Source: Candidatus Latescibacterota bacterium (GTDB taxonomy: Bacteria > Latescibacterota > UBA2968 > GCA-2709665). Taken from it: a stretch of 64,000 nucleotides of DNA. Shown one piece after another: positions 1-64,000 of this stretch. The notes under the pieces were generated by a model, which was given only the letters and a program-made list of their open reading frames with translations, was not told where the DNA came from and did not search any database. Both the position numbers and the translations under genes were made by a program. The stretch is from positions 4,608,001 to 4,672,000 of the forward strand of contig OZ241917.1 of assembly GCA_965203805.1 (NCBI GenBank), written 5' to 3'. Every line of letters starts with the position of its first letter. Positions within the stretch are counted from its first letter, which is position 1.

Positions 1-2589
1 AAGCGGGACGACTTCCGCTTCCTGGAGAACGGCCAGCTCCGGGCCTTTGCCGACTACGGCATCCAGGTGACGGACAATCTCGGCGTTCCGGTGAGCTTCG
101 GCGATATGTGGTCCTATGTCGAGCAGGGTCGCTACGCGGTGGCTCTCAAGAACAAGACCATCTCGCTCGAGCTGGCAATGGCCCTGTGTACGGCGGCCTG
201 GTACTATGAGGACGGGAGCTATCTGTGGGCGCTGGACTGGATGGGCGGCGCGCCGTATCCGGGCTGCTTCTACCGCGCGCTGCCGAAGCGGGTGCCCGAC
301 CGGCTGACCGGGGTCACCGTTGCGCCGTTCAACCGTTCGCTCTACGACTGGGTGGAGCGGCACGCGCCTGGCGGAGCGAACGTGCCGATCGACGATGCGT
401 TCGACAAGCTGGTCCTGCGCGGCGGGTTCGACAGGGACGACGAATACCTGCTGCTGGACGGGACGTCGACGTTCGCGCACGGACACGAGGACGGCAACTC
501 GATTGCGCGGCTGACGTGGAAGGGGCGGATGTGGCTTGCCGAGCTGGACTACATCTGGAAGCGCCCCCGGCACCACTGCTCGGTCGTTTCGATCTGCGGT
601 GGTGAAACCGCGTCGATGCCGCCGCTGGTTGCGTTGAAGTGGGCCGATGCGTTCGGCGGGACGTCATTGACCCGCACGGTTGCGCCGGAATATAACGGCC
701 TGGACTGGACGCGGGATATCTTCTGGGTGAAGGGCCGGTTCTTTCTGGTTGCGGACTCGCTGAGGCTGCTTCGTGACGCGGATTACGATCTCAGGTGCCT
801 CTGGCGGACGCTTGGCGAAGTCCGGAATGACGGACGCGAGTTGACCGTGGAACAGGAGGGAGTGCACTTCCGGATTCTGAACGCGGACGATTCGGATGCG
901 TCGCTTCTGACGGAAGAAGCGCGCGTTGCAGGAACCGACCCGTACGAATTGTACCCGTACGCGGACGGCCCGATCCGGATTTTCTGCCAGCACAAGGCGC
1001 TGCATGGTCGTCCCGGAGACGTGGAGCGGTTCTTCAACCTGATGGTGGCGGGGTCGGAGGCGGAGATCGATGCATGGCGAATCGAACGGATCGGCGAGGG
1101 CATGGTGAGGGTTGCCCATCCTGACGGGTCCACTGTTTTCGGCGTCGTCGATAAGGAGGTAAAGATCGGCGGTCTAAGGATTGCGGCCGAGGTCTTCGCG
1201 CTGACCGAATCGTCCATGGTGCTGCTCGACGCGACGGGTTTCCTGACGGATGAAGCCGCGTTCGAGAGCGAGATGCCGGTGCATCTGATTCTCTATCCCG
1301 GTGCGGGACACGGCGAGGTCCGCTTAAGCGAGTCGACCCGGGTGCGGATGGACGGACTTCGACTCGACGGGACGGCCGACCCCATACCGGACAGCCTTCC
1401 GGCCGGGACGCACGGGATCAGCGTCGGGAACGCACTCGAGGACGTACTTCGCGACGCCGTTCGGGCCGGCGCGCCCTACGTGCATCGGAGAGCACCGGGA
1501 GTACACGGATTTGTCCCGAAGGATACGTCGATCGCGCGTCTCTGGGAGGCGCGGGTCCAGGGGCCGGTCCGATGCGTGGACGTGAGGGGTGAATCGACGG
1601 CCGTCGGCACGGCGGGCGGGCAGGTGGTCCTTCTCGACCGGCAAGGACGGGTCCGTTGGACGCGCGAGACCGGCGCCGAGGTGCGTGCCGTGCGTCTCAC
1701 GGACATGGAGGAAGGACGGCTTCTGGCCGGCGGGCGGGACCGCGCGTTGACGATGTTCGATGCCGACGGGGAGATTAGCTGGATGCGGTCGTTTTCGGAG
1801 TCTCACGGGGTGGATCAGAACGTGAATGCGGTGACGACGGCGGACCTGACCGGCGATGGAAGACCGGTGATCCTGACGGCGACCGACGGGTGGCTGGTAT
1901 GGGCGCTGGCGCCGGATGGCGAGGAGGTCTGGCAGCGGCAGATCGAACACCACGCCGCGCGCACCCTGGTGGTCGGCGACGTGGAGGGAGACGGCAAGCA
2001 GGAGATTCTGGTGGGCGCCGAATATTACACCTCGAATCTGCTGGAGGCCGACGGGAGGATCCGGTGGACGGTGAACGGAGGGCCCTGCTTTTCGGCGCTG
2101 GGCCTCGCGGACCTGAATGGCGACGGGGTGAAGGAATCGGTCTACGGGGCGATGGACGGCAACGTCTACGCGGTGGATTCCATGTCCGGAAAGATCCTCT
2201 GGACGGCCAACCTGGGAGACGACGTCCGGCACGGCGTGTCGGTCGGCGGGGACGGAATCGCGGCAGGGAGCGAGAGCGGTCACGTGGCGCTCCTGAACGG
2301 CCGGGGCGGGAAGCGCTGGCGACGGGACCTGGACGGAGGGGTAACCGGATTGGTCCTTCTGAATGCCGAAGGCCGGGATGTGATCGTTGCGGGAACCTCC
2401 GACGGGTGGATCGTCTTCCTGTCCATCGATGGGGAGGTGATCGGCAGTCACCGCCTGGAATCCGGCGTAACTGTATTGACCCCTCTGACACTGCCCGGGG
2501 CGCCCGGTCTGCTGGTGGGGACGGACGGCGGCGGTCTGAGCGCCCTGAGTCCCTGTCCAACGTCTTTCGATTTGCGCATCACACCCTGA
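1..2589 (+). CDS. 5'-truncated heparinase II/III-like (alginate/oligosaccharide lyase-like) protein with C-terminal PQQ/FG-GAP beta-propeller
   Basis: Frame is open from base 1. HGHEDGNSI motif and WTRDIFWVKGRFFLVAD resemble heparinase II/III C-terminal domains. The C-terminus has repeated DLTGDG/DVEGDG/DLNGDG and 'G..RW' propeller blades. Confidence 0.6.
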   Translation, partial: KRDDFRFLENGQLRAFADYGIQVTDNLGVPVSFGDMWSYVEQGRYAVALKNKTISLELAMALCTAAWYYEDGSYLWALDWMGGAPYPGCFYRALPKRVPDRLTGVTVAPFNRSLYDWVERHAPGGANVPIDDAFDKLVLRGGFDRDDEYLLLDGTSTFAHGHEDGNSIARLTWKGRMWLAELDYIWKRPRHHCSVVSICGGETASMPPLVALKWADAFGGTSLTRTVAPEYNGLDWTRDIFWVKGRFFLVADSLRLLRDADYDLRCLWRTLGEVRNDGRELTVEQEGVHFRILNADDSDASLLTEEARVAGTDPYELYPYADGPIRIFCQHKALHGRPGDVERFFNLMVAGSEAEIDAWRIERIGEGMVRVAHPDGSTVFGVVDKEVKIGGLRIAAEVFALTESSMVLLDATGFLTDEAAFESEMPVHLILYPGAGHGEVRLSESTRVRMDGLRLDGTADPIPDSLPAGTHGISVGNALEDVLRDAVRAGAPYVHRRAPGVHGFVPKDTSIARLWEARVQGPVRCVDVRGESTAVGTAGGQVVLLDRQGRVRWTRETGAEVRAVRLTDMEEGRLLAGGRDRALTMFDADGEISWMRSFSESHGVDQNVNAVTTADLTGDGRPVILTATDGWLVWALAPDGEEVWQRQIEHHAARTLVVGDVEGDGKQEILVGAEYYTSNLLEADGRIRWTVNGGPCFSALGLADLNGDGVKESVYGAMDGNVYAVDSMSGKILWTANLGDDVRHGVSVGGDGIAAGSESGHVALLNGRGGKRWRRDLDGGVTGLVLLNAEGRDVIVAGTSDGWIVFLSIDGEVIGSHRLESGVTVLTPLTLPGAPGLLVGTDGGGLSALSPCPTSFDLRITP

Positions 2590-2674
2590 TCCCATAAATT
2601 GGGAGGCCTTTGTACCGCCGCCCGATCGACTTGTCATCGCGCCTGCTATACACCCGATTTCGGAGAAATGCACA

Positions 2675-3616
2675 ATGAAATTCGCACTCGTCCTGAGTCC
2701 TCTCGATGAAGAACGAATGGCTCTTGCCCGCCAGATCGGCGTGACCGACCTGGTAACGACACTTCCCAATGGCGGCCCGATCTGGGACTTTGATGCCATT
2801 GTACACCACAAGCAGCGCATTGCCGACGCAGGTCTCACGTGGTCCGTGGTGGAGTCGGTCCCGATCTCGAACCGCATCACGCTGGGTCTGGACGGCCGGG
2901 ACGAGGACATCGACGCGTACTGCCAGACCATCCGCAACCTGGGCGCGGCAGGTATCGGGATCATGTGCTGGAACTGGATGGCCGTGTTCAACTGGATGCG
3001 CACGTCCTTTACCACGCGCGGCCGGGGCGATGCGTTTGTGAGCAGCTACGATAACACGCTGATGCAGGACGCGCCCCCAACGCAGTACGGGGAAGTGAGC
3101 GAAGCGGTGCTCTGGGAAACCCTGGAGTATTTCCTGGAAAGGGTCATCCCCGTGGCCGAGGAAGCCGGCGTCAGGCAGGCGCTGCATCCCGACGATCCGC
3201 CCCTATCGCCCGTTCGTGGGATCGGCCGAATCATCACCAGCGTGGACGCGTTCCAGCGCGTCGTCGACATGGTTCCCAGCGACTACAACGGAATTACCTT
3301 CTGCCAGGGCAACTTCGCGGCCATGGGCGCGGACGTGCCGGCCGCCATCCGCCGGTTTGCGGACAAGATCCACTTCTCCCACTTCCGCGACGTCAGAGGC
3401 ACCGTGCCCAGCTTCGAGGAAACCTTCCACGACGAGGGCGACACGGACATGGCGGAGTGCATCCGGGCGTACAGGGACATCGGATTCACCGGGCCCATCC
3501 GTCCCGACCACGTCCCGGTTCTGTCCGGGGAGGCAAACGACCCGCCCGGCTACACCCTGATGGGCAGGCTCTATGCCGTCGGCTATATGAAAGGCCTGTT
3601 GGACGGCACGGCCTGA
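2675..3616 (+). CDS. uxuA: mannonate dehydratase
   Basis: VVESVP, CWNWM, ALHPDDPP, NGITFCQG, HFRDVRG and RPDHVP..GY...GRLYAVGYMKGL motifs. Confidence 0.9.
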   Translation: MKFALVLSPLDEERMALARQIGVTDLVTTLPNGGPIWDFDAIVHHKQRIADAGLTWSVVESVPISNRITLGLDGRDEDIDAYCQTIRNLGAAGIGIMCWNWMAVFNWMRTSFTTRGRGDAFVSSYDNTLMQDAPPTQYGEVSEAVLWETLEYFLERVIPVAEEAGVRQALHPDDPPLSPVRGIGRIITSVDAFQRVVDMVPSDYNGITFCQGNFAAMGADVPAAIRRFADKIHFSHFRDVRGTVPSFEETFHDEGDTDMAECIRAYRDIGFTGPIRPDHVPVLSGEANDPPGYTLMGRLYAVGYMKGLLDGTA

Positions 3617-3685
3617 GGCACTCGCCCTGACCTCTTTAGCTCAAAAACCGGAACTTATATGGATGGACAGGAGGAAAACCAAAGA

Positions 3686-3846
3686 GCACGAGAAAGGCAC
3701 GAGAAAACGAGGAAAACCAAAAAGCGCGGCAAAGGCGCGAGAGAACGCGTAACGGCAATGCATGAGAAAGCAAGTCACTGCAGGGCCACGGTGTTACGAG
3801 ACACGCCGTTCCGCACCGGTGCCTTCTGTGCCTTTCTTTTGTGGCC
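3686..3846. repeat. intergenic element with purine-rich left flank (CACGAGAAAGG-type), pyrimidine-rich right flank (GTGCCTTCTGTGCCTTTC) and central CGTAAC...GTTACG hairpin
   Basis: Imperfect short tandem repeats in inverted arrangement, read directly from the sequence. Confidence 0.5.
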
Positions 3847-3908
3847 AATTTGACGGTTATCTTTTCTCGAATTAACCTCAGACCCGTCGACGGCAGGATC
3901 GACAATCC

Positions 3909-4877
3909 ATGCGCGACATCAGAATCGGCGCCGCCCAGTTCGAAGCGAGAGACGCCGACAAGTCCTACAACCTTTCCCGGATCGAGGCGCTCACGAGGCG
4001 GGCCGTCGACGAGGGCGCCGAAATCGTCTCCTTCCACGAATGCTGCATTCCCGGTTACACCTTTCTGCAGACCCTTTCACGCACCCGCATCGCCGAACTG
4101 GCGGAACCCGTTCCGGGCGGCCCCTCCACGAAACGCCTGATCGAGATCGCAAGGGAGTACAATGTCTCCGTGCTGGCCGGACTTGTGGAAACGGAAAATG
4201 ACGCATTGTACAACACTTACGTCGCCGTGAATCCGGACGGTTACGTCGCGAAGCATCGCAAGCTGCACGCCTTCATCAGCAAATTCATTGACTCGGGTGA
4301 CACGTTCACCGTCTTCGACCTCTGCGGCTGCCGCGCCGGCATCCTGATCTGTTATGACAACAACCTGCCCGAGAACGTGCGACTTACCGCCATGATGGGC
4401 GCCGAAATCGTGTTCATGCCGCACGTCACCTGCGGGCTCCCATCCGCCATGCCCGGCCGGGGCGTCATCGACCGCGCCCTCTGGGAGAACCGTCATCGCG
4501 ATCCCGTTTCCCTCCGCCAGGAGTTCAATGGGCCCAAGGGGCGAGGGTGGCTGATGCGCTGGCTGCCGGCGCGGGCGTACGAAAACGGCGTCTACGCCGT
4601 GTACACGAATCCCATTGGGATCGATCACGATACCGTCAAAAACGGCAATGCCATGATCCTGGACCCGTTCGGCGAGATCGTGATCGAGTCCGATGCGCTC
4701 GAGGACGACGTGGTGGTGGGGTTGCTCGCCCCCGAAAAAATACCGGTCTCCTCCGGGTACCGCTATCTGCGGGCGCGCCGACCCGACCTCTACGGAAAGC
4801 TGGCGGAACCCCTGCCGCCCGGCATGCAGGGAGGCACGAATCCGGGGTGGAAACTGAAGGAACCCAATGATGGCTAG
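3909..4877 (+). CDS. nitrilase/carbon-nitrogen hydrolase family protein
   Basis: Catalytic triad context: FHECC (E), HRKLH (K), LICYDN (C). Confidence 0.9.
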   Translation: MRDIRIGAAQFEARDADKSYNLSRIEALTRRAVDEGAEIVSFHECCIPGYTFLQTLSRTRIAELAEPVPGGPSTKRLIEIAREYNVSVLAGLVETENDALYNTYVAVNPDGYVAKHRKLHAFISKFIDSGDTFTVFDLCGCRAGILICYDNNLPENVRLTAMMGAEIVFMPHVTCGLPSAMPGRGVIDRALWENRHRDPVSLRQEFNGPKGRGWLMRWLPARAYENGVYAVYTNPIGIDHDTVKNGNAMILDPFGEIVIESDALEDDVVVGLLAPEKIPVSSGYRYLRARRPDLYGKLAEPLPPGMQGGTNPGWKLKEPNDG

Positions 4878-4878
4878 G

Positions 4879-4920
4879 CCCTTCGCCGACCCTTCGACAA
4901 GCTCAGGGAGCGGCTCAGTG
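4879..4920. repeat. CCCTTCGACAAGCTCAGG-type palindromic repeat (nested)
   Basis: Same motif recurs at 45373-45462. Confidence 0.7.
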
Positions 4921-4977
4921 CCCGGATCGGCTATCCCTCTCCAACTGGCGCTTACCAGGACCCATTGAAAGGAAAAG

Positions 4978-6957
4978 ATGGCGCAGAGTTCCGCAGCTCA
5001 GACAGCGTCCGAGACTCACGCCGCGCCGCAATCCGACGCGGTGACGCTTCGCGCCGTCGCCATCGGCCTGCTGCTGGTGCTCGTCGTCAATTTCTGGATC
5101 TCAACCACCGAATACGTCATCCACGCCTCGCGGATGCAACTCTCCTTTTTCCCCCTCGCCCTCTTCGCCACTTTCCTCCTGCTGGTCATCGTCAACGGAT
5201 TCATCCGCAGCATCCGGCCGGACAGCGCCCTGCAGTCGTCGGAACTGCTCACCGTCCTGGCAATGGGGTTCGTCGGCGCCGTGGTGCCCACGTCGGGTAT
5301 CACGGGCTTTCTCCTCGGCATTCTCTCGGGCGTCTATTATTTCGCAACCCCCGAGAACCAGTGGGCGAACTACCTGCATCCCAATATGCCCGAATGGGCC
5401 GTACCCTCGAACGAAAATCACGCGATGACCTGGTTTTACGAGGGTCTGCCCGAGGGACAACAGGCGCCGTACCAGGCCTGGATCGCGCCTCTCATCAGCT
5501 GGATCTTCTTTCTCTTCGCCCTTTGCACGCTCCTTTTCTGCATTTCGGTGATTCTCCGAAAGCAGTGGGTGCGGAACGAGCGCCTGGTCTTTCCACTTGC
5601 ATCCGTGGGGGCCACGCTGACGCGCGCCACCCGTGGCGGGTTTCTGCCCGACGCCCTTCGCGGGGGCCTTTTCTGGGGCGGCTTCGGCGTTGGATTCGGC
5701 GCCATTACCTGGAATATCCTCAATTATTTCTGGCCGGTCGTGCCCAGGATCCCCCTGCAGGGCAAGTGGGTCGTCTTTGCGAAGGGCTTTCCGCGCGTCA
5801 ATACCCGCATCAATTTTCTGACGGCGGGCTTCGCGTACTTCGCCAACCTGAATATCCTGTTCTCCATCTGGGTATTCTTCGTGCTCTTCTTCTGGTTCGA
5901 AAACGGCATTATCAATCGCGTCGGATACGTCATCCCGCGCAAGCCGCTCAACTTCTCCGCCGAAACCGAAGTCACGGCCTGGCAGGGGTTCGGCGCGCTG
6001 ACGGTGCTGGTGCTGTGGAACCTCTGGACCGCCCGCACCCATATCAGGGCCGTCTTCGCCAGGGCGTTCGGAAGAGGCGATGCCGACGATGCCGGCGAAC
6101 TGCTCACATACCGGTTCGCGGTGTTCGGACTCATCGGCAGCCTCGTCTTCATCTGCGCCTTCTTCTCCCAACTGGGCATGCAGGGCAAACTCGTCGCATT
6201 GCTCGTGCCCGCCCTGATCGTCAACTACCTCTCCATCGCCCGAATCGTCTGCGAGACCGGTCTGGCCTATATGCGCACCACGTTGACCGAACAGTACGCC
6301 GCCCTGTACACGATCGGCACGAGGGCGCTTGCGCCGGCAAGCATGTCCGGAATCAGCCTCACGTACAGCCTTGTCTGCCAGGGCAAGGGCACCTTTATGT
6401 CACCCTTCATGCACGTGGCTCGGCTCGCGGATCTGATCCGCCGCAACCGGCGACGCCTTGTGCCCGCTCTGGCGCTGGTCGTCGTCGTGGGCCTCGCGGC
6501 CGACTTCGCCCTCACCATCTTCCTGGGTTATCGGACCGGCGCGTTCAATTTCAATGCGTGGCCCTTCTCCAGCGCAGGCCGCTTCGCTTACGACCTGACG
6601 GTTACGCAGATGCGGAGTCCGTTCGACACCAGCTGGGAGCGCCTGGCGGTCTTCTGCGTGGGCGCCGCCGCGATGTCCCTGCTGACTTTTCTGCACTACC
6701 GTCTGCCGTGGTGGCCATTCCATCCCATCGCGTTTCCAATTGCCTTTTCCTGGAACACCCAGCTAACCTTCTTTTCGATCTTCGTGGTGTGGGCCATCAA
6801 GGCCATTCTGCTCAAGGTCGGCGGCGTCAACCTGTACCGGAAGTGGCAGCCCGCCTTCCTGGGGCTGCTGACAGGGTACGTTCTGGCAATCACATTGTCC
6901 TTCCTCGTGGACGCGATCTGGTTTCCCGGCCAGGGACACGGCGTGCATAATTACTAG
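4978..6957 (+). CDS. polytopic membrane protein, DUF6785/DUF6784-like (putative transporter)
   Basis: Many TM segments. Motifs ILRKQWVRNERLVFPL and WWPFHPIAF...KAILLKVGG are recalled as typical of this family. Confidence 0.7.
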   Translation: MAQSSAAQTASETHAAPQSDAVTLRAVAIGLLLVLVVNFWISTTEYVIHASRMQLSFFPLALFATFLLLVIVNGFIRSIRPDSALQSSELLTVLAMGFVGAVVPTSGITGFLLGILSGVYYFATPENQWANYLHPNMPEWAVPSNENHAMTWFYEGLPEGQQAPYQAWIAPLISWIFFLFALCTLLFCISVILRKQWVRNERLVFPLASVGATLTRATRGGFLPDALRGGLFWGGFGVGFGAITWNILNYFWPVVPRIPLQGKWVVFAKGFPRVNTRINFLTAGFAYFANLNILFSIWVFFVLFFWFENGIINRVGYVIPRKPLNFSAETEVTAWQGFGALTVLVLWNLWTARTHIRAVFARAFGRGDADDAGELLTYRFAVFGLIGSLVFICAFFSQLGMQGKLVALLVPALIVNYLSIARIVCETGLAYMRTTLTEQYAALYTIGTRALAPASMSGISLTYSLVCQGKGTFMSPFMHVARLADLIRRNRRRLVPALALVVVVGLAADFALTIFLGYRTGAFNFNAWPFSSAGRFAYDLTVTQMRSPFDTSWERLAVFCVGAAAMSLLTFLHYRLPWWPFHPIAFPIAFSWNTQLTFFSIFVVWAIKAILLKVGGVNLYRKWQPAFLGLLTGYVLAITLSFLVDAIWFPGQGHGVHNY

Positions 6958-6980
6958 GCGAAGTGCCAGGCGGACGTCCG

Positions 6981-7010
6981 AAAAAAAGGCCGACGAACGT
7001 TTCGTCGGCC
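6981..7010 (-). terminator. intrinsic terminator for the minus-strand GWxTD genes
   Basis: GGCCGACGAA-CGT-TTCGTCGGCC perfect 10-bp stem preceded by A7 on the + strand (U-tract on the - strand); lies between convergent genes. Confidence 0.8.
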
Positions 7011-7057
7011 CTTCCTGTCGTGCCTGTTGTCTGGCGAGGCTCACGTCTACCCCCGGA

Positions 7058-9103
7058 TCACGGCATCACCCGGAATACCGCGGAACTCGTCGCCTGGCTT
7101 TTTTCCCGCAAGTCCTCCACGACCACCCTGAAGGCCCAGGGACCGGGCTTCGATCCTTCCATGTCCAGCGTAAGATAGTGCGGCTGCCAGTCCCGGGCTT
7201 CGTTGTACGAGTTGGTCACGGCCGTGGTCCACTCCGGAATCGCCGCGTCTTCTTCCGTCCATTTTTCCGGCAGCGGGCGAGTCTGGTACGTGATCCGGTA
7301 GCTTGTGGCGCCGAACTCATCCCGCTTCAGATTGTAAACCTCGAAATAGAACGACATGCTGGCGTCCCGCTGGCACTGCTTCAAGGGATTGGGCAACACC
7401 ATATACCTGTCCCGGCCGAACGGCCGGTCGTCGTGTTCGACGACCCGCTGAGCCAGCAGCAGATCGCTGATCTCCAGTCTGTCCCTGCCGAATCCGCCGA
7501 TCTGTAACGACTCGCGAAAAGTCCCCAGGCTGTGCCGGCTGAGATCCTCCGTCTCAACCGACAGGTGGTACGTCCCGGGATCCATCGACAGACGCTCGCC
7601 CCAGAAAAGATATCCGTCCCGAACGGCGTTGCCTTCGATCCACGGCATTCTGTGAATGGGTGAAATGGTCTTTCGGACTTCCTTCCATCCCGCGTCGAAC
7701 AGAAACAGCCCCTGCTTGAGATCCACTGCCTGTATACCGGAACTGACCTCCTGGTGCGCCACATGTTCGCCGGCAAGCGCATAGTACACCTCCACGCGGG
7801 TTTTTCCGTTCTCTCCCCGGAACTGCGCGATCTCGAACGGCGCGTCGTAACGCTTCAGCCAGTACGGGTCGCTGTAGTACTCGGGGATCCGCGCCACCAG
7901 ATCCTTGTATTTGCTTCTTACCGAACCACGGATCGCGATCTGCAGCACCTCCCAGTTTTTTTCTCCGAGGCGTTCGAACGTCACGCTGAACCCCGGATAA
8001 CTCCACCTCTCGCGGAGCAGCACGTAATTCATCCGATCCAGATAGATGTTTCGCGCATCGGGATGCCCGTAACGTATGTACACCTGGCCGCGGTCCGTCT
8101 CCCAGCCTTCGACGCCCCGGTCCGGATCGGCGAACCTGAGATTGGCGTAGGCCACCCGCCTGCAGTGTTCCAGCATCCGCTCGTTCCCGGGAGTCAGAAA
8201 CAGCGGATCCCGTCCTGTCCAGAACCGCCGCAAAGTGTCTTCGTCCGGCAGCTCGCCGCCGTCTTTCAACGCTTCCCGGTCCGTCAACACCACCACGGAC
8301 CGGATGAACTGCTGTTCCAGCGGCGACATCAGGTCCAGGCCTTCCGAATAGAGGGCGAAGGCTTTGTCCAGGTCCTTGCGATTCTGGTATCCCAGCCCCG
8401 TGAAGAAGTATGCATCCCAGTCTTCCGGGTGGCGTTGTGCGTATTCTTCGAACAGCTCCACCAGTCGATCGGCCATGTGTCCTTCGAGGTAGACCTGGCC
8501 AAGCAGAATCCGCGCGGGACGGTGTTCCGGATCCACTTCCAGCACACGGGTGAGATAGCCGATCGCCTGCTCCCGCATCCCCCTGCCGTAATTCCCGTAG
8601 TGGAACCTTCGCTTGCGCTCCGGTCCCGACTTCAGGGTTTCCCGTTCCAGATTGTACATCATTTCCCGGGCGGCGTACCTGCCGGCCTGGTATAGGGCGT
8701 CGACGTTATTCGGCGACAGTGCGATCGCCCGCCGGATCTGCACGTAGAACTCTTTGCGCGATCCCGCTTGCCAGTAAATCTCCGCATACGTCTTGACGTA
8801 AGCGGCGTTCTCCGGCTCCCGCTTCATCGCCCGTTGCACCCACTGCCGAGCGAACCGCCTGGACAACACGGTGCCGCGACTCAGATAGTGCCTGGCCAGG
8901 GCGTGCATCGCCCTTCCGGACGGATCGTATCGAACCGCCCGCTCCATCAACGATACGCGCTTCATGTGCGACAGGGAGGTATCCGCCGCAGAGTCAAGAA
9001 GGGCCGCCACTTTATACGCGTCCCGTTTGGCGGCCGGTAAAGGCGCGGCGAAGCAAAGGATGGTGGGGATCAACAGCGCGAAACGCAACATGACGTAACC
9101 CAC
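7058..9103 (-). CDS. exported TPR + GWxTD domain protein (paralogue 1; start possibly 9091)
   Basis: Signal peptide, TPR-like helices, FWTGRDP...NERMLEHCRRVAYANLRF...GWETDRGQVYIRYGHPD. Confidence 0.85.
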   Translation of the reverse strand: MGYVMLRFALLIPTILCFAAPLPAAKRDAYKVAALLDSAADTSLSHMKRVSLMERAVRYDPSGRAMHALARHYLSRGTVLSRRFARQWVQRAMKREPENAAYVKTYAEIYWQAGSRKEFYVQIRRAIALSPNNVDALYQAGRYAAREMMYNLERETLKSGPERKRRFHYGNYGRGMREQAIGYLTRVLEVDPEHRPARILLGQVYLEGHMADRLVELFEEYAQRHPEDWDAYFFTGLGYQNRKDLDKAFALYSEGLDLMSPLEQQFIRSVVVLTDREALKDGGELPDEDTLRRFWTGRDPLFLTPGNERMLEHCRRVAYANLRFADPDRGVEGWETDRGQVYIRYGHPDARNIYLDRMNYVLLRERWSYPGFSVTFERLGEKNWEVLQIAIRGSVRSKYKDLVARIPEYYSDPYWLKRYDAPFEIAQFRGENGKTRVEVYYALAGEHVAHQEVSSGIQAVDLKQGLFLFDAGWKEVRKTISPIHRMPWIEGNAVRDGYLFWGERLSMDPGTYHLSVETEDLSRHSLGTFRESLQIGGFGRDRLEISDLLLAQRVVEHDDRPFGRDRYMVLPNPLKQCQRDASMSFYFEVYNLKRDEFGATSYRITYQTRPLPEKWTEEDAAIPEWTTAVTNSYNEARDWQPHYLTLDMEGSKPGPWAFRVVVEDLREKSQATSSAVFRVMP

Positions 9104-9277
9104 GTGAATCGGCGGAGACGGAAGACCGGCGACAGGCGGGATGAAGGCGGGCGCCGCAACCGTTTACGAATTATCCGATACGTACCCCGAGTACCATATG
9201 TAGACCCTGAAATGAAATGAAAAGTTCCGACGGCATGTCCATCGACGCTTCGACAGGCGGGGCCGGCCGCACGCCGG

Positions 9278-11398
9278 CTACCATCTCACGCGAAAACGTG
9301 TCATGGATTCGGCCTCGGCGCGTGCCAGCAGGTCCTCGACGATCACCCGGAATGCGCGCAATCCCGGCGCCGTACCGGCCATATCCACCCGCAGATACCG
9401 GGGTTCCCAATCCCGGGCGCCCCGGTACGTATATGACACCGCCGTGGTCCACTCCGGCTGCGGGTCATCCAGACGGCTCCTCTCGGGGATCACCTGGGTC
9501 TGATAGCCAATCCTGTAATGCGTGGCGCCGAAGGTATCGCGCGCCAGGTTGTACACCTCGAAATAAAACCATGCGCTTCCATCGCGCGAGCACTCCCGAA
9601 GCGGATTGGGCAGCACCATGAAACGGGCGCGGTCCATCGGCCACTCGTCCCGCTCCACGATGCGCCGCGCCATCAGCAGGCTGCTGATTTCCAGCGAATC
9701 GGCGCTGAACCGCCTGACCCGCAGGCGGTCCCGGAACGTGCCCACTTTCCTTGTGGCCTGGTCCTCCGCCTCTCCCGCCAGGTTATAGTCGCCTGGCGCC
9801 AGCGTCAACTGCTCGCTCGCGAGCAGGTATCCCCTCCTGGTGGAGACGTAGTCTATCCAGGGCATGCGCCGTACCCGGCCGACCTCCCGCCGCAGCGTAT
9901 CCCAGGCCGTGTCGAACAGGAACATCGCCTGCAACACGTCCACCGCGCGGACCCCGGGATTGACCTCTTCATGCGCGACCTTGTCGCCCGGAAGCGCATA
10001 GTATACCTCGACGCCGGTCTTCCCGCCATCGCGCCTGAACTGAGCGACCTGATAGGGAACGCTGTACTGATAAGGATAGCGGTAGTAGTCCGGTACCGCT
10101 TTGACCAGTTCGCTGAAATTGAGGCTCCGGCCGCCCAGCTTCGACTTGCCGAATCGCCACGAATCCCAGGAATTGGTGTTCAGGAACGACACCTCGAATC
10201 CCTCATACGTCCACGTATCCTTTCGAGGATGGAATTCGAAGATCCCGCCTGACGGGCGCCATTGCCGCCTCCTCATCTCCGCTTCCTCTTCGATGGTCTT
10301 TGTGAGGCCCAGATCGATGTCCGCCGGCGTCATGTGCCGCGCGACGGGGTCGCCGTACCGGATGTATGCCTGACCCCGGGCCGTTTCCCATCCGGCGTAT
10401 CCATTGATCGGGTCGCCGAACCGCAGGTTTGCGAAGGCCACCCGCCGGCATTGCTCCAGCATCCGTTCGTTGATCTCGCTCAGATACAGCGGATCTTTCC
10501 CGAACCAGAACTTCCGGATCGCTTCCTCGTCCGGCGGGGGCTCGTCGTTCTTCCAGGATTTCCTGTCCCGCATCAGAAAGACCGACTGCATGAACCGGCG
10601 CTGCCGGTCGGACAGCCGCGCCAGCCCGTCCACGTAGGCGCGGTAGGCCGCTTCCGGGTCACCCTTCGCCTGGTGGCCCAGCCCCTTGAAGAAAAAGGCG
10701 TCAGCGCGGCCAGGATTTCGTTCGATATCGTCCTTGAACAGGGAGATCAGCGCATCCGACCTTCGCGCCAGATAATATGCCAGCCCAAGGTGCACGCGGG
10801 ACGGCCAATGGCCGGGATCCAGCCACAGGGCGCGGCTCAGATAGTCGATCCCGACGTCCACGTCCATGTCCGCGTAACCGCGCTGCGCGAACGTGCGCCC
10901 CGCGGTCACGTCTCCGTCCCCCGCCACCCGAGCCTCGTCGCCCGCTCCCTCCCGCGTGAAGAACGTCATCTCCCACGACCAGACCACGAACCGCCCCGCC
11001 CAATAGTGCGCGCGCACGTTTTGCGGGTCCAGCGCGATGGCCTCCCGCGCCCTCTTGTACGATCCTGATCGGGGGCCGGTGCGCCAGAGCAGTTCCGCAA
11101 AGGTCGCCACGTATTCCGAGTTATCGGGTTCGCGCCCCAGCGCCCGCTTCAGGAGCGACCGCGCCTGCTGGCGCGAATACGTCGTGCCTTTTTTCAGCCG
11201 CAACCGCGCGAGCGCATGCAGGGCGCTTCCAGTCCTGTCTCGTTCGATCGCTTCCTTCAGCAGGTCCCTGCGTCTGTCCATTCCCAGCGAGGTATCCGTG
11301 GATGCCTGAACGAGCGAATCCACCGTCGCCGAATCCTCCTGCGAGGCTTGCGCAGCGACTGTCAGCGACAACAGGGTTACGAACGTCGATAGAATCAT
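9278..11398 (-). CDS. exported TPR + GWxTD domain protein (paralogue 2)
   Basis: Start at MILSTFVTLLSL (signal peptide). FWFGKDP...RRVAFANLRF...GWETARGQAYIRYGDP. Clearly homologous to 7058-9103. Confidence 0.85.
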   Translation of the reverse strand: MILSTFVTLLSLTVAAQASQEDSATVDSLVQASTDTSLGMDRRRDLLKEAIERDRTGSALHALARLRLKKGTTYSRQQARSLLKRALGREPDNSEYVATFAELLWRTGPRSGSYKRAREAIALDPQNVRAHYWAGRFVVWSWEMTFFTREGAGDEARVAGDGDVTAGRTFAQRGYADMDVDVGIDYLSRALWLDPGHWPSRVHLGLAYYLARRSDALISLFKDDIERNPGRADAFFFKGLGHQAKGDPEAAYRAYVDGLARLSDRQRRFMQSVFLMRDRKSWKNDEPPPDEEAIRKFWFGKDPLYLSEINERMLEQCRRVAFANLRFGDPINGYAGWETARGQAYIRYGDPVARHMTPADIDLGLTKTIEEEAEMRRRQWRPSGGIFEFHPRKDTWTYEGFEVSFLNTNSWDSWRFGKSKLGGRSLNFSELVKAVPDYYRYPYQYSVPYQVAQFRRDGGKTGVEVYYALPGDKVAHEEVNPGVRAVDVLQAMFLFDTAWDTLRREVGRVRRMPWIDYVSTRRGYLLASEQLTLAPGDYNLAGEAEDQATRKVGTFRDRLRVRRFSADSLEISSLLMARRIVERDEWPMDRARFMVLPNPLRECSRDGSAWFYFEVYNLARDTFGATHYRIGYQTQVIPERSRLDDPQPEWTTAVSYTYRGARDWEPRYLRVDMAGTAPGLRAFRVIVEDLLARAEAESMTRFRVRW

Positions 11399-11463
11399 TC
11401 GTATCTCCGAAATCCCGGCGGATTTCGATTCTCCCGGCATCGATCCATTCGATTGGTTGCCGG

Positions 11464-12576
11464 CTACGCGGCGCGAATAGTCTCGTGCGCGCGGCTGTAT
11501 CGAGCCAAGGCGTCCACATCCAGTTCGCACCCCAGACCGGGGTCCATGGGAACCGGCGCGAATCCATCCTCAAATGCGATCTGCTCCCGGATCAGGTTGC
11601 TTTCCCGGACCCAGCTTCCCACGATGTCCGACGCCATGGTGCAGTTGGGCGCCGCGGAAACCGCGTGTACGTACGACGCTTCCAGGATTCCCAGATCCAC
11701 GCCCGATCCGTGCCAGCAGCGCAGCCCGGCCGCCTGCGCCACGGCGGCGCTTTTTACGAAGCCCGCCATGCTCCCCCCCAGGTTCACGCAGTCCACCACG
11801 CCTGCCTTCACCGCCCGAATCACGTCCGAACCGCTCCCCAGGTGCATCGCAATGGGGATATTGACGGCCTCGTAAATGGCAACGTAACCCTCCAGGTCCG
11901 ACTTGGGAATCGGGTCTTCGAATACCTCCACGTTGCCCAGCGGCTCGAGTTGTCCGGCGAGTTCGATCGTCTGCTCGGCCGTGCGGAACCGCTCGTTGGG
12001 GTCGACGGTGACCTTGAATTCCGGGCCGGCGACGTCCCGGATGGCCCGCAGCCGTTCCACCATCGGTTCCTCGATCTTGCACTTGATTTTGATCCCCTTG
12101 AAGCCGTGCTCGAGCGCCCGCGCGACGGTCCGCTTTCCGTCTTCCGGCGTCTGGGACCCCATCCAGTAGTCCGCCCGCACCCGGTCTCGAACGGCGCCGC
12201 CGAGCAGGGTGTGCACGGGAATTCCGCGCGCCCGGCCGATCAGGTCGTATACCGCCATCTCGAGTGCGTGATACGCGGGGCCCGTTCCCACTTCCAGCAT
12301 CTTCTCGGCGCCGTCGGCGCGAGGTTCGTAAATATTCTGCAGCGTCAGGGTTTCGGGGTCCTTGCCCAGCACCAGGTCCGCGCCCGCGCGCACGTCCTCG
12401 ATGGGCACACCCCTGCCGGTCTCTCCCAGGCCGTAGGTTTCGGTGTCCGTGTTGATTCGAAGGATATGTTTCGGCACCACGTCCCACCCGACTTCGGGGA
12501 CCCATTCGGGGCTGTTCACGCGCCCCGGAAGACTCGGCACGACCACGGTCCATACGTCCATCGACGTCATTTTCAT
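11464..12576 (-). CDS. mandelate racemase/muconate lactonizing enzyme (enolase superfamily)
   Basis: GLGET, ALEMAVYDLIGRARGIPVHTLLGG, KIK, VDPNE, FEDP, PGLG. Confidence 0.9.
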   Translation of the reverse strand: MKMTSMDVWTVVVPSLPGRVNSPEWVPEVGWDVVPKHILRINTDTETYGLGETGRGVPIEDVRAGADLVLGKDPETLTLQNIYEPRADGAEKMLEVGTGPAYHALEMAVYDLIGRARGIPVHTLLGGAVRDRVRADYWMGSQTPEDGKRTVARALEHGFKGIKIKCKIEEPMVERLRAIRDVAGPEFKVTVDPNERFRTAEQTIELAGQLEPLGNVEVFEDPIPKSDLEGYVAIYEAVNIPIAMHLGSGSDVIRAVKAGVVDCVNLGGSMAGFVKSAAVAQAAGLRCWHGSGVDLGILEASYVHAVSAAPNCTMASDIVGSWVRESNLIREQIAFEDGFAPVPMDPGLGCELDVDALARYSRAHETIRAA

Positions 12577-12614
12577 CGTTCACTCCTCGGTTATTGGATT
12601 TCGGGATATATGGT

Positions 12615-12664
12615 TTGACATTGACACTGCTATACTGTATATTGAAAGTAATACACTAATACAC
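12615..12664 (+). promoter_or_regulatory. sigma70 promoter overlapped by a YtrA-type operator
   Basis: TTGACA (12615)-17 bp-TATATT (12638). TGTA-N12-TACA inverted repeat (12636-12655) plus direct repeat TAATACAC x2, directly upstream of the GntR gene. Confidence 0.75.
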
Positions 12665-12680
12665 CCTGGAGAACCGACCC

Positions 12681-13073
12681 GTGCTGATTGCAATCGACCA
12701 CCACAGCGGCGTGCCGGTCTACCGGCAGTTGATGGATCAGATCAAGTTTCATATCGCGAGCGGCCTGTTGAATGCTGGCGAAAAACTGCCCACCACGCGC
12801 TCCCTCTCGGCGGAACTGGGCGTGAACCCGATGACGGTCAGCAAGGCCTACGGCTATTTGGAGGCCGAGGGCATCCTGGAGCGGCGGCGCGGACTTCCGC
12901 TGACCGTCAGTCACCTGAGACCCGAAAAGATCGAGGTGCAAAAGCTCCATCGGCTGCGGCAAAGCCTGGCGCCCATCGTGGCCATCGCAAGACAACTCGG
13001 TGTTGAAAAATCGCAGGCCCTGGAACTGTTCGGCCGGATGCTGGACGATGCCGAGGATCAGGAGGAGTCATAA
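12681..13073 (+). CDS. GntR family transcriptional regulator, YtrA subfamily
   Basis: PVYRQLMDQI...GEKLPTTRSLSAELGVNPMTVSKAY; short C-terminus; heads an ABC operon. Confidence 0.9.
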   Translation: MLIAIDHHSGVPVYRQLMDQIKFHIASGLLNAGEKLPTTRSLSAELGVNPMTVSKAYGYLEAEGILERRRGLPLTVSHLRPEKIEVQKLHRLRQSLAPIVAIARQLGVEKSQALELFGRMLDDAEDQEES

Positions 13074-13074
13074 T

Positions 13075-13959
13075 ATGGAATCCGCATTCGAAGTCAAGAA
13101 CCTGACGAAGACGTTTGGAGACGTCACCGCGCTGGACAACGTGAGCGTGTCCGTTCCCGGGCCGGCGGTTGTGGGCCTCATCGGCAGAAACGGGAGCGGA
13201 AAGACAACGCTGCTTCGCCACGTCATCGGCCTATACCTGCCAACCAGCGGGCATTGCACCACCCTTGGATGCCCCAGCGACAAGCTGGGTTCCGACGAAC
13301 TCTCGCGCATCGGCGTCGTCCACCAGGAGAACCGGTTTCTGGAATGGATGAAGGTGGAGCAGCAACTGCGCTATGTCTCCTCGTTCTACAAACGTTGGGA
13401 CAAGGACCTGGAACAGCGCCTGGTCGACGAACTGGAACTGGAGCCCTCGGCGCGCGTGGGGACGCTCTCGCCAGGCAACGCGCAGAAGCTGGGCATCATT
13501 CTCGCCGTCTGCCACCGCCCGGACCTGCTGATCCTGGACGAACCGATCAGCGGCCTGGACCCCATCACGCGCGAGCAATTTCTGAGATTCCTCCTGGAAC
13601 TCCTCCATCAGGACGCGAATACGATCGTCATTTCGTCACACGTCCTGCACGACGTCGAGAAAGTCATCAACCGGGTGATCTGCCTCGACAAGGGCCGGAT
13701 CAAGGCGGACGCCTCGCTGGACGACCTCCAGGAGCGATTCGCCGAGTGGCGGGTGACCGTCAAGGCCGGCAGACTCCCCACGCGCTTCGAAGAAGACTTC
13801 GTCGTGTCACAGGAGGTGGACAGCTACCAGGCCCGACTGCTCGTGAAAGGAGCATCGGACAACCTGGACGCATTCAAAACGAAATACGGCGTGGACGTCG
13901 ACAGCAGCCCGCTCAACCTGGAGAGCATGTTCCCGCTCCTTCTGCAGGAGAACGCATGA
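13075..13959 (+). CDS. ABC transporter ATP-binding protein (YtrB-like)
   Basis: Walker A GRNGSGKTT, LSPGN signature, Walker B LLILDEP, SSH. Confidence 0.92.
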   Translation: MESAFEVKNLTKTFGDVTALDNVSVSVPGPAVVGLIGRNGSGKTTLLRHVIGLYLPTSGHCTTLGCPSDKLGSDELSRIGVVHQENRFLEWMKVEQQLRYVSSFYKRWDKDLEQRLVDELELEPSARVGTLSPGNAQKLGIILAVCHRPDLLILDEPISGLDPITREQFLRFLLELLHQDANTIVISSHVLHDVEKVINRVICLDKGRIKADASLDDLQERFAEWRVTVKAGRLPTRFEEDFVVSQEVDSYQARLLVKGASDNLDAFKTKYGVDVDSSPLNLESMFPLLLQENA

Positions 13960-15296
13960 TGGGGTTCTACGCCCTCTACCGGCTTCTCTGGCGTCCGATG
14001 ATCCTTGGATTCTATGTGCTCTTTGCCGGAATGACCCTGCTGGTGCTTTCGGTTGTCAGCACGGAATTTCACGCCGCCCCTGAGGTGCGACGCCTTAACC
14101 TGTTTACTCTGATTATACCTGCTTTTTCTGGCCTATTTGTGGGACAACGTGTAGGAGAGATCCAGTACACACTTTATTCGTGGACGTTACCGGGAATGCG
14201 CAGATTGCTCGTTTCCTCCATACATCTCACGGGCATCGCAACGGCAGTTGTTACGATCCTGGTCTACGACTGGCTCGGCGGTTCCGTCCCGCTTGCCCCC
14301 ATTTTAATGTCCGGTCTTCTCTGGTATGCGATGGCCTACATAGTCGGAACCTATGAATTCCTGGATGGGCCATCGAGGTTGGACCGAAGTTCCGCATCCA
14401 TGCTATTGCCGATTTTCCTGTTTGTAATCATCGCATACTGCATCGACGCAATGGTAGAACTTTACGCTGCCCAGCCAGTCCTTTGCTCCATTCTAACATT
14501 GGCAGGTGCGTTGTTCTATCTGAATCGCGGCTTTGCTGCTGGCACCGCCAGAAGAAAATCGCTTGTTTCAATGCCAACGTTCGATCGCGGTGCTTTCGGG
14601 TCCTGGGAATTGCCAACATATTCGTGGCCGAGAAAAGCCACCAGGGTATGGAGGCATGCCGCTCCGATAACCGGCACGGTTGAATGGATCCGAGCAGGAA
14701 GGTACGAGATCGACTGCAGGACTCGAATCGGGTGGGTGAATACGGCAATACTATATTCCGTTGGCGTAATGGTCGCATCGGCGGTCATGGTCTGGTTTGC
14801 AGGCCCGGAAATCACGGGAGTTCCTGTCGTCGTGCCTGTAATCATGGTGCTTTCCGTGTTCCATCAGTCACCATACGTACAAAAAGGCTGGGCCTATCCG
14901 CTTTCGCGAGCGCAACTGGCGAGGCTCGGGTATTGGAGTAGCCTTCTCCATAACTTTGTCTACTGCGGAATTATGTTAGTGGCGTTCCTCGTCCTTGACG
15001 GCCTCGCTGGCATCTACGCCGGACTTGATCTCGCGCGTCCTATCGTGCTGATATTCATATGCATTCCGGTCATCCAGTGGGTGAGACTGCGATACCGATA
15101 CGATCAGCTTTGGTCTTATGTGGTAATGGCGCTATTCATTATTGGCTATTCGAGCCTGATTCCGATATGGATTGATCTGGGTCCGCGCGCATTTATCGGA
15201 TACGAGGTCGGCGCTGTTATTGCTCTCATCCTCCTCTCCCAGTTCCTCTTTCACTACAAGATCGAGAAGTATTATAAAACCGCCGATCTCGTCTGA
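13956..15296 (+). CDS. ABC transporter permease-like membrane protein 1
   Basis: Start MMGFYAL overlaps the ATPase stop (ATGA); about 10-12 TM segments; AT-richer. Confidence 0.7.
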   Translation: MMGFYALYRLLWRPMILGFYVLFAGMTLLVLSVVSTEFHAAPEVRRLNLFTLIIPAFSGLFVGQRVGEIQYTLYSWTLPGMRRLLVSSIHLTGIATAVVTILVYDWLGGSVPLAPILMSGLLWYAMAYIVGTYEFLDGPSRLDRSSASMLLPIFLFVIIAYCIDAMVELYAAQPVLCSILTLAGALFYLNRGFAAGTARRKSLVSMPTFDRGAFGSWELPTYSWPRKATRVWRHAAPITGTVEWIRAGRYEIDCRTRIGWVNTAILYSVGVMVASAVMVWFAGPEITGVPVVVPVIMVLSVFHQSPYVQKGWAYPLSRAQLARLGYWSSLLHNFVYCGIMLVAFLVLDGLAGIYAGLDLARPIVLIFICIPVIQWVRLRYRYDQLWSYVVMALFIIGYSSLIPIWIDLGPRAFIGYEVGAVIALILLSQFLFHYKIEKYYKTADLV

Positions 15297-15336
15297 CGTT
15301 GCGTGGCGACGGCGGGGTACAGCAACGGAGAAATCC

Positions 15337-16737
15337 ATGTGGTTTTACGCGTTGTTCGGATTGCTATGGCGCAAAGGGACCGTCCTGTACCTCTTCGGCC
15401 AGGGATTGCCGATCGCGTATTTCCTGTTTGCCTATACGGACCAGCCATTCCCCGGTACACCCACGCCAGGCCGTCTTAATTTTCTCAGCTTTCTCATCGC
15501 GGCATTTATTGGACAGGATCTTGGGTTTGCCTTGCGCGAGCTTCAGCACACCCTGATCTCGTGGACGCTGCCCAAGCTGCGAAGGCGACTCTTCATTTCA
15601 TTGCTATTGGCCGGCATCGTCACCGCGATGACTGTGACGTGCGCATACAAATCGCTCGGCGGTCCTGGACCATCGCTCGCGATTCTCGCGTCTGTTCTCC
15701 TCTGGTATAGTATGGGAGTGGCCGTCGGAAGAGGTTCAATACCGAGATTTTGGAGTTTACGCATCTCCTATGACCAACTTTCGACTCTAACTCTGTTTCT
15801 ATTGGTCGTTGCCGGTTTTTCGATCAATCACATCGTCGATTTTTGCGGCACCCACGCCCTTCTGTGCGTCTTCGTGTCAATGCTGGGAGCCTCGTTCTTC
15901 CTCCATAGGAATCTTTCTGTCAACGTTGCCCGGCGGAATTCACAGATCTCCATAGCGGAACTGACGGCATGGAAGGGAGTTTCGAGGCGGAAATGGCAGC
16001 AAAGACGTCCGATTACCGGCCTGTTCAACTGGATCCGAGCCGGGGCATACGAAAACCACGGTTTCGTCCGCGGAGGATGGCCGGTCATCGCCGTCGGAAC
16101 GTCATGCATTGCCGCGCTAATAGTGACCGGTATGGCATACTACAAGGGATACAGCACGGGATCTCATGAAATGGGGATTCAGTTCATATACACTGCCATA
16201 TTCGATGCTTCATCGGTAAGGAATATACCCGTACTCATATCGATCTTTCCCGCCATGTTTGTTGCTTTCCATGCCGTGATCGGATCGTGTCATCTCAAGG
16301 GTAATTTGCACTATCCGCTTGCCCGTCACCAATTGGCAAGGCTCGCGTATTGGGGTAGTCTCGTTCACAACGCTGTTTTCTGTGGGATGCTGCTACTGAC
16401 CTTTCACCTTTCGGGAAGCCTGGCCTGGTTCAATACAGGAGGGGTGGCACCGTTCAAGCTTGTCCCTGATTCTGCCCTTCCACTCATCCTGATGTTTGCC
16501 TTCAGCCCGTTTCTTTCCTGGATGTGCCTGCGATATGGACAAAGTTCGCCTTCGAATGTAGTAATTCTGCTTCTCTACACATTTGTCGTTGGGTTGTTGG
16601 GTGTGCTATGGCTCGAAGAGGGTTCCGGCATTTCGGATCTCTATGGGATCATCGGGGGCATTGCGATGATTCTCCTCTCCCAGTTCCTCTTTCGCTATAA
16701 AATCGAGAGGTATTATCGAACCGCCGATCTCGTCTGA
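15337..16737 (+). CDS. ABC transporter permease-like membrane protein 2 (paralogue)
   Basis: GGAGA RBS before MWFYAL. Shares SWTLP, YPL.R.QLARL.YW.SL.HN and LLSQFLF.YKIE.YY.TADLV with permease 1. Confidence 0.7.
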   Translation: MWFYALFGLLWRKGTVLYLFGQGLPIAYFLFAYTDQPFPGTPTPGRLNFLSFLIAAFIGQDLGFALRELQHTLISWTLPKLRRRLFISLLLAGIVTAMTVTCAYKSLGGPGPSLAILASVLLWYSMGVAVGRGSIPRFWSLRISYDQLSTLTLFLLVVAGFSINHIVDFCGTHALLCVFVSMLGASFFLHRNLSVNVARRNSQISIAELTAWKGVSRRKWQQRRPITGLFNWIRAGAYENHGFVRGGWPVIAVGTSCIAALIVTGMAYYKGYSTGSHEMGIQFIYTAIFDASSVRNIPVLISIFPAMFVAFHAVIGSCHLKGNLHYPLARHQLARLAYWGSLVHNAVFCGMLLLTFHLSGSLAWFNTGGVAPFKLVPDSALPLILMFAFSPFLSWMCLRYGQSSPSNVVILLLYTFVVGLLGVLWLEEGSGISDLYGIIGGIAMILLSQFLFRYKIERYYRTADLV

Positions 16738-16772
16738 CGTTGCGATGCGTGGCGGCGGGTTTGGGATTTGCC

Positions 16773-19700
16773 CTACGGCAGTTCCTCGAATTCACTCCAG
16801 ATAGCGCCCGCTCTTGCCGCTTCGAGTCCGGTGGTCGGCAGGAGGAAAAAGAGCCCCTGAATCCGTTCCCCGGGTCCCATCCACCGTTCCAGGTTGCCAT
16901 TGAGAAAGCACCCGACCTCGCCCAGCGCGAACCCCGCGGCGCGCGCCCCCTCCCCGGCCGCGCTCAGGAACAACGCCTCTCCGTTCTTCCCGACGAGACC
17001 GCCCCATTTCCAGTTTCCGCCGCTGGTCCAGTGGGGCGCCGCAAGCGTTGAGACCGACTCGTCGGTCGCGTTATGGAACGTCGCGGTTCCGGGAGACGCG
17101 GCGAACGCCGGCCAGATTTCGAAGCCCACGTCCCCATCGGTGCCGATGCCGAGTTCGTCCCGACACGTCACGAGAACGGCCAGAACGTCCGCGCCGGGCG
17201 CCAGCAGATAATCCAGCGAGATCGACTGACCGCGGGCGTGCTCCTGCGCGATGCGGCAATAGACGCGCACCCCGCTCCAGACCAGTCCCTGGCGCCCCTT
17301 CCGTTCGATCACCCGGTACCGGAACCGTTCCTTGTAGAGCGTATCTTCCAGCCGCTCGTACTCCGGCGAAATGCCGCCGTGCCAGGGGTTCATCCAGGCG
17401 CGCGGCTCCGCGTCCGGATAAGGGCTGTTGAGATACTCCACGCCCTCCCGCCGCAGAGAGATCACGGATCCCAGGAAAGAAGGCGCGACCTTCACGGCCA
17501 GTATCCCGTTGTCTACTAAAATGACGCGTCCCTTCTCCAGGCGCGACACCGTCACCCTGCCGGAATCACCTGGAAGGATCAGCGCCTTTTCCCTGAACCT
17601 GTAGACTGCCTCCTCCGTCTCGAATCGAACGCCGATTTCATTCGCTCCGGGCCGGGTCCGGCCTGTAGGACGAAAGGCCACCTTCTGATCCACCGGGTTT
17701 GATTCACAGAGCCCCGTGACGTCGACGTCCGTCACGTCCGCGCTCAGGCCGACGGACGGTTCAACAATGAGTTCGCCGTCCAGCGTGTGCCTGCCGACGT
17801 GATCGAGGCGCAATGTGGCATCGGCGCGCTCTCCCGCCACGATCAGCGGGCGCGGTTCGATGCGGCACTCGATCGGCCTTCGCGTGGGCGCAGCCGATGT
17901 CTCGGTTTCCGGAACGCTGCCGAACATGGTCCGCCACCAGGCCCGGACCGTCTCCCGGTTCCCGTCTCCGGCAAAAACGTTGACAGGGTCCAGCGACCGC
18001 GACTCCCCCGGCTTCACGCGAACAGCTCGAGTTCGAAGACTGCCCCAGGGGCCTGGGCTCACACGCTCGGCCCGGTCCCACAGAATCCCGGTGGCACAGC
18101 CATCCTCTCTTTCCACGCAGAACCATCCCTCCGGCCAAGCTTCCGCTTCCTCCGAAAGCCTGAGGTCGTCCAGGTCCCGTCCTCCCGAACCGAAGGCCTG
18201 CCGGGCAACCCCTTGTCTTCCGGGCACGACCAGAGACGCAATGCGTCCCATTTGCATCCACCAGCTTTGCGACGCCGAAAGGTCCAGCGGCAGCGAAGTT
18301 CCATTGATTACCGTATCCTGCACCCCGACCAGCGGGCCCTGTCCAACCCGGACGTTTCTTTCCAGCCACACCCCCGGTCGTAACACGGAAGGGGTCCGCA
18401 GGCGGAGCACGACACCGAAGCCGTCCCGTTCGACCCGCGCCTCGGCCTTCTCCTGAAACAGGTCGCCGCCGGAAAAGGGCGGGCCGAGCCTCGGCGTCTG
18501 CAGCTTCAGCCGGCGGGCCCTCAGCGCTCGCAGCGTGTGAAAGATGTATAGCTCGCCGCTGCGCAGGCTCGCGCTGACCATCAGACCGCCGCCGCAGAGC
18601 AGGGCGCCGTCCGCGCCTACGCCGGCGGACACACCGCCCGGCTCAACGGCCAGCAGGTCCAGGCGTTTGGTCTTGACCGGAATGTCCTTGCTGTCCACCG
18701 AGGCGGTCGTCTCGACGTCGATCGCACCGGGTCCGGCCCCTGGAGCCGTCACCGGTACTGCCAACTCGGCCCCGCCCTTCGGGTCGAGCATCACCTGTTG
18801 TTCGCCCGCGACGATATCGACGCCACCTGCGGGCGCCACCCGAAGCCGCGCAGTGCAGGCCTCGTCCAGGTTCGACCGCAGGGTCAGCTTCGCTTCCTGC
18901 CGTTTTCCCGGCGTCAGGATCGAGCGAACGACATCCAGGGAAACGTCAACCGCCTGCCGCGCGGCGATCCCGGCCGCCAGTTCGATCCCCACGTCGTCGA
19001 TCGCCAGGTCGGTCCGTAGCACCGCCGCTTTGGGCTCCCGCGTCTTCTCCTCGATACCCGGATCGATGACGAACGTGCCCTCGATTTCGACGGCGTCCGA
19101 GACGTCCAGCGCCTCGCGCGTGTCGACATTGACACCCGGATCGCCTGAGGCTGCGAGAAAGACGCGCGCCGGTTGCGGCTTCCTGTTCTCGATGCGCCAG
19201 CGCACGGCGTGCGGGACGCCCGCGACCAGCTTCTCATCGGGCAGGCTGCACGACGCCATCAGATCGCCGGTCTCGATCTCGATGATCCCCCAGCTCTGCC
19301 GGTCGAACACCAGTCTGAGCAGGTCGCCGTCGGGCGCGCGCCACTCATATTCGTAGACCTTCACCCTGCCCCGCGTCATCACGTCTTCTTCGGTACGGAG
19401 TTCCCGCACCTGGGTGTCGTACCAGTCGTGCCTGGCAAAGAAAGCGGCGGCGAGCGGGTGCCGCCGGGCGGCGGGCGTGAAGTTTTCCATGTGCACCGAC
19501 GAGTCCGGCCGCCACATGAAACCCATCTTCTTGTACAGGGGTACGGCCTGCAGGTTTCCCGGCCAGGTGTAAAGGTCGACCTTCCGGCAGCCCGCCTCGT
19601 ACGCGCGGTCCATCGCGCCCCACAGCGCCGACTTCCCGTGCTTCTTCCCGTGGTAATCGGGATGGCAATTGAGGTGCGGGATAAACGCCTGCGCCTTCTG

Positions 19701-19940
19701 TCCCGGCGTGGTCCTGATCGTGCACAGGCTGATGATACGCTCTTCATTTTCCGTGACGATGGCCCCCAGCAGGTTGCTCTCCCTGATGCTTCGCTCCTGC
19801 TCCTCGGGACTCGTCTGCCAGCCGCCTCCTCCAGGCCAGCCCACGTCGGCTTCCATCTCGAGCATGGCGAGTTTCCGGGCGTCCCCTTCCCGCCAGTCCT
19901 CCACGAGGTTTCTGGTTTTATGGAGCAACGGCTCCTCCAT
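16773..19940 (-). CDS. large N-terminal GNAT acetyltransferase with beta-rich C-terminal domains
   Basis: LNCHPDYHGKKHGK (acetyl-CoA motif A) and LYTWPGN..AVPLYKKMGF (motif B). Confidence 0.8.
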   Translation of the reverse strand: MEEPLLHKTRNLVEDWREGDARKLAMLEMEADVGWPGGGGWQTSPEEQERSIRESNLLGAIVTENEERIISLCTIRTTPGQKAQAFIPHLNCHPDYHGKKHGKSALWGAMDRAYEAGCRKVDLYTWPGNLQAVPLYKKMGFMWRPDSSVHMENFTPAARRHPLAAAFFARHDWYDTQVRELRTEEDVMTRGRVKVYEYEWRAPDGDLLRLVFDRQSWGIIEIETGDLMASCSLPDEKLVAGVPHAVRWRIENRKPQPARVFLAASGDPGVNVDTREALDVSDAVEIEGTFVIDPGIEEKTREPKAAVLRTDLAIDDVGIELAAGIAARQAVDVSLDVVRSILTPGKRQEAKLTLRSNLDEACTARLRVAPAGGVDIVAGEQQVMLDPKGGAELAVPVTAPGAGPGAIDVETTASVDSKDIPVKTKRLDLLAVEPGGVSAGVGADGALLCGGGLMVSASLRSGELYIFHTLRALRARRLKLQTPRLGPPFSGGDLFQEKAEARVERDGFGVVLRLRTPSVLRPGVWLERNVRVGQGPLVGVQDTVINGTSLPLDLSASQSWWMQMGRIASLVVPGRQGVARQAFGSGGRDLDDLRLSEEAEAWPEGWFCVEREDGCATGILWDRAERVSPGPWGSLRTRAVRVKPGESRSLDPVNVFAGDGNRETVRAWWRTMFGSVPETETSAAPTRRPIECRIEPRPLIVAGERADATLRLDHVGRHTLDGELIVEPSVGLSADVTDVDVTGLCESNPVDQKVAFRPTGRTRPGANEIGVRFETEEAVYRFREKALILPGDSGRVTVSRLEKGRVILVDNGILAVKVAPSFLGSVISLRREGVEYLNSPYPDAEPRAWMNPWHGGISPEYERLEDTLYKERFRYRVIERKGRQGLVWSGVRVYCRIAQEHARGQSISLDYLLAPGADVLAVLVTCRDELGIGTDGDVGFEIWPAFAASPGTATFHNATDESVSTLAAPHWTSGGNWKWGGLVGKNGEALFLSAAGEGARAAGFALGEVGCFLNGNLERWMGPGERIQGLFFLLPTTGLEAARAGAIWSEFEELP

Positions 19941-19975
19941 TCATTTGTTTCAGGCGCGGCTGTCTCCGTGCCCGA

Positions 19976-22309
19976 TCACTTCACCACGAAAGCCGCATCC
20001 TTTATGACCGTTTCGCCGCTGTTCACGTCCGTGACCGCCACCTGCAGCACCTGCCGTCCGGTGTTTCGTTGCCCCAGTTGCAGCGCCACGTACTCCACTT
20101 CCGAGCGTTGCGTTCCAACCAGCTCGTATGCCACCTCGACTTCCGCCCGCCGGTTTCCCCGCAGCCTCACAAGACGCGCGATATTGCCGATACCGGGTTT
20201 TCCCTCTTCACCCACGGTATAGGCCACGCGGTACCTTGTTTGCCCGAACGTGTCCCTGGCCAGATTGTAAATCTCGTAATACACATAGACGCTGTGACCC
20301 TTTCCATACGTGCGGGTCGGCATGGGTACAACGTATAGCTCTCCCTTGCTGAATTTGTCTTCCAGACTGGTCTCCGAAATGCGCCAGGCCAGTTCCAGGT
20401 CGCTCATCCGAAGACCTGTCTCCGGGTAGGCCTCCACCTGGATCGTCTGCCGGTACCGGCCGCGCCTGCCGGTGCGCCTGTCCCTCGCCTTCACTTCCAT
20501 CCGATAGTTGCCCTGCGGCACGTCCAGCCGAGCGACGTCCGGAATAAACCCATCCGACCGCTGTCCCATGTCTCCCTGTCGACGAAACCGAACGTCGCCT
20601 TCAGCGCGATACACCGACCCGGTTTTCATGTTCAACACGGCGATCGTCCTTTCAACCTCGAGCGTCGTCACGTCTTCGGCCTCCACGTATTGCGCCGCGT
20701 CCTGTGGAATTCCGACGTAGACTTCAAGTGCGGACGCTGCTTCTCCACGCCCTCGGAAGTCGGCCAGATCGTAGTAGAACTCCAGTGGATCTTCGTTCTC
20801 GGGCGGCTGGTAGTAGTTCGGCATCCGCGCGGCCGCCCGCATACTCACGTTTTTCGGACTGAACCTGTTGAACATGGCCATTCTTCGAATATCGATATCC
20901 ACGTCGACGGGTGCGGGTGCGAAGTCGAACTTCCCGGTCAGTCGCTCGTCCGTAAACGTCACCTCCATCCCGCCGCCCGCGCCGTTATAGACGTAGACCC
21001 AGCTCTCCCAAGGTACCATCGATTCGTCCGGCCGATTGGCGATCACCGGGCGGTAGGCGGGGGCCATGAATCCGCCGAAGTCATGCCCTTCGCGGATGCT
21101 GCGTACCGGAAATGCGACCAGGATGTCTCCCCAACTCGTATCCATCGGCGCGCCGTGAAGTTGCCGCGCGATCGATTCCTTTACCCGCTGGACCTCCAGA
21201 CTCTGCTGGAAATTCACCCAGTCAGACCTTGAGCGATGGTCGGGCTCGCCGAATCTTACGTATATCTCACCCCGCGTATCCCACGGCTGCTTCGCCTTGG
21301 CAAAGTGCTGCCGCGCGAACCACACGCGCCGGTAATGCTCCAATTGCCGCTCGTTGGCGGCTGTTGTCAGATCCGGGTCCCGGTCACCCCAGAACCGGGT
21401 AAGATATGCGTCCCTGTCGTGCGTCTGCGTAAAGGCCTCGTATTCGTCGGGAGAAGCCAGGAGACGGATATCCTCATACAACGCCCGTTCTGCAGGTTCA
21501 CACGCTTCGAAATATCTCTCATACGCAACCTCAGCCAGCCCAAGGGAATCCTGTGCGATGTAGGCGTTCGCGAGAACGAGCGACATTTCGATCGCATCGG
21601 GATGGTTCAGCATCTGCGTGCGCATCAGGTCGACAACGCGCGCGTGGTCGCCGGCTTTGCCGAACACCCCGGCCAGACGCAGCGTGACATCCAGATCGTC
21701 TGGCCGGAGAGACAGGTATCGCTCGTAGTGCTCCGCCGCGCGCACGTGATCTTCCTTGAATGTCTCATACCATTCACCAAGAAGCCGGTAGGCCGGCGCA
21801 AACGAGGCATCCATCCTGAGCAGCTTCTCCGCCTCGCGCCCCACGTCGTGTTCTCCCATCGCGTATCGCGCCTCGGCGATATGATACCGCGCTTCCAGGT
21901 AGTTCCGGTCGTATTGCAGCGCTTTCTTGAAGTAGTCGATCGCCGTGTACAGGCCTTTCGGTTTCTCCCGCCACACAAGGCCGAGTCCGTTGTATGCCGG
22001 AGCGTATCTGTGTTGCCGCCGCCGCGCGTCCATAAATGCCCGCTCAGCCGCCTTCAGATCGCCGGTCTTCAGACGTACGTGGCCGAGTCCGACGTAGGAC
22101 GGCGCGTGTTTCCCGTCGATTTCGATTGCAGCCCGGAATTTTACCAATGCCGCGTCCAGGCTGTCGCTATCGAGAAGGTACATTCCCTCACTGTAGAGTT
22201 TCTTAACCAGCGCCCGATCCTCAATGGACATCGACGTCGCCACGGCCTCCGTGCTAAAGAACGTCACCGCGGAAACGCCCAGGACCCACAAAACCGCTGC
22301 CGGTCTCAT
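19976..22309 (-). CDS. exported TPR + GWxTD domain protein (paralogue 3, WDTRG variant)
   Basis: Signal peptide; TPRs (APSYVGLG, APAYNGLG); FWGDRDPD...NERQLEHYRRV...PWDTRGEIYVRFGEPD; shared C-terminal YYEIYNL domain. Confidence 0.85.
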   Translation of the reverse strand: MRPAAVLWVLGVSAVTFFSTEAVATSMSIEDRALVKKLYSEGMYLLDSDSLDAALVKFRAAIEIDGKHAPSYVGLGHVRLKTGDLKAAERAFMDARRRQHRYAPAYNGLGLVWREKPKGLYTAIDYFKKALQYDRNYLEARYHIAEARYAMGEHDVGREAEKLLRMDASFAPAYRLLGEWYETFKEDHVRAAEHYERYLSLRPDDLDVTLRLAGVFGKAGDHARVVDLMRTQMLNHPDAIEMSLVLANAYIAQDSLGLAEVAYERYFEACEPAERALYEDIRLLASPDEYEAFTQTHDRDAYLTRFWGDRDPDLTTAANERQLEHYRRVWFARQHFAKAKQPWDTRGEIYVRFGEPDHRSRSDWVNFQQSLEVQRVKESIARQLHGAPMDTSWGDILVAFPVRSIREGHDFGGFMAPAYRPVIANRPDESMVPWESWVYVYNGAGGGMEVTFTDERLTGKFDFAPAPVDVDIDIRRMAMFNRFSPKNVSMRAAARMPNYYQPPENEDPLEFYYDLADFRGRGEAASALEVYVGIPQDAAQYVEAEDVTTLEVERTIAVLNMKTGSVYRAEGDVRFRRQGDMGQRSDGFIPDVARLDVPQGNYRMEVKARDRRTGRRGRYRQTIQVEAYPETGLRMSDLELAWRISETSLEDKFSKGELYVVPMPTRTYGKGHSVYVYYEIYNLARDTFGQTRYRVAYTVGEEGKPGIGNIARLVRLRGNRRAEVEVAYELVGTQRSEVEYVALQLGQRNTGRQVLQVAVTDVNSGETVIKDAAFVVK

Positions 22310-22456
22310 TTTGGTACCTCCAGGAAATAGACAGTCCTGTCGGGGATATGGAGCCGCTTAAGGTGAGCAGGTCTGGGTCTACTCTTCCGATTGGACCGGA
22401 AATAACCACAATACGGTCCGGCGGGTGTCCGCAATTTGCTACCCGCTGGTCTTCTT

Positions 22457-22488
22457 CTTTGTGTCTTTGTGTCTTCGTGTCTTTGTGT
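22457..22488. repeat. octamer tandem repeat (CTTTGTGT)x4
   Basis: ctttgtgt ctttgtgt cttcgtgt ctttgtgt; related units in reverse orientation at about 43115-43141. Confidence 0.8.
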
Positions 22489-22533
22489 GAGATGAATTCC
22501 GGCAATCTATCTCCCGATCGGATACGTCGATGC

Positions 22534-25500
22534 CTAATCCAGCACCAGTTCAACCGTCTTTTCACGCTCGGTGCGGGCGTGGTTGTCGCGGACTCTGACG
22601 GTGAGCAGAAACTCTCCGCTGCCGGCTTTGTTCAGGTCCAGCGCCAGAGATTCCCGTGTATCGGGAGAATCGCCGAAACGCTCGACCGTGACGGAAGTGG
22701 CGGGTTTTTCGCCGCTGCCGAAAATCCTGAGCAGCCGCTTGATTCCCTTCCTTTTCAGCCGGGTCAGCCCGTACGAAATATCGAACGAAGTTGTACCTCG
22801 ATCGTCGGGCGTCAGATTGTACAGCTCGAAATAGATATAAACCGGATCCTTGCGCGAAAATCGGAGAGAGGGATTGGGTACCGCATTGATTCCACGAAGG
22901 TTGAACCCATCGCTGCCTTTCGCGTCGGGCCTTATCACATGCGCGGGTACGACGCTGCTCATTTCCAGTTCCGTCTCCGAAAAGTCCGGAATTCGCACGC
23001 TCTGCTTCCAGCCCCCAAGCTGACGCCTCCGCGACGGCCGCAGGAAAAACGCCGCATGACTCGAGTCCGGGTCCGCGGAAAGCCTGAGTACGCCGAAACT
23101 CCGGTCTTCGTACCGGGACCGTTCAACCTGTGACTTTCGTACGTGTCCTGTAAGGTTCTCAAACCGGTTCCATTGCATGTCGTGCAGCGTCAGGCCGTAC
23201 TCGTAGATGGAAGACGTATCCGGCAGCGAGCCGTAGTCCTTATCCAGCGCTTTAAAGGGCATTCCATAATACAGCTCGACGTCCTCCCTGCCCGATTCGC
23301 CCTTGAAGAATGCCAGGTAGGACTCGTAGTCCAACGCATCCACGTCGTCCACCCATGAGTGCCGGTCCGTCTTGAGACCCATTTTTACGGAAGCGCGCGC
23401 TTCGCGTCTGGATTTCTCATTCTCCCACCGCAACCGCCGTCCATAATTCCCCGATCCTGAAAGGGACTCCACCAGCCGCCAGTTCGAACCCATACTGCTG
23501 GGTGTGGCGACAAAGTTGAACACCATCTTCGGGAATTCATCCGTCTTCCAGTAGTGCCAGATTTCTGCCATTGAGAACTTCTGCGTATCCGACGGACGGC
23601 CGTGCCGTATGTATACGAGTCCCGGATCGTTGAACCGGTCGTTCAACTCGATTGTACTCGGATACGGAATCTTGTCGTCTTTGTCGGGATCGTAGAACCA
23701 GGTACGAAATCCGTCGTAGATGTAATACCGTTCGACATACAGGATCCGTCGATAGTGCTCCGCCAGCCGTACGTTGGGAGACACGGCCGGAGTGGGATCC
23801 CGACTCGCCCATAACTTCCGGAAGAACTCCCGATGGGCTTCCGGCGTTTCGAGTCTGGAAAACGCATCCATCTCCTCTACGGTAACGATGTATTTGACGT
23901 CTTCATACATCAGCCGCGCGTCCAGCGAGTCCCGGATGTTCTCAACTGCCTTGTTGTAATGGCCCTCTCCGGCCTCCAGGTCATCGCGTCCGTAGGCAAT
24001 GCGCGCCAGCGAGAGGTAGGCCGGTATGACGCTCAACGAAGGATGCGACGCGATCCAGGTACGCAGCACCGTGTCTGCGCGGGCCGTTCGCCCGGCGAGA
24101 CGCAGGGCCTCGCCCTCGAAATAACGCGCGTATTCCGAACCATGCCTGCGCATCCATTTCAGTGCATCCTCCGGGTCCATATTATCCAGGAGATACAGGT
24201 ACAATCGTCGCAACCTGCGCCGATGCACGAGTTCGCCCGGCTTGATCCGCACCTGGTTTTCACCCAACTTGATCGCTTTGACAAATGCCTTGTCATAGCG
24301 TTTGAGTACTGCAAACTGATACAGCGCGTCACGGTATTGCGGCGCCTTATCCACGAGTTGTCTGAAGAACCGTTCCGATCGCCGCCAACTCAGCCACTGC
24401 ATCACGGTCGCCTGGTATTTCCCGGCTTCCCGGTGCGCGACTGCCAGTCGATAGAGTGCTTCCGAATTGTCCGGATTCTGCTTCAGAATCCGCGCTGACC
24501 ATTTCTTCTGGTCCCCCCAGTTCTCCTCCGCCATCGCCACGTCGCTCAACGCCATCAGCGCCGGAGGTGACTCCGGCGCCCGCTTCAGCGCCCGTTTCAG
24601 GTAATATTTGGCGTCCTCCCAGGCGTCCTGCCGCAAATATGTCCTTCCCAACCCCACGAAGGCCGGCGCATACCCATCGTCCTCCGAAATCGCATCTTCG
24701 AATTGCTGCTTCGCCTCGTCCAGTCTGCCCGCCGCCAGCAGCCCCATCCCCTGGTTGTACGCCGCCGGCCCGTCGGGGTCTGCCGCCAGCGCCGCTGCGG
24801 ATGCCGGGGGTCCGCTGACGCCCGCCGGAGAGGAACCCGGTTCCCGCATCCGTCGAGGAACGCGAAGGGACCCAAAGTCCGTTCCAGGGCCCGTCGACCG
24901 CTCGAAATCCGTGCGTCGCGTCCCCGGGTTGACGTTCAGGCGCCGCACAAGCGTGTCGCTGTCGACGAGATGGATCAGGCGGACGCCCTCCAGGTCGCGA
25001 ATCGCAACGGGTTCCGCGCGGTCCAGCAGCAGCCGTTCGGGCCGCGGCACCATCGTGGATGGAAAAACCAGCACCCCGCGCGCGGGCGGGTCCGCGGCGG
25101 CCGCCCCCGGCGGCGCGTGGGCGCCGGCCGGATCCGAGACCGAGACGACCGTTATCGGACCGATAATGCCCCCGCCGTGAGCTTCATCGAGGCCTTCTAC
25201 CGCGGCAGCAACCGCGCCGGCGCCGTACACGGACACCTCCGCCGCCACGTCTGCCGCCGTCTCCAGCGCATTTTCATCCGGCATCGCCTCACTCGCGAAT
25301 CCCGAGAACGCCGGAATATAGACCACGCGGATGGTATCGGTGTCCCAGACGTCCGCCGCCATCTGGCCGCGGGTACGATTCACCACCAGGACATTCGGCG
25401 TGGCGGGCGCCGGCATGATCAGATGGACGGGCGCGCTCCACCGCCCGGACAGGTCTTCATCCTTCGCAACGCGGTTCATGAACCCCATCAGGTTCAGGCT

Positions 25501-25875
25501 CACACGCGCGTCGATCCGGCGCATCCGGATATCGGCCAGCAGCAACCGGGTCTCATCCGCGCCGACCGAGCCCGCCTCCAGCGCCAGGTTCATCGCGTCG
25601 ACGTCCCGCTTGAGCTCCAGGAGCGACCTGCGGTTCCGGAGGCGCAGGTCCTTGAGCATCTCATCGAAGCCTTCGACGACGTAAGGTGTCGACCTGTCGG
25701 GTTTCACCGCGCGGGGAGAACCTCGCCCGTCCACCTTCAGACGAATGCTGTCCACCGGTCCACGGATTCCGCGTATACGCACATCCAGCGTATCGACCGC
25801 AGCCGTATCTGCGGCGGACAGCATCACAAGACTCAAAACGACAGGAATCACGCGTCGCATAGCCGCTATCTCCAC
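22534..25875 (-). CDS. large exported TPR + divergent GWxTD domain protein (paralogue 4; start possibly 25860)
   Basis: Signal peptide MRRVIPVV; TPRs; LWASRDPTP...NVRLAEHYRRI...DPGLVYIRHGRP; C-terminal PNP...YFELYNL domain. Confidence 0.8.
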   Translation of the reverse strand: MEIAAMRRVIPVVLSLVMLSAADTAAVDTLDVRIRGIRGPVDSIRLKVDGRGSPRAVKPDRSTPYVVEGFDEMLKDLRLRNRRSLLELKRDVDAMNLALEAGSVGADETRLLLADIRMRRIDARVSLNLMGFMNRVAKDEDLSGRWSAPVHLIMPAPATPNVLVVNRTRGQMAADVWDTDTIRVVYIPAFSGFASEAMPDENALETAADVAAEVSVYGAGAVAAAVEGLDEAHGGGIIGPITVVSVSDPAGAHAPPGAAAADPPARGVLVFPSTMVPRPERLLLDRAEPVAIRDLEGVRLIHLVDSDTLVRRLNVNPGTRRTDFERSTGPGTDFGSLRVPRRMREPGSSPAGVSGPPASAAALAADPDGPAAYNQGMGLLAAGRLDEAKQQFEDAISEDDGYAPAFVGLGRTYLRQDAWEDAKYYLKRALKRAPESPPALMALSDVAMAEENWGDQKKWSARILKQNPDNSEALYRLAVAHREAGKYQATVMQWLSWRRSERFFRQLVDKAPQYRDALYQFAVLKRYDKAFVKAIKLGENQVRIKPGELVHRRRLRRLYLYLLDNMDPEDALKWMRRHGSEYARYFEGEALRLAGRTARADTVLRTWIASHPSLSVIPAYLSLARIAYGRDDLEAGEGHYNKAVENIRDSLDARLMYEDVKYIVTVEEMDAFSRLETPEAHREFFRKLWASRDPTPAVSPNVRLAEHYRRILYVERYYIYDGFRTWFYDPDKDDKIPYPSTIELNDRFNDPGLVYIRHGRPSDTQKFSMAEIWHYWKTDEFPKMVFNFVATPSSMGSNWRLVESLSGSGNYGRRLRWENEKSRREARASVKMGLKTDRHSWVDDVDALDYESYLAFFKGESGREDVELYYGMPFKALDKDYGSLPDTSSIYEYGLTLHDMQWNRFENLTGHVRKSQVERSRYEDRSFGVLRLSADPDSSHAAFFLRPSRRRQLGGWKQSVRIPDFSETELEMSSVVPAHVIRPDAKGSDGFNLRGINAVPNPSLRFSRKDPVYIYFELYNLTPDDRGTTSFDISYGLTRLKRKGIKRLLRIFGSGEKPATSVTVERFGDSPDTRESLALDLNKAGSGEFLLTVRVRDNHARTEREKTVELVLD

Positions 25876-26339
25876 TGTTGCTCCAGTTCAGCTTCCATTT
25901 CCAGGATAGACGCCTTGATCTGCGCCAGTTCCTTCCGAACGGGCGCGGATGTTCCGTTTCCGTCGGGATGAACCGGTCCGTACATCTCCAATCCCCAGAT
26001 CGCAAGCATCAAGGCGGCGGCCACCGCCGCCGGCGCGAGCACCCCGCGGGGAATCCGGTCGGCCAGGTCCGACGGGCGCCATGGTAAGCGTCCCGGCCTC
26101 TCAGGCAGACGATCCGACAACCCGTCCCAGAAACCGGCCGGGGCCGTTTCGTTACCGACGGTCGCGGCAAAATGGCGCCGGACCGCGTCGTCGCTCCGGC
26201 GCAGTCGTTCAAAAGCCGGCGCGCAATCCGCGCACCGCGCAACGTGAGCCCGCATCGACTCTTCCTCAATCGGGGACAAATCGCCGTCCAGATAGCTGTG
26301 CATCCGCCTTCTGGTTTCACGACACGCACGACTCGGCAT
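25866..26339 (-). CDS. zinc-binding (zf-HC2/ZAS) transmembrane anti-sigma factor
   Basis: YLDGDL...HVARCADC (HxxxCxxC) plus one TM helix; directly follows the ECF sigma gene. Confidence 0.88.
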   Translation of the reverse strand: MPSRACRETRRRMHSYLDGDLSPIEEESMRAHVARCADCAPAFERLRRSDDAVRRHFAATVGNETAPAGFWDGLSDRLPERPGRLPWRPSDLADRIPRGVLAPAAVAAALMLAIWGLEMYGPVHPDGNGTSAPVRKELAQIKASILEMEAELEQQWR

Positions 26340-26362
26340 GTTGCAACCCTTTCTCGTTTCGA

Positions 26363-26941
26363 TCAATCCAACAGACCCTGTCTCTCGATCTCTTTCTGCA
26401 ATTTTTCTCTCGCGCGATACAGACGGGACTTCACCGTACCCTCAGGAATGTTGAGGATTTCCGCAACTTCACTGCATGTGAATTCCTGCAGATAGGTTAA
26501 CACCACAACCTCCTGGAGCTTAACCGGCAGCCGGGCTATCGTTGCCCGCAGGCGAATCCGCGTGTCTCGCCTGGCAAACAGGGCGTCCGGCGCTTCCGTC
26601 TCGGCGGACGCCAGACCTCCGAACCATGAAGGCGGCGTAAGGCGCTCGAGTAGCCGTCGCCGACGCCGTCGCCGCGCGTTCAATGCGGTTCGAACCGCGA
26701 TCCGGTAAAGCCAGGCCTGAAATGGAACCTGTCCCGAAAACGAACCCAGTCCCCGGTAGGTCCGAACAAGGGCGTCCTGGGCCGCTTCTTCCGCCTCTTC
26801 GCGACTGCCCAGAACCGAAAGCGCAAGGCGGAAGACAAAGTCCTGGTGGGGTTCGATCAGCCTCCGGAACGCGTCCCGATTTCCCGAAAGACACTGCTGG
26901 ATCAGGTCCCGCTCCTGGGGCATTGTGGACTCCGGCGTCAT
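26363..26941 (-). CDS. ECF sigma-70 factor (start uncertain: 26923-26995)
   Basis: AEEAAQDALV...FQAWLYRIA (region 2); EVAEILNIPEGTVKSRLYRAREKL (region 4). Confidence 0.92.
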   Translation of the reverse strand: MTPESTMPQERDLIQQCLSGNRDAFRRLIEPHQDFVFRLALSVLGSREEAEEAAQDALVRTYRGLGSFSGQVPFQAWLYRIAVRTALNARRRRRRRLLERLTPPSWFGGLASAETEAPDALFARRDTRIRLRATIARLPVKLQEVVVLTYLQEFTCSEVAEILNIPEGTVKSRLYRAREKLQKEIERQGLLD

Positions 26942-27050
26942 GGCCTTCTGAAGAATCGCTGTCGGAACGTGCATTTGAAGGTCTGCGGATAACACTTTTT
27001 TCCCCTGAACCGGCGGAGGAAGCGCTGTCTGCCAAGTCTCACATCCTGCA

Positions 27051-27078
27051 AGACACGGCTTTTGTCGAACTGGTTCGA
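27051..27078 (-). promoter_or_regulatory. possible autoregulatory ECF promoter
   Basis: Minus strand GAACCA-N17-TCT, resembling ECF (AlgU/sigmaE-like) consensus. Confidence 0.3.
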
Positions 27079-27193
27079 TAAAATTTCACCACTTTGGGCC
27101 AAAAAGCAACCATTATCGCGGGGAAGCGAAACTCACGCGATTCCCGTATGCGCAAACGAGGATGAGTCTCGCTGCCCACCGCCGAATATTCCC

Positions 27194-27222
27194 TTGACGC
27201 GTCGGGCCCGTGTCCCTACTTT
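27194..27222 (+). promoter_or_regulatory. putative sigma70 promoter
   Basis: TTGACG-17 bp-TACTTT upstream of 27299. Confidence 0.4.
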
Positions 27223-27298
27223 TTTGGTATGTCGGCGCAAGATAACGGGAATCGCGCCCGCCCTGACCCTGCTCACCATCTTCACGGAGAATTGAACC

Positions 27299-28669
27299 AT
27301 GCCGGATCTGAAATACCTCCTCGACGACCGGAAGATGCAGGAATTCATCGCCAATGGATTCATCACGATCAAGGTTGATCTTCCGCCCGGGTTCCACGAG
27401 GAAATCTTCAGGAAGACCGACGAAGTCTTCATCAAGGAAGGGAACCCCGGCAACAACGTCCTGCCGCGCATTCCCGAGATCCAGACCGTCTTCGACCAAC
27501 CCGAAGTCCGGGGCGCCTTCTCGTCGATCCTCGGGCACGACCATACCATGCACATCCACCGCCACTGCCACTTCAATACGCCCAACGGCAAGGGCGGGGG
27601 ATGGCACAAAGACAGCTACTGGGGATACTACAAGCTGCGTTACCTCCGGAACCGGTGGGCGATGGCGTTTTATTACCCGCAGGACGTGGAACTCGAGAAC
27701 GGGCCAACGGGCGTCATTCCTCACACGCACTGCTACATGGACCGCCTGAAGGACCCGGACGAGGCAGGAGTTTCCGTTTGCGGCGAAGCGGGAACGATCG
27801 CAATTGTCCACTTCGACATCTGGCACCGGGCCATGCCCAACCTGGTGGACAAGCGGCGGTATATGATGAAATTCCAGTTCACGCGCATGTCCGAGCCCAC
27901 GAAGCCGGAGTGGAACCACAACGGCGGGGCATGGAGAAACGCGGAGGTCGGAAACAGACACCCGTTCGTCTGGAACAGCATCTGGGAATGGTCGCGCGGT
28001 TCGAGCGCCAACGGTCATGCGGGCAACGTGGATGCGCTTGCGCGGACCTTGGAGGACGGCGACGAACCCACCCGGCTCAATGCGGCGTACGAGCTCGCCG
28101 CGACGGGAGAACCGGCTGTCGGACCGCTTTCGCGCGCCCTTCGATCAGCCGACGACGGCATCCGACTCCACGCCGCGTACGGACTGGCCGCCGTGGGCGA
28201 ACCAGCCGTTTCCGGTCTCGTCGCCGCACTCGGAGATGACGATGAAAAGGTGCGCGGCCACGCCGCCTTCGCGCTGGGCGACGTTGGTCCGGCGGCCGCC
28301 GGGGCCGTATCCGCGCTCGCGAAGACGTTGGGCGACCCCTCCGAATGGGTCCGCCACCACGCGGCCGAGGCCATGGGTACCATTGCCCGAAATCCGGACG
28401 AGGCCGTGCCCGCTCTGGCGAACGCACTGAAAGACGACGACGGCCAGGTCCGTTACAACGCGGCGTATTCCCTGGCGCGGTTCGGGTCGGACGCCGAAGC
28501 GGCCGTTCCGGCTCTCGGCGAAGCCCTTCAGGACGAGAATCGATACGCCTCGGGGCACGCGGCGGTGGCGCTGGAGTATATCGGCACGCCCGAGGCGCTC
28601 AACATCCTCCTGGACCACCTCAACACGGCGCGGTGGTGCCCGATTACCACACGGGAAGACCTTTACTAG
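27299..28669 (+). CDS. phytanoyl-CoA dioxygenase (PhyH) domain fused to HEAT/PBS-lyase repeats
   Basis: WHKD...GPTGVIPHTH...DIWHR; C-terminal repeats of 'VR..AA.ALG'. Confidence 0.85.
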   Translation: MPDLKYLLDDRKMQEFIANGFITIKVDLPPGFHEEIFRKTDEVFIKEGNPGNNVLPRIPEIQTVFDQPEVRGAFSSILGHDHTMHIHRHCHFNTPNGKGGGWHKDSYWGYYKLRYLRNRWAMAFYYPQDVELENGPTGVIPHTHCYMDRLKDPDEAGVSVCGEAGTIAIVHFDIWHRAMPNLVDKRRYMMKFQFTRMSEPTKPEWNHNGGAWRNAEVGNRHPFVWNSIWEWSRGSSANGHAGNVDALARTLEDGDEPTRLNAAYELAATGEPAVGPLSRALRSADDGIRLHAAYGLAAVGEPAVSGLVAALGDDDEKVRGHAAFALGDVGPAAAGAVSALAKTLGDPSEWVRHHAAEAMGTIARNPDEAVPALANALKDDDGQVRYNAAYSLARFGSDAEAAVPALGEALQDENRYASGHAAVALEYIGTPEALNILLDHLNTARWCPITTREDLY

Positions 28670-28735
28670 ATATGATCCCCGTCGGTATTCCAAAGGCGCG
28701 TTGCGGGGATGCGTTTCACATTTTAAGGACTGAAA

Positions 28736-28987
28736 GCGGTGAGACGGGAGACGGTAGACGGTAGATGACCTCTTTGCCGGATTGGTTTTTCCCTTATGCC
28801 TGCGGCAAGAGATGATACCGCACGGGGCAACAAAACCGGTGAGACGTAAGAGGGCAGACGGTAGAGGAAGACAGTTACAGCAGTGTTTCCACGCAAACCG
28901 TGCCTGTTTATTTACTGCTATCGTAACGACAAGAAAAACCATAGTGCACTCATTTTCTCTCCCTTCTTCCGTCTCACGTCTCCCCGC
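28736..28987 (+). repeat. modular MITE-like element copy A (TIR GCGGTGAGACG...CGTCTCCCCGC; modules A+B)
   Basis: Homologous copies at 30126, 43163, 48476 and 49904. Confidence 0.8.
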
Positions 28988-28997
28988 CTCTCTGACA

Positions 28998-30125
28998 ATG
29001 ACATCGACATTCTACAGACTGATTTCCTGTCTCGCGGTGCTGTTTTTTTTCGCGGCCTGCGGAGGCAAGGAAACGCCCCCTGCGCCGGAGCCGGCGCCTG
29101 CCGAGACCACGGACAACACGCCCCGGCAGCCCAGGCCCCTGTTGTCGGACAGCACGTTCGGCGCCGACTCGAACCCCACCGGCAATCCCATCGGCGGGGG
29201 AGACGGATACGATCAACTGGTAGAGGAAACTGACTACTTCGTCACCAACCGGGCGGAGCTGCTCGACGCGCTCAAGCAGGCGACGCGGGGCCAGGTGGTC
29301 TATCTGGCGGATACCGCCAGGGTGGACCTTACCGGCGACCAGAAAATCGAAATCGCCGCCGGCGTCACGCTGGCCAGCGGACGGGGCAAGCCCGATACCG
29401 ACGGCGGCCTGGTTTACTCAAAGGAACTGGAGACGATTCCGCTCTTTGTCGCCACCGGTCCTGACGTGCGCGTGACCGGACTCCGGCTGGAGGGACCGGA
29501 CACGATGAGGCGCACGGAGCAGATGAGGCAGCTCAGTGCGGAAGGACGGTACTACAGCATCCCCAACTCGCGGGCCATCGAGACCTTCGAACCACGGCTG
29601 GAAGTGGACAACTGTGAACTCTTCGGCTGGAGTCACGGCGCGATTTTCCTGAGGGCCAATTCCACGGACAACCACATTCACCACAACTATTTCCACCACA
29701 ACCAGCGCCACGGATTGGGATACGGCGTGGTAATGGACCAGTCGGAAGCGCTGATCGAAGCCAACCTCTTCGACTGGTGCCGTCACCACATCGCCGGTAC
29801 GGGCAGGCCCGGCACGAGCTACGAGGCCCGTTACAACCTGGTCCTGGAAAACGCCAACAGCCACAGCTTCGACATGCACGGCGGCAGGGACCGGGGCGAC
29901 GGTACGGACATCGCGGGCACTGTTATTACCATACATCACAACACGTTTCTGGCCATCGACGTGGAGGCCGTTGTCATCCGGGGCGTTCCGGAGGAATACT
30001 GCGACATCTACAACAACTGGTTTGTCCACTTTGTCCCCGCGGTTGCCGTCAAACAGGTCAACGCCAAGGGAAATGTGCGGCACTACTCAAACCAGTACAC
30101 AAACGATCGGGTCGTCAAGGACTGA
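28998..30125 (+). CDS. lipoprotein with right-handed parallel beta-helix (pectin-lyase-like) domain, copy 1
   Basis: Lipobox FAAC; IHHNYFHHN, IEANLF, IHHNTF repeats. Confidence 0.8.
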   Translation: MTSTFYRLISCLAVLFFFAACGGKETPPAPEPAPAETTDNTPRQPRPLLSDSTFGADSNPTGNPIGGGDGYDQLVEETDYFVTNRAELLDALKQATRGQVVYLADTARVDLTGDQKIEIAAGVTLASGRGKPDTDGGLVYSKELETIPLFVATGPDVRVTGLRLEGPDTMRRTEQMRQLSAEGRYYSIPNSRAIETFEPRLEVDNCELFGWSHGAIFLRANSTDNHIHHNYFHHNQRHGLGYGVVMDQSEALIEANLFDWCRHHIAGTGRPGTSYEARYNLVLENANSHSFDMHGGRDRGDGTDIAGTVITIHHNTFLAIDVEAVVIRGVPEEYCDIYNNWFVHFVPAVAVKQVNAKGNVRHYSNQYTNDRVVKD

Positions 30126-30335
30126 GAAGACGTCCTTGCCCGATTGGTTTCTCCTTAATGCCTCTGGCAAGATGTGAAACCGCACAGGGCAATAAAACCG
30201 GTGAGACGGGAGCCGGTAGACGGTAGAGGAAGACATTTACTGCGGTGTTTCCGCATAAACCGTGCTTGTATATCTACCGCTATCGTAACGACAAGAAACA
30301 CCATAGGGCGCAGACATCATCTCACGTCTCACCGC
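30126..30335 (+). repeat. modular MITE-like element copy B (modules A+B, left end truncated)
   Basis: Colinear with 28764-28987. Confidence 0.8.
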
Positions 30336-30345
30336 CTTTCTGGCT

Positions 30346-31473
30346 ATGACAACCAACTTCTGCAAACTGCTTTCCTTTCTCTCCGCGCTGATTCTCTTCG
30401 CGGCCTGCGGAGGCAAGGAAACGCCCCCTGCACCCGAACCGGCGCCCACCGAATCGACGGGCGGACGGGACCTGAGTAACCGCGCGCTGCTATCCGACGA
30501 CAACTTCGGGGCGGACTCGAATCCCACCGGCAATCCCATCGGGGGCGGAGAGGGATACGATCAGCTGGTGGAGGAGTATGACTATCTCGTTACAAATCGC
30601 GCGGAACTTCTGGACGCGCTCACGAAGGCGACCGGGGGGCAGGTGGTCTACGTGGCGGACACCGCCCGAGTGGACCTGACCGGCGACACGGACATCGAGA
30701 TCCGGGCGGGCGTCACGCTGGCCAGCGGCCGGGGCAAGCCCGATACCTATGGCGGGCTTGTCTTTTCTGAACAACTGGATACGGCCCCGTTGTTCGTCGC
30801 CGCCGGTCCCGACGTTCGCCTTACCGGCCTGAGGCTGGAGGGGCCGGACTCGATGAGGCGTACCGAACAGATGACGCAACTTCTGCGGGAAGGGCGGTAT
30901 TACAGCATACCCAACTCCAGGGCCATCGAGACCTTCGAAGAGAGGCTGGAGGTGGACAACTGCGAACTCTGGGGCTGGAGCCACGGTGCGATTTTCCTCA
31001 GGCGGAATTCGACGGACAACCACATCCACCACAACTACATTCATCACAATCAGCGCCACGGTCTCGGCTACGGCGTGGTGATGGACAATTCCGAAGCGCT
31101 CATCGAAGCCAACCTGTTCGACTGGTGCCGGCACCACATCGCGGGCACCGGCAGGCCGAATACCAGTTACGAGGCCCGATACAACATGGTCCTGGAGAAC
31201 GCCAACAGCCACAGCTTCGACATGCACGGCGGCCGGGACCGGGAAGACGGAACGGACATCGCCGGAAACCTTATTCTCATTCACCACAACACGTTTCTGG
31301 CCGTGGACGTGGAGGCTGTGGTCATCCGGGGCATACCGCGGGATATCTGCGATGTCTACAACAACTGGTTCATCCACTGGCTCCCGGCGACGGCCATCAA
31401 GCAGGTCTATGCCACGGGAAATATGAGAAACTACTCCAACCAGTACACGCACACCCGGGTCGTGAAGGACTGA
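30346..31473 (+). CDS. lipoprotein with right-handed beta-helix domain, copy 2 (tandem paralogue)
   Basis: Same length (1128 nt) and highly similar sequence to copy 1. Confidence 0.8.
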   Translation: MTTNFCKLLSFLSALILFAACGGKETPPAPEPAPTESTGGRDLSNRALLSDDNFGADSNPTGNPIGGGEGYDQLVEEYDYLVTNRAELLDALTKATGGQVVYVADTARVDLTGDTDIEIRAGVTLASGRGKPDTYGGLVFSEQLDTAPLFVAAGPDVRLTGLRLEGPDSMRRTEQMTQLLREGRYYSIPNSRAIETFEERLEVDNCELWGWSHGAIFLRRNSTDNHIHHNYIHHNQRHGLGYGVVMDNSEALIEANLFDWCRHHIAGTGRPNTSYEARYNMVLENANSHSFDMHGGRDREDGTDIAGNLILIHHNTFLAVDVEAVVIRGIPRDICDVYNNWFIHWLPATAIKQVYATGNMRNYSNQYTHTRVVKD

Positions 31474-31509
31474 ACGAACCACGCGTTGTCACGAGAGGAG
31501 TCCGGCGAA

Positions 31510-31961
31510 TGCCGAGACAGTGGAAGGTGTACCTGGCCGGTGAAATCCACAGCGACTGGCGTGACCGAATCATACGAGGCGCCGCGGAGAAGGAACTCCG
31601 TGTCACGTTCACGACGCCGGTCACGGACCACACCGCCAGCGACAACTGCGGCGTGGACATCCTCGGCCCGGAGGACTCCTCATTCTGGAAGGACCATAAG
31701 GGCGCGAAGATCAATGCCATCCGGACGCGAACGCTCATTGGCGACGCCGATATCGTGGTGGTGCGCTTCGGAGACAAATACCGCCAGTGGAACGCGGCGT
31801 TCGACGCGGGGTTCGCATCGGCCCTCGGCAAACCCATTGTCGTTATCCACGATTCTGCGAATGCTCACGCGCTTAAGGAAGTCGATGCGGCCGCGATGGC
31901 GGTGGCGGAAACGCCCGAACAGGTGGTGGACGTGCTCGCCTACGTGACCCGTGAAGGGTAA
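31510..31961 (+). CDS. YtoQ family protein (nucleoside 2-deoxyribosyltransferase-like)
   Basis: VYLAGEIHSDWR...KINAIRTR...FGDKYRQWNAAFDAG...HALKEVDAAA; start at MPRQW (about 31510) after an AGAGGAG RBS. Confidence 0.85.
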
Positions 31962-32111
31962 TTCGCCTCACCCTTCCTTACCCGGGAGCGACCGGCAGGC
32001 GGCAACCTTCCACGTTCGGAACACACGTCTGGCTCCGTCAGATCGGCCGGTGCGGCTTCGCGAATCGATTTACGCCCGCCGGCGTCCTCCACATACGATC
32101 GAAAAATCCCC

Positions 32112-32146
32112 TTGAAAGATGAACAAAGATGCACTATATTATAGTG
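32112..32146 (+). promoter_or_regulatory. sigma70 promoter of parE-parC with a palindrome over the -10
   Basis: TTGAAA-17 bp-TATATT; CACTATA-T-TATAGTG palindrome at 32132-32146. Confidence 0.6.
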
Positions 32147-32288
32147 TTGTCTTTCCCCTTTATTTCCCCGTAGTTAGGTTCAAATCAGGCCCTGTTTCGT
32201 CCTGAGCCCGCGCCGGGATCGTCTGGCTCCCCTTCCGCATCATCGCCGCGCTGGATTGCGCGTTCGAGTGACCCCGAATAGGTACGCC

Positions 32289-34190
32289 ATGCCCAGAACC
32301 GGATCGACAATCGGGAATGCGAGTCAACTGTCGCTTTCCATCAACGGGAAACCCGCCTCCACCCGGAGGTCCACCGGCAAGCGCAAGAATGGCGCATCGC
32401 CGGAACACGAGTACGACGAGTCCAAGGTCAAGACGCTCAGCTCACTCGAGCACATCCGCCTCCGCACGGGGATGTACATCGGCCGGCTCGGCGACGGTTC
32501 CAATCCTGATGATGGCATCTACATCCTGCTCAAGGAAGTCATCGACAACGCCGTCGACGAATTCATCATGGGCTTTGGCAAAAAGATCGACGTCAGCATC
32601 GAAGAAAACCGGGTCCGGGTCCGGGACTACGGCCGCGGCATTCCGCTGGGCAAGGTGATCGACTGCGTTTCAATCATCAATACAGGCGCCAAGTACAACG
32701 ACGACGTGTTCCAGTTCAGCGTGGGCCTCAACGGCGTGGGCACCAAGGCCGTGAATGCCCTCTCTTCGGACTTCCGGGCGGTTGCGTTCAGGGACGGCAG
32801 TTTCTTCGAAGCGCGTTTCGTACGCGGCCGTCTGAAAGAGAAAATCGAGGGGCGGAAACCCGGCGAACCCGACGGGTCCTTTTTCGAGTTCCTGCCCGAC
32901 GTACAGATTTTCGGCAAAGACTTCGCGTTCAATTTTGACTATGTCCGGCAGCGCCTGTGGAACTACGCCTGCCTGAACAGCGGGCTCTCGCTCGTTTTCA
33001 ACAAGGAACGTTTCGTATCGCGGCACGGGCTGCTCGATTTCCTGAGCCGTGAAGTGGGCGAGACGGCCCTTTACGAACCGTTGTATTACAAGTCCCAGTA
33101 CCTCGAGTTTGCGTTCAGTCACACGGTCAGCTACGGCGAAACGTACTTCTCTTTCGTCAACGGCCAGCACACCAGCGACGGCGGGGCCCACCAGAGCGCC
33201 TTTCGCGAGGGCATCCTCAAGGGCGTGAACGAATTCTACAAGAAAAACTACAACGGCATCGACGTTCGTGAGAGCATCTCCGGCGCCGTATCGGTCAAGC
33301 TCAAGGCGCCTGTTTTCGAGTCGCAGACCAAGAACAAGCTGGGGAATACGGATATTCGGGGATGGATTGTATCGGATGTCAAGAGCGCCGTGGTCGACCT
33401 CCTTCACAGGAACCAGACCGCGGCCCAGCACCTTTCCGAGAAAATCGCCCAGAATGAAAAGTTGAGAAAGGAACTCAACGCCGTCAAGAAAGAGGCCAAG
33501 GAAGCCGCGCGGAAGATTGCGATCAAGATTCCGCATTTCAAAGACTGCAAGTTCCACCTGGGCCACAAGAAGCACGGCGAAGACTCAACCATCTTCATTA
33601 CCGAGGGCCCGTCCGCAGCCGGTTCAATGGTTGCCGCGCGTGACGTCTATTCCCAGGCCATATTCGGCCTTAAGGGCGTTCCGCTGAACGTCTTTGGCAA
33701 GAACAAGGCAGCGGTGTACAAGAACGAGGAGCTTTACAACCTGATGATGGCGCTCGGCATCGAAGACAACATCGAAAACCTGCGCTTCAACAAAATTGTC
33801 ATCGCCACCGACGCGGATCACGACGGCTACCATATCCGGTACCTGCTCCTCACCTATTTCCTGAATTACTTCGAAGAACTCGTGCTCGCGGGACACCTCT
33901 ACATTCTCGAAACCCCGCTCTTCCGCGTCCGGAACGGCAAGGTTACCCGATACTGCTACAACAATCGGGAACGTGACAGCGCCCTGGAGGAGGTAAAGAA
34001 CCCTGAGATCACCCGCTTCAAGGGCCTCGGGGAGATCTCGCCCAAAGAATTCGGTCAATTCATCGGGGACGATATGCGGCTGGTCAAGGTCAACATCAGG
34101 TCCATTTCCGAAATCGCCGAAACGCTCAGGTTCTATATGGGCAAGAACACCCCCGAACGCAGGGACTACATCATCGATAACCTGATCTGA
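32289..34190 (+). CDS. parE: DNA topoisomerase IV subunit B
   Basis: EHIRLRTGMYIG, EVIDNAVDE, GLNGVGTKAVNALS, TEGPSA, ATDADHDG, TRFKGLGE. Confidence 0.88.
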   Translation: MPRTGSTIGNASQLSLSINGKPASTRRSTGKRKNGASPEHEYDESKVKTLSSLEHIRLRTGMYIGRLGDGSNPDDGIYILLKEVIDNAVDEFIMGFGKKIDVSIEENRVRVRDYGRGIPLGKVIDCVSIINTGAKYNDDVFQFSVGLNGVGTKAVNALSSDFRAVAFRDGSFFEARFVRGRLKEKIEGRKPGEPDGSFFEFLPDVQIFGKDFAFNFDYVRQRLWNYACLNSGLSLVFNKERFVSRHGLLDFLSREVGETALYEPLYYKSQYLEFAFSHTVSYGETYFSFVNGQHTSDGGAHQSAFREGILKGVNEFYKKNYNGIDVRESISGAVSVKLKAPVFESQTKNKLGNTDIRGWIVSDVKSAVVDLLHRNQTAAQHLSEKIAQNEKLRKELNAVKKEAKEAARKIAIKIPHFKDCKFHLGHKKHGEDSTIFITEGPSAAGSMVAARDVYSQAIFGLKGVPLNVFGKNKAAVYKNEELYNLMMALGIEDNIENLRFNKIVIATDADHDGYHIRYLLLTYFLNYFEELVLAGHLYILETPLFRVRNGKVTRYCYNNRERDSALEEVKNPEITRFKGLGEISPKEFGQFIGDDMRLVKVNIRSISEIAETLRFYMGKNTPERRDYIIDNLI

Positions 34191-34247
34191 AAACCGCGTT
34201 CCCGTCTTCCCTGGCGTCTTGATTTCGAACGGTAACGAGGAGAAACC

Positions 34248-36137
34248 GTGGCATACGTCGACACGCTGTACGAGAAATACTATCTCGAATTCGCCTCCTA
34301 TTCCATCAAGAACCGGGCAATTCCCAGTATCGACGACGGCTTCAAGCCGGTTCAGCGGCGCATTCTGCACGCTCTCCACGAGATGGACGACGGCAAGTAC
34401 CACAAGGTCGCCAACGTCGTGGGCCAGACCATGAGGTACCATCCCCACGGGGACCTATCAATCTTCGGCGCCCTGGTGAACCTGGCCAACAAGGAACTGT
34501 TCATCGACCGGCAGGGGAACTTCGGCAACATCTTCACGGGAGACGAGGCCTCCGCAGCCAGGTATATCGAATGCCGCCTCACGCCGCTCGCACGCGAGGT
34601 TCTCTTCAACCCGGAGACAACCGAATTCGAGGATTCTTACGACGGCCGCAACCGGGAGCCGATCGCCTTTCCCGCGAAGATCCCGGTCCTGCTCGCAATC
34701 GGCTCGGAGGGCATCGCAGCCGGGATGACCACCCGGATTCTCCCGCACAACCTCATCGAACTGCTCGAGGCGCAGATCGCCTGCCTGCAGGACATGCCCT
34801 TCCGGCTCGATCCCGACTTTCCCACGGGCGGGCTGGTGGACGTCTCGCAATATGACAACGGCAACGGAAAGGTACTCGCCCGCGCCAGACTGGATACCCG
34901 GGATTCGAAACGCATCGTCGTACGCGAACTGCCTTATGGAACGACAAGCGAATCCCTCATTGCCTCCATCGAAGACGCGGTAAAGAAAGGCAAACTCAAA
35001 ATCTCGGGTATCAGCGATTATACGACCGATGAGGTTGAAATCGAGATCCAACTCGCCCGCGGCGTGCATACGAAGGATACCGTTGACGCCCTGTATGCGT
35101 TTACGGACTGCGAAACATCGATCGCGGCGAATCTGCTGGTCATTCGCGACAACCGGCCTGAGATCACAACCGTAACCGACGTCATCGAATACAACACAGC
35201 CCGCCTGGTCGACCTTCTCAAAGCCGAACTCAAACTCGAAGAACGGCGGCTGAACGCGCGGCATCACGCGAAAACACTCGAACAGGTCTTCATCGAAAAC
35301 AGGATTTACAAGCGCATCGAAGACGAGACCACGTCCGAGGACGTCTACCGTGCCGTGTTCGACGGGCTCGAACCCTACCGGGAGGCGATCAGGGCGGAAG
35401 TTACCAGGGAGGACGTGGAGAACCTGCTCAAGATCCCCATCCGGCGCATCTCACTCTACGATATCAACAAGGCCCAGGAGGAGATGCAGGAAATCCGGAA
35501 GCGCCTGAGGGAGGTCCGGGCAAACCTCCGCGGCATCCAGGCCTTCGCCATTGCGTTTCTCCAGGACATCATCGAGAAATATCGCAACGATCACCCCCGG
35601 AAGACCGAGGTCGCGAGCATCCGGAAAGTCGACGTCCGTGAGGTCGCGCAGCGCAACCTCAAGCTGAGGTACGACAGGAGTACCGGCTACCTGGGCCACC
35701 AGGTCAACGGCGCCGCCCTTTTCGACGTGTCCCCGTACGACCGGGTTCTGGTGATCCGCAAGTCCGGAACGTACTCCGTGGTGGACGCGCCCGAGAAGCT
35801 CTTCGTGGACAAAGGCATGCTTTTCTGCAATTTCGTGGACGAAAGTCGCATCTACAATATTCTCTACAAGGAAAACAGGACCGGATATCTCTACATCAAA
35901 CGGTGCAAGATCGACAAGTTCATCCTGAACCGGGGGTACGAACTGGCGCCCGAGGGTTGCCGGGTCCTGAAACTCACGACGAAATCCGACCGTACGGTCC
36001 ACGTCCAATTCAAACCGAAACCCCGTGTGAGAATCACCGAAGAACAGTTCGCCATCGCCGACTATCCCGTTCGCGGCAACAAAGCAAGAGGGATTCGCCT
36101 GGCGGCCCGCGAGGTCCAATCCGCCAAATTCGCATGA
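34248..36137 (+). CDS. parC: DNA topoisomerase IV subunit A (short type)
   Basis: DGFKPVQRRIL, YHPHGD, catalytic AARYIE; no GyrA box or full pinwheel seen. Confidence 0.85.
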   Translation: MAYVDTLYEKYYLEFASYSIKNRAIPSIDDGFKPVQRRILHALHEMDDGKYHKVANVVGQTMRYHPHGDLSIFGALVNLANKELFIDRQGNFGNIFTGDEASAARYIECRLTPLAREVLFNPETTEFEDSYDGRNREPIAFPAKIPVLLAIGSEGIAAGMTTRILPHNLIELLEAQIACLQDMPFRLDPDFPTGGLVDVSQYDNGNGKVLARARLDTRDSKRIVVRELPYGTTSESLIASIEDAVKKGKLKISGISDYTTDEVEIEIQLARGVHTKDTVDALYAFTDCETSIAANLLVIRDNRPEITTVTDVIEYNTARLVDLLKAELKLEERRLNARHHAKTLEQVFIENRIYKRIEDETTSEDVYRAVFDGLEPYREAIRAEVTREDVENLLKIPIRRISLYDINKAQEEMQEIRKRLREVRANLRGIQAFAIAFLQDIIEKYRNDHPRKTEVASIRKVDVREVAQRNLKLRYDRSTGYLGHQVNGAALFDVSPYDRVLVIRKSGTYSVVDAPEKLFVDKGMLFCNFVDESRIYNILYKENRTGYLYIKRCKIDKFILNRGYELAPEGCRVLKLTTKSDRTVHVQFKPKPRVRITEEQFAIADYPVRGNKARGIRLAAREVQSAKFA

Positions 36138-36211
36138 AGCCGATCCCGGGGTCGAAACGGAAAGCGTAAACGCAGCCGGTAGCGCATCCGTTTGCATCTC
36201 TCCAAGCGAGG

Positions 36212-36991
36212 ATGAAAGCAGCCTTTATGACACCCAAACCCCTTGCAGACCTTCTGGATCTGACCGGACAGGTCGCCATTGTCACCGGCGCCAGCCGGGG
36301 CATCGGAAAGAGCATCGCCGAGGTCTTTCACCAGGCGGGCGCCGCGCTCATGCTGGTCGCGCGCAATGCCGGCCCGTTGAAGGCGGTTGCCGATGCGCTA
36401 TCCGGGCGGGGCGACGTCCTCACGGCCCCGGCCGACGTTGCGGACGAGGCGCAGGTCAACGCCTTCGTCCAGGAGACCGTGGATACACTCGGCCGCGTGG
36501 ACATCCTGGTCAATAACGCCGGCGTATCCAGCCCCGGGCCCTATACCGGCGTCGACCATGCCGAGTGGGAGCGGGTGATCGGCGCCAACCTCACCGGCGC
36601 GTATCTCTGCTGCCTGGCGGCGGCGCCCCACATGGAAGCACAGAAGAGCGGCCGGATCATCAACATCTCCTCCATCAGCGGCCAGACCGGGGGCGTCGCG
36701 GGCGGGGTCCACTATGGAAGTTCGAAGGCAGGAATGATCGGGATGACCAAGACCCTCTCGCGCGACCTGGCATCGAGCAACGTCACGGTCAACGCCATCA
36801 CCCCGGGCGTCATCGAAACCAGCATGCAAATCCCTCCCGAGACCCGCAGCCGGATCAACGAACTCATTCCGCTGGGGTACGTCGGCCAACCCGAAGAGAT
36901 CGCTTATTCCGCCCTCTTCCTGGCCTCGCGGATGGGCGCATACATCACCGGCGCCACGATTGACGTGAATGGAGGGATATTGAAGAGATAA
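36212..36991 (+). CDS. SDR family oxidoreductase (FabG-like)
   Basis: TGASRGIG, NNAG, YGSSKAG. Confidence 0.92.
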   Translation: MKAAFMTPKPLADLLDLTGQVAIVTGASRGIGKSIAEVFHQAGAALMLVARNAGPLKAVADALSGRGDVLTAPADVADEAQVNAFVQETVDTLGRVDILVNNAGVSSPGPYTGVDHAEWERVIGANLTGAYLCCLAAAPHMEAQKSGRIINISSISGQTGGVAGGVHYGSSKAGMIGMTKTLSRDLASSNVTVNAITPGVIETSMQIPPETRSRINELIPLGYVGQPEEIAYSALFLASRMGAYITGATIDVNGGILKR

Positions 36992-36995
36992 GAAC

Positions 36996-37107
36996 AGCTA
37001 TCAGCAGTCGGCGGACCTCTCCCCCGGCCTGCCTGTCCCGTTGGAACGGCAGACAGGCCGAGTTCTGCTCGGCAGGCAGGCCCCCTCTCCCGGAGGGAAA
37101 GGGGGAG
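36996..37107. repeat. cluster of nested repeats: CAGCTAT heptamers, CCCCCTCTCC..GGGGGAG palindrome and CCTGCCTG..CAGGCAGG palindrome
   Basis: Read directly; related units occur elsewhere in the window. Confidence 0.6.
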
Positions 37108-37127
37108 GAAGAACAAAGGAGAATGAT

Positions 37128-38318
37128 ATGACAGTTCGTAAGGATGAATGGAAGCCAGGTCCTGAAACGATTGAATCGCTGTCCTCGCTGATCCGGTCGA
37201 AACCCAAAGAAGTGCGGTGGACCGAAATCGGCTGGGAGACGGACCTCTGGACGGCCCGGCGCCGCGCGGCCGCGGTGAACAGACCGATGTTCATCTGGGC
37301 GATGAACGGAAACCCGCTCGGCTGCGTCTGAAACAATGGCATCGCGGGCCGTGAGTCCGTTTTCTCCCATCCCGGTATTATCCGGATCCTCAACGAGTCC
37401 TACGTTTCCGTTGCGGACAACTGCAGCTACACCCAGACACAGAAAGACGCCAAGGGCGAATTCTTTCGCCTCGTGGCGGAACAGGGCCATTACGGCGGCG
37501 TCACCGAACCCACGGCCACCAGGCAGGGCCTGTACGCGTGTACCTCGGACGGCGAGTTGCTGGGGTCCATCAACACGCGGGATGCCGCCCCCCTACTGGA
37601 ACTGCTAGAGCAGAGCCTGGAGAGGTGGCGCAAGCGCCCGGCCGGGGGCGCGTCCGACGATATTCCCGAATCCTATCCCATCGATCCCAGACTCGGATGG
37701 TCCTATCCGGACAACGGCCTGGCGCTCAAAGTCACGGTCCGGGACCTCCCTCGGAATTCCAATGGCCTCGACGCCCGGCACAACATCGACTTCGCGTGGT
37801 TTACGGAAGAGGAGATCCGGTCGCTGGTGCCCGGGAACCCCCGTCCGGGGCAGACCTGGCGCGCGCCGGGCTTTTTCACCAGGCGTCTCGCCCTGCGCCA
37901 TTTCATCGACACGGTCCGCGGTCAATCGCCGGGTTGGCGGGAAGAAAACCTGAAGGAAGGAGAGATTCGCCTGACCGTCGAGGCCGTCGAAGCCGACCAC
38001 GTACGGTTCCGAATGGATGGATGCATCGAGCTCGAAGCCGAACCCACGTATGAAACCAATCCCCACAGCAAGCTTACGGTGGACAAGCCACGGGGCCTGA
38101 AACTGGACCTGTTCGGCCGCATCGGGTTCGAGCCGCGCCAGCGGCGCGTCAGCGCCTTCGACGCCGTCGCGACGGGCGACCGCTGGGGCTGTACCACGTA
38201 CAACGTGCGCTTCGACGATCCCGGCCCGGCGCCCATCGGTTTCGCGTTCGAACTCGCGTCGGACGACCCCATCGAACGCACCCCTCCCGCCTCCATCGGA
38301 CGGAATTACTTCGCCTGA
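37128..38318 (+). CDS. putative selenoprotein: thioredoxin-like N-terminal domain with C-V-U (Sec68, TGA 37329-37331), 396 aa
   Basis: AAGGAG RBS and ATG at 37128. ORFs 37041-37331 and 37473-38318 share a frame, separated only by one TGA and 47 sense codons (NNGIAGRESVFSHPGIIRILNESYVSVA...) that continue the thioredoxin fold. SECIS-like hairpin follows. Confidence 0.8.
37336..37370 (+). promoter_or_regulatory. candidate bacterial SECIS element
   Basis: ATGG..GCGGGC-CGTGA-GTCCGT..CCAT stem-loop; apical loop begins 19 nt after the UGA and has G at loop position 2. Confidence 0.55.
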
Positions 38319-38350
38319 CGCGTCATCCCCGGAACACGTAAAGCAATTCA

Positions 38351-38387
38351 CGCCCCCGCAACGGATTGTCGACACGTTGCGGGGGCG
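38351..38387. terminator. 13-bp perfect hairpin after the selenoprotein gene
   Basis: CGCCCCCGCAACG...CGTTGCGGGGGCG; weak U-tract. Confidence 0.55.
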
Positions 38388-38477
38388 CGTGTGTTGGGGC
38401 GGGGCATATCTGCACCTAACTTGACAGCCATTCAGATGGTATTCGAGCCCGCCTGTACTTGTTGAAATCCGTCCCAT

Positions 38478-38510
38478 AAAAAAAACCCCGCGTCGCGTTG
38501 CGAGGCGGGG
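38478..38510 (-). terminator. intrinsic terminator of the NYN gene
   Basis: CCCCGCGTCGC-GTT-GCGAGGCGGGG stem with A8 on the + strand (U8 on the - strand). Confidence 0.8.
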
Positions 38511-38543
38511 CTCTTGAGAGTCGGGAGTACAAACACCGATCAC

Positions 38544-39200
38544 TTAAATCTCAAGTAGAAAGTCATTATGGATGCTGAGATCCGATTGTATTGTAGAATG
38601 CCTGAATTTCACCATACAGACACGAAGACCTTCGGTCCTCGCTAATTTCATAGCTGGTACCATATCAGAATCACCTGTCGCAAGGATTACCGTTGAAACA
38701 AGGCGTTTCAGAGCCAAGGAGGTCATATCTATACCCATCATCATGTCCACGCCTTTTTGCACGATGTTTGGTCTTATATCCTTAGCACCTGGAATGGTTT
38801 GAGATTGGGAACTATTATTGTATACTTTTCGGAGGTAGCTATGGCTAAGTGACCAACCCCTTTGAATTAATCTACCCTTCCGAATAGCAATATGGTCAGT
38901 TTTTCCCAATTTTGCGATTAAATCCGTGTTGGCAGAATGCTGTGGCGTCTTCGCAAAATCAATAACATCGTTACTATCTAATGGGTTTATTGTTATAGAT
39001 TCCAGTGGGTCTGCCGTGTAGTAAAATATCCGGTACAGCTTAAAATCAGATCCGAACTTATGGCTTGCCTGCCTCACAATGTCGAAGCTCTCTTTCTTCA
39101 TTATCGGGTAATCTGGAAAACTGCCAAACTTGGTCTGCAGACACTTCTTAAACCACTCACCATCGATCAGAACAGCTATTCTTTCGAAAAGAGAATTCAT
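38544..39200 (-). CDS. NYN domain (LabA/DUF88, PIN-like fold) putative ribonuclease
   Basis: AVLIDG, YRIFYY, QKGVDMMMGIDM, LATGDSDMVPAMKLARTEG, H.DF; markedly AT-richer than the flanks. Confidence 0.9.
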   Translation of the reverse strand: MNSLFERIAVLIDGEWFKKCLQTKFGSFPDYPIMKKESFDIVRQASHKFGSDFKLYRIFYYTADPLESITINPLDSNDVIDFAKTPQHSANTDLIAKLGKTDHIAIRKGRLIQRGWSLSHSYLRKVYNNSSQSQTIPGAKDIRPNIVQKGVDMMMGIDMTSLALKRLVSTVILATGDSDMVPAMKLARTEGLRVCMVKFRHSTIQSDLSIHNDFLLEI

Positions 39201-39214
39201 CAGCATTTCCCACA

Positions 39215-39337
39215 ACAAAACGAATGCCCCCTGCGCCGCGTGCGTGCCTTTTCAAGCTCGCGAACTTGAAAATTCTGCACGTCTTTGGATGGGTAACGAA
39301 GCGCAGGGGGCCAGATTTCCTCAGTGGCTCCAAGTTG
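39215..39337 (-). ncRNA. candidate structured leader/antitoxin RNA upstream of the NYN gene
   Basis: Nested stems: GCCCCCTGCGC/GCGCAGGGGGC (11 bp), CGTGC/GCACG, TTTTCAAG/CTTGAAAA; followed on the - strand by a U-rich tract. Confidence 0.55.
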
Positions 39338-39341
39338 GGAT

Positions 39342-39372
39342 AATATATACCCCGACATTGTCTCATTGTCAA
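39342..39372 (-). promoter_or_regulatory. sigma70 promoter for the leader-NYN cassette
   Basis: Minus strand TTGACA-17 bp-TATATA(TT). Confidence 0.7.
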
Positions 39373-39442
39373 GTTTATTTTATCTGAACACCCATACTCC
39401 CTTTGTGGTTTCCACCCGAACTCTGACGAAGCCGGCGTGAGA

Positions 39443-39712
39443 GTGGGGCAGGCATTCCTGTCTGCCTGCGTGTGCCAAACCTGTCATCCTGAGGAAACTG
39501 CCAAACCGACGATGTCTCCGCGCAATTGTGTTTACCGCGTTGTTGCGTAAAGGACAATCGGGAAGACGGGAGATTCTTCGCTCCGCTCAGAATGACATGT
39601 CTTGTAGTCGGCATCCGCGAAACGTCTCGGCCAAACCTGCGCTTATACTGTCATCCTGAGGAAGCTGCCAGGCCTGCCGTAGAATCAATGGCAGGCCGGC
39701 TGACAAGGGATC
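39443..39712. repeat. cluster of REP-like palindromes (GTGGGGCAGGCATTCCTGTCTGCC; TGTCATCCTGAG...; GAGATTCTTCGCTCCGCTCAGAATGACA)
   Basis: TGTCATCCTGAGGAA occurs twice (39482, 39649), with an inverted CTCAGAATGACA partner. Confidence 0.65.
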
Positions 39713-40704
39713 TACTGCGGCAGACGATTCGCCTCCTCCATTCTCTCGCTGTAGCGCTCGCTCGCTGCGTCGAGCCTGGCGCGCAATTCGGCAGGCAGCT
39801 TCAGCGCCGCGCCGGCCAGCGTCTCATCCACGTGAGCCGTGGACTCGGGACCGGCCAGCACCGATGTCACTTCCGGGTGATCCAGCACCCATGCGACGCA
39901 GACCTGCGCCCGGCCGACGCCCAGTTGTCCGGCGGCCTCGTCCAGCGCCGCGTGCATCTCCGCGAGCGGGGATCCGGGGTCGGCCTCGAATCGGGGCGAC
40001 AGCTCGCCCGCATCCAGCGGGCTGTACGCAATCACGCCGATTCCCTCGGCGCGCACGACCGGAAACATTTCGCGTTCCAGTTTTCGGATTCTGGACCGCC
40101 CGTCCGGCGTGAGCGTATAACCCGCCACAGTGTAGTAATCTTCGATAACGGTCGGCTCACTCGTGCCGGCGCCCCGGGCGTGCGCGCAGCACGCCTCCAC
40201 GAAAGCCGCATCGTGATTTGACAGACCCCAGAAGCGCGTTTTCCCGGTTCGCACGAGACGATCCATCGATTCGCAGATCTCCGCGGCGGGGGTCCCCTCG
40301 TCCGGCGAATGCAGCAGATACAGATCCACGAAATCGGTGCGCAGACGCTTCAACGACGCCTCGAGGCGCCGCGCCAGGAATTCCCGGGTGAATCTCGCCG
40401 GCCCACTCGCGCCTCCATCGCGTGCGGGACGATGTGCCGGCGGTACCTTCGTGCAGATGACAGAACGGTCACGCCGGCCCTCCAATACTCTCCCGAGCAA
40501 CTCTTCCGACCCTCCCCAACCGTATTCCTGTGCGGCGTCGAAGAAGTTGACGCCCGCGTCCAGACAATGCCGCAGCACCCGCTCCGCCTGGGGGTCGCGC
40601 GCGTTCCGCTCCAGGTGACGGAAGGCCGTGCCCTGGCAGTACCGCGTGACCATGAGATCGGTCCGTCCCAGTCGCACGGGTGTCAGTGGCGAAGCATGTT
40701 CCAT
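39712..40704 (-). CDS. aldo/keto reductase
   Basis: LGRTDL.V, FDAAQEYG.G.SEELLG, SLKRLRTDFVDLYLLHSPD, GVIAYSPL. Confidence 0.9.
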   Translation of the reverse strand: MEHASPLTPVRLGRTDLMVTRYCQGTAFRHLERNARDPQAERVLRHCLDAGVNFFDAAQEYGWGGSEELLGRVLEGRRDRSVICTKVPPAHRPARDGGASGPARFTREFLARRLEASLKRLRTDFVDLYLLHSPDEGTPAAEICESMDRLVRTGKTRFWGLSNHDAAFVEACCAHARGAGTSEPTVIEDYYTVAGYTLTPDGRSRIRKLEREMFPVVRAEGIGVIAYSPLDAGELSPRFEADPGSPLAEMHAALDEAAGQLGVGRAQVCVAWVLDHPEVTSVLAGPESTAHVDETLAGAALKLPAELRARLDAASERYSERMEEANRLPQ

Positions 40705-40878
40705 ATTCGTAAAATCCCTTTCCTGCCAACAGTATGGCCGAGTTGGAATTTGCCCGAAGGGCGGCGAGACATTGGCGCCGCCTCGCATCGCTAAGGCCTT
40801 GACACCGCGTGTCGCTGCGGTTTTATATGGTCGACCGTCACGCAGGACCGATGTCATCACCATTCAAGGAGGCCATCC

Positions 40879-41859
40879 GTGAACTTCCCACCCGATGACG
40901 GCATTCGCGTTCCCGTCGAAGACCTGCAGCGCCTCGTATGCGCAATCTACGAGGCCGTCCCACTACCTTCGGAGCACGCCCGGCTGATCGCCGATCTGCT
41001 GATCGACACCGAACTGCGCGGCGTGGTCAGCCACGGCGTTGCGCAGGTGGAGCGGTACGTCCGGTCGTTTCAGGAAGGCCGCGCCAATCCCGACCCTTCC
41101 ATCCGGATCCTCCACGAGGGTCCCGCGACCGCCGCGCTCAGCGGGGACGGCGGCCTGGGGATGATCGTTGCCACGCGCGCGATGCAGATGGCCGTCGCAA
41201 AGGCCGGGGACCTTGGCGTCGGCGTGGTCACCACTGTCTATCACGACCACCTGGGCAGTTCGGGGAAGTACGTGAGGATGGCGCTGAAGGAAGGCCTCAT
41301 CGGCATCAGCCTCTCCGGCCGGAACGCCGCCCCGTCGTACGACAATGCCAACAGCATCCGTGCCTCGATCCAGGGCAGCCCGCCGCTGGCCTTCGGGATG
41401 CCGGGAGGCGACGGCCAACCGGAGTTTCTGCTCGATTATGCCAGCCATTTCGTGGCGGATGACGAGGACGTCCGCAGGAATCCGGCGGTCTTCGTGAAGG
41501 CCATCGGCATGTCCCACGTGGCCAACATCCTCTCAGGGACGCTTGGGGGACAGATGCTGCCCGAATTCGACCGGCGGACAACGAGGTTCCAGGGCGCGGA
41601 TCAGTCCGGATTTCATCTGGCGCTGGACGTGGGCCGCTTCACGTCTCCTGACGCCTTCAAGGCGGACATGGACTATCTGATGGACGAGACCGCGAAGATG
41701 CAGCCGCTGCCCGGACTTTCGGATGCCGGTCTGCCGGGAAAGAGGGCCTGGCTGAAGGAGGCCGACTATCGCGAGAACGGCATTCCCATCAGCGCGAAAG
41801 CGGTATCGTCGCTCGATGGTCTGGCGCGCGAGTTCTCGCTTCCGGTCCCCTGGACGTAG
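40879..41859 (+). CDS. Ldh_2 family (malate/L-lactate/ureidoglycolate dehydrogenase-like) oxidoreductase
   Basis: LRGVVSHG, GDGGLG, DHLG. Confidence 0.8.
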   Translation: MNFPPDDGIRVPVEDLQRLVCAIYEAVPLPSEHARLIADLLIDTELRGVVSHGVAQVERYVRSFQEGRANPDPSIRILHEGPATAALSGDGGLGMIVATRAMQMAVAKAGDLGVGVVTTVYHDHLGSSGKYVRMALKEGLIGISLSGRNAAPSYDNANSIRASIQGSPPLAFGMPGGDGQPEFLLDYASHFVADDEDVRRNPAVFVKAIGMSHVANILSGTLGGQMLPEFDRRTTRFQGADQSGFHLALDVGRFTSPDAFKADMDYLMDETAKMQPLPGLSDAGLPGKRAWLKEADYRENGIPISAKAVSSLDGLAREFSLPVPWT

Positions 41860-41900
41860 CACGCGCGCCGGCCGTTCAATCGGAAAACCGGCATCCTCAT

Positions 41901-43022
41901 TTACCGGAACCAGTCATAGTTCAGGCCGAGAGACCGGTCCTCGAGAGGAAGCTCGACGCGGTCTCCGCCGTGCGTCGAAGACAGCTTAAGCGCGACCTCC
42001 ACTTCCAGGGCGACCGCGATCCGCCGGCCCGAGTTCTTCGGCTCGTCCAGCCGGCCTTCCATGCAGTCGATCACGTCATTGAGCGAGTAGACCGCGCCGT
42101 ACGGAAATGCAAACTGGGGTTCAGGCCACGGCATCTCCACGCGAATGCGGCCGGTGGTCTCCAACTCCTGTCTCAGGCGCCATAGACGGTCTGTCCCGAA
42201 CACGATCTCCCCGGTGCTTCCGTCCAGGCGGACCGGCGGCGCTCCCGCCCGGAAATGCACCACCGTCCCGTCCGCCGCAACCGCGATTCCCTGGCCCCTG
42301 AATTCATCGCTTCCGCCGGGACCGCTGAACTCGTCGGTGCCCTCACCCCGCCGGGGAAGGTCGCCGGTTCCCGAGACCCAGGCCGGCGGGCTGTCCAGGA
42401 AATACGACCAGTTCTGATGTTGGGCGAACGGGGAGGATGTCTCAATCGACCGGATCTCCCCAATGGCCCCGCTCAGTACCAGTTCCCTGGCTTTGCCGAA
42501 GGAAGGGTGGGTTGTCGTGATCGCGCCGCAACTGAGGGGGACCCCAGCATCAGCGCATGTTGAAACCATGCGGTCCGCCTCGTCGAGCGTGTGGCACATC
42601 GGCTTATCGGTAACAATGCCCCGGGTGCCGCATTGCACCGCGAGACACGTCAGGTCGGAGCGTCCTTTCGTATTCGTGGCGATGGCCACGATGTCGGGAC
42701 CCTCGGCGCGAAGCATTTCTTCTGCGTCGGTATAGGTCGCTTCGATGCCGTAGCGTTCACGGAATGCCGCGAGCCGTTTCGGGTCCCGGTCGGCTGCCGC
42801 CACCAGGTCGACCTCGGGCCGGTTGTGCAGCGCTTCCGAATACGAGGTCGGATTCCCTTCGTTTCCCGGGTGATCGTGGTGGTAGAACCGGCGATGGACA
42901 TCCAGTTCGGGCGTCGGCCGGTCCACGTCTTCCACTTTGAAAAGGTCCGGGATGCGTTCCGCCAGATCGTAGAGCATGCCCATCCAGCCCAGACCGATCA
43001 CGCCCGCGCGGTATTTCGCCAT
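41901..43022 (-). CDS. Gfo/Idh/MocA family oxidoreductase
   Basis: GVIGLGWMG, PDIVAIAT, DKPM. Confidence 0.85.
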   Translation of the reverse strand: MAKYRAGVIGLGWMGMLYDLAERIPDLFKVEDVDRPTPELDVHRRFYHHDHPGNEGNPTSYSEALHNRPEVDLVAAADRDPKRLAAFRERYGIEATYTDAEEMLRAEGPDIVAIATNTKGRSDLTCLAVQCGTRGIVTDKPMCHTLDEADRMVSTCADAGVPLSCGAITTTHPSFGKARELVLSGAIGEIRSIETSSPFAQHQNWSYFLDSPPAWVSGTGDLPRRGEGTDEFSGPGGSDEFRGQGIAVAADGTVVHFRAGAPPVRLDGSTGEIVFGTDRLWRLRQELETTGRIRVEMPWPEPQFAFPYGAVYSLNDVIDCMEGRLDEPKNSGRRIAVALEVEVALKLSSTHGGDRVELPLEDRSLGLNYDWFR

Positions 43023-43053
43023 AGTCGACTCCTATCGTTGTGATACAAAAACA

Positions 43054-43084
43054 AGCTATCAGCGGTCAGCCGTCAGCCCTCAGC
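43054..43084. repeat. heptamer tandem repeat (TCAGCNN)
   Basis: agctatcagcggtcagccgtcagccctcagc; reverse copies at 54904-54935 and 59230-59260. Confidence 0.7.
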
Positions 43085-43162
43085 TTGAAGCAAGACCGAA
43101 AACCGAACGTCAACTCACGCGAAGACACAAAGGCACGAAGGAAAAGCAGCGAACAGCTGAAG

Positions 43163-43295
43163 GCGGTGAGAGGGTAGACGTCAGACGTGAGATGATATGA
43201 TTGCCTCGTGCGATTTCATTTCTTGCCGCAGGCAAAAAGAAATAAACAATCGGGCAAGGACGTCCTCTACCGTCTCCCGTCTTACGTCTCCCCGC
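43163..43295 (-). repeat. modular MITE-like element copy C (module A only, inverted)
   Basis: Reverse complement of module A between GCGGTGAG...CGTCTCCCCGC ends. Confidence 0.75.
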
Positions 43296-43456
43296 TTTCA
43301 GGCCGTTCACGTCATAAGATACTGGTATTCAAGTCGCGTTTCCAGTATGGTATACATCCCTGTTCCGCCATCAACGAGCGTTATCCCGCGCCCGTTTGAC
43401 CACAGCCCGAATCACGGGTACGGAAAACGTCAATCCTCACGTCAGGAGTCACCAAT

Positions 43457-44233
43457 ATGCGAAAAAGCAAACTGATCGCGAAGCTGCGCAATCACAGGCC
43501 GGCCCGGATATGCGGCCTCGGCCACTTCATTCCGGCCTACGTCCGGATGGCCGCGACCGCGGGATACGACTGTATCTGGCTGGACGGGGAGCACCGCTGC
43601 TTCACCGACCGGGAAATCCAGTCGATGCTCGCGTACTTCCACCTGTACGACATCGACTGCCTGTTCCGCCCCCCGACGACGGAGAGGACGAGGCTGTATC
43701 GATATCTGGAGGACGGCGCCTCCGGACTGATGATCCCCCACGTCTCCACGCCGGAGAAAGCCCGGATGCTGGTCGACGCCGTCAAGTTTCCGCCCATCGG
43801 CGACCGCGGCCAGGACGCGGCCGGGCTGGACAGCGACTTCTTTCTGGCCGACGCGGAATCCTACGTTGAGGATGCCAACCGCGAGACGTACCTCATTGTA
43901 CAAATCGAAACGCCGCAGGCCCTCGAGAATCTCGACGCGATCGCGTCCGTGGAAGGCGTCGACGGGCTGTTCGTGGGCCCCGGCGACCTTGCATTGAGGA
44001 TCGACCGGCTGAAGCCGGGCTACGCGCTTGACGAAGCCCTGCGCAAGGTCGCGAACGTTGCGGGCGAACGGGGCGTCGCGTGGGGCTGTCCGGCGTCTTC
44101 CGGCGACCACGTCAAGGAGCTCCACGACATGGGCGCGCAATTGATCGCCTACGGCAGCGAGTTCTTCGCCCTGATGCAGATGCTCGATACGTGTTCGCGC
44201 GAACTCGACGGGGTCTACGGCGACCGGTCCTGA
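43457..44233 (+). CDS. HpcH/HpaI aldolase family protein
   Basis: GYDCIWLDGEH, KFPPIGDRG, VQIET, DGLFVGPGDL. Confidence 0.9.
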   Translation: MRKSKLIAKLRNHRPARICGLGHFIPAYVRMAATAGYDCIWLDGEHRCFTDREIQSMLAYFHLYDIDCLFRPPTTERTRLYRYLEDGASGLMIPHVSTPEKARMLVDAVKFPPIGDRGQDAAGLDSDFFLADAESYVEDANRETYLIVQIETPQALENLDAIASVEGVDGLFVGPGDLALRIDRLKPGYALDEALRKVANVAGERGVAWGCPASSGDHVKELHDMGAQLIAYGSEFFALMQMLDTCSRELDGVYGDRS

Positions 44234-44268
44234 CCCTCGCGGCGTCGCAGTCCGTTTTTTCTTCCCGC

Positions 44269-45276
44269 TCAGGTTTCCTCGAACCGGGCCAGCAGTTCGG
44301 CCGCCCGTTCCCGCATCGCCGGATCGTTGTGCCTCGCGATGATCCGCTGGAGCGCCGAGACCGCCGTGTCGTCTCCTCGTTCGGCCATGTCGAAGGCCAT
44401 CCGGTCACGCCGGTCGTGGTAACTGTTGTCGTACTCCACGACCTCCAGGTCGTATTTCTCCCAGTAGTACTTCAGCGATTCGTCATTCCAGCCCCGGTAG
44501 ATGTTCTCCCAGGTGTTCGGCTGGCTGTGAGGTAGGATGCTCCCCGGCGCGATGGGATCGCTGATCCTCTGATACCGCGCGTCGATGGACATGCGGAGGC
44601 GGTCGGAGTGGTTCGGCAGGCCCTTGTGAACCAGCATGCTGTGGAAGAAGAGGACGTCGCCCTGTTCGAACGGACTGCTGACCCAAGCGCCTTCGAGCGG
44701 ATCGGTGACCTCGATCCCGCCCGCGCCCAAGGCCGGCTTGAAGTCGTACACGCCCCGGCGATGGGAACCGGACGCCACCTGAAGGCCGCCCATCTCGAAC
44801 GGCAGGTCGCTGAGCGGAATCCACGCGGTGTACGTTTCAGCGGTTCCCTGGATGGGGATGAAGTCCTGGTGCGGTGGGGTCGTATAGGCCTCCCGTTGAG
44901 GGAAGATGGTCCTCGCGATGATCCGCGGATGGGGCAGAACCGGTTCGCCGGTCATCCGTTCGAGAAGCCGGACGATGTTCGGATGGTGCTGGAGGGCGTG
45001 AACGGACTGGATACCGTACATACCGGCGTAGACGTCCATGTAGTCCGGTTCGGGCTCGACGCAGAAGCCGTTCAGGTCCGCGACGGCCTCTTCCGCCGGT
45101 GTGTCTTTTTCTACCCATCCGGATTCCAGCGCGATCTCCAGAAACGCCCGACGCAGTGCTTCCAGGGTCTCTCCGGGCAACAGACTTCGAATATAGAGGT
45201 AACCGTCCTCCTGCATTCGTTCTCTCAGCAGACGTCCGTCGCCCGCTATATCTGTCGAATCCGTGAAAGGTTCCAA
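44269..45276 (-). CDS. phytanoyl-CoA dioxygenase family protein
   Basis: TPPHQD, GGLQVASGSH, GDVLFFHSMLVH, RMSIDARY; TTG start after GGAGGA. Confidence 0.88.
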   Translation of the reverse strand: MEPFTDSTDIAGDGRLLRERMQEDGYLYIRSLLPGETLEALRRAFLEIALESGWVEKDTPAEEAVADLNGFCVEPEPDYMDVYAGMYGIQSVHALQHHPNIVRLLERMTGEPVLPHPRIIARTIFPQREAYTTPPHQDFIPIQGTAETYTAWIPLSDLPFEMGGLQVASGSHRRGVYDFKPALGAGGIEVTDPLEGAWVSSPFEQGDVLFFHSMLVHKGLPNHSDRLRMSIDARYQRISDPIAPGSILPHSQPNTWENIYRGWNDESLKYYWEKYDLEVVEYDNSYHDRRDRMAFDMAERGDDTAVSALQRIIARHNDPAMRERAAELLARFEET

Positions 45277-45372
45277 TGCCGGTCCTCCCGTCAGGTGCGC
45301 GTGAAACGTCTCGCCGGGTTTCCTGTCCTGCCTGCGCCAAACTCGGCAACATGCGCGTTTTGCTGCGGACGT

Positions 45373-45462
45373 CCTTCGCCGACCCTTCGGCCCTTCGACA
45401 AGCTCAGGGACCGCAAGCTCAGGGCGCCGCATGCCCAGGGTACGGCTCAGGGTTCAAGCTCA
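45373..45462. repeat. self-nested CCCTTCGACAAGCTCAGG repeat
   Basis: CCTTCG x3 followed by GCTCAGG x3; same family as 4879-4920. Confidence 0.7.
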
Positions 45463-45482
45463 ATGATCTCCGTCGCGTGCGT

Positions 45483-46340
45483 TCAACTCAGGCTCCGGAA
45501 GAAAAAGCGCTGTGCCGTCCCCCACAGAATGGCGTCTTTCTCGGCGGGGCTGAGGAAATTCGCGTGGTCCCGGATCAGCGCCACGGCGGCCGGGAAGTCC
45601 GTCATCGGTTCTTCCATTTCGATGGGACCGCCGCTGTCGGACTCCCACATGCAGCGGTGGGCGCCGTACGCTTCGACCACCCGCTGGATCAATGGCAGGA
45701 CGTCGAGGTACGGGGCGCGGCGGGAGCATAGCGCCTGAAGGGGCCCGATCTTGACCATTACTTTCTCGTGCTTTGCAAATCGGAGCAGCGCGTCGAGGTC
45801 TTCCTCGCTGTAGTCGGCTTCCCGGATTCCCACGTGGCACAGGTGGTCCAGAATGACCGGCGTTTCCGGGAAGCGGGTGCACAGCCGGTCCAGGTCGCGG
45901 AGCGATTCGACCCGCATGTTGAAGCTCAGGGCGAGTTCGTGTTCCGCGCCTGCAGCGAACATCCGGTCGAATGCCGGGTGGTCCAGGCCGGAAGGCGGCT
46001 CGCGGAAGGCGAAACATCCCCGTCGCGAGAGGTCGAGCATGGTCCTGTCCGGCTCCGGATCGTCGAGACTGATCATGCCCGTGCCCGCGAAGGTCTCCGG
46101 ATCGGCTGCGATCAGATCCAGAATATAGCTGTGGTCGTACCCGTACCAGATCATCTGGACCAAGTTGATGCGCACGTTGCCCACCGAACGGCTATAGCTG
46201 AAGTACTCCTCGGGCGTGAAGGTGGGATGCCAGAGGTCTTCGACTGCGACCCCGGGCGCCAGGGGGTAGCGCGCGAAATCGTCCGTCCACACGTGGATGT
46301 GGGCGTCGACGATGCGGTGAGAGGATGCCTGGTCTGTCAT
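45483..46340 (-). CDS. amidohydrolase family protein (Amidohydro_2)
   Basis: VDAHIHVW, VILDHL, MWESD. Confidence 0.88.
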   Translation of the reverse strand: MTDQASSHRIVDAHIHVWTDDFARYPLAPGVAVEDLWHPTFTPEEYFSYSRSVGNVRINLVQMIWYGYDHSYILDLIAADPETFAGTGMISLDDPEPDRTMLDLSRRGCFAFREPPSGLDHPAFDRMFAAGAEHELALSFNMRVESLRDLDRLCTRFPETPVILDHLCHVGIREADYSEEDLDALLRFAKHEKVMVKIGPLQALCSRRAPYLDVLPLIQRVVEAYGAHRCMWESDSGGPIEMEEPMTDFPAAVALIRDHANFLSPAEKDAILWGTAQRFFFRSLS

Positions 46341-46484
46341 GGGAACGCTCCGCTCCGGGTTCCGCCTGAGTCACGGGACATCCGCGCTCCGGGTCAGCCT
46401 TTCCGCCCGTTTTGCGTCTTGCGAACGGATTGGCTATATTTGTCCGACCCGGCAGCCCCTCAATCCCACCGTCCGGAATACGAA

Positions 46485-47243
46485 ATGGCGAAAGACACAT
46501 ACGACGGCGTCTGGCAACCCGATATGCTGGACCGTTTTCCGATGAATCCCAACGTCATGGTTGCCGACCTGGACCGGGAACGGCTAGACCTTCTCCTGAC
46601 GTACGTGTCTGAAACCGGCCGCAGCGAATACCTGTCCACGTTCATATCGGGGGTCGTGGAGCGCCACCCCAAATATCTGCGCGTAAAAGAGCTCTTCGAG
46701 ACCTTCGAGGCGTACCGGCGCATCGGCCAGGCCATCTACGAACAGTGGCGCGAGGGCAACGTGGACACGGTTTTCGACCTGGCATGCGGCCACGGACTTC
46801 TGGGTGTCCTGCTGGCCTGGCGGTTTCGGAAACTGCGCGTGGTCTGCGTGGACCTGGAACGCCGATCGGCCTTCGGACACTACCTGGAAATCCTTCGCGA
46901 ACTGGCAGCGCCGATGGAGAACGTCGCGTATATTGAAAGCGACTTCAAGGACGTGGAACTGGGCCCGCGGTCCTACGTCATCTGCATCCACGCCTGCAAC
47001 GAAGGCACCCGGGATGCCCTGGATATGGCCGGCGCCGCGAATGCGGGTTTCGCGGCCATGCCATGCTGCATCCGGGACCGTCTCTACCTCCGCCGCATCA
47101 ACCACCTGGACGACGACGCCCGATATACCGCGGCAGTCGGGGTGATCGCCGGCCGCTACGGGGCCTACAAGATCACGGCGATCGACCGGCGGATCACCAA
47201 CCGCAATCTCATTCTCCTCGGCGCGCCCGCGACCGCATCCTGA
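46485..47243 (+). CDS. class I SAM-dependent methyltransferase (Methyltransf_32-like)
   Basis: FDLACGHGLLG, IHAC, MPCC. Confidence 0.8.
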   Translation: MAKDTYDGVWQPDMLDRFPMNPNVMVADLDRERLDLLLTYVSETGRSEYLSTFISGVVERHPKYLRVKELFETFEAYRRIGQAIYEQWREGNVDTVFDLACGHGLLGVLLAWRFRKLRVVCVDLERRSAFGHYLEILRELAAPMENVAYIESDFKDVELGPRSYVICIHACNEGTRDALDMAGAANAGFAAMPCCIRDRLYLRRINHLDDDARYTAAVGVIAGRYGAYKITAIDRRITNRNLILLGAPATAS

Positions 47244-47324
47244 TTCCCCGATTCTGCGCCTGCCGCGTCCTGCCGGGCAGGTCAGACCCGCGGCTGCGGA
47301 TTGTGTTCACCGGAGCGTGCGCGG

Positions 47325-48329
47325 TCACCATTGATAGTCGGGCTCTCCGGCCTCGAAGGCGGCGGCCGAAGCCATCATCGTGTCAAGGTCTCCCGTTGGC
47401 CGGTAACCGATCAGCGTCTTTGCTTTCGTGATGTCGTGGTCGTACATCCAGCGCACCGGAACCACCGCCTCAAGGGGTTCCCGCCTCCTGATTTCCCCCA
47501 GCAGCCGGGCGCCTTCGGGGTACGTAAAGGGGGCCGGGGCGCCGCCGTTGAACGACTCTCCCACCGCATCCGGAGACCGCAGCGCGCACACGATGCAATG
47601 CGCGATATCCCGCGCGTCGTTCGGCTGGTAGTACCACGGCCGTCCGGCCTCGTCCCTGACCGCGCACGGCTGGTCGCTACTCTCGGACCTCGCCTCGATC
47701 TCGTGCCACAGTTCGGTTCCGTCGGCCATAAACATTTCCGTACGCGGCCCCACCTGTCCCGCTTTCAATATCGCACAAACCCGTCCAACCGTGAACTGAT
47801 CGAAAATCGAACTGCCGGACAGCACGTGGCTGGGCCGTACGATGGAAATACGAAGCCCCGTCTCGCGGGACATCCGTTCGGCCATCAGTTCGCCGATATA
47901 TTTGGAGAGGGAATATTCGTTATCCGGCCGCTTGGGATGCATCTCGTCCACGGGATGGTACGCGCAGGCGATGTTCTCGCCGTTGTTCGGAAAAACGCCC
48001 GATGAACTCACGTAGACGTACCGCTCCAGGCTGTCGGCGAACTGCCCGCACGCCCGCGACACCTCGAGGTTGATCTGCGTGTTGATTTCGAACCAGGGGC
48101 CCACCAGGTTGGCGGTGTGGATCACGGCATCCGTCCCCGATACCGCGTTCCCGGCAAATTCCCCGTCGGTCAAATCCCCGTCCAGAATCTCCACGTCGAG
48201 GCCGTCCAGCCGGTTCAGAAAGGGATCGTCCGGCAACACGGAACCACGGACTTCATAATTCAGATCCAGTAGCTGCCGGACCAGCCGGCAGCCCACCTGA
48301 CCCGCCGCGCCCGTCACCAGAACTTTCAT
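47325..48329 (-). CDS. NAD-dependent epimerase/dehydratase
   Basis: TGAAGQVG, YVSSSG, YSLSK. Confidence 0.9.
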   Translation of the reverse strand: MKVLVTGAAGQVGCRLVRQLLDLNYEVRGSVLPDDPFLNRLDGLDVEILDGDLTDGEFAGNAVSGTDAVIHTANLVGPWFEINTQINLEVSRACGQFADSLERYVYVSSSGVFPNNGENIACAYHPVDEMHPKRPDNEYSLSKYIGELMAERMSRETGLRISIVRPSHVLSGSSIFDQFTVGRVCAILKAGQVGPRTEMFMADGTELWHEIEARSESSDQPCAVRDEAGRPWYYQPNDARDIAHCIVCALRSPDAVGESFNGGAPAPFTYPEGARLLGEIRRREPLEAVVPVRWMYDHDITKAKTLIGYRPTGDLDTMMASAAAFEAGEPDYQW

Positions 48330-48475
48330 TGAGATCCTCCTGATCGTGCAAAGGCGAGTTTTCCGTCACCCGCACGAAACCCGCCAGTCCCGCAGTCGTA
48401 ACAGGATGACCGGCACCAATATAGCGCCCGTCGTTACCGTCCGCAACATCTGGTCTTGCTCCCCCTCTCCAAAAG

Positions 48476-48626
48476 GCGGGAAGACGTGAGCCGGTAGACG
48501 GTAGAGGATAACGTTACCACGGTGTTTTCACGTTGACCGTGCCCTTTTAATTGCCGTTATCGTAACGACAAGAAAAACCATACGGCACTGATATCATCTC
48601 ACGTCTCCCGTCTCCCCTCTCACCGC
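48476..48626 (+). repeat. modular MITE-like element copy D (module B only), nested inside a CCCCCTCTCC/GGGGGAGAGG palindrome
   Basis: Flanks 48457-48470 and 48631-48649 match the two ends of the intact element at 50191-50237. Confidence 0.75.
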
Positions 48627-48839
48627 TCTTGAGGGGGGAGAGGTCTGCGCCACCCGTGCATTCGTAGGGGCAACCCTTGTGGTCTCACCGCTCTTCTTCT
48701 ATTGGAAACCGGTCGTCCAATTCGCTAAATTGACGAAACGCCGCACTTGCGTTGTTCCGTAAGGTGAAACGACAGCGCGAATCCAATGTATCCCGTACCG
48801 TGCGGTCCCGCAGCCGCATGCCCTCCAGGAGCGCAGCCC

Positions 48840-49910
48840 ATGTCCGCCGCATCCCGCTTCCGCCCCGCACACATGCACGCCGTCTCCCGCAACCTGCTGA
48901 CGGCTTCCGGCGCCCCACCCCACGTGGCGGAGACCGTTTCCGAAATCCTCGTCAACTCCAACCTCTCCGGCCACGATTCCCATGGGATTCTCCGCATTCC
49001 GACCTATCTGGACGGCATCGCGGGTGGATCGATCGTTCCCGCCGCCGAACCCGAGGTCGTGCGCAAGGGAACGAATACGCTGATTGTCGACGGACACGGC
49101 GGGATGGGCATTTACACCGCGCGAAAAGCCATCGACCTCGCCATCGACAATGCCGCCGGATCGGGAGTATGCTGCATCAGTTTCAGGCGCGTGGGCCACT
49201 TCGGCCGGCTGGGCGAGTACACGGAGATCGCCGCCCGCGCCGGCTGTATCGCCATCATCACCATCGGCGTGGGGACCGTGGACGCCGTCGCGCCGTATGG
49301 CGCAACGCGGGGGCCCCTGGGCACCAACCCCATCGCCGTTGGCGTACCCACAGGCGACGCGGCGCCGTTCATCCTGGACATCGCCACCAGCATCGTGGCG
49401 GAAGGCAAGCTCCAGGTGGCGCGGGCCGAGAAAGCGTCCATCCCCGAGGGGTATATCCTGGACAAGCACGGCAACCCGAGCACCAATCCGCTGGATTTCT
49501 ACGACGGCGGATATCTCCTGCCGTTCGGGGCGCACAAGGGCTCCGGCCTTCTGCTGCTGACCTGCCTGCTGAGCGGACTGTCTGGGGTCCCGGAAGTGGA
49601 AGAGGGCACACTCTCGGGCGCCTACATGCAGGTGATCCGCGTGAGCGCGTTCACGCCGCTGGAGCCCTATCAGCGCGGGATTCGCGCCTTCCTGGATAAC
49701 ATCAAGGCCATCCCTCCGGCGCCCGGCTTCGACGAGGTCCTCGTGCCCGGGGATTTCGAACACCGCACCCGCGTGAAGCGCCTGCGCGAGGGGTTCGACG
49801 TTCCCGCGTCAATCGTGGAGCAGTTGAAGGAACGTGCCGACCGGCTTAACGTGTCCATGTCTGAGGACACCATCGAACCGGGCGATGAGGAAAGGTACGA
49901 GAAGCGGTGA
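48840..49910 (+). CDS. Ldh_2 family oxidoreductase
   Basis: GHDSHG, GHFGRLG, LGTNPIA, LDIATS, PFGAHKGSGL. Confidence 0.9.
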   Translation: MSAASRFRPAHMHAVSRNLLTASGAPPHVAETVSEILVNSNLSGHDSHGILRIPTYLDGIAGGSIVPAAEPEVVRKGTNTLIVDGHGGMGIYTARKAIDLAIDNAAGSGVCCISFRRVGHFGRLGEYTEIAARAGCIAIITIGVGTVDAVAPYGATRGPLGTNPIAVGVPTGDAAPFILDIATSIVAEGKLQVARAEKASIPEGYILDKHGNPSTNPLDFYDGGYLLPFGAHKGSGLLLLTCLLSGLSGVPEVEEGTLSGAYMQVIRVSAFTPLEPYQRGIRAFLDNIKAIPPAPGFDEVLVPGDFEHRTRVKRLREGFDVPASIVEQLKERADRLNVSMSEDTIEPGDEERYEKR

Positions 49911-50119
49911 GACGGAAGACGTTAGACGGTAGATGACATCTTTGCCAGATTGGTTTCTCCTTTTTGCCTCCGGCAAGAAACGAAACCGCACGGGGCAATA
50001 AAACCGGTGAGACGTAAGACGGGAGACGGTAGATGACGTCCTTGCCCGATTGGCTGCTCCTTTATGCCTGCGGCAAGAGATGATACCGAACAGGCAATCA
50101 TGTCTTCTCCCGTCTTACG
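49904..50119 (+). repeat. modular MITE-like element copy E (module A x2)
   Basis: Two tandem module-A units separated by CCGGTGAGACG. Confidence 0.8.
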
Positions 50120-50130
50120 AACGAGACCTA

Positions 50131-50237
50131 CCCCCTATCCCCCTTCCTGCAGGAAGGGGGAAACTGTCATCACTTGAAGACCCTTCGCTTTGCTCCCCCT
50201 CTCCCCCCGGGAGAGGGGGCTGGGGGAGAGGTCTGCG
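50131..50237. repeat. paired G/C-rich palindromes (CCCCCTTCC..GGAAGGGGG; CCCCCTCTCC..GGAGAGGGGG)
   Basis: Read directly; related to 37016-37107 and 48457-48649. Confidence 0.7.
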
Positions 50238-50239
50238 AC

Positions 50240-50302
50240 ATAATATCCGTGCGGCGGTCCCGGAAGGAGGAGATTGAAATCTATGAAAGCGAAAGAACTT
50301 GA
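50240..50302 (+). pseudogene. 3' remnant of a BrnT-family toxin
   Basis: Translates IISVRRSRKEEIEIYESERT*, the typical BrnT C-terminus, overlapping the antitoxin start; the upstream part is replaced by repeats. Confidence 0.7.
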
Positions 50303-50531
50303 CGAAAGGTTCGACACCGGCGAAGACATCACGGAATTCCTGGAGCTAGAACGGGCGAGACGACCTGCTCAGGAACCGAAGCGGGTGAACGTCGATTTTC
50401 CGATATGGATGGTTCACTCCCTGGATCGGGAAGCCGGGCGCCTGGGTGTCACGCGGCAGTCCATCATCAAGTTCTGGATCGCGGAGAAACTGAAACTGGT
50501 GTCATCCGGAAGCGGCGTAAAGTCCGAATGA
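50283..50531 (+). CDS. BrnA/CopG-type ribbon-helix-helix antitoxin
   Basis: MKAKELDERFDTGEDI...KRVNVDFP.WM..SLD.EA.RLGVTRQSIIK.WIAE. Confidence 0.85.
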   Translation: MKAKELDERFDTGEDITEFLELERARRPAQEPKRVNVDFPIWMVHSLDREAGRLGVTRQSIIKFWIAEKLKLVSSGSGVKSE

Positions 50532-50545
50532 ACCCATGGGCGCAC

Positions 50546-50581
50546 AAAAACCGGGGGAGGAAGACTCCGCCCCCGGTTTTT
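50546..50581. terminator. bidirectional intrinsic terminator
   Basis: AAAAACCGGGG...CCCCGGTTTTT between convergent genes. Confidence 0.8.
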
Positions 50582-50600
50582 GTGTTTTTTCGCGGCGCAC

Positions 50601-51194
50601 CTATACGTGCGGGCCGCGTTCCCTGATGATCCGCAGCGCCAGGTCCGGATCGATCTGCACGATCATCTCCGGCTCGATCTTGCAATGACCGGGCAGGTCG
50701 AACCCCGCCACCGCACTCCTCGCGTGCCATCCGGACAGCGACGCGTCCATCCCGTCTTCCCCGAACCGCGACCCCGGCCCGCCGAACACGTCGTGAAAGA
50801 CCGTGCTGTACCCGTCCACGACCTGCGGCGACTTCGAGAAAGATCCGCCGCCGGCGGAATTCACCATTCCGATGCATTTTACGCAATACCACACGTCGTT
50901 GAGCGTCCCGTACGGGTCCAGCGCCCAATGCAGCGTCACGACGTGGGAAATGCCCGCTTCCCGGCCGGCCTCGAAACCGGCTTCCACGTCCGCGTCGTCG
51001 TTGGTGACCGCGCCGATCCCACCGCCTGTGCCGGACGTAAACACCAGCCCGGAAGGCGTGAACGTGGCCATGCAGATCCGCCTTCCCTGGGGCGCCGGAC
51101 ACGCGTCCTCCCTGGACCCCAGATCGATCCCGAGTTCCTTCAGCCGGTCGTAAACGTCGAAGTCACGATGCCACGAACTGTGCATTTCCGCCAT
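50601..51194 (-). CDS. RidA/YjgF-like family protein
   Basis: LVFTSG, VKCIGMVN, VVDGYS..FHDVFG, HARSAVA..LP. Confidence 0.7.
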   Translation of the reverse strand: MAEMHSSWHRDFDVYDRLKELGIDLGSREDACPAPQGRRICMATFTPSGLVFTSGTGGGIGAVTNDDADVEAGFEAGREAGISHVVTLHWALDPYGTLNDVWYCVKCIGMVNSAGGGSFSKSPQVVDGYSTVFHDVFGGPGSRFGEDGMDASLSGWHARSAVAGFDLPGHCKIEPEMIVQIDPDLALRIIRERGPHV

Positions 51195-51340
51195 GTGCTC
51201 TCCTCTGTTTGAGATAGCGATTGAAAACGACCATTCAAAATAAAGTGTTCGTAAGCAATGTCAAGCCCCGATGACGTTACGGACTCGCGGATCCCTCCGG
51301 CAGGGAAGGTCGCCGAATCCGGGCTCTCCTTCGGGTTCCG

Positions 51341-52411
51341 CTACCAGATCGTGGCGGCGATATACCGTTCCCCGTCGGGCTCGTCGTCGTAATAATAGGC
51401 CGAGACGACCCTGCCGTCCGGACGCTGGACCGCGCGGGGATAGCCGACGTCGTGGTCCCCGCCGTCGTCCCGCAGGATCACGGGGGCGGTCCACGTCGCG
51501 CCCTCGTCTTCGCTCAACACCGCCCGGAGCCCCGACGGCGCGTCGCGGTACCCGTACACCAGACACAGACGTCCGTCACCGAGCAGCATCATCGCGGGTG
51601 GGTTGCCGCCCGTGCCGGTTTCCGCGACCGGCCGGTTCATATAGCGCCATGTCTCCGCGTTGTCGTCGGAGCCGTACAGGTCGATCCAGTTGCCGTCCCT
51701 GCTCTCGCCGCCTCCGCGGCATCGCACGGCCACGAGAATTCGGCCGTCCGGAAGCCTGACGCTGGCCGGCATGATGGCGAATCCCTCGGGTTCCGCTCCG
51801 ATCCAGGACAGGAACTCGAACGTCCTCCCGCCGTCGGTGGTCCGCGCGCAGAACGCCCTGCCCTCGCGACCGTTAGACTTGGCCGACGTCAGGAATAGCG
51901 TGCACGTATCCCTGCCATCCAGCAGATAGTCCGTCCGGGCGGCGATGCCCGGCAGTCCGAACATGGGCAGACCGAACGGACCGTCCCAGGAGCGGCAACG
52001 GTCGGTCGACGTGTAGAACCACGACCGCGCGCCGGCGGAGAGACCGGTCCGGGCACACATCATCGCGAAGTCCGGGTGGCTGAAATCGATCCCTCCCGGG
52101 TGCCCCACGGGCAGCGCGGCCGCCACTTCTGTCTCCAGCGAGCGGTTCACATGCTCGTTCGCCGATACTCCCTTACCTTCCGGAGAGGCGATCGGTATCG
52201 GTTCGACCGTCCAGTTGAGACCGCCGTCGAGACTGCGCGCCTGCATGGTTTCGAACGGCCGGTCCCGATCTCGCCGGTGAAATCCGCCGTCCGATTTGTG
52301 GTACCCCAGCGTGAACCCCACCACGATTTCGTTTTCCCACGACCAGATTCCGTAATTGGCCGGCCATCCGGCGTATCGCCCTTTTTCCTTGTAAATGACG
52401 ACATGTTCCAT
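51341..52411 (-). CDS. sialidase-like BNR/Asp-box repeat protein
   Basis: RSLDGGLNW, STDRCRSW, TTDGGRTF, SDDNAETW, SEDEGATW; DVGYP. Confidence 0.85.
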   Translation of the reverse strand: MEHVVIYKEKGRYAGWPANYGIWSWENEIVVGFTLGYHKSDGGFHRRDRDRPFETMQARSLDGGLNWTVEPIPIASPEGKGVSANEHVNRSLETEVAAALPVGHPGGIDFSHPDFAMMCARTGLSAGARSWFYTSTDRCRSWDGPFGLPMFGLPGIAARTDYLLDGRDTCTLFLTSAKSNGREGRAFCARTTDGGRTFEFLSWIGAEPEGFAIMPASVRLPDGRILVAVRCRGGGESRDGNWIDLYGSDDNAETWRYMNRPVAETGTGGNPPAMMLLGDGRLCLVYGYRDAPSGLRAVLSEDEGATWTAPVILRDDGGDHDVGYPRAVQRPDGRVVSAYYYDDEPDGERYIAATIW

Positions 52412-52452
52412 ATTTCGCACTCCAGTTGTTAACCTGTATCTAAATGTAGTTC

Positions 52453-53007
52453 TCAACGAGAGGGGTACGGTGAATATACGGGCGTGACCTCGATTCGATG
52501 GCTGCATGTTCCGCACGTGATCAGGATTTCTACGAGCACATTCGCCATTCGATTCCGCGCCCCGCAGCCCGTGCAGCCAATTATACGCGGCGGAAGAGGT
52601 TGTGGCAAGAAACCGGCCCGAGGTGTCTTTCCAAGAGGGATCGGACATATGCTTGCGGCGGAGTCCATCGCACGCACTATTTCAGGTAAAGCCGCCTCGA
52701 AGAATTCTCTTCCGGGATTGACTCGGTATTCTTGCAAAGCCTGATGCGTAAGTCCTTCAGCAACGTCGCGGTCTGCCACGTGGACGAAGTAAACTAACTG
52801 AAACTCGCGGTATACCGACGTCGATGCACTCAATTCTGATACCCGTTCGAAAGGCGGACGCGACGACTGGCCGATCTTGAATACTGAGTCTGCAAATGAC
52901 TTGTTTCGGCATGCATATATCCAGCCAACACGTTTGTACTCGCGCCGCCTCTTATCCAGCGAAGCGATCGCGGCAAAACTCTGTTCTATCGGATCAACCA
53001 AATCCAT
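52453..53007 (-). CDS. T5orf172/MUG113-type GIY-YIG domain protein with C-terminal zinc ribbon (start 53007 or 53028)
   Basis: GWIY...FKIG.S..PFERV.EL...TSV...E...H..L..YRVNPGREFF; CTGC...CGTC. Confidence 0.8.
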   Translation of the reverse strand: MDLVDPIEQSFAAIASLDKRRREYKRVGWIYACRNKSFADSVFKIGQSSRPPFERVSELSASTSVYREFQLVYFVHVADRDVAEGLTHQALQEYRVNPGREFFEAALPEIVRAMDSAASICPIPLGKTPRAGFLPQPLPPRIIGCTGCGARNRMANVLVEILITCGTCSHRIEVTPVYSPYPSR

Positions 53008-53489
53008 GTTCGTTGTCCTTTCCGGCAAAGAGGCCTGAGATTCAAATACAGCCAGCGACTATTATGGTTCGACTAATTCACACATATCCTTTTAGATCAC
53101 CTACATAACTGCACGCACATCGACACGTACCCAAATACTGCAGAAATAACCCTCGGGTGGGCATCGCACAGAAAGGCCATTCAGCCGCATTCACTTCATT
53201 GCCATTTGAGATTCCACCAATCAATCAGGTCTGCGTTTGTCCATTGGTTCAGATTCCCGATGAATCAGATGCCTGAAAGCCCACTTCCCTGAATTCATGA
53301 TATCGTTTCTACGAGTCGATTCGAATGCGGAGTCCCACATTCGCTTAGCCGTCAAGGTGCTTGACTCACATTCTCCTTTGGGACCGATTGGAACACCAGC
53401 CCAGCGCAAATCCGCCTTGTGCGCCGTGACAGGCGGCATTATTCTATACCGGTCACAGCAAACAGCTTCTAAATAGAAAGGACTCTTCG

Positions 53490-54134
53490 ATGGACACACT
53501 GCAACTCGCGCCGCCTCCCAACGCCTTCGTCCTGTTCAACGGCCGGGATCTCAGCAACTGGACCTCCGTCGACGGCGGCGAACCCGGCTGGTCCGTGGAA
53601 GACGGCATCCTGCAGGTCGTGCCCCGCTCCGGGAATATCGTGCATACCGAACCCCTGACCGATTTCTATATGCACCTGGAATTCCGATGCCCGGACATGC
53701 CCGAGGCCACGGGACAGGCCAAGGGCAACAGCGGCGTCTTTCTCCACGGACTCTATGAGATTCAGGTCCTGGATTCGTCGGGGATCAACATTCCGGGCAC
53801 AGGAGACTGCGGCGCCTTCTACGATCAGTCGGCGCCCCTAGTGAACGCGTGCAGACCGGCCATGGAATGGCAGACGTACGATATCTGCTTCCGCGCGCCG
53901 CGTCTGAACGAGACGGGCGAGATGTCCGAACACGCCCGCGCCACCGTTCTCCAAAACGGCATCGTGATCCAGAACAACGTGGAGATCTCAGGCCCGACGG
54001 GTTCCGCCTCGAATAAGCCGGTGGAAACCTCCGGTCCGCTGCTCCTGCAGGACCACGGAGACCGGGTCGCCTTCCGGAACATCTGGGCGGTGCCCCTTCC
54101 ACTAACGGGATCCGATACCTACGAACCGAGATAG
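53490..54134 (+). CDS. DUF1080 (3-keto-disaccharide hydrolase-like) protein
   Basis: LFNGRDLSNW, GNSGVF, YEIQVLD, WQTYDI, LQDHG..V.FRNIW. Confidence 0.9.
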   Translation: MDTLQLAPPPNAFVLFNGRDLSNWTSVDGGEPGWSVEDGILQVVPRSGNIVHTEPLTDFYMHLEFRCPDMPEATGQAKGNSGVFLHGLYEIQVLDSSGINIPGTGDCGAFYDQSAPLVNACRPAMEWQTYDICFRAPRLNETGEMSEHARATVLQNGIVIQNNVEISGPTGSASNKPVETSGPLLLQDHGDRVAFRNIWAVPLPLTGSDTYEPR

Positions 54135-54208
54135 CACTCGCATCCGGGAGACTGAAATTCACGGCAGATCGGCCTGAACTGAAACAAATCCCCATTTAAT
54201 CCGGACCT

Positions 54209-54805
54209 ATGACCGACACCATGGAACTGAAAAGCCTGGATACGGACCCCCGCCTCCTCAGGTTCGCCCTCAACGGGAGCGGCGTCGACGGGCCCTCCTT
54301 CGATGCCTGGAAGCAGGCCCGATCGTTCATCGCCTCCGCGATCCACAGGCCCGGAACCCTGCTCGACATCGGCTGCGCCAACGGTTTTCTGCTGCGCTGT
54401 CTCGCCGAGTGGAGCAACCACCAACTCACCCCGTTCGGTTTCGACGCCAGCGCGGGCAGGGTCCGGGATACCGCACGGTTTTTCCCCGCGCAAAGCGAAC
54501 GGTTCGCCCGCCTTCCGGTCGAGCGGCTGGCGGAGATCGATGCTCACGGTCTTCCCAAAGCGTACGATTTCGTCTATTGGGCGGTCTGGGACAACTACCG
54601 TTTCGACAGACCCGAACGAATCGACCTTCTCGAACGTGCGTTAGAGAGCGTAAGGGACGACGGGCGGCTGATCCTGGGCTTCTACGACCGCGAGCCGGAG
54701 ACGATTGAAAATAAAATCGCCCAGATCCGGGCGCTCAACCTGGGGCATGCCGTCCGCGCGGCCAATCCGAACGGACCGCAAGTACTGCTCAGGATATCGA
54801 AATAG
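54209..54805 (+). CDS. class I SAM-dependent methyltransferase-like protein
   Basis: LLDIGCANGFLL motif I. Confidence 0.7.
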   Translation: MTDTMELKSLDTDPRLLRFALNGSGVDGPSFDAWKQARSFIASAIHRPGTLLDIGCANGFLLRCLAEWSNHQLTPFGFDASAGRVRDTARFFPAQSERFARLPVERLAEIDAHGLPKAYDFVYWAVWDNYRFDRPERIDLLERALESVRDDGRLILGFYDREPETIENKIAQIRALNLGHAVRAANPNGPQVLLRISK

Positions 54806-54943
54806 CAAAGGCGGTGAGCAAAAGCGGTGAGACGTGAGACGGCCCGTCCGCCCGAATTTTCGATGTTTTGTTTGTAAAGGTTTTCCGTTTGATTTTGCTT
54901 TTGGCTGACTGCTGATAGCCGACCGCTGATCGCTGCCTCACCC

Positions 54944-55408
54944 TCATCTCATGATCACGTCTTCGAACTCCTGGAACATTTCGATGCTGATTCCGTCCGG
55001 ATCCAGCGCGTACATCGCGCGGGCGACCACCACCCCGTCCCGGTCCACGTCGGTGGGCGGATTGATCGAGCCGTAACCCGCCTCGGTCAGTTGTGCAAAA
55101 ATCGCATCCACGTCGTCCACCTCGAACGCAACGTGCGATGCGCCCAGATAGCGGTTTTCCTGGGGTCGCGCTTCGACTTCGGGATGCACGTACTGAACAA
55201 GCTCCAGGATGAACTCGTTCACGGGATGCCGCAGGATCGCAATCATCAAATGGACCTGATCGTAGCCCAGAATCGTATCGTACGAGGGTATGTCCTTCCG
55301 CTCGGATATCCGCACCAGTTCCATTCCGAGCAGATCCCGGTAGAACGAGACCGAACGATCCAGGTCAGATACGGTAAATCCGTGATGGTGCCCCATGACA
55401 ATGCCCAT
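54944..55408 (-). CDS. VOC/glyoxalase family protein
   Basis: HHGFTVSDLDRSVSFYRDLLG, HVAFEV, DPDGISIE. Confidence 0.9.
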   Translation of the reverse strand: MGIVMGHHHGFTVSDLDRSVSFYRDLLGMELVRISERKDIPSYDTILGYDQVHLMIAILRHPVNEFILELVQYVHPEVEARPQENRYLGASHVAFEVDDVDAIFAQLTEAGYGSINPPTDVDRDGVVVARAMYALDPDGISIEMFQEFEDVIMR

Positions 55409-55704
55409 TTCTCTTCGCTCCCTGAAAGTGAATAGAGGCTTGCGACGCATACCCCAACAGCGCCGGTCGTGACCCGTCACGTCTTCCGCCGGCCGATATC
55501 CGGTTCGGCTAATATAAAGCCTGACCCTATAATATCAAGGCCGGCTTGAGACGGCACGGGCAGATGACGTGCGTGATCGCCAGATTCAGGGAACTCCCGG
55601 CCCGGCGCGGTCGTCTATATTGAACCAGTCGAGGCCGGGCCCGCCCAATCGTTGGGCAACCTCCCGCCCGGTCCGTTCTCATACCGTTTCAAAGGAGTTC
55701 GTCC

Positions 55705-56136
55705 ATGCGAATCCGAAGCACGCTTTCCCTGGCAGCCCTTTCCCTTCTGCTGATCGCCGGACCCGGTTTCGCGGGTGCAGTCGAGGTGCCGGGCGAAGGC
55801 GATCCGGCCCTTTACGTCGTGAAAGTACACGCCGACTGGTGCGGGTCATGTACGGCGCTGACTCCGGTCCTGGAGGAGGTCCGGGCGTCTCTTGCGGACA
55901 AGCCCGTCCTCTTTCTCGAACTCGACGTGACCGACGCGAAACGCACCGCCCAGTCCCGATTGCTGGCCGCCGCCCTCGGGATCGAGGAGCCGTTCAAGGC
56001 CAACAACAAGACAGGCCTCGTAATGCTCATCGATCCTGCCAAAAAGGCCGTCGTGGAAACCCTCACGCGCAAGAATCCCGCGGAGGAGATGACCGGAAAG
56101 ATCAAGGCGCACATCGCCATGGACGGGAAATCCTGA
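55705..56136 (+). CDS. exported thioredoxin-like protein
   Basis: Signal peptide; HADWCGSC. Confidence 0.8.
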   Translation: MRIRSTLSLAALSLLLIAGPGFAGAVEVPGEGDPALYVVKVHADWCGSCTALTPVLEEVRASLADKPVLFLELDVTDAKRTAQSRLLAAALGIEEPFKANNKTGLVMLIDPAKKAVVETLTRKNPAEEMTGKIKAHIAMDGKS

Positions 56137-56196
56137 GCATGGATGGCTGAGCTGCGCGCGGATATGCGCGCGTCCCATCAGGGAGGGGGAGTCCGG

Positions 56197-57264
56197 ATGA
56201 TCATTGAGAAAATCACGGCCACAAGCGTCAGTATCCCCTACGCCGCACCGGTCGGACCGTACGTCGGTCGCGGCGCCGGCGGGGGCACGCTGGGCGGAAC
56301 CGGTCTCATTGTCAGGATCGAGTCGGATTCCGGGCTGGTGGGATGGGGTGAAGGCACCGGCGGTTTTGAGGCGGACCCGAACGCGATCCTGGCGGGCAGC
56401 CACGTTTCTGACATCGAAAAAGCGATCGGACGCATGGAAAATGCGGGCATCCCGAGGGGTCCGATGTCCGGCGTCGAAATGGCGCTCTGGGACCTCCTGG
56501 GCAAGCACGCCGGGCTGCCGGTATGCCGCCTGATGGGCGGTATTGTGCGCACCGAAGTCGACTTCACCGCATGCATGGGCCTGAAGGAACCCGAACAGTC
56601 CGCCGCCACGGCCCGGGAGTATATCGACCGCTGGGGGTTTCGTTTCATCAAGACGAAAGCCGGCAACGATCCAGCGCAGGACCTGGCCATTGCCGAAGCC
56701 GCCTGCAGGGAGATCGGCGACGAAGCCGTATTCCGGCCGGATGCGAACGGCGGCTACCCGCCGGAAGAAACGCTGGATATCATGAAGAAGATGGCGGACC
56801 TGGGCGTCGCGCACTTCGAAGACCCGTGCCACACCGAGCATGTGGAAACGCTCGCGCGGGTGCGCAGCGAGATCGGCACGCACATCCTCGTCAACGGAGG
56901 TGTGGCCCTGCCCGGAAGCATCCGGCCCTTCCTGGAGGGTGACGCCGCCGACTCTCTGATGCCGGATACCCCGGCCGCCGGCGCGATGCTTCGCGTCAGG
57001 AAGATCGCTGACGCGGCCGAGCCGTGGAACGTCCCCTGTTTGATGCACTGCTCGCACGACCTGGGCCTCAAGACCGCCGCGATCACCCATATCGCCGCCG
57101 CAACGCCCAACTTCTCGGGGCCCAATGACACCTGCTACCACGGGTTGGTGGACGACGTTCTGGCCGAACCCTTCGCGTTCGAAAACGGGCAGCTGAAGGT
57201 CCCTCTCGGCCCGGGCCTTGGCGTGGAAGTCGACGAATCCAAGGTTGAGAGGTACCGGGTCTGA
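56197..57264 (+). CDS. mandelate racemase/muconate lactonizing enzyme family
   Basis: GWGE, VEMALWDLLGK, KTK, PDANGG, FEDP, GPGLG. Confidence 0.9.
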   Translation: MIIEKITATSVSIPYAAPVGPYVGRGAGGGTLGGTGLIVRIESDSGLVGWGEGTGGFEADPNAILAGSHVSDIEKAIGRMENAGIPRGPMSGVEMALWDLLGKHAGLPVCRLMGGIVRTEVDFTACMGLKEPEQSAATAREYIDRWGFRFIKTKAGNDPAQDLAIAEAACREIGDEAVFRPDANGGYPPEETLDIMKKMADLGVAHFEDPCHTEHVETLARVRSEIGTHILVNGGVALPGSIRPFLEGDAADSLMPDTPAAGAMLRVRKIADAAEPWNVPCLMHCSHDLGLKTAAITHIAAATPNFSGPNDTCYHGLVDDVLAEPFAFENGQLKVPLGPGLGVEVDESKVERYRV

Positions 57265-57349
57265 TCCCCGGTCGGCCCTTCGCCCGGTTGTCGCCAGGAC
57301 GGGGCCGGCCGCCTCCGCGAATATTCCGACTCAAGCCGAAAGGCCTGGT

Positions 57350-58189
57350 ATGGACGCCGTGCGCGTTGACGACCGCGACTGGTCCGCGCTGACCCTGGGC
57401 GAACGCATCCGCCAGATAGAACTCGACGGTTACGTCGTCGTGCGCGATCTGCTCACTCCGGGACATGTGGCCTCGCTAAAGGCCGAGACCGCCCGGCTGG
57501 AGACCCGGCCGGTGGACTACAGCGTCCACCAGCAGGTCTGTCCGAATCTGCAGTTCACCGGCGGGCCCATCACCGAACTCATCGCCCATCCGCCCACCCT
57601 CGCCTTCCTGAACGAACTCTTCGGCGGGGTTCCCATCTTCATGTCGTACACATATGCCCGTTCCGAACCCGGCCATCCGGGCATCAGCCTCCACACGGAC
57701 GGGCAGCCCTACGGCTCTCAGATTTTCGGGTACGGCGGCAGCGTGCCGTTCATGGTCCGGGCGCTCTATTATCTGGACGACCTCACGCGAGACGTCTCGC
57801 CGTTCCGCGTGATCCCTCGCTCCCACCTGTCCATGCACGCCGACGCGAACCCGTACAAACGCTACGAGGACCATCCCGAACAGGTGATGGTCCCCGTTGA
57901 AGCCGGCAGCGCCGTTCTGATCAACCACAAAGTCTTTCACGGGAATTTCCCGAACACCGGCGCCCACGCCCGGGAAATGCTGGCTATTGCCTACCGCCCC
58001 GCCTGGGCCGGACCGATCGATGAAGTCCCGGCGTGGGACAAGGCCGATCTGGCCGCCCTGCCCGAAACCGTGCGTCCCCTCTTCGCCGATCCCAACACCC
58101 GCCACTGGAACTTTCACGGCGGCAACAAGTCTGCCAATATGGCCAGCGAGGCCACCGGCATCAATCCCAGCCGCTGGGATCGTCGATAG
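57350..58189 (+). CDS. phytanoyl-CoA dioxygenase family protein
   Basis: LHTD, YYLDDL, VIPRSH, VFHG. Confidence 0.85.
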   Translation: MDAVRVDDRDWSALTLGERIRQIELDGYVVVRDLLTPGHVASLKAETARLETRPVDYSVHQQVCPNLQFTGGPITELIAHPPTLAFLNELFGGVPIFMSYTYARSEPGHPGISLHTDGQPYGSQIFGYGGSVPFMVRALYYLDDLTRDVSPFRVIPRSHLSMHADANPYKRYEDHPEQVMVPVEAGSAVLINHKVFHGNFPNTGAHAREMLAIAYRPAWAGPIDEVPAWDKADLAALPETVRPLFADPNTRHWNFHGGNKSANMASEATGINPSRWDRR

Positions 58190-58217
58190 CGCCCCGCGCG
58201 CAGCCGCCGGCCGCGGC

Positions 58218-59105
58218 TCACGTCAGCGAGTTCCACTCCTCGCCGAGCGCATCGAACTGCGCGTAGAATGCCTCCAGCACCGGGTCCGTGAGCGGCCCCT
58301 TCGTCGTCAATTCCAGGTTATGCCGGGCATGGTCGGGATTCGTCGTCCCAACAATGGCCGTGTCGATGGCGTCCTGCGAGAGCGTGAAACGGAGTGAAAG
58401 CTCGATGGGATCCTCCGGCGCACCGTCCGGAATCTCGATCTGCTGCGCCCGTTCCCAGTAGGCATCCGCGTATCCGTACGGCGACGCCGACTGCCCGATG
58501 GCGCCGTTCGCGATCGGCCGCTTGGCAATCACGCCCATCTCCGCGGCACGCGCCTCCGGAAGCACGTCTGCGCGCCCCTTCTGGTCCACGAGGTTGAACG
58601 ACGTCTGCAGCGTGCTGAATACGCCCATCCGGATTGCCACCAGCGCGTCCTCGCCGTCGCCGCTGTACCCCACGTACCGTGTCTTGCCGTCTTCCTTCGC
58701 CCTCATCACCGCGTCCACGGCCTCGCCGGCTCTGAGCACGTCCGCCGAACACGTATGCAGCTGGACGAGGTCCACGTGATCCGTTTTCAACCGCTTCAGC
58801 GACCGGTCGATGCTCTCCTCGATGACCTCTCTCGACCACGGCTCCCCGGTGGCATCCCCGGTCACGTGCCCGCACTTGGTTGCCAGTACGTATTCGTCCC
58901 GTCGACCGCTGATGTACCGGCCGATCAGTTCCTCGCTGTTGTGGTAGCCGGCCGCCGTGTCGACCAGCGTGATCCCGTCGTCCAGCAGCCGGTTGAGCAG
59001 ATACCCAACCCGACCGGGATCCACGTCCTCCAGCCCGATCCTCGCGCCGCCGAACCCCAGGCGGGTGACTTCCATATCGGTCTTGCCAAGCGTTCGTGTC
59101 TCCAT
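58218..59105 (-). CDS. aldo/keto reductase
   Basis: METRTLGKT after a GGAGG RBS; DTAAGY..SEELIG, SLKRLKTDHVDLVQLH. Confidence 0.9.
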   Translation of the reverse strand: METRTLGKTDMEVTRLGFGGARIGLEDVDPGRVGYLLNRLLDDGITLVDTAAGYHNSEELIGRYISGRRDEYVLATKCGHVTGDATGEPWSREVIEESIDRSLKRLKTDHVDLVQLHTCSADVLRAGEAVDAVMRAKEDGKTRYVGYSGDGEDALVAIRMGVFSTLQTSFNLVDQKGRADVLPEARAAEMGVIAKRPIANGAIGQSASPYGYADAYWERAQQIEIPDGAPEDPIELSLRFTLSQDAIDTAIVGTTNPDHARHNLELTTKGPLTDPVLEAFYAQFDALGEEWNSLT

Positions 59106-59333
59106 CGCGTAACCTCCATCAAAAGCCGGGAGAGGGGAGACGGAAGACGGGAGAGGAGCGCCTCCCGTCCAGGTCTCGCGTTGAAATCCTTTTTGGGATT
59201 TTGTTGTTCGGGTTTCGGTTTTGCCTTTAGCTGACTGCTGAACGCTGAATGCTGACGGCTTTCTTGTGCGGACCGTGAAGATAAGTTCAGCGAATGGATT
59301 ATGCAAGAGTTTAGCCCGCGATCCCGTTTTGGG

Positions 59334-59362
59334 TTGACAGAAATGCCCTGCTGGTTTAGGTT
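59334..59362 (+). promoter_or_regulatory. putative sigma70 promoter
   Basis: TTGACA-17 bp-TAGGTT upstream of 59484. Confidence 0.45.
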
Positions 59363-59483
59363 TGATTGTTGCAACGCACGAAGCCAGAAGGCCCAACAAG
59401 CCACAGGAACGGCGGGCGCTTTTGTCTAACCGGGGCGGCGTTGACACAGCCTGGAGACCCGCTACCGAGAAGGAGAAAAATCC

Positions 59484-60350
59484 ATGGAACAGACCCGCGA
59501 CCGGGTGGCCTTCGACAATTACGTGGACGACGGCGGCTACACCGCGGACCTGTACGAATATCACGAGATCGATGAAGGAATCGAAAGCCTCGACGCTTCC
59601 ACCGATGCGGACGTGGATTTTTTCCACCGGAACGGCTATCTGGCCGTCAGAAATGCGTTCACGGGCGCCGAGGTCGATGACATGCAGAACGGGCTCATGG
59701 ATCTCATCAAGGGGAAGAATCCGGAATTCAAAGGCGTGCAGTTCGAAGTCAGCTACAAGGACAGGCTGCACTCGCTGACGGACGACGAACGGTGGGACGC
59801 GGTGCGAAAGCTCCAGTACTTCATGGGCTACGACCACCGATTGACCCGTCTGGCCGAACATCCGAAGATCCTGGACATCATGGCGCGAATCATCGGCGAG
59901 GAACCGGCGCTCTATTCGCATCAGGCCATCCTCAAACCGCCGCGGGTGGGGCGTGAAAAACCCTGGCACCAGGATCACGCCTACTTCAACCTTCCGATGG
60001 GGACGACCATCGTGAGCATGTGGATTTCCCTGGACAAAGCCACACCGGAAAACGGCTGCATGCGGGTGATTCCCGGTACCCATCTGCAGGGTCCCAGGGT
60101 CCATTTCAAGCGCCGCGACTGGCAGATCTGCGACACGCACGTAGTCAGAGACCGCGTGGTGGCGGTCCCGCTGGAACCGGGCGGCTGCCTCATCTGGTCG
60201 GGCATGATTCACCACGGCACGCCTGCCAACACCACCTCCCATCGGCGCAGGGCCCTGCAGTTCCACTATTGCCCCGCGCGCGTGGAAGCGACCACGTCAC
60301 AGGAGCGCCTGGCCGTATTCGGGAGCGAAGGAAAAGACGTCACCTGCTAG
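59484..60350 (+). CDS. phytanoyl-CoA dioxygenase family protein
   Basis: KPWHQD, WISLD.AT.ENGCM.VIPGTH, HHG, RRALQFHY. Confidence 0.92.
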   Translation: MEQTRDRVAFDNYVDDGGYTADLYEYHEIDEGIESLDASTDADVDFFHRNGYLAVRNAFTGAEVDDMQNGLMDLIKGKNPEFKGVQFEVSYKDRLHSLTDDERWDAVRKLQYFMGYDHRLTRLAEHPKILDIMARIIGEEPALYSHQAILKPPRVGREKPWHQDHAYFNLPMGTTIVSMWISLDKATPENGCMRVIPGTHLQGPRVHFKRRDWQICDTHVVRDRVVAVPLEPGGCLIWSGMIHHGTPANTTSHRRRALQFHYCPARVEATTSQERLAVFGSEGKDVTC

Positions 60351-60380
60351 CGACAGTCCAGACCCGCAACCCCCATTGAG

Positions 60381-60416
60381 AAAAGCCCCGGTGAACACAC
60401 GCCCCGGGGCCTTTTT
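60381..60416. terminator. intrinsic terminator
   Basis: AAAAGCCCCGG...CCGGGGC-CTTTTT. Confidence 0.7.
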
Positions 60417-60431
60417 CGCCTTTGTCGAAAT

Positions 60432-61262
60432 ATGGACCCCAAGCTCCACATCCTGCTCCGGATCCTCCTCGGCGGCCTTGCGCTCTACGTCCTCTACGCC
60501 GCCGTCCTTTTCTTCGCGCAGCGCCGTTTCATCTTTCCGCGACACCTGGTCCGGACGCCGCCTACCGACCTGACGGTTGCGCCGGGAATCGAGCGCATCT
60601 GGTTGAACACACGCGCCGGCCGAACGGAAGCCTGGCTGCTCCCGCCCGAAACCGACGCGGGTCCCGCTCCGGCGATCATCGTCGCCCACGGCAATGCCGA
60701 GCTCATCGACCACTGGGTCGACGAAGCGACGGCTCTCAGACGTCTGGGAATCGCCGTCCTTCTCGTGGAATACCCCGGATACGGACGGTCTGAAGGTTCT
60801 CCTTCCCAGGCCAGCGTCACCGAGGCCTTTGTGGCCGCATACGATATGCTGGCGGCCCGGGACGACGTCGACGCGGACCGGATCGTATTCCTGGGCCGCT
60901 CGCTCGGCGGGGGCGTGGTGTGCGCGCTCGCGGCCGAACGCCCGCCCGCCGCGCTGGCGCTGATTTCCACCTTCAAGAGCGTCAACGCCATGGCCGCGGA
61001 GAAATTCTTCGTTCCCCCATTCTTCGCTCGGGACCCGTTCGACAATCTGAAGACGTTGAGGAGCTATCCCGGACCCGTACTCATCGCGCACGGGACACGG
61101 GATTCGCTGATTCCGTACAGCCACGCCATCGCGCTGCACGATGCGTCCGGGCGCAGCCGTCTCATCACGTACGAAGCCGGGCACAACAACTGCCCGCCCG
61201 ACTGGCCGGCCTTCTGGCGGGAGGTGGACCGCTTCCTTCGGGAAGAGGGAATTCTCCGGTAG
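60432..61262 (+). CDS. membrane-anchored alpha/beta hydrolase (ABHD13-like)
   Basis: N-terminal TM, HGNAE, EYPGYG.S.G.P, GRSLGG, HG..D, GHN. Confidence 0.9.
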   Translation: MDPKLHILLRILLGGLALYVLYAAVLFFAQRRFIFPRHLVRTPPTDLTVAPGIERIWLNTRAGRTEAWLLPPETDAGPAPAIIVAHGNAELIDHWVDEATALRRLGIAVLLVEYPGYGRSEGSPSQASVTEAFVAAYDMLAARDDVDADRIVFLGRSLGGGVVCALAAERPPAALALISTFKSVNAMAAEKFFVPPFFARDPFDNLKTLRSYPGPVLIAHGTRDSLIPYSHAIALHDASGRSRLITYEAGHNNCPPDWPAFWREVDRFLREEGILR

Positions 61263-61292
61263 GCGCCGCGCATGGGAACGGAGTAAGCCAGC

Positions 61293-62069
61293 ATGCAGGC
61301 CATCGACTTCCACAACTCCTACGTCAGCTGGCGAACGGACTGGGAGGTCCTTCCGTCCAGAACCGCCTCGCACAGACCACCCTGGACGCTGAACGACGTC
61401 CGGGTCCCGATCGACAGCTGGTGCAGGCTGACGGAAAAAGCGTCGGGCGAATCGCGTGAATTCGTCCTGGGCGCCAACTGCAAGACCGAACGCGTGGGGG
61501 TGCCAAAGGATATCTGGACGAGCCCCAACGCGGATTTCGTGCCGGTCTTCACCAACGATCGGTTTCTGATTCTCAAGACCTACGACCGGGTGGGACGGCG
61601 GGTCAGCGCGTACCCGGCCTCGCTCGGGGATCAACCGGAACGACAGACGGGCCTGTCCGCGGAGACGTTCGTGGACGTACGCATCGATATCGCAAGGAAC
61701 GAGGGACAGGTGCTGGGCAACGCCGACGACGTCATCCGGGCCGTATCCGACAACGGCCAACTGCTCGCCCGCACCGAATACGCGGACGAGCAGTATGCAG
61801 CTACCATTGACTATCCCATCCGGACGATCAACACGAACGAGCGGGACGGTTTCTTCCAGACGGATACCGGCCCACTTCTGTTCCCTGATCTGAGCAGGGG
61901 CCCCGACGAACTGATCGAAGGTATGGAACTCGCGTTCGCGGCCTTCAACTCACCGGACTGGATCGAGTTTCTCGTCCGGGTTCCGACGCCGCTGACCGAC
62001 GACGTCAGCGTTTATCACTACGCCAGGTCCGTCAGGCTGGACTGCACGAACTCGGTGATACGGATCTGA
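61293..62069 (+). CDS. hypothetical protein
   Basis: Long ORF with host-like codon usage; no motif recognised. Confidence 0.7.
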   Translation: MQAIDFHNSYVSWRTDWEVLPSRTASHRPPWTLNDVRVPIDSWCRLTEKASGESREFVLGANCKTERVGVPKDIWTSPNADFVPVFTNDRFLILKTYDRVGRRVSAYPASLGDQPERQTGLSAETFVDVRIDIARNEGQVLGNADDVIRAVSDNGQLLARTEYADEQYAATIDYPIRTINTNERDGFFQTDTGPLLFPDLSRGPDELIEGMELAFAAFNSPDWIEFLVRVPTPLTDDVSVYHYARSVRLDCTNSVIRI

Positions 62070-62711
62070 TCGCGCGAAAGACGTTTTCTGGAACAACGCG
62101 GCGTCGCTTTTCAATGTGACCGACGATTGAACCGCCGACGTCTAGGTCGCCACACGAGTCGACTCAGAAACTGTGACACGGTGGGGTGGTTGGGAGAGGA
62201 AACGGGTGGGGCCATTATAGGAAAAATAGATAATCTATGCTGAGATCCACCACTATTATGCAGATTTAGAATAAAATTAAGTCTGCTATGGACATATCCG
62301 GCTTTAAAGACCCGCTCTCCTGTGCAGGATACTACCGGATTGCATTGAGTTGACATGATCGATGTACTTGGCTATACTTCTCACAGCGTTTTTCGCACCA
62401 CCAACTGTGTCGAATCTCTCAAAGACTTTATAGAACGACGGATCTGTAATCTGAAACTATGGAATAACTTCAATCAGCAATATCATTAGTCGGCAACAAC
62501 ACGTGGAAACTTGAGCCCCTATTTCGGAGGACTAAAGTCTTCCGTTGCGCTTTTTGCAGATCCACTGGCGTACGCAGGCTTCTCGACTTCAATCAGGACA
62601 TCCAACGCGCCTTTGACGCTGACCGAACGCGTCTGCTGTTTCAAGCTCAGATGGAACCTGTCCGGAGGATTTCAACGTGCCAGTTATTGCCAATCCAGTG
62701 AGTTGAGGTAA

Positions 62712-63575
62712 GTGGTAATGAACTCGGGAGACGGCCCTGTCTGTGTTTCGGTAATCAATATGAAGGGTGGCGTCGGCAAAACGACGATTGCGGCGATGCT
62801 GTGCTACTATGCGCCATCCAATCTTGACGTCCTCGCTATCGACCTCGATCCACAGGCCAACCTTTCTCAAGCACTCATGGGAGATACGCGATATAGGCAG
62901 TTTTTGGACACCCAAGCCCCGTCGATCGTCGAAATATTCCGAGGGTACCAACCTCCAAGCCAAGACACGGGATCGCCAGGATTGTTGGACTCTGAAGGCG
63001 TTGTCGTAGACACGTCTCGATTAGGGGGTCCAAATGTACGAGTCATTCCTTCCAGATTTGATTTTTCCGACAATCTGATAAACTCGCTGAAGCCTGATGA
63101 AACTGTTCTCGCGCGGTGTATCGCAGAGCATTTTCAGGACAAAGACATCATCATTATAGACTGTGCACCTACCGAGTCGATATTCACGAGAGCCGCATAC
63201 CATGCATCTCGCCACGTTCTCGTTCCTGTCAAGCCCGAGTATTTCGCGACAATTGGGTTTCCTTTGCTGAACGACTCCCTCAGATCCTTCAGAGACAAAA
63301 ACCGTGGACATCAGATAGATGTGATAGGTGTTGTCATCAACAACTCATCCTATCATTACAGTGGAAACCAAGGTGGTCCTGAAAGGCGGGTCGCCTTAGA
63401 AGAAATACACGAAGAGGCTGAACAAAGTGGCTGGCACGTATTCGAGAACGAGATTCCCCTTTCCCGTGGCTTTCCAAAAATGATGCGAGGGAATTTTTCT
63501 CGCCTTGGAGACGCCGGTCAATTCCGTTTTTTTGCGGAGGAGTTCTTTCAGGCGTTAGGGTTTGACCAGGATTGA
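62712..63575 (+). CDS. ParA/Soj family ATPase
   Basis: NMKGGVGKTT, IDLDPQANLS, IIDCAP. Confidence 0.88.
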   Translation: MVMNSGDGPVCVSVINMKGGVGKTTIAAMLCYYAPSNLDVLAIDLDPQANLSQALMGDTRYRQFLDTQAPSIVEIFRGYQPPSQDTGSPGLLDSEGVVVDTSRLGGPNVRVIPSRFDFSDNLINSLKPDETVLARCIAEHFQDKDIIIIDCAPTESIFTRAAYHASRHVLVPVKPEYFATIGFPLLNDSLRSFRDKNRGHQIDVIGVVINNSSYHYSGNQGGPERRVALEEIHEEAEQSGWHVFENEIPLSRGFPKMMRGNFSRLGDAGQFRFFAEEFFQALGFDQD

Positions 63576-63589
63576 GGAGGTCGGTTTCT

Positions 63590-64000
63590 ATGACCAAAGC
63601 TAATCTTAAGGAGGCGCTGCGCGGGTTGGTTCATCAGTTTGGATTCGAACAGGTTGGCAGGTCATTGCGGGAAATTCGCTACTCTGAACTAGATGACAAC
63701 AGTTCGAAACGAGCCGACGTGTTGAGTCGAACTGTTAGCGCGAAAAAGGCTGAAAAAAAGAAGCCAAAGGTAAGCGCACCGGAGTATGTCGAGAAGATGA
63801 AACTTGGCGCGGACAAGGAGCCAATAGTACTTGAACTTGCTACAAGATTTGAAGGCAAGGACTTCTTGCCAACATTTGGAGATATTGATAATTTCTGCCG
63901 GTTCTATGGGATTGATACGCCCGTGTCCAGGTCCAGAGCGAGTGCCATTCCGAGAGTCTTCAAATACATAGCAACAATGGAAATTCAAGATACCCGAAGA
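63590..64000 (+). CDS. hypothetical protein, 3'-truncated (not in ORF track)
   Basis: GAGGAGG RBS and ATG at 63590; open to the window end (MTKANLKEALRGLVHQFGFEQV...FLPTFGDIDNFCRFYG...). Confidence 0.75.
   Translation, partial: MTKANLKEALRGLVHQFGFEQVGRSLREIRYSELDDNSSKRADVLSRTVSAKKAEKKKPKVSAPEYVEKMKLGADKEPIVLELATRFEGKDFLPTFGDIDNFCRFYGIDTPVSRSRASAIPRVFKYIATMEIQDTRR

Follow-up and report, generated by a model that had tools for sequence, protein, structure and literature searches.

Selenoprotein genes are routinely mis-annotated. In Escherichia coli fdhF, as in the general bacterial SECIS model, the hairpin lies within the coding sequence, its stem begins 11-12 nt past the UGA and it carries a small G/U apical loop. 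Selenenylsulfide couples are usually recognised by a conserved cysteine adjoining selenocysteine (Sec). In DUF255 proteins, a thioredoxin-like domain with a C-x-x-C motif lies N-terminal to a larger second domain, which is an (alpha/alpha)6 barrel. Table 1 of a 2026 review on prokaryotic selenoproteins (PMC13188914) comprises 119 families and subfamilies. The thioredoxin-fold selenoproteins catalogued there include Trx7/PDZ (NF041199, CxxU), Sec.1 and Sec.2 (PF13192, CxU and UxC), SaoT, HUIPC and VPGU. SELENOF/Sep15 is a eukaryotic, ER-resident selenoprotein whose SECIS lies in the 3'-UTR. Its fold is described as thioredoxin-like, and its redox motif as C-x-U (PMC9304195).

The window analysed here is a 64,000-nucleotide stretch of a Candidatus Latescibacterota genome. 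Judged from the sequence, positions 37128-38318 of its forward strand are predicted, with a probability of roughly 0.88, to form one selenoprotein gene of 396 residues. The predicted gene has in common with the catalogued bacterial thioredoxin-fold selenoproteins an in-frame UGA, a downstream SECIS and the placement of Sec in a thioredoxin-like fold. Its features are the following.

37116..37121, + strand: Shine-Dalgarno sequence AAGGAG, 6 nt ahead of the ATG at 37128, read directly from the sequence
37128..38318, + strand: predicted selenoprotein coding sequence, 396 codons and a TGA stop with one internal Sec-UGA, from the read-through translation with TGA as U
37212..37646, + strand: predicted thioredoxin-fold domain, residues ~29-173, with C-V-U after strand beta-1 (MFIWAM), from a structure model
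37323..37325, + strand: Cys66 codon TGC, likely the resolving partner of Sec68 in the C-V-U motif, with a putative redox role
37329..37331, + strand: predicted Sec68 codon UGA, a column-conserved TGA in homologues
37344..37360, + strand: predicted SECIS core, a 6-bp stem (37344-37349 with 37355-37360) and the loop CGUGA (37350-37354), from consensus structure and covariation
37680..38315, + strand: predicted C-terminal beta-rich domain, residues 185-396, from a structure model
38316..38318, + strand: true stop TGA, not followed by a SECIS-like hairpin; homologues terminate here with TGA, TAA or TAG

From the ATG at 37128 to the TGA at 38316-38318 the frame is open, and the TGA at 37329-37331 is the sole in-frame TGA between them. 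The list of open reading frames divides this stretch into a 67-codon ORF from ATG 37128 (listed as 37041..37331, with an upstream TTG as start) and a 281-aa ORF that begins with GTG (37473..38318). The first-pass annotation had joined the two into one frame, and the translation bears this out, giving 396 residues. It had also noted that the downstream GTG has no evident ribosome-binding site. No purine-rich stretch is found within 12 nt of the GTG at 37473, where nothing is comparable to AAGGAG. Gly65, Cys66 and Val67 occupy 37320-37328, and the motif reads G-C-V-U-N-N-G. The terminal stop is TGA in 8 of 20 homologous loci and TAA or TAG in the others. The 396-residue protein contains no signal peptide, and a promoter and terminator scan of the locus gives no information either way.

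The internal TGA is conserved across homologues. In whole-genome six-frame searches of 61 relatives, all 46 rows that span residue 68 hold exactly one TGA, and three further rows are C-terminal fragments. A phylum search adds one spanning row, also with one TGA, which brings the total to 47 of 47. In a genome contig collection, 80 loci kept from 129 relatives (named MAGs, five named phyla) all have a TGA aligned with residue 68, in the context NG[NDH]P[LIV][GA]C[VT]-TGA-NNG; these loci were retrieved by the peptide pattern PxFxWAMN adjoining the Sec site, which favours the Sec-type branch. The column is identical in sets of 20 (20/20) and 30 (30/30) homologous loci; the 47-row, 20-, 30- and 80-locus sets share genomes and overlap rather than being independent. 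The TGA column is kept in homologues as low as 35% identity and in five named phyla. The alignments indicate that the sharing of this column across loci goes beyond chance.

Conservation extends to both sides of the TGA. Homologues at 37-89% identity align over residues 1-396 as one frame. In 78 within-genus pairs, dN/dS is 0.22 for codons 1-67 and 0.23 for codons 69-393. Upstream of the TGA, W31, W36, W41, P53, W57, G61, P63 and G65 are invariant. At the Cys66 column, all 20 loci of the smaller set and 79 of the 80 loci have Cys; the one exception, locus L067, carries Ala. The first-pass annotation had predicted homologues with TGA or Cys at residue 68 and conservation on either side of it. 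This is the pattern observed, with TGA in 47/47 rows and 80/80 loci and Cys in some homologues.

A read error at the TGA, which the same annotation had raised, is not borne out by metagenome contigs that bridge the codon. In four public runs, the bridging contigs show no difference at the TGA among the rows listed. Contigs from two RNA libraries also bridge the TGA; this is weak evidence, because DNA can occur in such libraries. Their cover has gaps at 37756-38053 in one (X15) and before 37255 and at 37909-38090 in the other (X19). The comparison used Logan contigs alone and says nothing of transcription, strand or level.

The hairpin behind the UGA was originally drawn as a stem-loop at 37336-37370. 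Its position just 3' of the UGA stands, and its full extent does not, with only the inner 17 nt (37344-37360) conserved and covarying and the outer 4 bp absent from the consensus structure. The longer stem-loop is the minimum-free-energy fold of the one window sequence, and the energy of that single-sequence fold is unremarkable (z = -0.27 over 81 nt, equalled by 80 of 200 shuffled sequences). In the consensus structure of 30 sequences, the hairpin at 37344-37360 has no broken pair. Across 81 sequences the paired fraction of cells is 94.1%, and it is 25-49% when the partners are slid. All six stem pairs show double-sided (compensatory) changes in these 81 sequences, and none of 500 shuffles matches the observed values. 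The loop is CGUGN; its Arg codon is CGN throughout, and at alignment positions 33 and 34 at least 90% retain U and G. The stem begins 12 nt and the loop 18 nt past the UGA. The genome's own Sec-type selD has the same hairpin layout with a GGUC loop. The intra-CDS position, the spacing and the small G/U loop resemble the E. coli fdhF-type SECIS, whereas the stem is shorter here (6 conserved bp), the loop is the 5-nt CGUGN and no conserved bulged U is seen. These comparisons support the prediction that the hairpin at 37344-37360 is a bacterial SECIS.

All four of the genes selA, selB, selC and selD, which the first-pass annotation had suggested looking for, are found in the same genome, with matches that exceed curated cut-offs. 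SelA (477 bits), SelB (371 bits) and tRNA-Sec (73 bits) are mutually adjacent, and SelD (359 bits) has a TGA of its own. Of the 61 relatives, 57 have SelA, among them 41 of the 42 that carry the selenoprotein gene. Sec insertion at the UGA is predicted from these genetic and comparative data.

In public databases the protein is shortened by gene callers throughout. Among the matches listed, 118 of 120 database relatives cover at most 82% of the query, and 136 of the best 150 representatives begin at profile position 74 or later. One JGI call (P0061) translates the TGA as W. The fragments are labelled "hypothetical protein", and all public calls found are truncated or mistranslated. A profile search returns 3,118 representative clusters at E <= 0.001. 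A sizeable family therefore lacks its putative catalytic residue and its first 68 residues in the databases.

The family appears to be uncatalogued, as had been suggested. The read-through protein matches no family in Pfam and NCBIfam release 20 at E <= 1, and no fitting entry is present among the 119 families of Table 1 in PMC13188914, where entries based on cd and PTHR models were compared by description only. A description of the family was not found in literature on bacterial and metagenomic selenoproteins, CxU motifs, Poribacteria and Latescibacter. Among the catalogued thioredoxin-fold selenoproteins, Sec.1 shares the C-x-U motif (PMC13188914). Their defining models, as far as included in NCBIfam release 20 and Pfam, do not match the protein in the window, and none of these families is listed in that table with the 210-residue beta domain. 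SELENOF differs in its partner domain as well as in its cellular setting and is absent from the top structural matches. No sequence relation between SELENOF/Sep15 and the protein in the window is detected, and there is no Pfam match.

The structure model supports the assignment of residues 29-173 to a thioredoxin-like domain that would lie nearest to the DsbD-C/DUF255/AGR group. The model (m0ff5076af273) has a pLDDT of 80.6 and a pTM of 0.81. Its secondary-structure elements follow the order beta-alpha-beta-alpha-beta-beta-alpha, and the putative active site comes directly behind beta-1. In VIA alignments of these residues, the best match is 3f9u_B (Z 12.6, rmsd 2.1, 105 aligned), followed by 2lst (11.5), 3ph9 (AGR3, 11.1), 3ira (DUF255, 10.7), 2ju5 (DsbH, 9.9) and 7tkv (9.8). 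Dozens of thioredoxin-fold chains match at Z 12.6 to 7, and Foldseek also retrieves 3f9u_B (E 4.2e-4). The best structural matches belong to Thioredoxin_7/DsbD-C, DsbH, DUF255 (Thioredox_DsbH, YyaL/SPATA20 N-domain) and AGR2/AGR3/ERp19, with a Foldseek prob of 1.00. The fold draws on both sides of the TGA: beta-1 (residues 54-59) precedes it, and further helices and strands, starting at residue 76, follow it. Model confidence is lowest in the active-site loop, where residues 68-71 have a pLDDT below 50, so that the placement of Sec relative to the canonical CxxC is approximate.

The Thioredoxin_7/DUF255 pattern recognised on first reading is thus upheld at the level of the fold (Z 12.6) and not at the level of the sequence, where no Pfam model matches at E <= 1. 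A PDB sequence-profile search gives a chance match alone (FOXP3, E 0.46). As in DUF255 proteins, the thioredoxin-like domain precedes a larger second domain. Unlike in the Thioredoxin_7/DUF255 group, the motif is C-x-U (C-x-C in Cys forms) rather than C-x-x-C, the loop from beta-1 to the motif is longer, and the second domain is predicted to be beta-rich rather than an alpha/alpha barrel.

The large C-terminal domain, which was not recognised on first reading, has no clear PDB match in VIA or Foldseek either. Its model (m99d674454b63) has a pLDDT of 95.4 and a pTM of 0.90. Among 48,161 chains searched with VIA, the best Z is 6.5 and none reaches 8; the best likenesses are to generic beta-sheets and barrels (outer-membrane barrels, PsbO, LmcA). 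Foldseek returns no match at E <= 0.001, and the domain has no match in Pfam. In the ESM Atlas, the nearest clusters are all unnamed hypothetical proteins. The conserved motifs of the domain are RDLPR, HNxDxxW, HxxDxVRG, RWGxTxYNxRxDD and PAPxG. On the basis of the model, no solved structural relative is found, and a new fold is not claimed.

Homologues without Sec are also present. Cys-form homologues are rarer and more distant than the Sec forms. In 15 full-length non-Sec homologues inspected, Cys occupies the Sec column in six (P0090, P0125, P0161, P0214, P0188 and P0265), three of which have an exact C-x-C (P0214, P0188 and P0265). Pfam returns no matches at E <= 0.01 for the Cys homologues P0214 and P0125. 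The other nine, which are distant, have no Cys at the Sec column, and several of them have no motif Cys at all. The first-pass annotation had held that non-Cys residues at this position would speak against Sec; they occur in 9/15 and are confined to a divergent branch whose members are for the most part secreted or joined to kinases, with Cys in 6/15. In P0128, P0165, P0188 and P0195, the module is the extracytoplasmic C-terminal part of Ser/Thr kinases, behind a transmembrane helix. In other distant homologues the fusion partner is a PQQ-type beta-propeller or an EF-hand. Since several distant homologues lack the motif Cys, the scaffold would also work without redox chemistry. The core branch appears to be mostly Sec-dependent. 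MAG labels with the family include Latescibacterota, Poribacteria, Chloroflexota, Planctomycetota, Gemmatimonadota and Bacillota.

No recurrent partner gene across phyla is found in 14 loci inspected by eye or in 46 upstream ORFs searched with Pfam. The upstream ORFs include PALP and ScpB (3/46 each) and GFO_IDH_MocA, DinB_2, DRL_cat, RraB and P-type ATPase (2/46 each), each within one lineage. The neighbourhoods are not conserved, and therefore the context favours no particular substrate.

When the mRNA is translated, SelB-GTP-Sec-tRNA(Sec) would be recruited by the hairpin at 37344-37360, which starts 12 nt past the UGA at 37329-37331, so that this UGA would be decoded as selenocysteine 68 and not as a stop. 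The N-terminal domain would set Cys66-Val67-Sec68 in the loop after beta-1, near the CxxC site of the thioredoxin fold. A reversible Cys66-Sec68 selenenylsulfide could then reduce or isomerise a substrate disulfide or another oxidised sulfur or selenium species, and substrate binding would probably fall to the conserved beta-rich C-terminal domain. The protein as a whole most likely works in the cytoplasm as a selenenylsulfide oxidoreductase, with Cys66 and Sec68 as its redox couple.

A doubtful but serious alternative accepts the selenoprotein and assigns Sec68/Cys66 a role other than thiol-disulfide exchange. The pair may bind or transfer selenium or sulfur itself, or soft metals and metalloids such as Hg, Cu or As, or the module may be a ligand or redox sensor. 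An extracytoplasmic module behind a transmembrane helix is a typical sensor-domain architecture, and the four kinase homologues have this sensor-like build. The propeller and EF-hand fusions, the nine of 15 distant homologues that keep the two-domain scaffold with one or both Cys lost, and the conserved Arg, Asp, His, Asn and Trp in which the C-terminal domain is rich all point the same way. C-x-U or C-U motifs are also listed for metal- or sulfur-transfer selenoproteins, namely rhodanese form 3, UshA-like and ferredoxin-thioredoxin reductase (PMC13188914). However, Sec belongs to a thioredoxin fold and lies close to where the classical active site would be, the neighbouring Cys is kept in 79/80 Sec forms, and metal-handling neighbours do not recur, with P-type ATPases upstream in only two of 46 loci. 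These points favour the oxidoreductase.

Two other explanations deny Sec at the codon. Insertion of a standard amino acid at the UGA, be it Trp, Cys or Arg through a near-cognate tRNA or through a reassigned code, is very improbable. The W in P0061 would agree with it, but reflects the code chosen by the gene caller and is not evidence; the hairpin could in principle stimulate read-through, but its spacing and G/U loop fit the bacterial SECIS model and the selD of the genome. TGA is a normal stop here, ending the gene in the window and eight of 20 homologues, the full Sec machinery is present, and the 15 non-TGA homologues inspected have Cys, never Trp (0 of 15), among their residues at the column. 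That the locus comprises two separate genes, or one gene killed by a nonsense mutation or a sequencing error, is less credible still. Every gene caller treated the locus in this way, but the TGA column persists across phyla and to 35% identity, constraint is equal on either side, no start equipped with a ribosome-binding site follows the TGA, the thioredoxin fold is complete only with residues encoded before and after the TGA, and independent metagenome contigs bridge the codon with no difference among the rows listed. The overall interpretation of the first-pass annotation, a protein of 396 residues whose C-x-U motif contains Sec68, is supported by TGA conservation, SECIS covariation, the Sec machinery and two-sided constraint.

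The evidence leans modestly towards a broader reading. The locus would represent a selenoprotein family of wide phylogenetic range, so far undescribed, that has Sec in its core branch wherever examined and joins a C-x-U thioredoxin fold to a beta domain with no solved relative. The family would be kin to extracytoplasmic sensor modules of planctomycete Ser/Thr kinases, would carry out selenium-dependent redox chemistry or sensing on a substrate class new to selenium, and would be prominent in marine bacteria and in those associated with sponges and corals. No new principle is involved; textbooks cover both the fold class and this mode of recoding. The covarying SECIS alignment could improve annotation models. 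The protein offers a rare bacterial case of a C-x-U thioredoxin fold for comparison with the eukaryotic SELENOF, and it draws attention to a new, putatively ligand-binding beta domain. One family would be added to the 119 families and subfamilies of the prokaryotic selenoproteome in Table 1 of the 2026 review (PMC13188914), and selenium use would be extended in Latescibacterota, Poribacteria, Chloroflexota and Planctomycetota.

The coding sequence at 37128-38318 (+) begins with an ATG at 37128, preceded by AAGGAG at 37116-37121 (positions 36900-38500 of the window were inspected). The frame reaches a TGA at 37329-37331 after 67 codons, ending in NGNPLGCV, and is then free of stops until the TGA at 38316-38318. 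Translated with TGA as U, the product has 396 residues, the 68th being U. The 281-aa ORF that starts at GTG 37473 forms the end of this same frame; nothing resembling a Shine-Dalgarno sequence precedes that GTG in the window sequence. The first-pass annotation had joined the two ORFs and remarked on the missing ribosome-binding site; both points agree with this layout.

The read-through protein was used as the query in six-frame searches of whole genomes. The window's own genome contains a single copy, and matches are present in 42 of 61 relatives and in 44 of 168 genomes across the phylum. Rows spanning residue 68 contain exactly one internal stop, which is always TGA (46 of 46 among the 61 relatives, plus one from the phylum-wide search); the remaining four rows are C-terminal fragments. 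Identity to the query lies between 37% and 89%. Several relatives have paralogues that each carry an in-frame TGA: G017 has three loci, and G029, G043, G054 and G056 have two each. These paralogues have diverged to about 40-64% identity to the query. When 20 loci, and likewise 30, are aligned, the TGA occupies one column within FIWAMNG[NH]P[LI]GCV-U-NNG[IV].

When one genome per GTDB species was scanned, 129 related stretches emerged; the 80 loci retained from them overlap with the whole-genome set. The TGA aligns to residue 68 in all 80 loci, which sample the Sec-type branch because they were found via a peptide pattern adjoining the site, and 79 have a Cys two residues upstream. They are labelled as Latescibacterota, Gemmatimonadota, Poribacteria, Chloroflexota (including Thermomicrobiales and Thermoflexus), Planctomycetota (Pirellulaceae, Mariniblastus) and one Bacillota MAG. 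Within the genus, dN/dS is alike on both sides of the TGA: over 78 pairs it is 0.22 upstream (codons 1-67) and 0.23 downstream (codons 69-393). The read-through proposed in the first-pass annotation is borne out by both comparisons. A sequencing error is disfavored by TGA-bridging contigs from four public runs (two sponge metagenomes, each from a different study, and a pair of RNA libraries from a single study), which do not differ at 37329-37331 among the rows listed. Two RNA-library contigs bridge the TGA (37079-37755 and 37255-37438), although contigs cannot prove transcription.

The stem-loop at 37336-37370, previously proposed as the SECIS element, is the minimum-energy fold of the window sequence, but its energy is ordinary for its composition (z -0.27). 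In all homologues, a 12-nt spacer 3' of the UGA (AAC AAY GGN RTN) leads into a stem of 6 bp capped by a 5-nt loop (CGUGN). RNAalifold recovers exactly the six stem pairs from 30 sequences, with none broken and compensatory changes in two. Among 81 sequences (79 distinct), 94.1% of cells are paired, versus 25-49% when partners are slid by 1-3 columns; changes on both sides occur in all six stem pairs (55 cells), and 0 of 500 column shuffles match the observed values. The stem-encoded residues vary while pairing is retained (IAGRESV, VVGRALT, VVRRERT, VAGRAQA and others), and the loop Arg codon is CGU in more than 90% of sequences. Since amino acids vary while the pairing and the loop CGU are kept, these alignments point to a SECIS hairpin under constraint as RNA.

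All four components of the Sec machinery sought are encoded in the window's own genome (G000, contig C1), outside the window:

G000:C1:1837983-1841270 (-), adjacent selA, selB and tRNA-Sec genes (SelA 477 bits, SelB 371, tRNA-Sec 73)
G000:C1:2775468-2776391, selD (SelD 359 bits), apart from the selA/selB cluster

This selD is itself a selenoprotein gene, with a TGA in TCG-U-AAK followed by a GGUC-loop hairpin at a spacing similar to that of the gene studied here. SelA is present in 57 of the 61 relatives and in 41 of the 42 that carry the selenoprotein gene; the one without it is an assembly of 80% completeness.

The whole-protein model has a pLDDT of 80.6 and a pTM of 0.81, with the loop at residues 68-71 below 50. 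Residues 29-173 form a thioredoxin fold, as had been proposed from sequence patterns.

Best structural matches to residues 29-173
3f9u, DsbD-C-like domain: Z 12.6, rmsd 2.1, 105 aligned
2lst, Thermus thioredoxin: Z 11.5
AGR3: Z 11.1
3ira, DUF255 domain: Z 10.7
DsbH: Z 9.9
7tkv, Brucella Thioredox_DsbH protein: Z 9.8

The C-terminal 212 residues, modelled alone from 43 sequences (pLDDT 95.4), consist of long antiparallel strands and three short helices. This domain, which the first reading did not recognize, has no convincing solved relative (best Z 6.5; no Foldseek match at E <= 0.001).

A collection of 5.8 billion proteins contains 122 relatives; every named one is annotated as "hypothetical protein", and no precomputed Pfam domain is attached to any of them. 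Query coverage is at most 82% in 118 of the 120 listed, so those proteins begin after the TGA. In P0061 the TGA is translated as W, and P0090 has Cys at the Sec site. A profile from 13 sequences, searched against 1.84 billion representatives, matches 3,118 proteins at E <= 0.001 (466 at <= 1e-30). Among the best 150 of these, 136 begin no earlier than profile position 74 and 14 cover the N-terminus. In those 14 and P0090, Cys fills the Sec column in 6 of 15 (STC, QAC, MTC and three exact C-x-C); the other nine have a different residue there, five retaining the first Cys only and the rest lacking Cys.

Taken together, the comparisons show a single gene: its UGA is conserved and followed by a covarying hairpin, Sec pairs with Cys among homologues, the genome has the Sec machinery and the product has a thioredoxin fold. 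We regard 37128-38318 as a genuine Sec-encoding gene (probability about 0.95). By analogy with established bacterial Sec insertion, Sec68 would be inserted SelB-dependently. From thioredoxin-fold chemistry, Cys66 and Sec68 may form a selenenylsulfide couple that acts as reductant or isomerase, with the C-terminal domain as the putative substrate-binding part.

A thiol/selenol oxidoreductase is a slightly favored assignment. The main alternative is a role in binding, transfer or sensing, which is suggested by the Cys-less relatives and by the planctomycete Ser/Thr kinases P0128, P0165, P0188 and P0195, where a transmembrane helix is followed by the whole two-domain module, without Sec, as the extracytoplasmic C-terminal part. 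P0128 additionally has Kelch repeats; one distant form continues into a PQQ-type propeller and another into an EF-hand. Signal peptides or a membrane anchor occur in many of the distant forms, and the Sec forms, including that of the window, have no signal peptide.

The neighbors of the selenoprotein gene vary by lineage, with none recurring across phyla among the loci compared, and the gene looks monocistronic. On its 5' side are a same-strand SDR gene and a 136-nt spacer holding a dispersed intergenic repeat (37027-37110), directly upstream of the RBS. The region 36992-37127 has 49 blastn-short matches in its own genome, itself included; at the repeat, which looks like a REP/MITE-like element, metagenome contigs break and word depth peaks. 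The next ORF downstream (38544-39218, -) encodes 224 aa from a TTG start and is AT-richer than its surroundings by eye. A PLP-dependent enzyme (Pfam PALP) is encoded immediately upstream of the selenoprotein gene in just a single Latescibacterota-labelled lineage (L096:3-914, L118:1822-2856 and L121:1891-2919; also L026, L036, L037 and L038). Its sequence is reminiscent of ACC deaminase/D-cysteine desulfhydrase, and the adjacency could be plain synteny or a pointer to S/Se amino-acid metabolism. Adjoining a Pirellulaceae homologue, one ORF (L098:1380-2225, -) has an AhpC-TSA match from profile position 50 and then a GSHPx domain; it may be another selenoprotein whose N-terminus was lost at a Sec-TGA.

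The available part of a 2026 review (PMC13188914) describes 119 prokaryotic selenoprotein families or subfamilies with models. Its C-x-U entries there are rhodanese form 3, UshA-like, ferredoxin-thioredoxin reductase and thioredoxin-like Sec.1 (PF13192), and its Thioredoxin_7-type entry is Trx7/PDZ (NF041199, CxxU). The read-through protein matches none of the catalogue's Pfam/NCBIfam models. UshA-like is the sole C-x-U family in the GOS table as available (PMC2398784), the nine new families in the accessible portion of the deep-Sep report (PMC12013277) are all others, and BSepDB is described as gathering families reported previously (PMC13326102). Eukaryotic SELENOF likewise has C-x-U in a Trx fold (PMC9304195); no sequence relation between it and the read-through protein is detectable. 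The selenoprotein family is real and, as far as these sources extend, uncatalogued, as the first-pass annotation had thought possible, though supplementary tables could hold another name for it. It is a variation on a well-known system. Its significance lies mainly in annotation and in the selenium biology of understudied phyla.

Follow-up and report, generated by a model that had tools for sequence, protein, structure and literature searches.

The locus described here lies on the minus strand of a 64,000-nt stretch of the genome of a Candidatus Latescibacterota bacterium (this whole stretch is referred to as the window), and it consists of a gene for a NYN-domain protein with a structured leader ahead of it and promoter- and terminator-like sequences on either side. 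The original prediction had listed a TTGACA-17-TATATA promoter, a three-tier hairpin, a U-rich tract, the NYN gene and a dedicated terminator, and all five elements are present at the positions it assigned to them, as follows.

39344..39372, minus strand: promoter read from the sequence, with the −35 box TTGACA (39372-39367), a 17-nt spacer and the −10-like TATATA (39349-39344)
39215..39321, minus strand: conserved leader RNA motif in its long form (107 nt), defined by folding and covariance models
39211..39224, minus strand: U-rich tract AUUCGUUUUGUUGUG directly after stem P1, likewise read from the sequence
38544..39200, minus strand: gene for a predicted NYN-domain RNase (218 aa; Pfam NYN), with its ATG at 39200-39198
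38476..38506, minus strand: intrinsic-terminator-like hairpin (stem 38506-38485, 7 pairs) followed by the T-run TTTTTTTATG, the end of the cassette
38450..39350, no strand assigned: AT-rich island corresponding to the acquired cassette, with a GC content of 0.40-0.47 versus 0.63-0.69 in the flanks

The promoter had been called near-consensus; its −35 box matches six of six consensus bases and the −10-like TATATA four of six, the whole falling short of the full consensus. A consensus promoter scan missed it, since that scan accepts only −10 hexamers ending in T. The NYN reading frame has two alternative in-frame starts, at 39206 (ATG) and 39218 (TTG), and its Shine-Dalgarno sequence lies outside the leader structure. 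The ORF listing offers no candidate protein antitoxin beside the gene, in agreement with what had been claimed. Two other identities for the leader were rejected. It is not a dispersed genomic repeat, the outcome that the original prediction had named as fatal to its proposal: both leader and NYN gene are single-copy, a blastn-short search of the whole 5.87-Mb genome returning only the two themselves. Nor is it likely to encode a leader peptide, given that the small ORFs at 39157-39372 and 39200-39358 begin inside or ahead of the promoter, and that sequence changes in the stems are compensatory and not codon-wise. Dispersed repeats do occur farther upstream of the cassette, at 39375-39711.

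The NYN protein matches the Pfam profile PF01936 with an E-value of 2.6e-10 (41.4 bits, cut-off 24.2), only residues 134-203 aligning to the profile, and it has 145 homologous protein clusters. The acidic motifs reported as intact are so: D13 (IDG), D152 (KGVD) and D177/D179 (GDSD) are invariant among 36 aligned family members. The AF2 model has a pLDDT of 90.4, and Foldseek ranks 2qip (E 2e-7) and two MARF1 NYN domains, 6fdl and 5yaa, highest; by sequence, the protein matched none of the PDB chains with an E-value of 1 or less. The NCBIfam family TIGR00288 matches at E 0.004, far under its cut-off, and neither Pfam nor PADLOC gives an Abi_2 or HEPN match. According to the model, the protein has a PIN-like fold with an intact predicted active site, and fold and residues together suggest that it would act as a ribonuclease. 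The PADLOC matches are all weak, namely to NYN PDLC01154 (E 1.9e-4) and to HEC-09 (E 0.013). The latter, the one NYN-domain candidate found to have been tested in E. coli, gave no protection against the phages tried (bioRxiv 10.1101/2024.01.29.577857), a result that counts against a defence reading at only weak similarity to the present protein.

The leader RNA and its association with NYN genes

The leader of the window folds on the minus strand into three stacked tiers. An outer stem, P1 (39312-39297 with 39240-39226), is separated by the internal loop UUACCCAUCCAAAGA (about 39296-39282) from a middle stem, P2 (CGTGC/GCACG, 39281-39277 with 39247-39243), which is topped by an inner stem, P3 (TTTTCAAG/CTTGAAAA, 39272-39265 with 39256-39249). 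The predicted energy of the 151-nt leader is −54.9 kcal/mol, compared with a mean of −44.1 for shuffled sequences (z −2.64), and 0 of 200 shuffles were as stable. Among five leaders of the same genus, 35 pairs are predicted and 10 of them show a compensatory change. The window leader scores 98.7 bits with covariance model R1 and 41.7 bits (E 1.2e-11) with model R2, the training set of which comprised 12 leaders from other genera only.

A wider set of leaders shares this architecture and is denoted here as type A, defined by a long GC-rich P1, a 5' internal loop with AU(C/A)(C/U)AAG and a short P2 hairpin, located before a NYN start codon; the window leader fits this definition. When 31 type-A leaders were aligned with MAFFT, 88.2% of the cells could pair, versus 75.2% in shuffled alignments, and 16 of 21 pairs showed two-sided changes. 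The covariation score was 0.436 versus 0.207 for shuffles, a value reached in 0 of 500 of them, and it dropped to 0.07-0.17 when the partners were slid. Because of this excess of pairing, of the two-sided changes and of covariation above that of the shuffles, the leader is a genuine RNA under selection. Conserved structure upstream of NYN homologues, which the original prediction had put forward as its first check, is therefore present, with compensatory changes and across phyla. The sequence of the internal loop is also conserved across phyla, and this loop may be single-stranded or specially folded. The UCCAA(A/G) that it contains is also found in the anticodon loops of the tRNA-Trp and tRNA-Gly(UCC) of this genome, a likeness of 5-6 nt only. 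Pairing of the loop with the start codon region was considered and discarded by eye: in the relative G006 the CAUCCAA of the loop is complementary to a UUGGAUG spanning the start codon, in the window only 4 nt could pair, and the arrangement is not general.

Rfam gave no match to positions 37500-40500 of the window at E up to 1. In particular, RF03535 (TEG147; gathering score 56.1 bits) matched neither this region at E up to 1 nor the genome as a whole. The type-A leader is a well-supported new structured RNA motif, missing from Rfam 15, with clade-specific variants.

The flanking signals are less uniform. Among the seven other copies in the genus, four carry both TTGACA and TATAT boxes upstream of the leader (L082, L090, L091 and L100), one keeps TTGACA and has lost the TATAT box (L107), and two have neither (L109 and L113). 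In other taxa, TTGAC is found 31-45 nt ahead of the model match in 21 of 31 type-A leaders. A closed hairpin with a U-rich tail ending 8-60 nt before the NYN start was detected at 51 of 77 family loci, whereas anchors placed at random in these loci passed in 65 of 312 cases; this criterion is crude, and with a control rate of 21% it supports enrichment only. The remaining 26 loci failed the test, many high-GC hosts having only a weak U-run. The U-rich tract after P1 may give a short RNA a terminator- or attenuator-like 3' end.

The association between leader and NYN was approached from both sides. In 80 genome loci gathered by NYN homology alone, model R2 finds the leader on the sense strand, directly ahead of the NYN start, in 26, distributed over several phyla. 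Conversely, a DNA pattern scan blind to NYN yielded 37 loci, 19 of them true motifs at 60 bits or more. A full NYN gene follows nine of these motifs, and a tenth is cut by a contig end; NYN remnants follow four (two recognised by HMM, two by eye), and the remaining five precede something other than NYN. At one of the latter (L127), homology to a NYN-bearing relative extends to the start codon and then gives way to an unrelated small ORF, and at another (L130) the leader is followed by a membrane-like ORF; such cases suit a leader of general use in expression control more than an antitoxin dedicated to NYN. In species-representative genomes, a pattern scan picked out at least 600 candidate stretches, and 581 among those listed encode a NYN relative. 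The remaining, more distant NYN homologues are preceded by hairpins of the same build with different loop sequences. The type of loop tracks both host taxonomy and NYN clade and so does not distinguish co-evolution with the protein from common descent. The protein neighbours are not conserved: the 51 ORFs flanking 26 type-A loci are heterogeneous and mostly housekeeping, only six of them being linked to mobile elements or defence. The leader structure is conserved and co-inherited with NYN, and the module is stand-alone and mobile.

Mobility, the TEG147 form and decay within the genus

NYN homologues occur in 65 phage and 167 plasmid records, 129 of these plasmids being conjugative. In coliphage ev099 the gene lies between a cI-like repressor and N, and in Streptococcus phage Javan85 between the repressor and the integrase. 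The mobile origin suggested for the cassette thus agrees with the presence of the family on prophages, plasmids and genomic islands.

In Firmicutes, the form taken by the leader is that of a family already listed in Rfam, RF03535 (TEG147), which Rfam classes as 'Cis-reg'. Directly 5' of NYN it exceeds its gathering score in Staphylococcus borealis (82.3 bits), S. hominis (63.9 bits) and a Streptococcus (57.6 bits), the staphylococcal adjacency being read from S. borealis and S. hominis. Scores under the threshold were obtained at this position in 3 of 10 loci, in 8 of 12, and in 7 further of 20. In S. aureus HG003, Teg147 is listed as a discrete sRNA of 60 nt that has a promoter and a terminator to itself, and it was retained by authors who left out the products of premature termination (PMC5826253). 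JAR3D predicts a sarcin-ricin motif for the internal loop of TEG147 (PMC13085918). The TEG147 passages of this literature do not mention a link with NYN, and the word NYN is absent from PMC5826253. It is likewise unmentioned in Weinberg 2017 (PMC5737381) and in a 2026 preprint on an intergenic language model; motif lists in supplementary files of the literature could contain this RNA. No publication pairing NYN with an RNA antitoxin or a type III toxin-antitoxin system was found in a search judged partly by title.

Comparison within the genus of the window organism shows how the cassette came and how it decays. In G009 and G014 the outer flanking genes lie about 180 nt apart with no cassette between them, and in G008 the aldo-keto-reductase-like gene is retained and the cassette is absent. 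The original proposal of a self-contained, horizontally acquired cassette is borne out by this absence from syntenic relatives and by the AT-rich island. The leader RNA is present in 7 of 15 genomes of the genus, and an open NYN in only two of them (the window and G006): in the others the gene is split (G001), interrupted by a stop (G004), truncated (G007 and G012) or deleted (G013). This pattern, a broken NYN beside an intact RNA, fits a toxin, and the RNA kept beside a broken gene may also simply reflect recent decay. Between the window and G012, identity is 88% in the promoter region, 68% in the hairpin and 55% at the coding start. The hairpins of G006, G007, G012 and G013 are 90-98% identical to each other, versus 52-80% for the promoter regions, and the coding starts of G006, G007 and G012 (the gene being lost in G013) are 77-90% identical. 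By these comparisons, RNA and NYN are passed on as one unit.

Possible roles of the RNA

These observations could be integrated in a model, tentatively favoured and held with a little less than even confidence, in which the RNA would end most transcripts early and restrain its NYN, as RCd22 does AbiF. Briefly, a strong promoter would give a transcript starting from a few to about 25 nt before the long hairpin, and the GC-rich outer stem and the U-rich tract would terminate most transcripts, the product being a plentiful short RNA with a length of about 110 nt in the window and about 60-80 nt in relatives. Rare read-through would yield the NYN mRNA. NYN would then recognise its own RNA through the clade-specific loop, whether on the short transcript or on the identical structure heading the mRNA, and this recognition would restrain the enzyme, in cis by lowering NYN expression and in trans by keeping the enzyme occupied. 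If the supply of RNA failed, for instance by loss of the element or by the shut-off of transcription during phage infection, the freed NYN could cleave cellular or phage RNA, and growth would stop. Termination at the hairpin in this organism, binding of the RNA to NYN, inhibition, toxicity and defence are all presumed in this model, which would make the pair work like AbiF/RCd22 and the type III systems, yet on the basis of another nuclease fold and of one RNA unit in place of a repeat array.

A purely cis-acting leader accounts for most of the data about equally well, and we regard it as possible and nearly as likely. The RNA would then attenuate transcription, offer NYN a place to bind or cut its own message (compare the self-control of RNase III and RNase E), or do both, and would keep an otherwise ordinary RNA-processing or defence nuclease low, the short RNA being a by-product with no antitoxin role. 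Several points agree with it: the hairpin heads the NYN transcript and has a U-rich tract behind it, the −35 box lies at a fixed distance in 21 of 31 leaders, TEG147 bears the label 'Cis-reg', the leader precedes non-NYN ORFs in L127 and L130, and most type-A copies are not surrounded by a defence island (6 of 51 neighbours are linked to mobile elements or defence). It explains less well why the authors of PMC5826253 retained Teg147 in spite of excluding premature-termination products, and why the hairpin is conserved better than promoter and coding sequence and is intact even in the genome that has lost NYN. A near-consensus promoter combined with a terminator also produces an excess of RNA for which simple repression has no need, and the Shine-Dalgarno sequence is not inside the structure. 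In another reading the RNA is itself the product, with NYN as its maker or helper: the leader would be processed or stabilised into a trans-acting sRNA regulating other genes, or into a decoy mimicking a cellular RNA motif. Teg147 counts as an independent sRNA with a sarcin-ricin motif predicted in its loop (by JAR3D; PMC13085918), five of the seven genomes of the genus that have the RNA show it outliving NYN, and the type-A UCCAA(A/G) resembles the two anticodon loops mentioned above. These short loop matches are possibly due to chance, however, and the RNA is almost always in cis to NYN and single-copy in its genome; this reading is considered unlikely.

Very improbable is the notion that the hairpin is only an intrinsic, perhaps bidirectional, terminator or insulator of neighbouring genes, placed before NYN by chance. 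Its GC-rich stem is preceded by an A-rich and followed by a U-rich stretch, the models also give scores on the opposite strand (41 bits at L027, for instance), and in ev099 the hairpin is directly 3' of the cI-like gene. Nevertheless, the sense strand scores 25-60 bits above the antisense, the promoter sits between the upstream gene and the hairpin, the loop sequence is conserved across phyla, and the hairpin moves with NYN to unrelated genomic sites. A bolder form of the favoured restraint model, which we consider improbable, would make NYN leaders a new and widespread class of RNA antitoxins acting as substrate decoys, in which the loop copies the element cut by NYN (sarcin-ricin-like in TEG147, anticodon-loop- or T-loop-like in the type-A UCCAA) and the RNA soaks up the nuclease until its synthesis stops on phage attack or loss of the element. 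Such a class would form a new branch with a PIN-like fold, extending from soil Acidobacteriota to E. coli prophages and S. aureus islands.

If restraint of NYN by its leader is true, a role would be found for a large family of uncharacterised NYN nucleases, including those of prophage lysogeny modules and conjugative plasmids, and for the orphan Rfam RNA TEG147, and the few known systems of RNA-restrained toxic RNases would be joined by one with a new nuclease fold and a non-repeated RNA design. Even as a cis-acting leader, it is a new RNA motif and a ready test bed for the co-evolution of an RNase and its RNA partner. The homologues in E. coli phages and staphylococci make the idea testable in standard laboratory hosts.

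Comparison with known RNA-restrained nucleases

Type III systems (ToxIN, CptIN, TenpIN) consist of a promoter, an antitoxin RNA, a terminator and an endoribonuclease gene, with no protein antitoxin, and are carried on mobile elements; their antitoxins are processed from tandem arrays of 34-36-nt repeats. The cassette of the window resembles this layout, with the U-rich tract after P1 as its candidate terminator, but its RNA is one hairpin and not a repeat array, and Tandem Repeats Finder (minimum score 30) returned no rows for positions 38300-39750. Nor is its candidate toxin ToxN/AbiQ-like: Pfam gives NYN only and the structural neighbours are NYN domains. The suggested kinship with ToxIN-type systems therefore does not extend to membership. 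The VapC toxins of type II systems are PIN-domain proteins, members like the NYN of the window of the PIN-like nuclease superfamily, and offer a precedent for growth arrest through cleavage of tRNA anticodon loops or of the 23S sarcin-ricin loop. They are restrained by a protein antitoxin, whereas the NYN family has no conserved protein neighbour.

Like the RNA of the window, TEG147 stops about 20-90 nt short of a gene of the same NYN family, resides on a mobile element or island, and has an outer stem that leads through an asymmetric internal loop to a short inner hairpin, with a U-tail behind. It differs in its length of 60 nt, compared with 107 nt and a third stem in the window RNA, and in its conserved loop, GAGUA/GAAA in place of UUACCCAUCCAAAGA. 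Finally, the AbiF/RCd22 pair of a Clostridioides difficile prophage resembles the layout of the window in having a structured, non-repeated RNA just 5' of a prophage-borne RNase, and RCd22 is reported to act on AbiF in two ways, in cis by lowering its expression and in trans by neutralising the protein (PMC12373285). The nuclease folds differ, HEPN in AbiF and NYN/PIN-like in the window, and the abiF RNA motif is unrelated to the window leader, in whose region Rfam has no match. AbiF/RCd22 serves as the best working analogy for the way in which the NYN pair might operate.

Architecture and setting of the cassette

The elements claimed for the cassette by the original prediction, namely a promoter, a folded leader, a U-rich tract, a NYN gene and a terminator, were each confirmed in detail in the sequence of the window.

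Elements of the NYN cassette (window positions)
39372-39367, minus strand: -35 box TTGACA, read from the sequence
39349-39344, minus strand: -10-like TATATA, 17-nt spacer after TTGACA
Start about 25 nt past TATATA, minus strand: long hairpin, read from the sequence
39224-39211, minus strand: U-rich tract, read from the sequence
Between the U-rich tract and the NYN ATG, minus strand: purine-rich ribosome-binding stretch, read from the sequence
39200 (ATG) to 38544 (stop), minus strand: NYN ORF, read from the sequence
38506-38476, minus strand: GC-rich hairpin with a T-run

The promoter combines a perfect -35 box with a -10 box matching at four of six positions, and it was missing from the consensus scan because the scan rule requires a T at the last -10 base. 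The 151-nt leader folds into a single three-tier hairpin (-54.9 kcal/mol, z -2.64, equalled by none of 200 shuffles), the arms of which were also recovered by a repeat finder, and the cassette stands out as an AT-rich island (GC 0.40-0.47 vs a background of 0.63-0.69). The ORF check at the cassette upheld the absence of an adjacent protein antitoxin gene, for which there was neither space nor any sign beside NYN. The encoded protein, of 218 residues, belongs to the NYN family: it matched Pfam PF01936 (E 2.6e-10), its AlphaFold model was confident (pLDDT 90.4), and the closest solved folds were the NYN protein 2qip and the NYN domains of MARF1. Its acidic motifs are intact, as had been claimed, the aspartates in IDG, KGVD and GDSD being invariant in an alignment of 36 relatives.

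Comparison of genomes within the genus indicates that the cassette is an insertion. The outer flanking gene pair is only about 180 nt apart in two relatives (G009 and G014), a third (G008) keeps the aldo-keto-reductase-like gene and lacks the cassette, and a fourth (G013) has a cassette remnant at the syntenic site, with the promoter and the entire leader intact and NYN deleted except for its last 12 codons. NYN matches were found in five of the 14 other species of the genus. The leader and the NYN gene are each present once in the 5.87-Mb genome, which excludes the concern that the cassette hairpin might be a dispersed genomic repeat; the many-copy repeats sit upstream of the promoter, at 39375-39711.

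This last region, which separates the cassette promoter from the aldo-keto-reductase-like gene upstream, consists of dispersed short repeats, whose 39-nt core recurs at eight other genome sites with 100% identity, with partial copies clustered near 3.39, 3.46 and 3.59 Mb and dozens of copies in relatives of the genus. A 23-nt direct repeat occupies 39481-39503 and 39648-39670. At the other end, a perfect 13-nt inverted repeat (CGCCCCCGCAACG / CGTTGCGGGGGCG, with an 11-nt gap) occupies 38351-38387 in the stretch separating the NYN terminator from the end of a convergent 281-aa ORF, and may be the terminator of that ORF.

The leader RNA and its association with NYN genes

Alignment of five in-genus leaders yielded 35 predicted pairs, ten of them with compensatory change, such as the inner stem CTTAGATG/CATCTAAG, which becomes CCTGGATG/CATCCAGG in G012; the middle and inner stems of the window leader differ from those of the other in-genus leaders, with pairing still kept. 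Searched against 101 related genomes, a covariance model built from these five (R1) matched in 10, which extended to another genus and another family. It also matched immediately ahead of the NYN start in loci carrying the labels Acidobacteriota, Gemmatimonadota, Myxococcota and Latescibacterota. The leaders of these loci are shorter, at about 80 nt, and consist of a GC-rich outer stem of 16 bp, a 12-nt 5' internal loop with GAUCCAAG at its end, a short hairpin frequently capped by UUCG or GAAA, and a U-rich stretch after it. In 12 such leaders, 12 of the 21 pairs carried compensatory change. A second model (R2), built solely from these 12, scored the window leader at 41.7 bits. Of 80 genome loci gathered purely through protein homology, 26 gave it a sense-strand match just 5' of the NYN start, among them one from cultured Marinicella pacifica. 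Taxon labels were taken from the deposited records and are in part contradictory, relatives of the same family being labelled both Gemmatimonadota and Latescibacterota; locus counts overstate the number of separate events because kin are not independent.

Covariation was assessed in 31 leaders of type A, the class of the window (long GC-rich P1, conserved 5' internal loop), in a MAFFT alignment not fitted to the structure. Pairing cells amounted to 88.2% vs 75.2% after shuffling, both-sided change occurred in 16 of 21 pairs, and the covariation score was 0.436 vs 0.207 for shuffled alignments (reached by none of 500), falling to 0.07-0.17 with slid partners. Since a covarying leader stands upstream of NYN homologues, the contrary expectation, that no conserved structure would be found there, clearly fails, and on this comparative evidence the leader hairpin is a conserved RNA placed 5'-terminally on the NYN transcript. 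In 21 of the 31 leaders a -35 box stands at a set spacing of 31-45 nt from the model match, on its 5' side, and most leaders have a U-rich tail.

The association was also approached blind to NYN, by scanning one genome per species (about 185,000 species) with the motif written as a degenerate DNA pattern. Among the 37 loci obtained, R2 scored 19 at 60 bits or more and one at 30.7 bits; the remainder, below 20 bits or unreported, were coding-sequence look-alikes by eye.

What lies downstream of the motif at the 19 blind-scan loci
Full NYN (one locus incompletely read): 9
Contig end after 29 matching residues: 1
First 43 residues of NYN only: 2
NYN remnant or frameshifted start, by eye: 2
Something else: 5

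By this tally, 14 of the 19 motifs, eight of the 19 being on contigs already seen earlier in the analysis, are followed by NYN or its remains. Two of the five exceptions stand out. At L127 (990-1250), on a Latescibacterota-labelled chromosome, the leader, U-run and ribosome-binding site remain homologous to those of a NYN-bearing relative as far as the ATG, after which an unrelated 54-aa ORF, by eye a putative AbrB/PrlF-type antitoxin, takes NYN's place. At L130 (1080-1661), a 193-aa hydrophobic, membrane-like ORF lies behind a type-A leader. As side observations, the 54-aa ORF of L127 is followed by a long ORF that by its look is a putative defence-locus DNA methylase, and in L130 and L134, both labelled Gemmatimonadota/Longimicrobiales, the type-A leader precedes an ORF starting M(T/A)ERS(K/N)R, which in L134 is not open.

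Loci lacking an R2 match also have a two-tier hairpin directly before the NYN gene, with different conserved loops, the loop sequence being specific to each clade: GACAUAUAACAG in Burkholderiales and relatives, connected to type A by intermediates with GUCAUAUAAG; CCAGUAGG plus a separate hairpin in Verrucomicrobia-labelled genomes; and GCAGUA (5' side) with CGA (3' side) in Firmicutes, Planctomycetes-labelled and other genomes. A crude test called for a closed hairpin of -15 kcal/mol or lower, with five or more T among the following 10 nt and an end 8-60 nt ahead of the start; 51 of 77 family loci passed it, vs 65 of 312 random anchors. The GCAGUA/CGA type matches Rfam RF03535 (TEG147), above the gathering score in Staphylococcus borealis (82.3 bits), S. 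hominis (63.9) and a Streptococcus (57.6), adjacency to NYN in staphylococci having been checked in S. borealis and S. hominis, and below it at 3 of 10 and 8 of 12 loci, plus 7 more of 20 loci searched; every match ends about 20-90 nt before the NYN start. According to PMC5826253, in which NYN is not mentioned, Teg147 is a 60-nt S. aureus RNA among the 'bona fide' sRNAs, those with their own promoter and terminator, products of premature termination being excluded. Other papers place it on a genomic island (PMC3053349), predict a sarcin-ricin motif in its internal loop (PMC13085918) and record its entry into Rfam as a course exercise (PMC7779021).

Additional RNA elements were seen at single loci. 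A Luteibacter MAG (L056, about 2830-3000) has two tandem copies of a type-B leader hairpin before one NYN gene, the sole case seen with more than one RNA unit. Some 400 nt 3' of the NYN gene of a Lachnospiraceae MAG (L080, 4009-4077) lies a skipping-rope RNA (RF02924, 53.6 bits), a tRNA mimic according to a 2026 preprint, and just 3' of NYN in an Akkermansiaceae MAG (L055, 3698-4139) there are two Acido-Lenti-1 RNA (RF01687) copies above the gathering score and two weaker ones.

Joint inheritance, gene decay and mobility

Between the window and G012, identity falls from 88% in the promoter region to 68% in the hairpin and 55% in the coding start, the drop beginning at the first base of the motif; therefore, hairpin and NYN were exchanged jointly behind a shared promoter. 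The G001 copy whose NYN is closest to that of the window (77%, C-terminal part) also shares the window's outer-stem sequence. In G006, G007, G012 and G013 the hairpins are 90-98% identical and the promoter regions 52-80%, and the coding starts of the first three are 77-90% identical. The leader RNA is present in 7 of 15 genomes of the genus, and NYN is open only in the window and G006: it is split in G001 (where a second copy breaks off some 20 codons in), interrupted by an in-frame TAA in G004, stopped after about 87 residues in G007 and G012, and lost in G013. These comparisons show signs that leader RNA and NYN form one inherited unit, and signs that the enzyme may be costly to its host.

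Protein relatives were found in 167 plasmid records (including 136 from Campylobacter, 14 from Xanthomonas and 8 from Aeromonas), 129 of them predicted to be conjugative, and in 65 phage records, of which 48 are Stx2a-converting phages. Coliphage ev099 has the gene between a cI-like repressor and an N-like gene, the place occupied in lambda by rexAB, and Streptococcus phage Javan85 has it between repressor and integrase. A two-tier hairpin precedes NYN in ev099 and an A. salmonicida plasmid, with a clear U-run after it, and in a Campylobacter plasmid, where the U-rich stretch is weaker. The ev099 protein (L158, 2513-3370) is annotated with 285 aa vs about 210 aa in chromosomal forms, and has a C-terminal extension. 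Directly 3' of NYN in Moraxella phage Mcat4 (L164, 1970-2170), an isrK-like RNA is found together with a C4 antisense RNA and its a1/b1 targets, in what looks like a P1/P7-type immunity region.

Chromosomal type-A cassettes sit between unrelated, mostly housekeeping genes. Among 51 flanking ORFs (of 151 picked) from 26 type-A loci, 24 had a Pfam match and six had a mobile-element or defence connection (GmrSD_N, a type I specificity subunit, two transposases, a UvrD-like helicase and a phage tail protein); only PhyH recurred, twice, and thus there is no conserved protein partner.

Possible function and relation to known systems

A tentative model, to which we give somewhat less than an even chance, is that of an RNA-restrained nuclease. 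The hairpin would end most transcripts, producing a short RNA in excess over the NYN mRNA; NYN would recognise its own RNA by the loop, and the nuclease would thereby stay low and inactive until the supply of RNA fails. The nearest worked-out precedent is RCd22/AbiF, from a Clostridioides difficile prophage, in which a single structured RNA acts in cis to reduce expression and in trans to neutralise the RNase (PMC12373285); for the NYN pair, every statement on function is an inference.

A purely cis-acting attenuator or autoregulatory element, a serious contender rated somewhat lower, draws support from the leaders that precede genes other than NYN, the 'Cis-reg' label given by Rfam and the lack of defence neighbours. 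A role centred on the RNA, as an sRNA or decoy, seems unlikely; the 5-6 nt that the leader loop AUCCAAAG/AUCCAAG has in common with the anticodon loops of tRNA-Trp (CUCCAAA) and tRNA-Gly(UCC) (UUCCAAG), encoded at C1:135622-136109 of the same genome, are too few to serve as evidence, though they have a bearing on the decoy reading. That the leader is a plain terminator is most improbable.

Regarding known systems, the cassette, which had been called type III-like, falls outside ToxIN, CptIN and TenpIN, because neither their toxin fold nor their repeat array, both of which were tested, is present, and it is not a member of AbiF/abiF. In the literature searched, supplementary lists lying outside its scope, no link was found between a NYN nuclease and a partner RNA, and the leader is a new RNA motif, absent from Rfam 15. 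More widely, a whole NYN family, ranging from soil bacteria to E. coli prophages and staphylococcal islands, has a partner RNA of this kind. The window RNA is not a member of RF03535, yet it has the same build and setting as TEG147 and is its counterpart in another clade.
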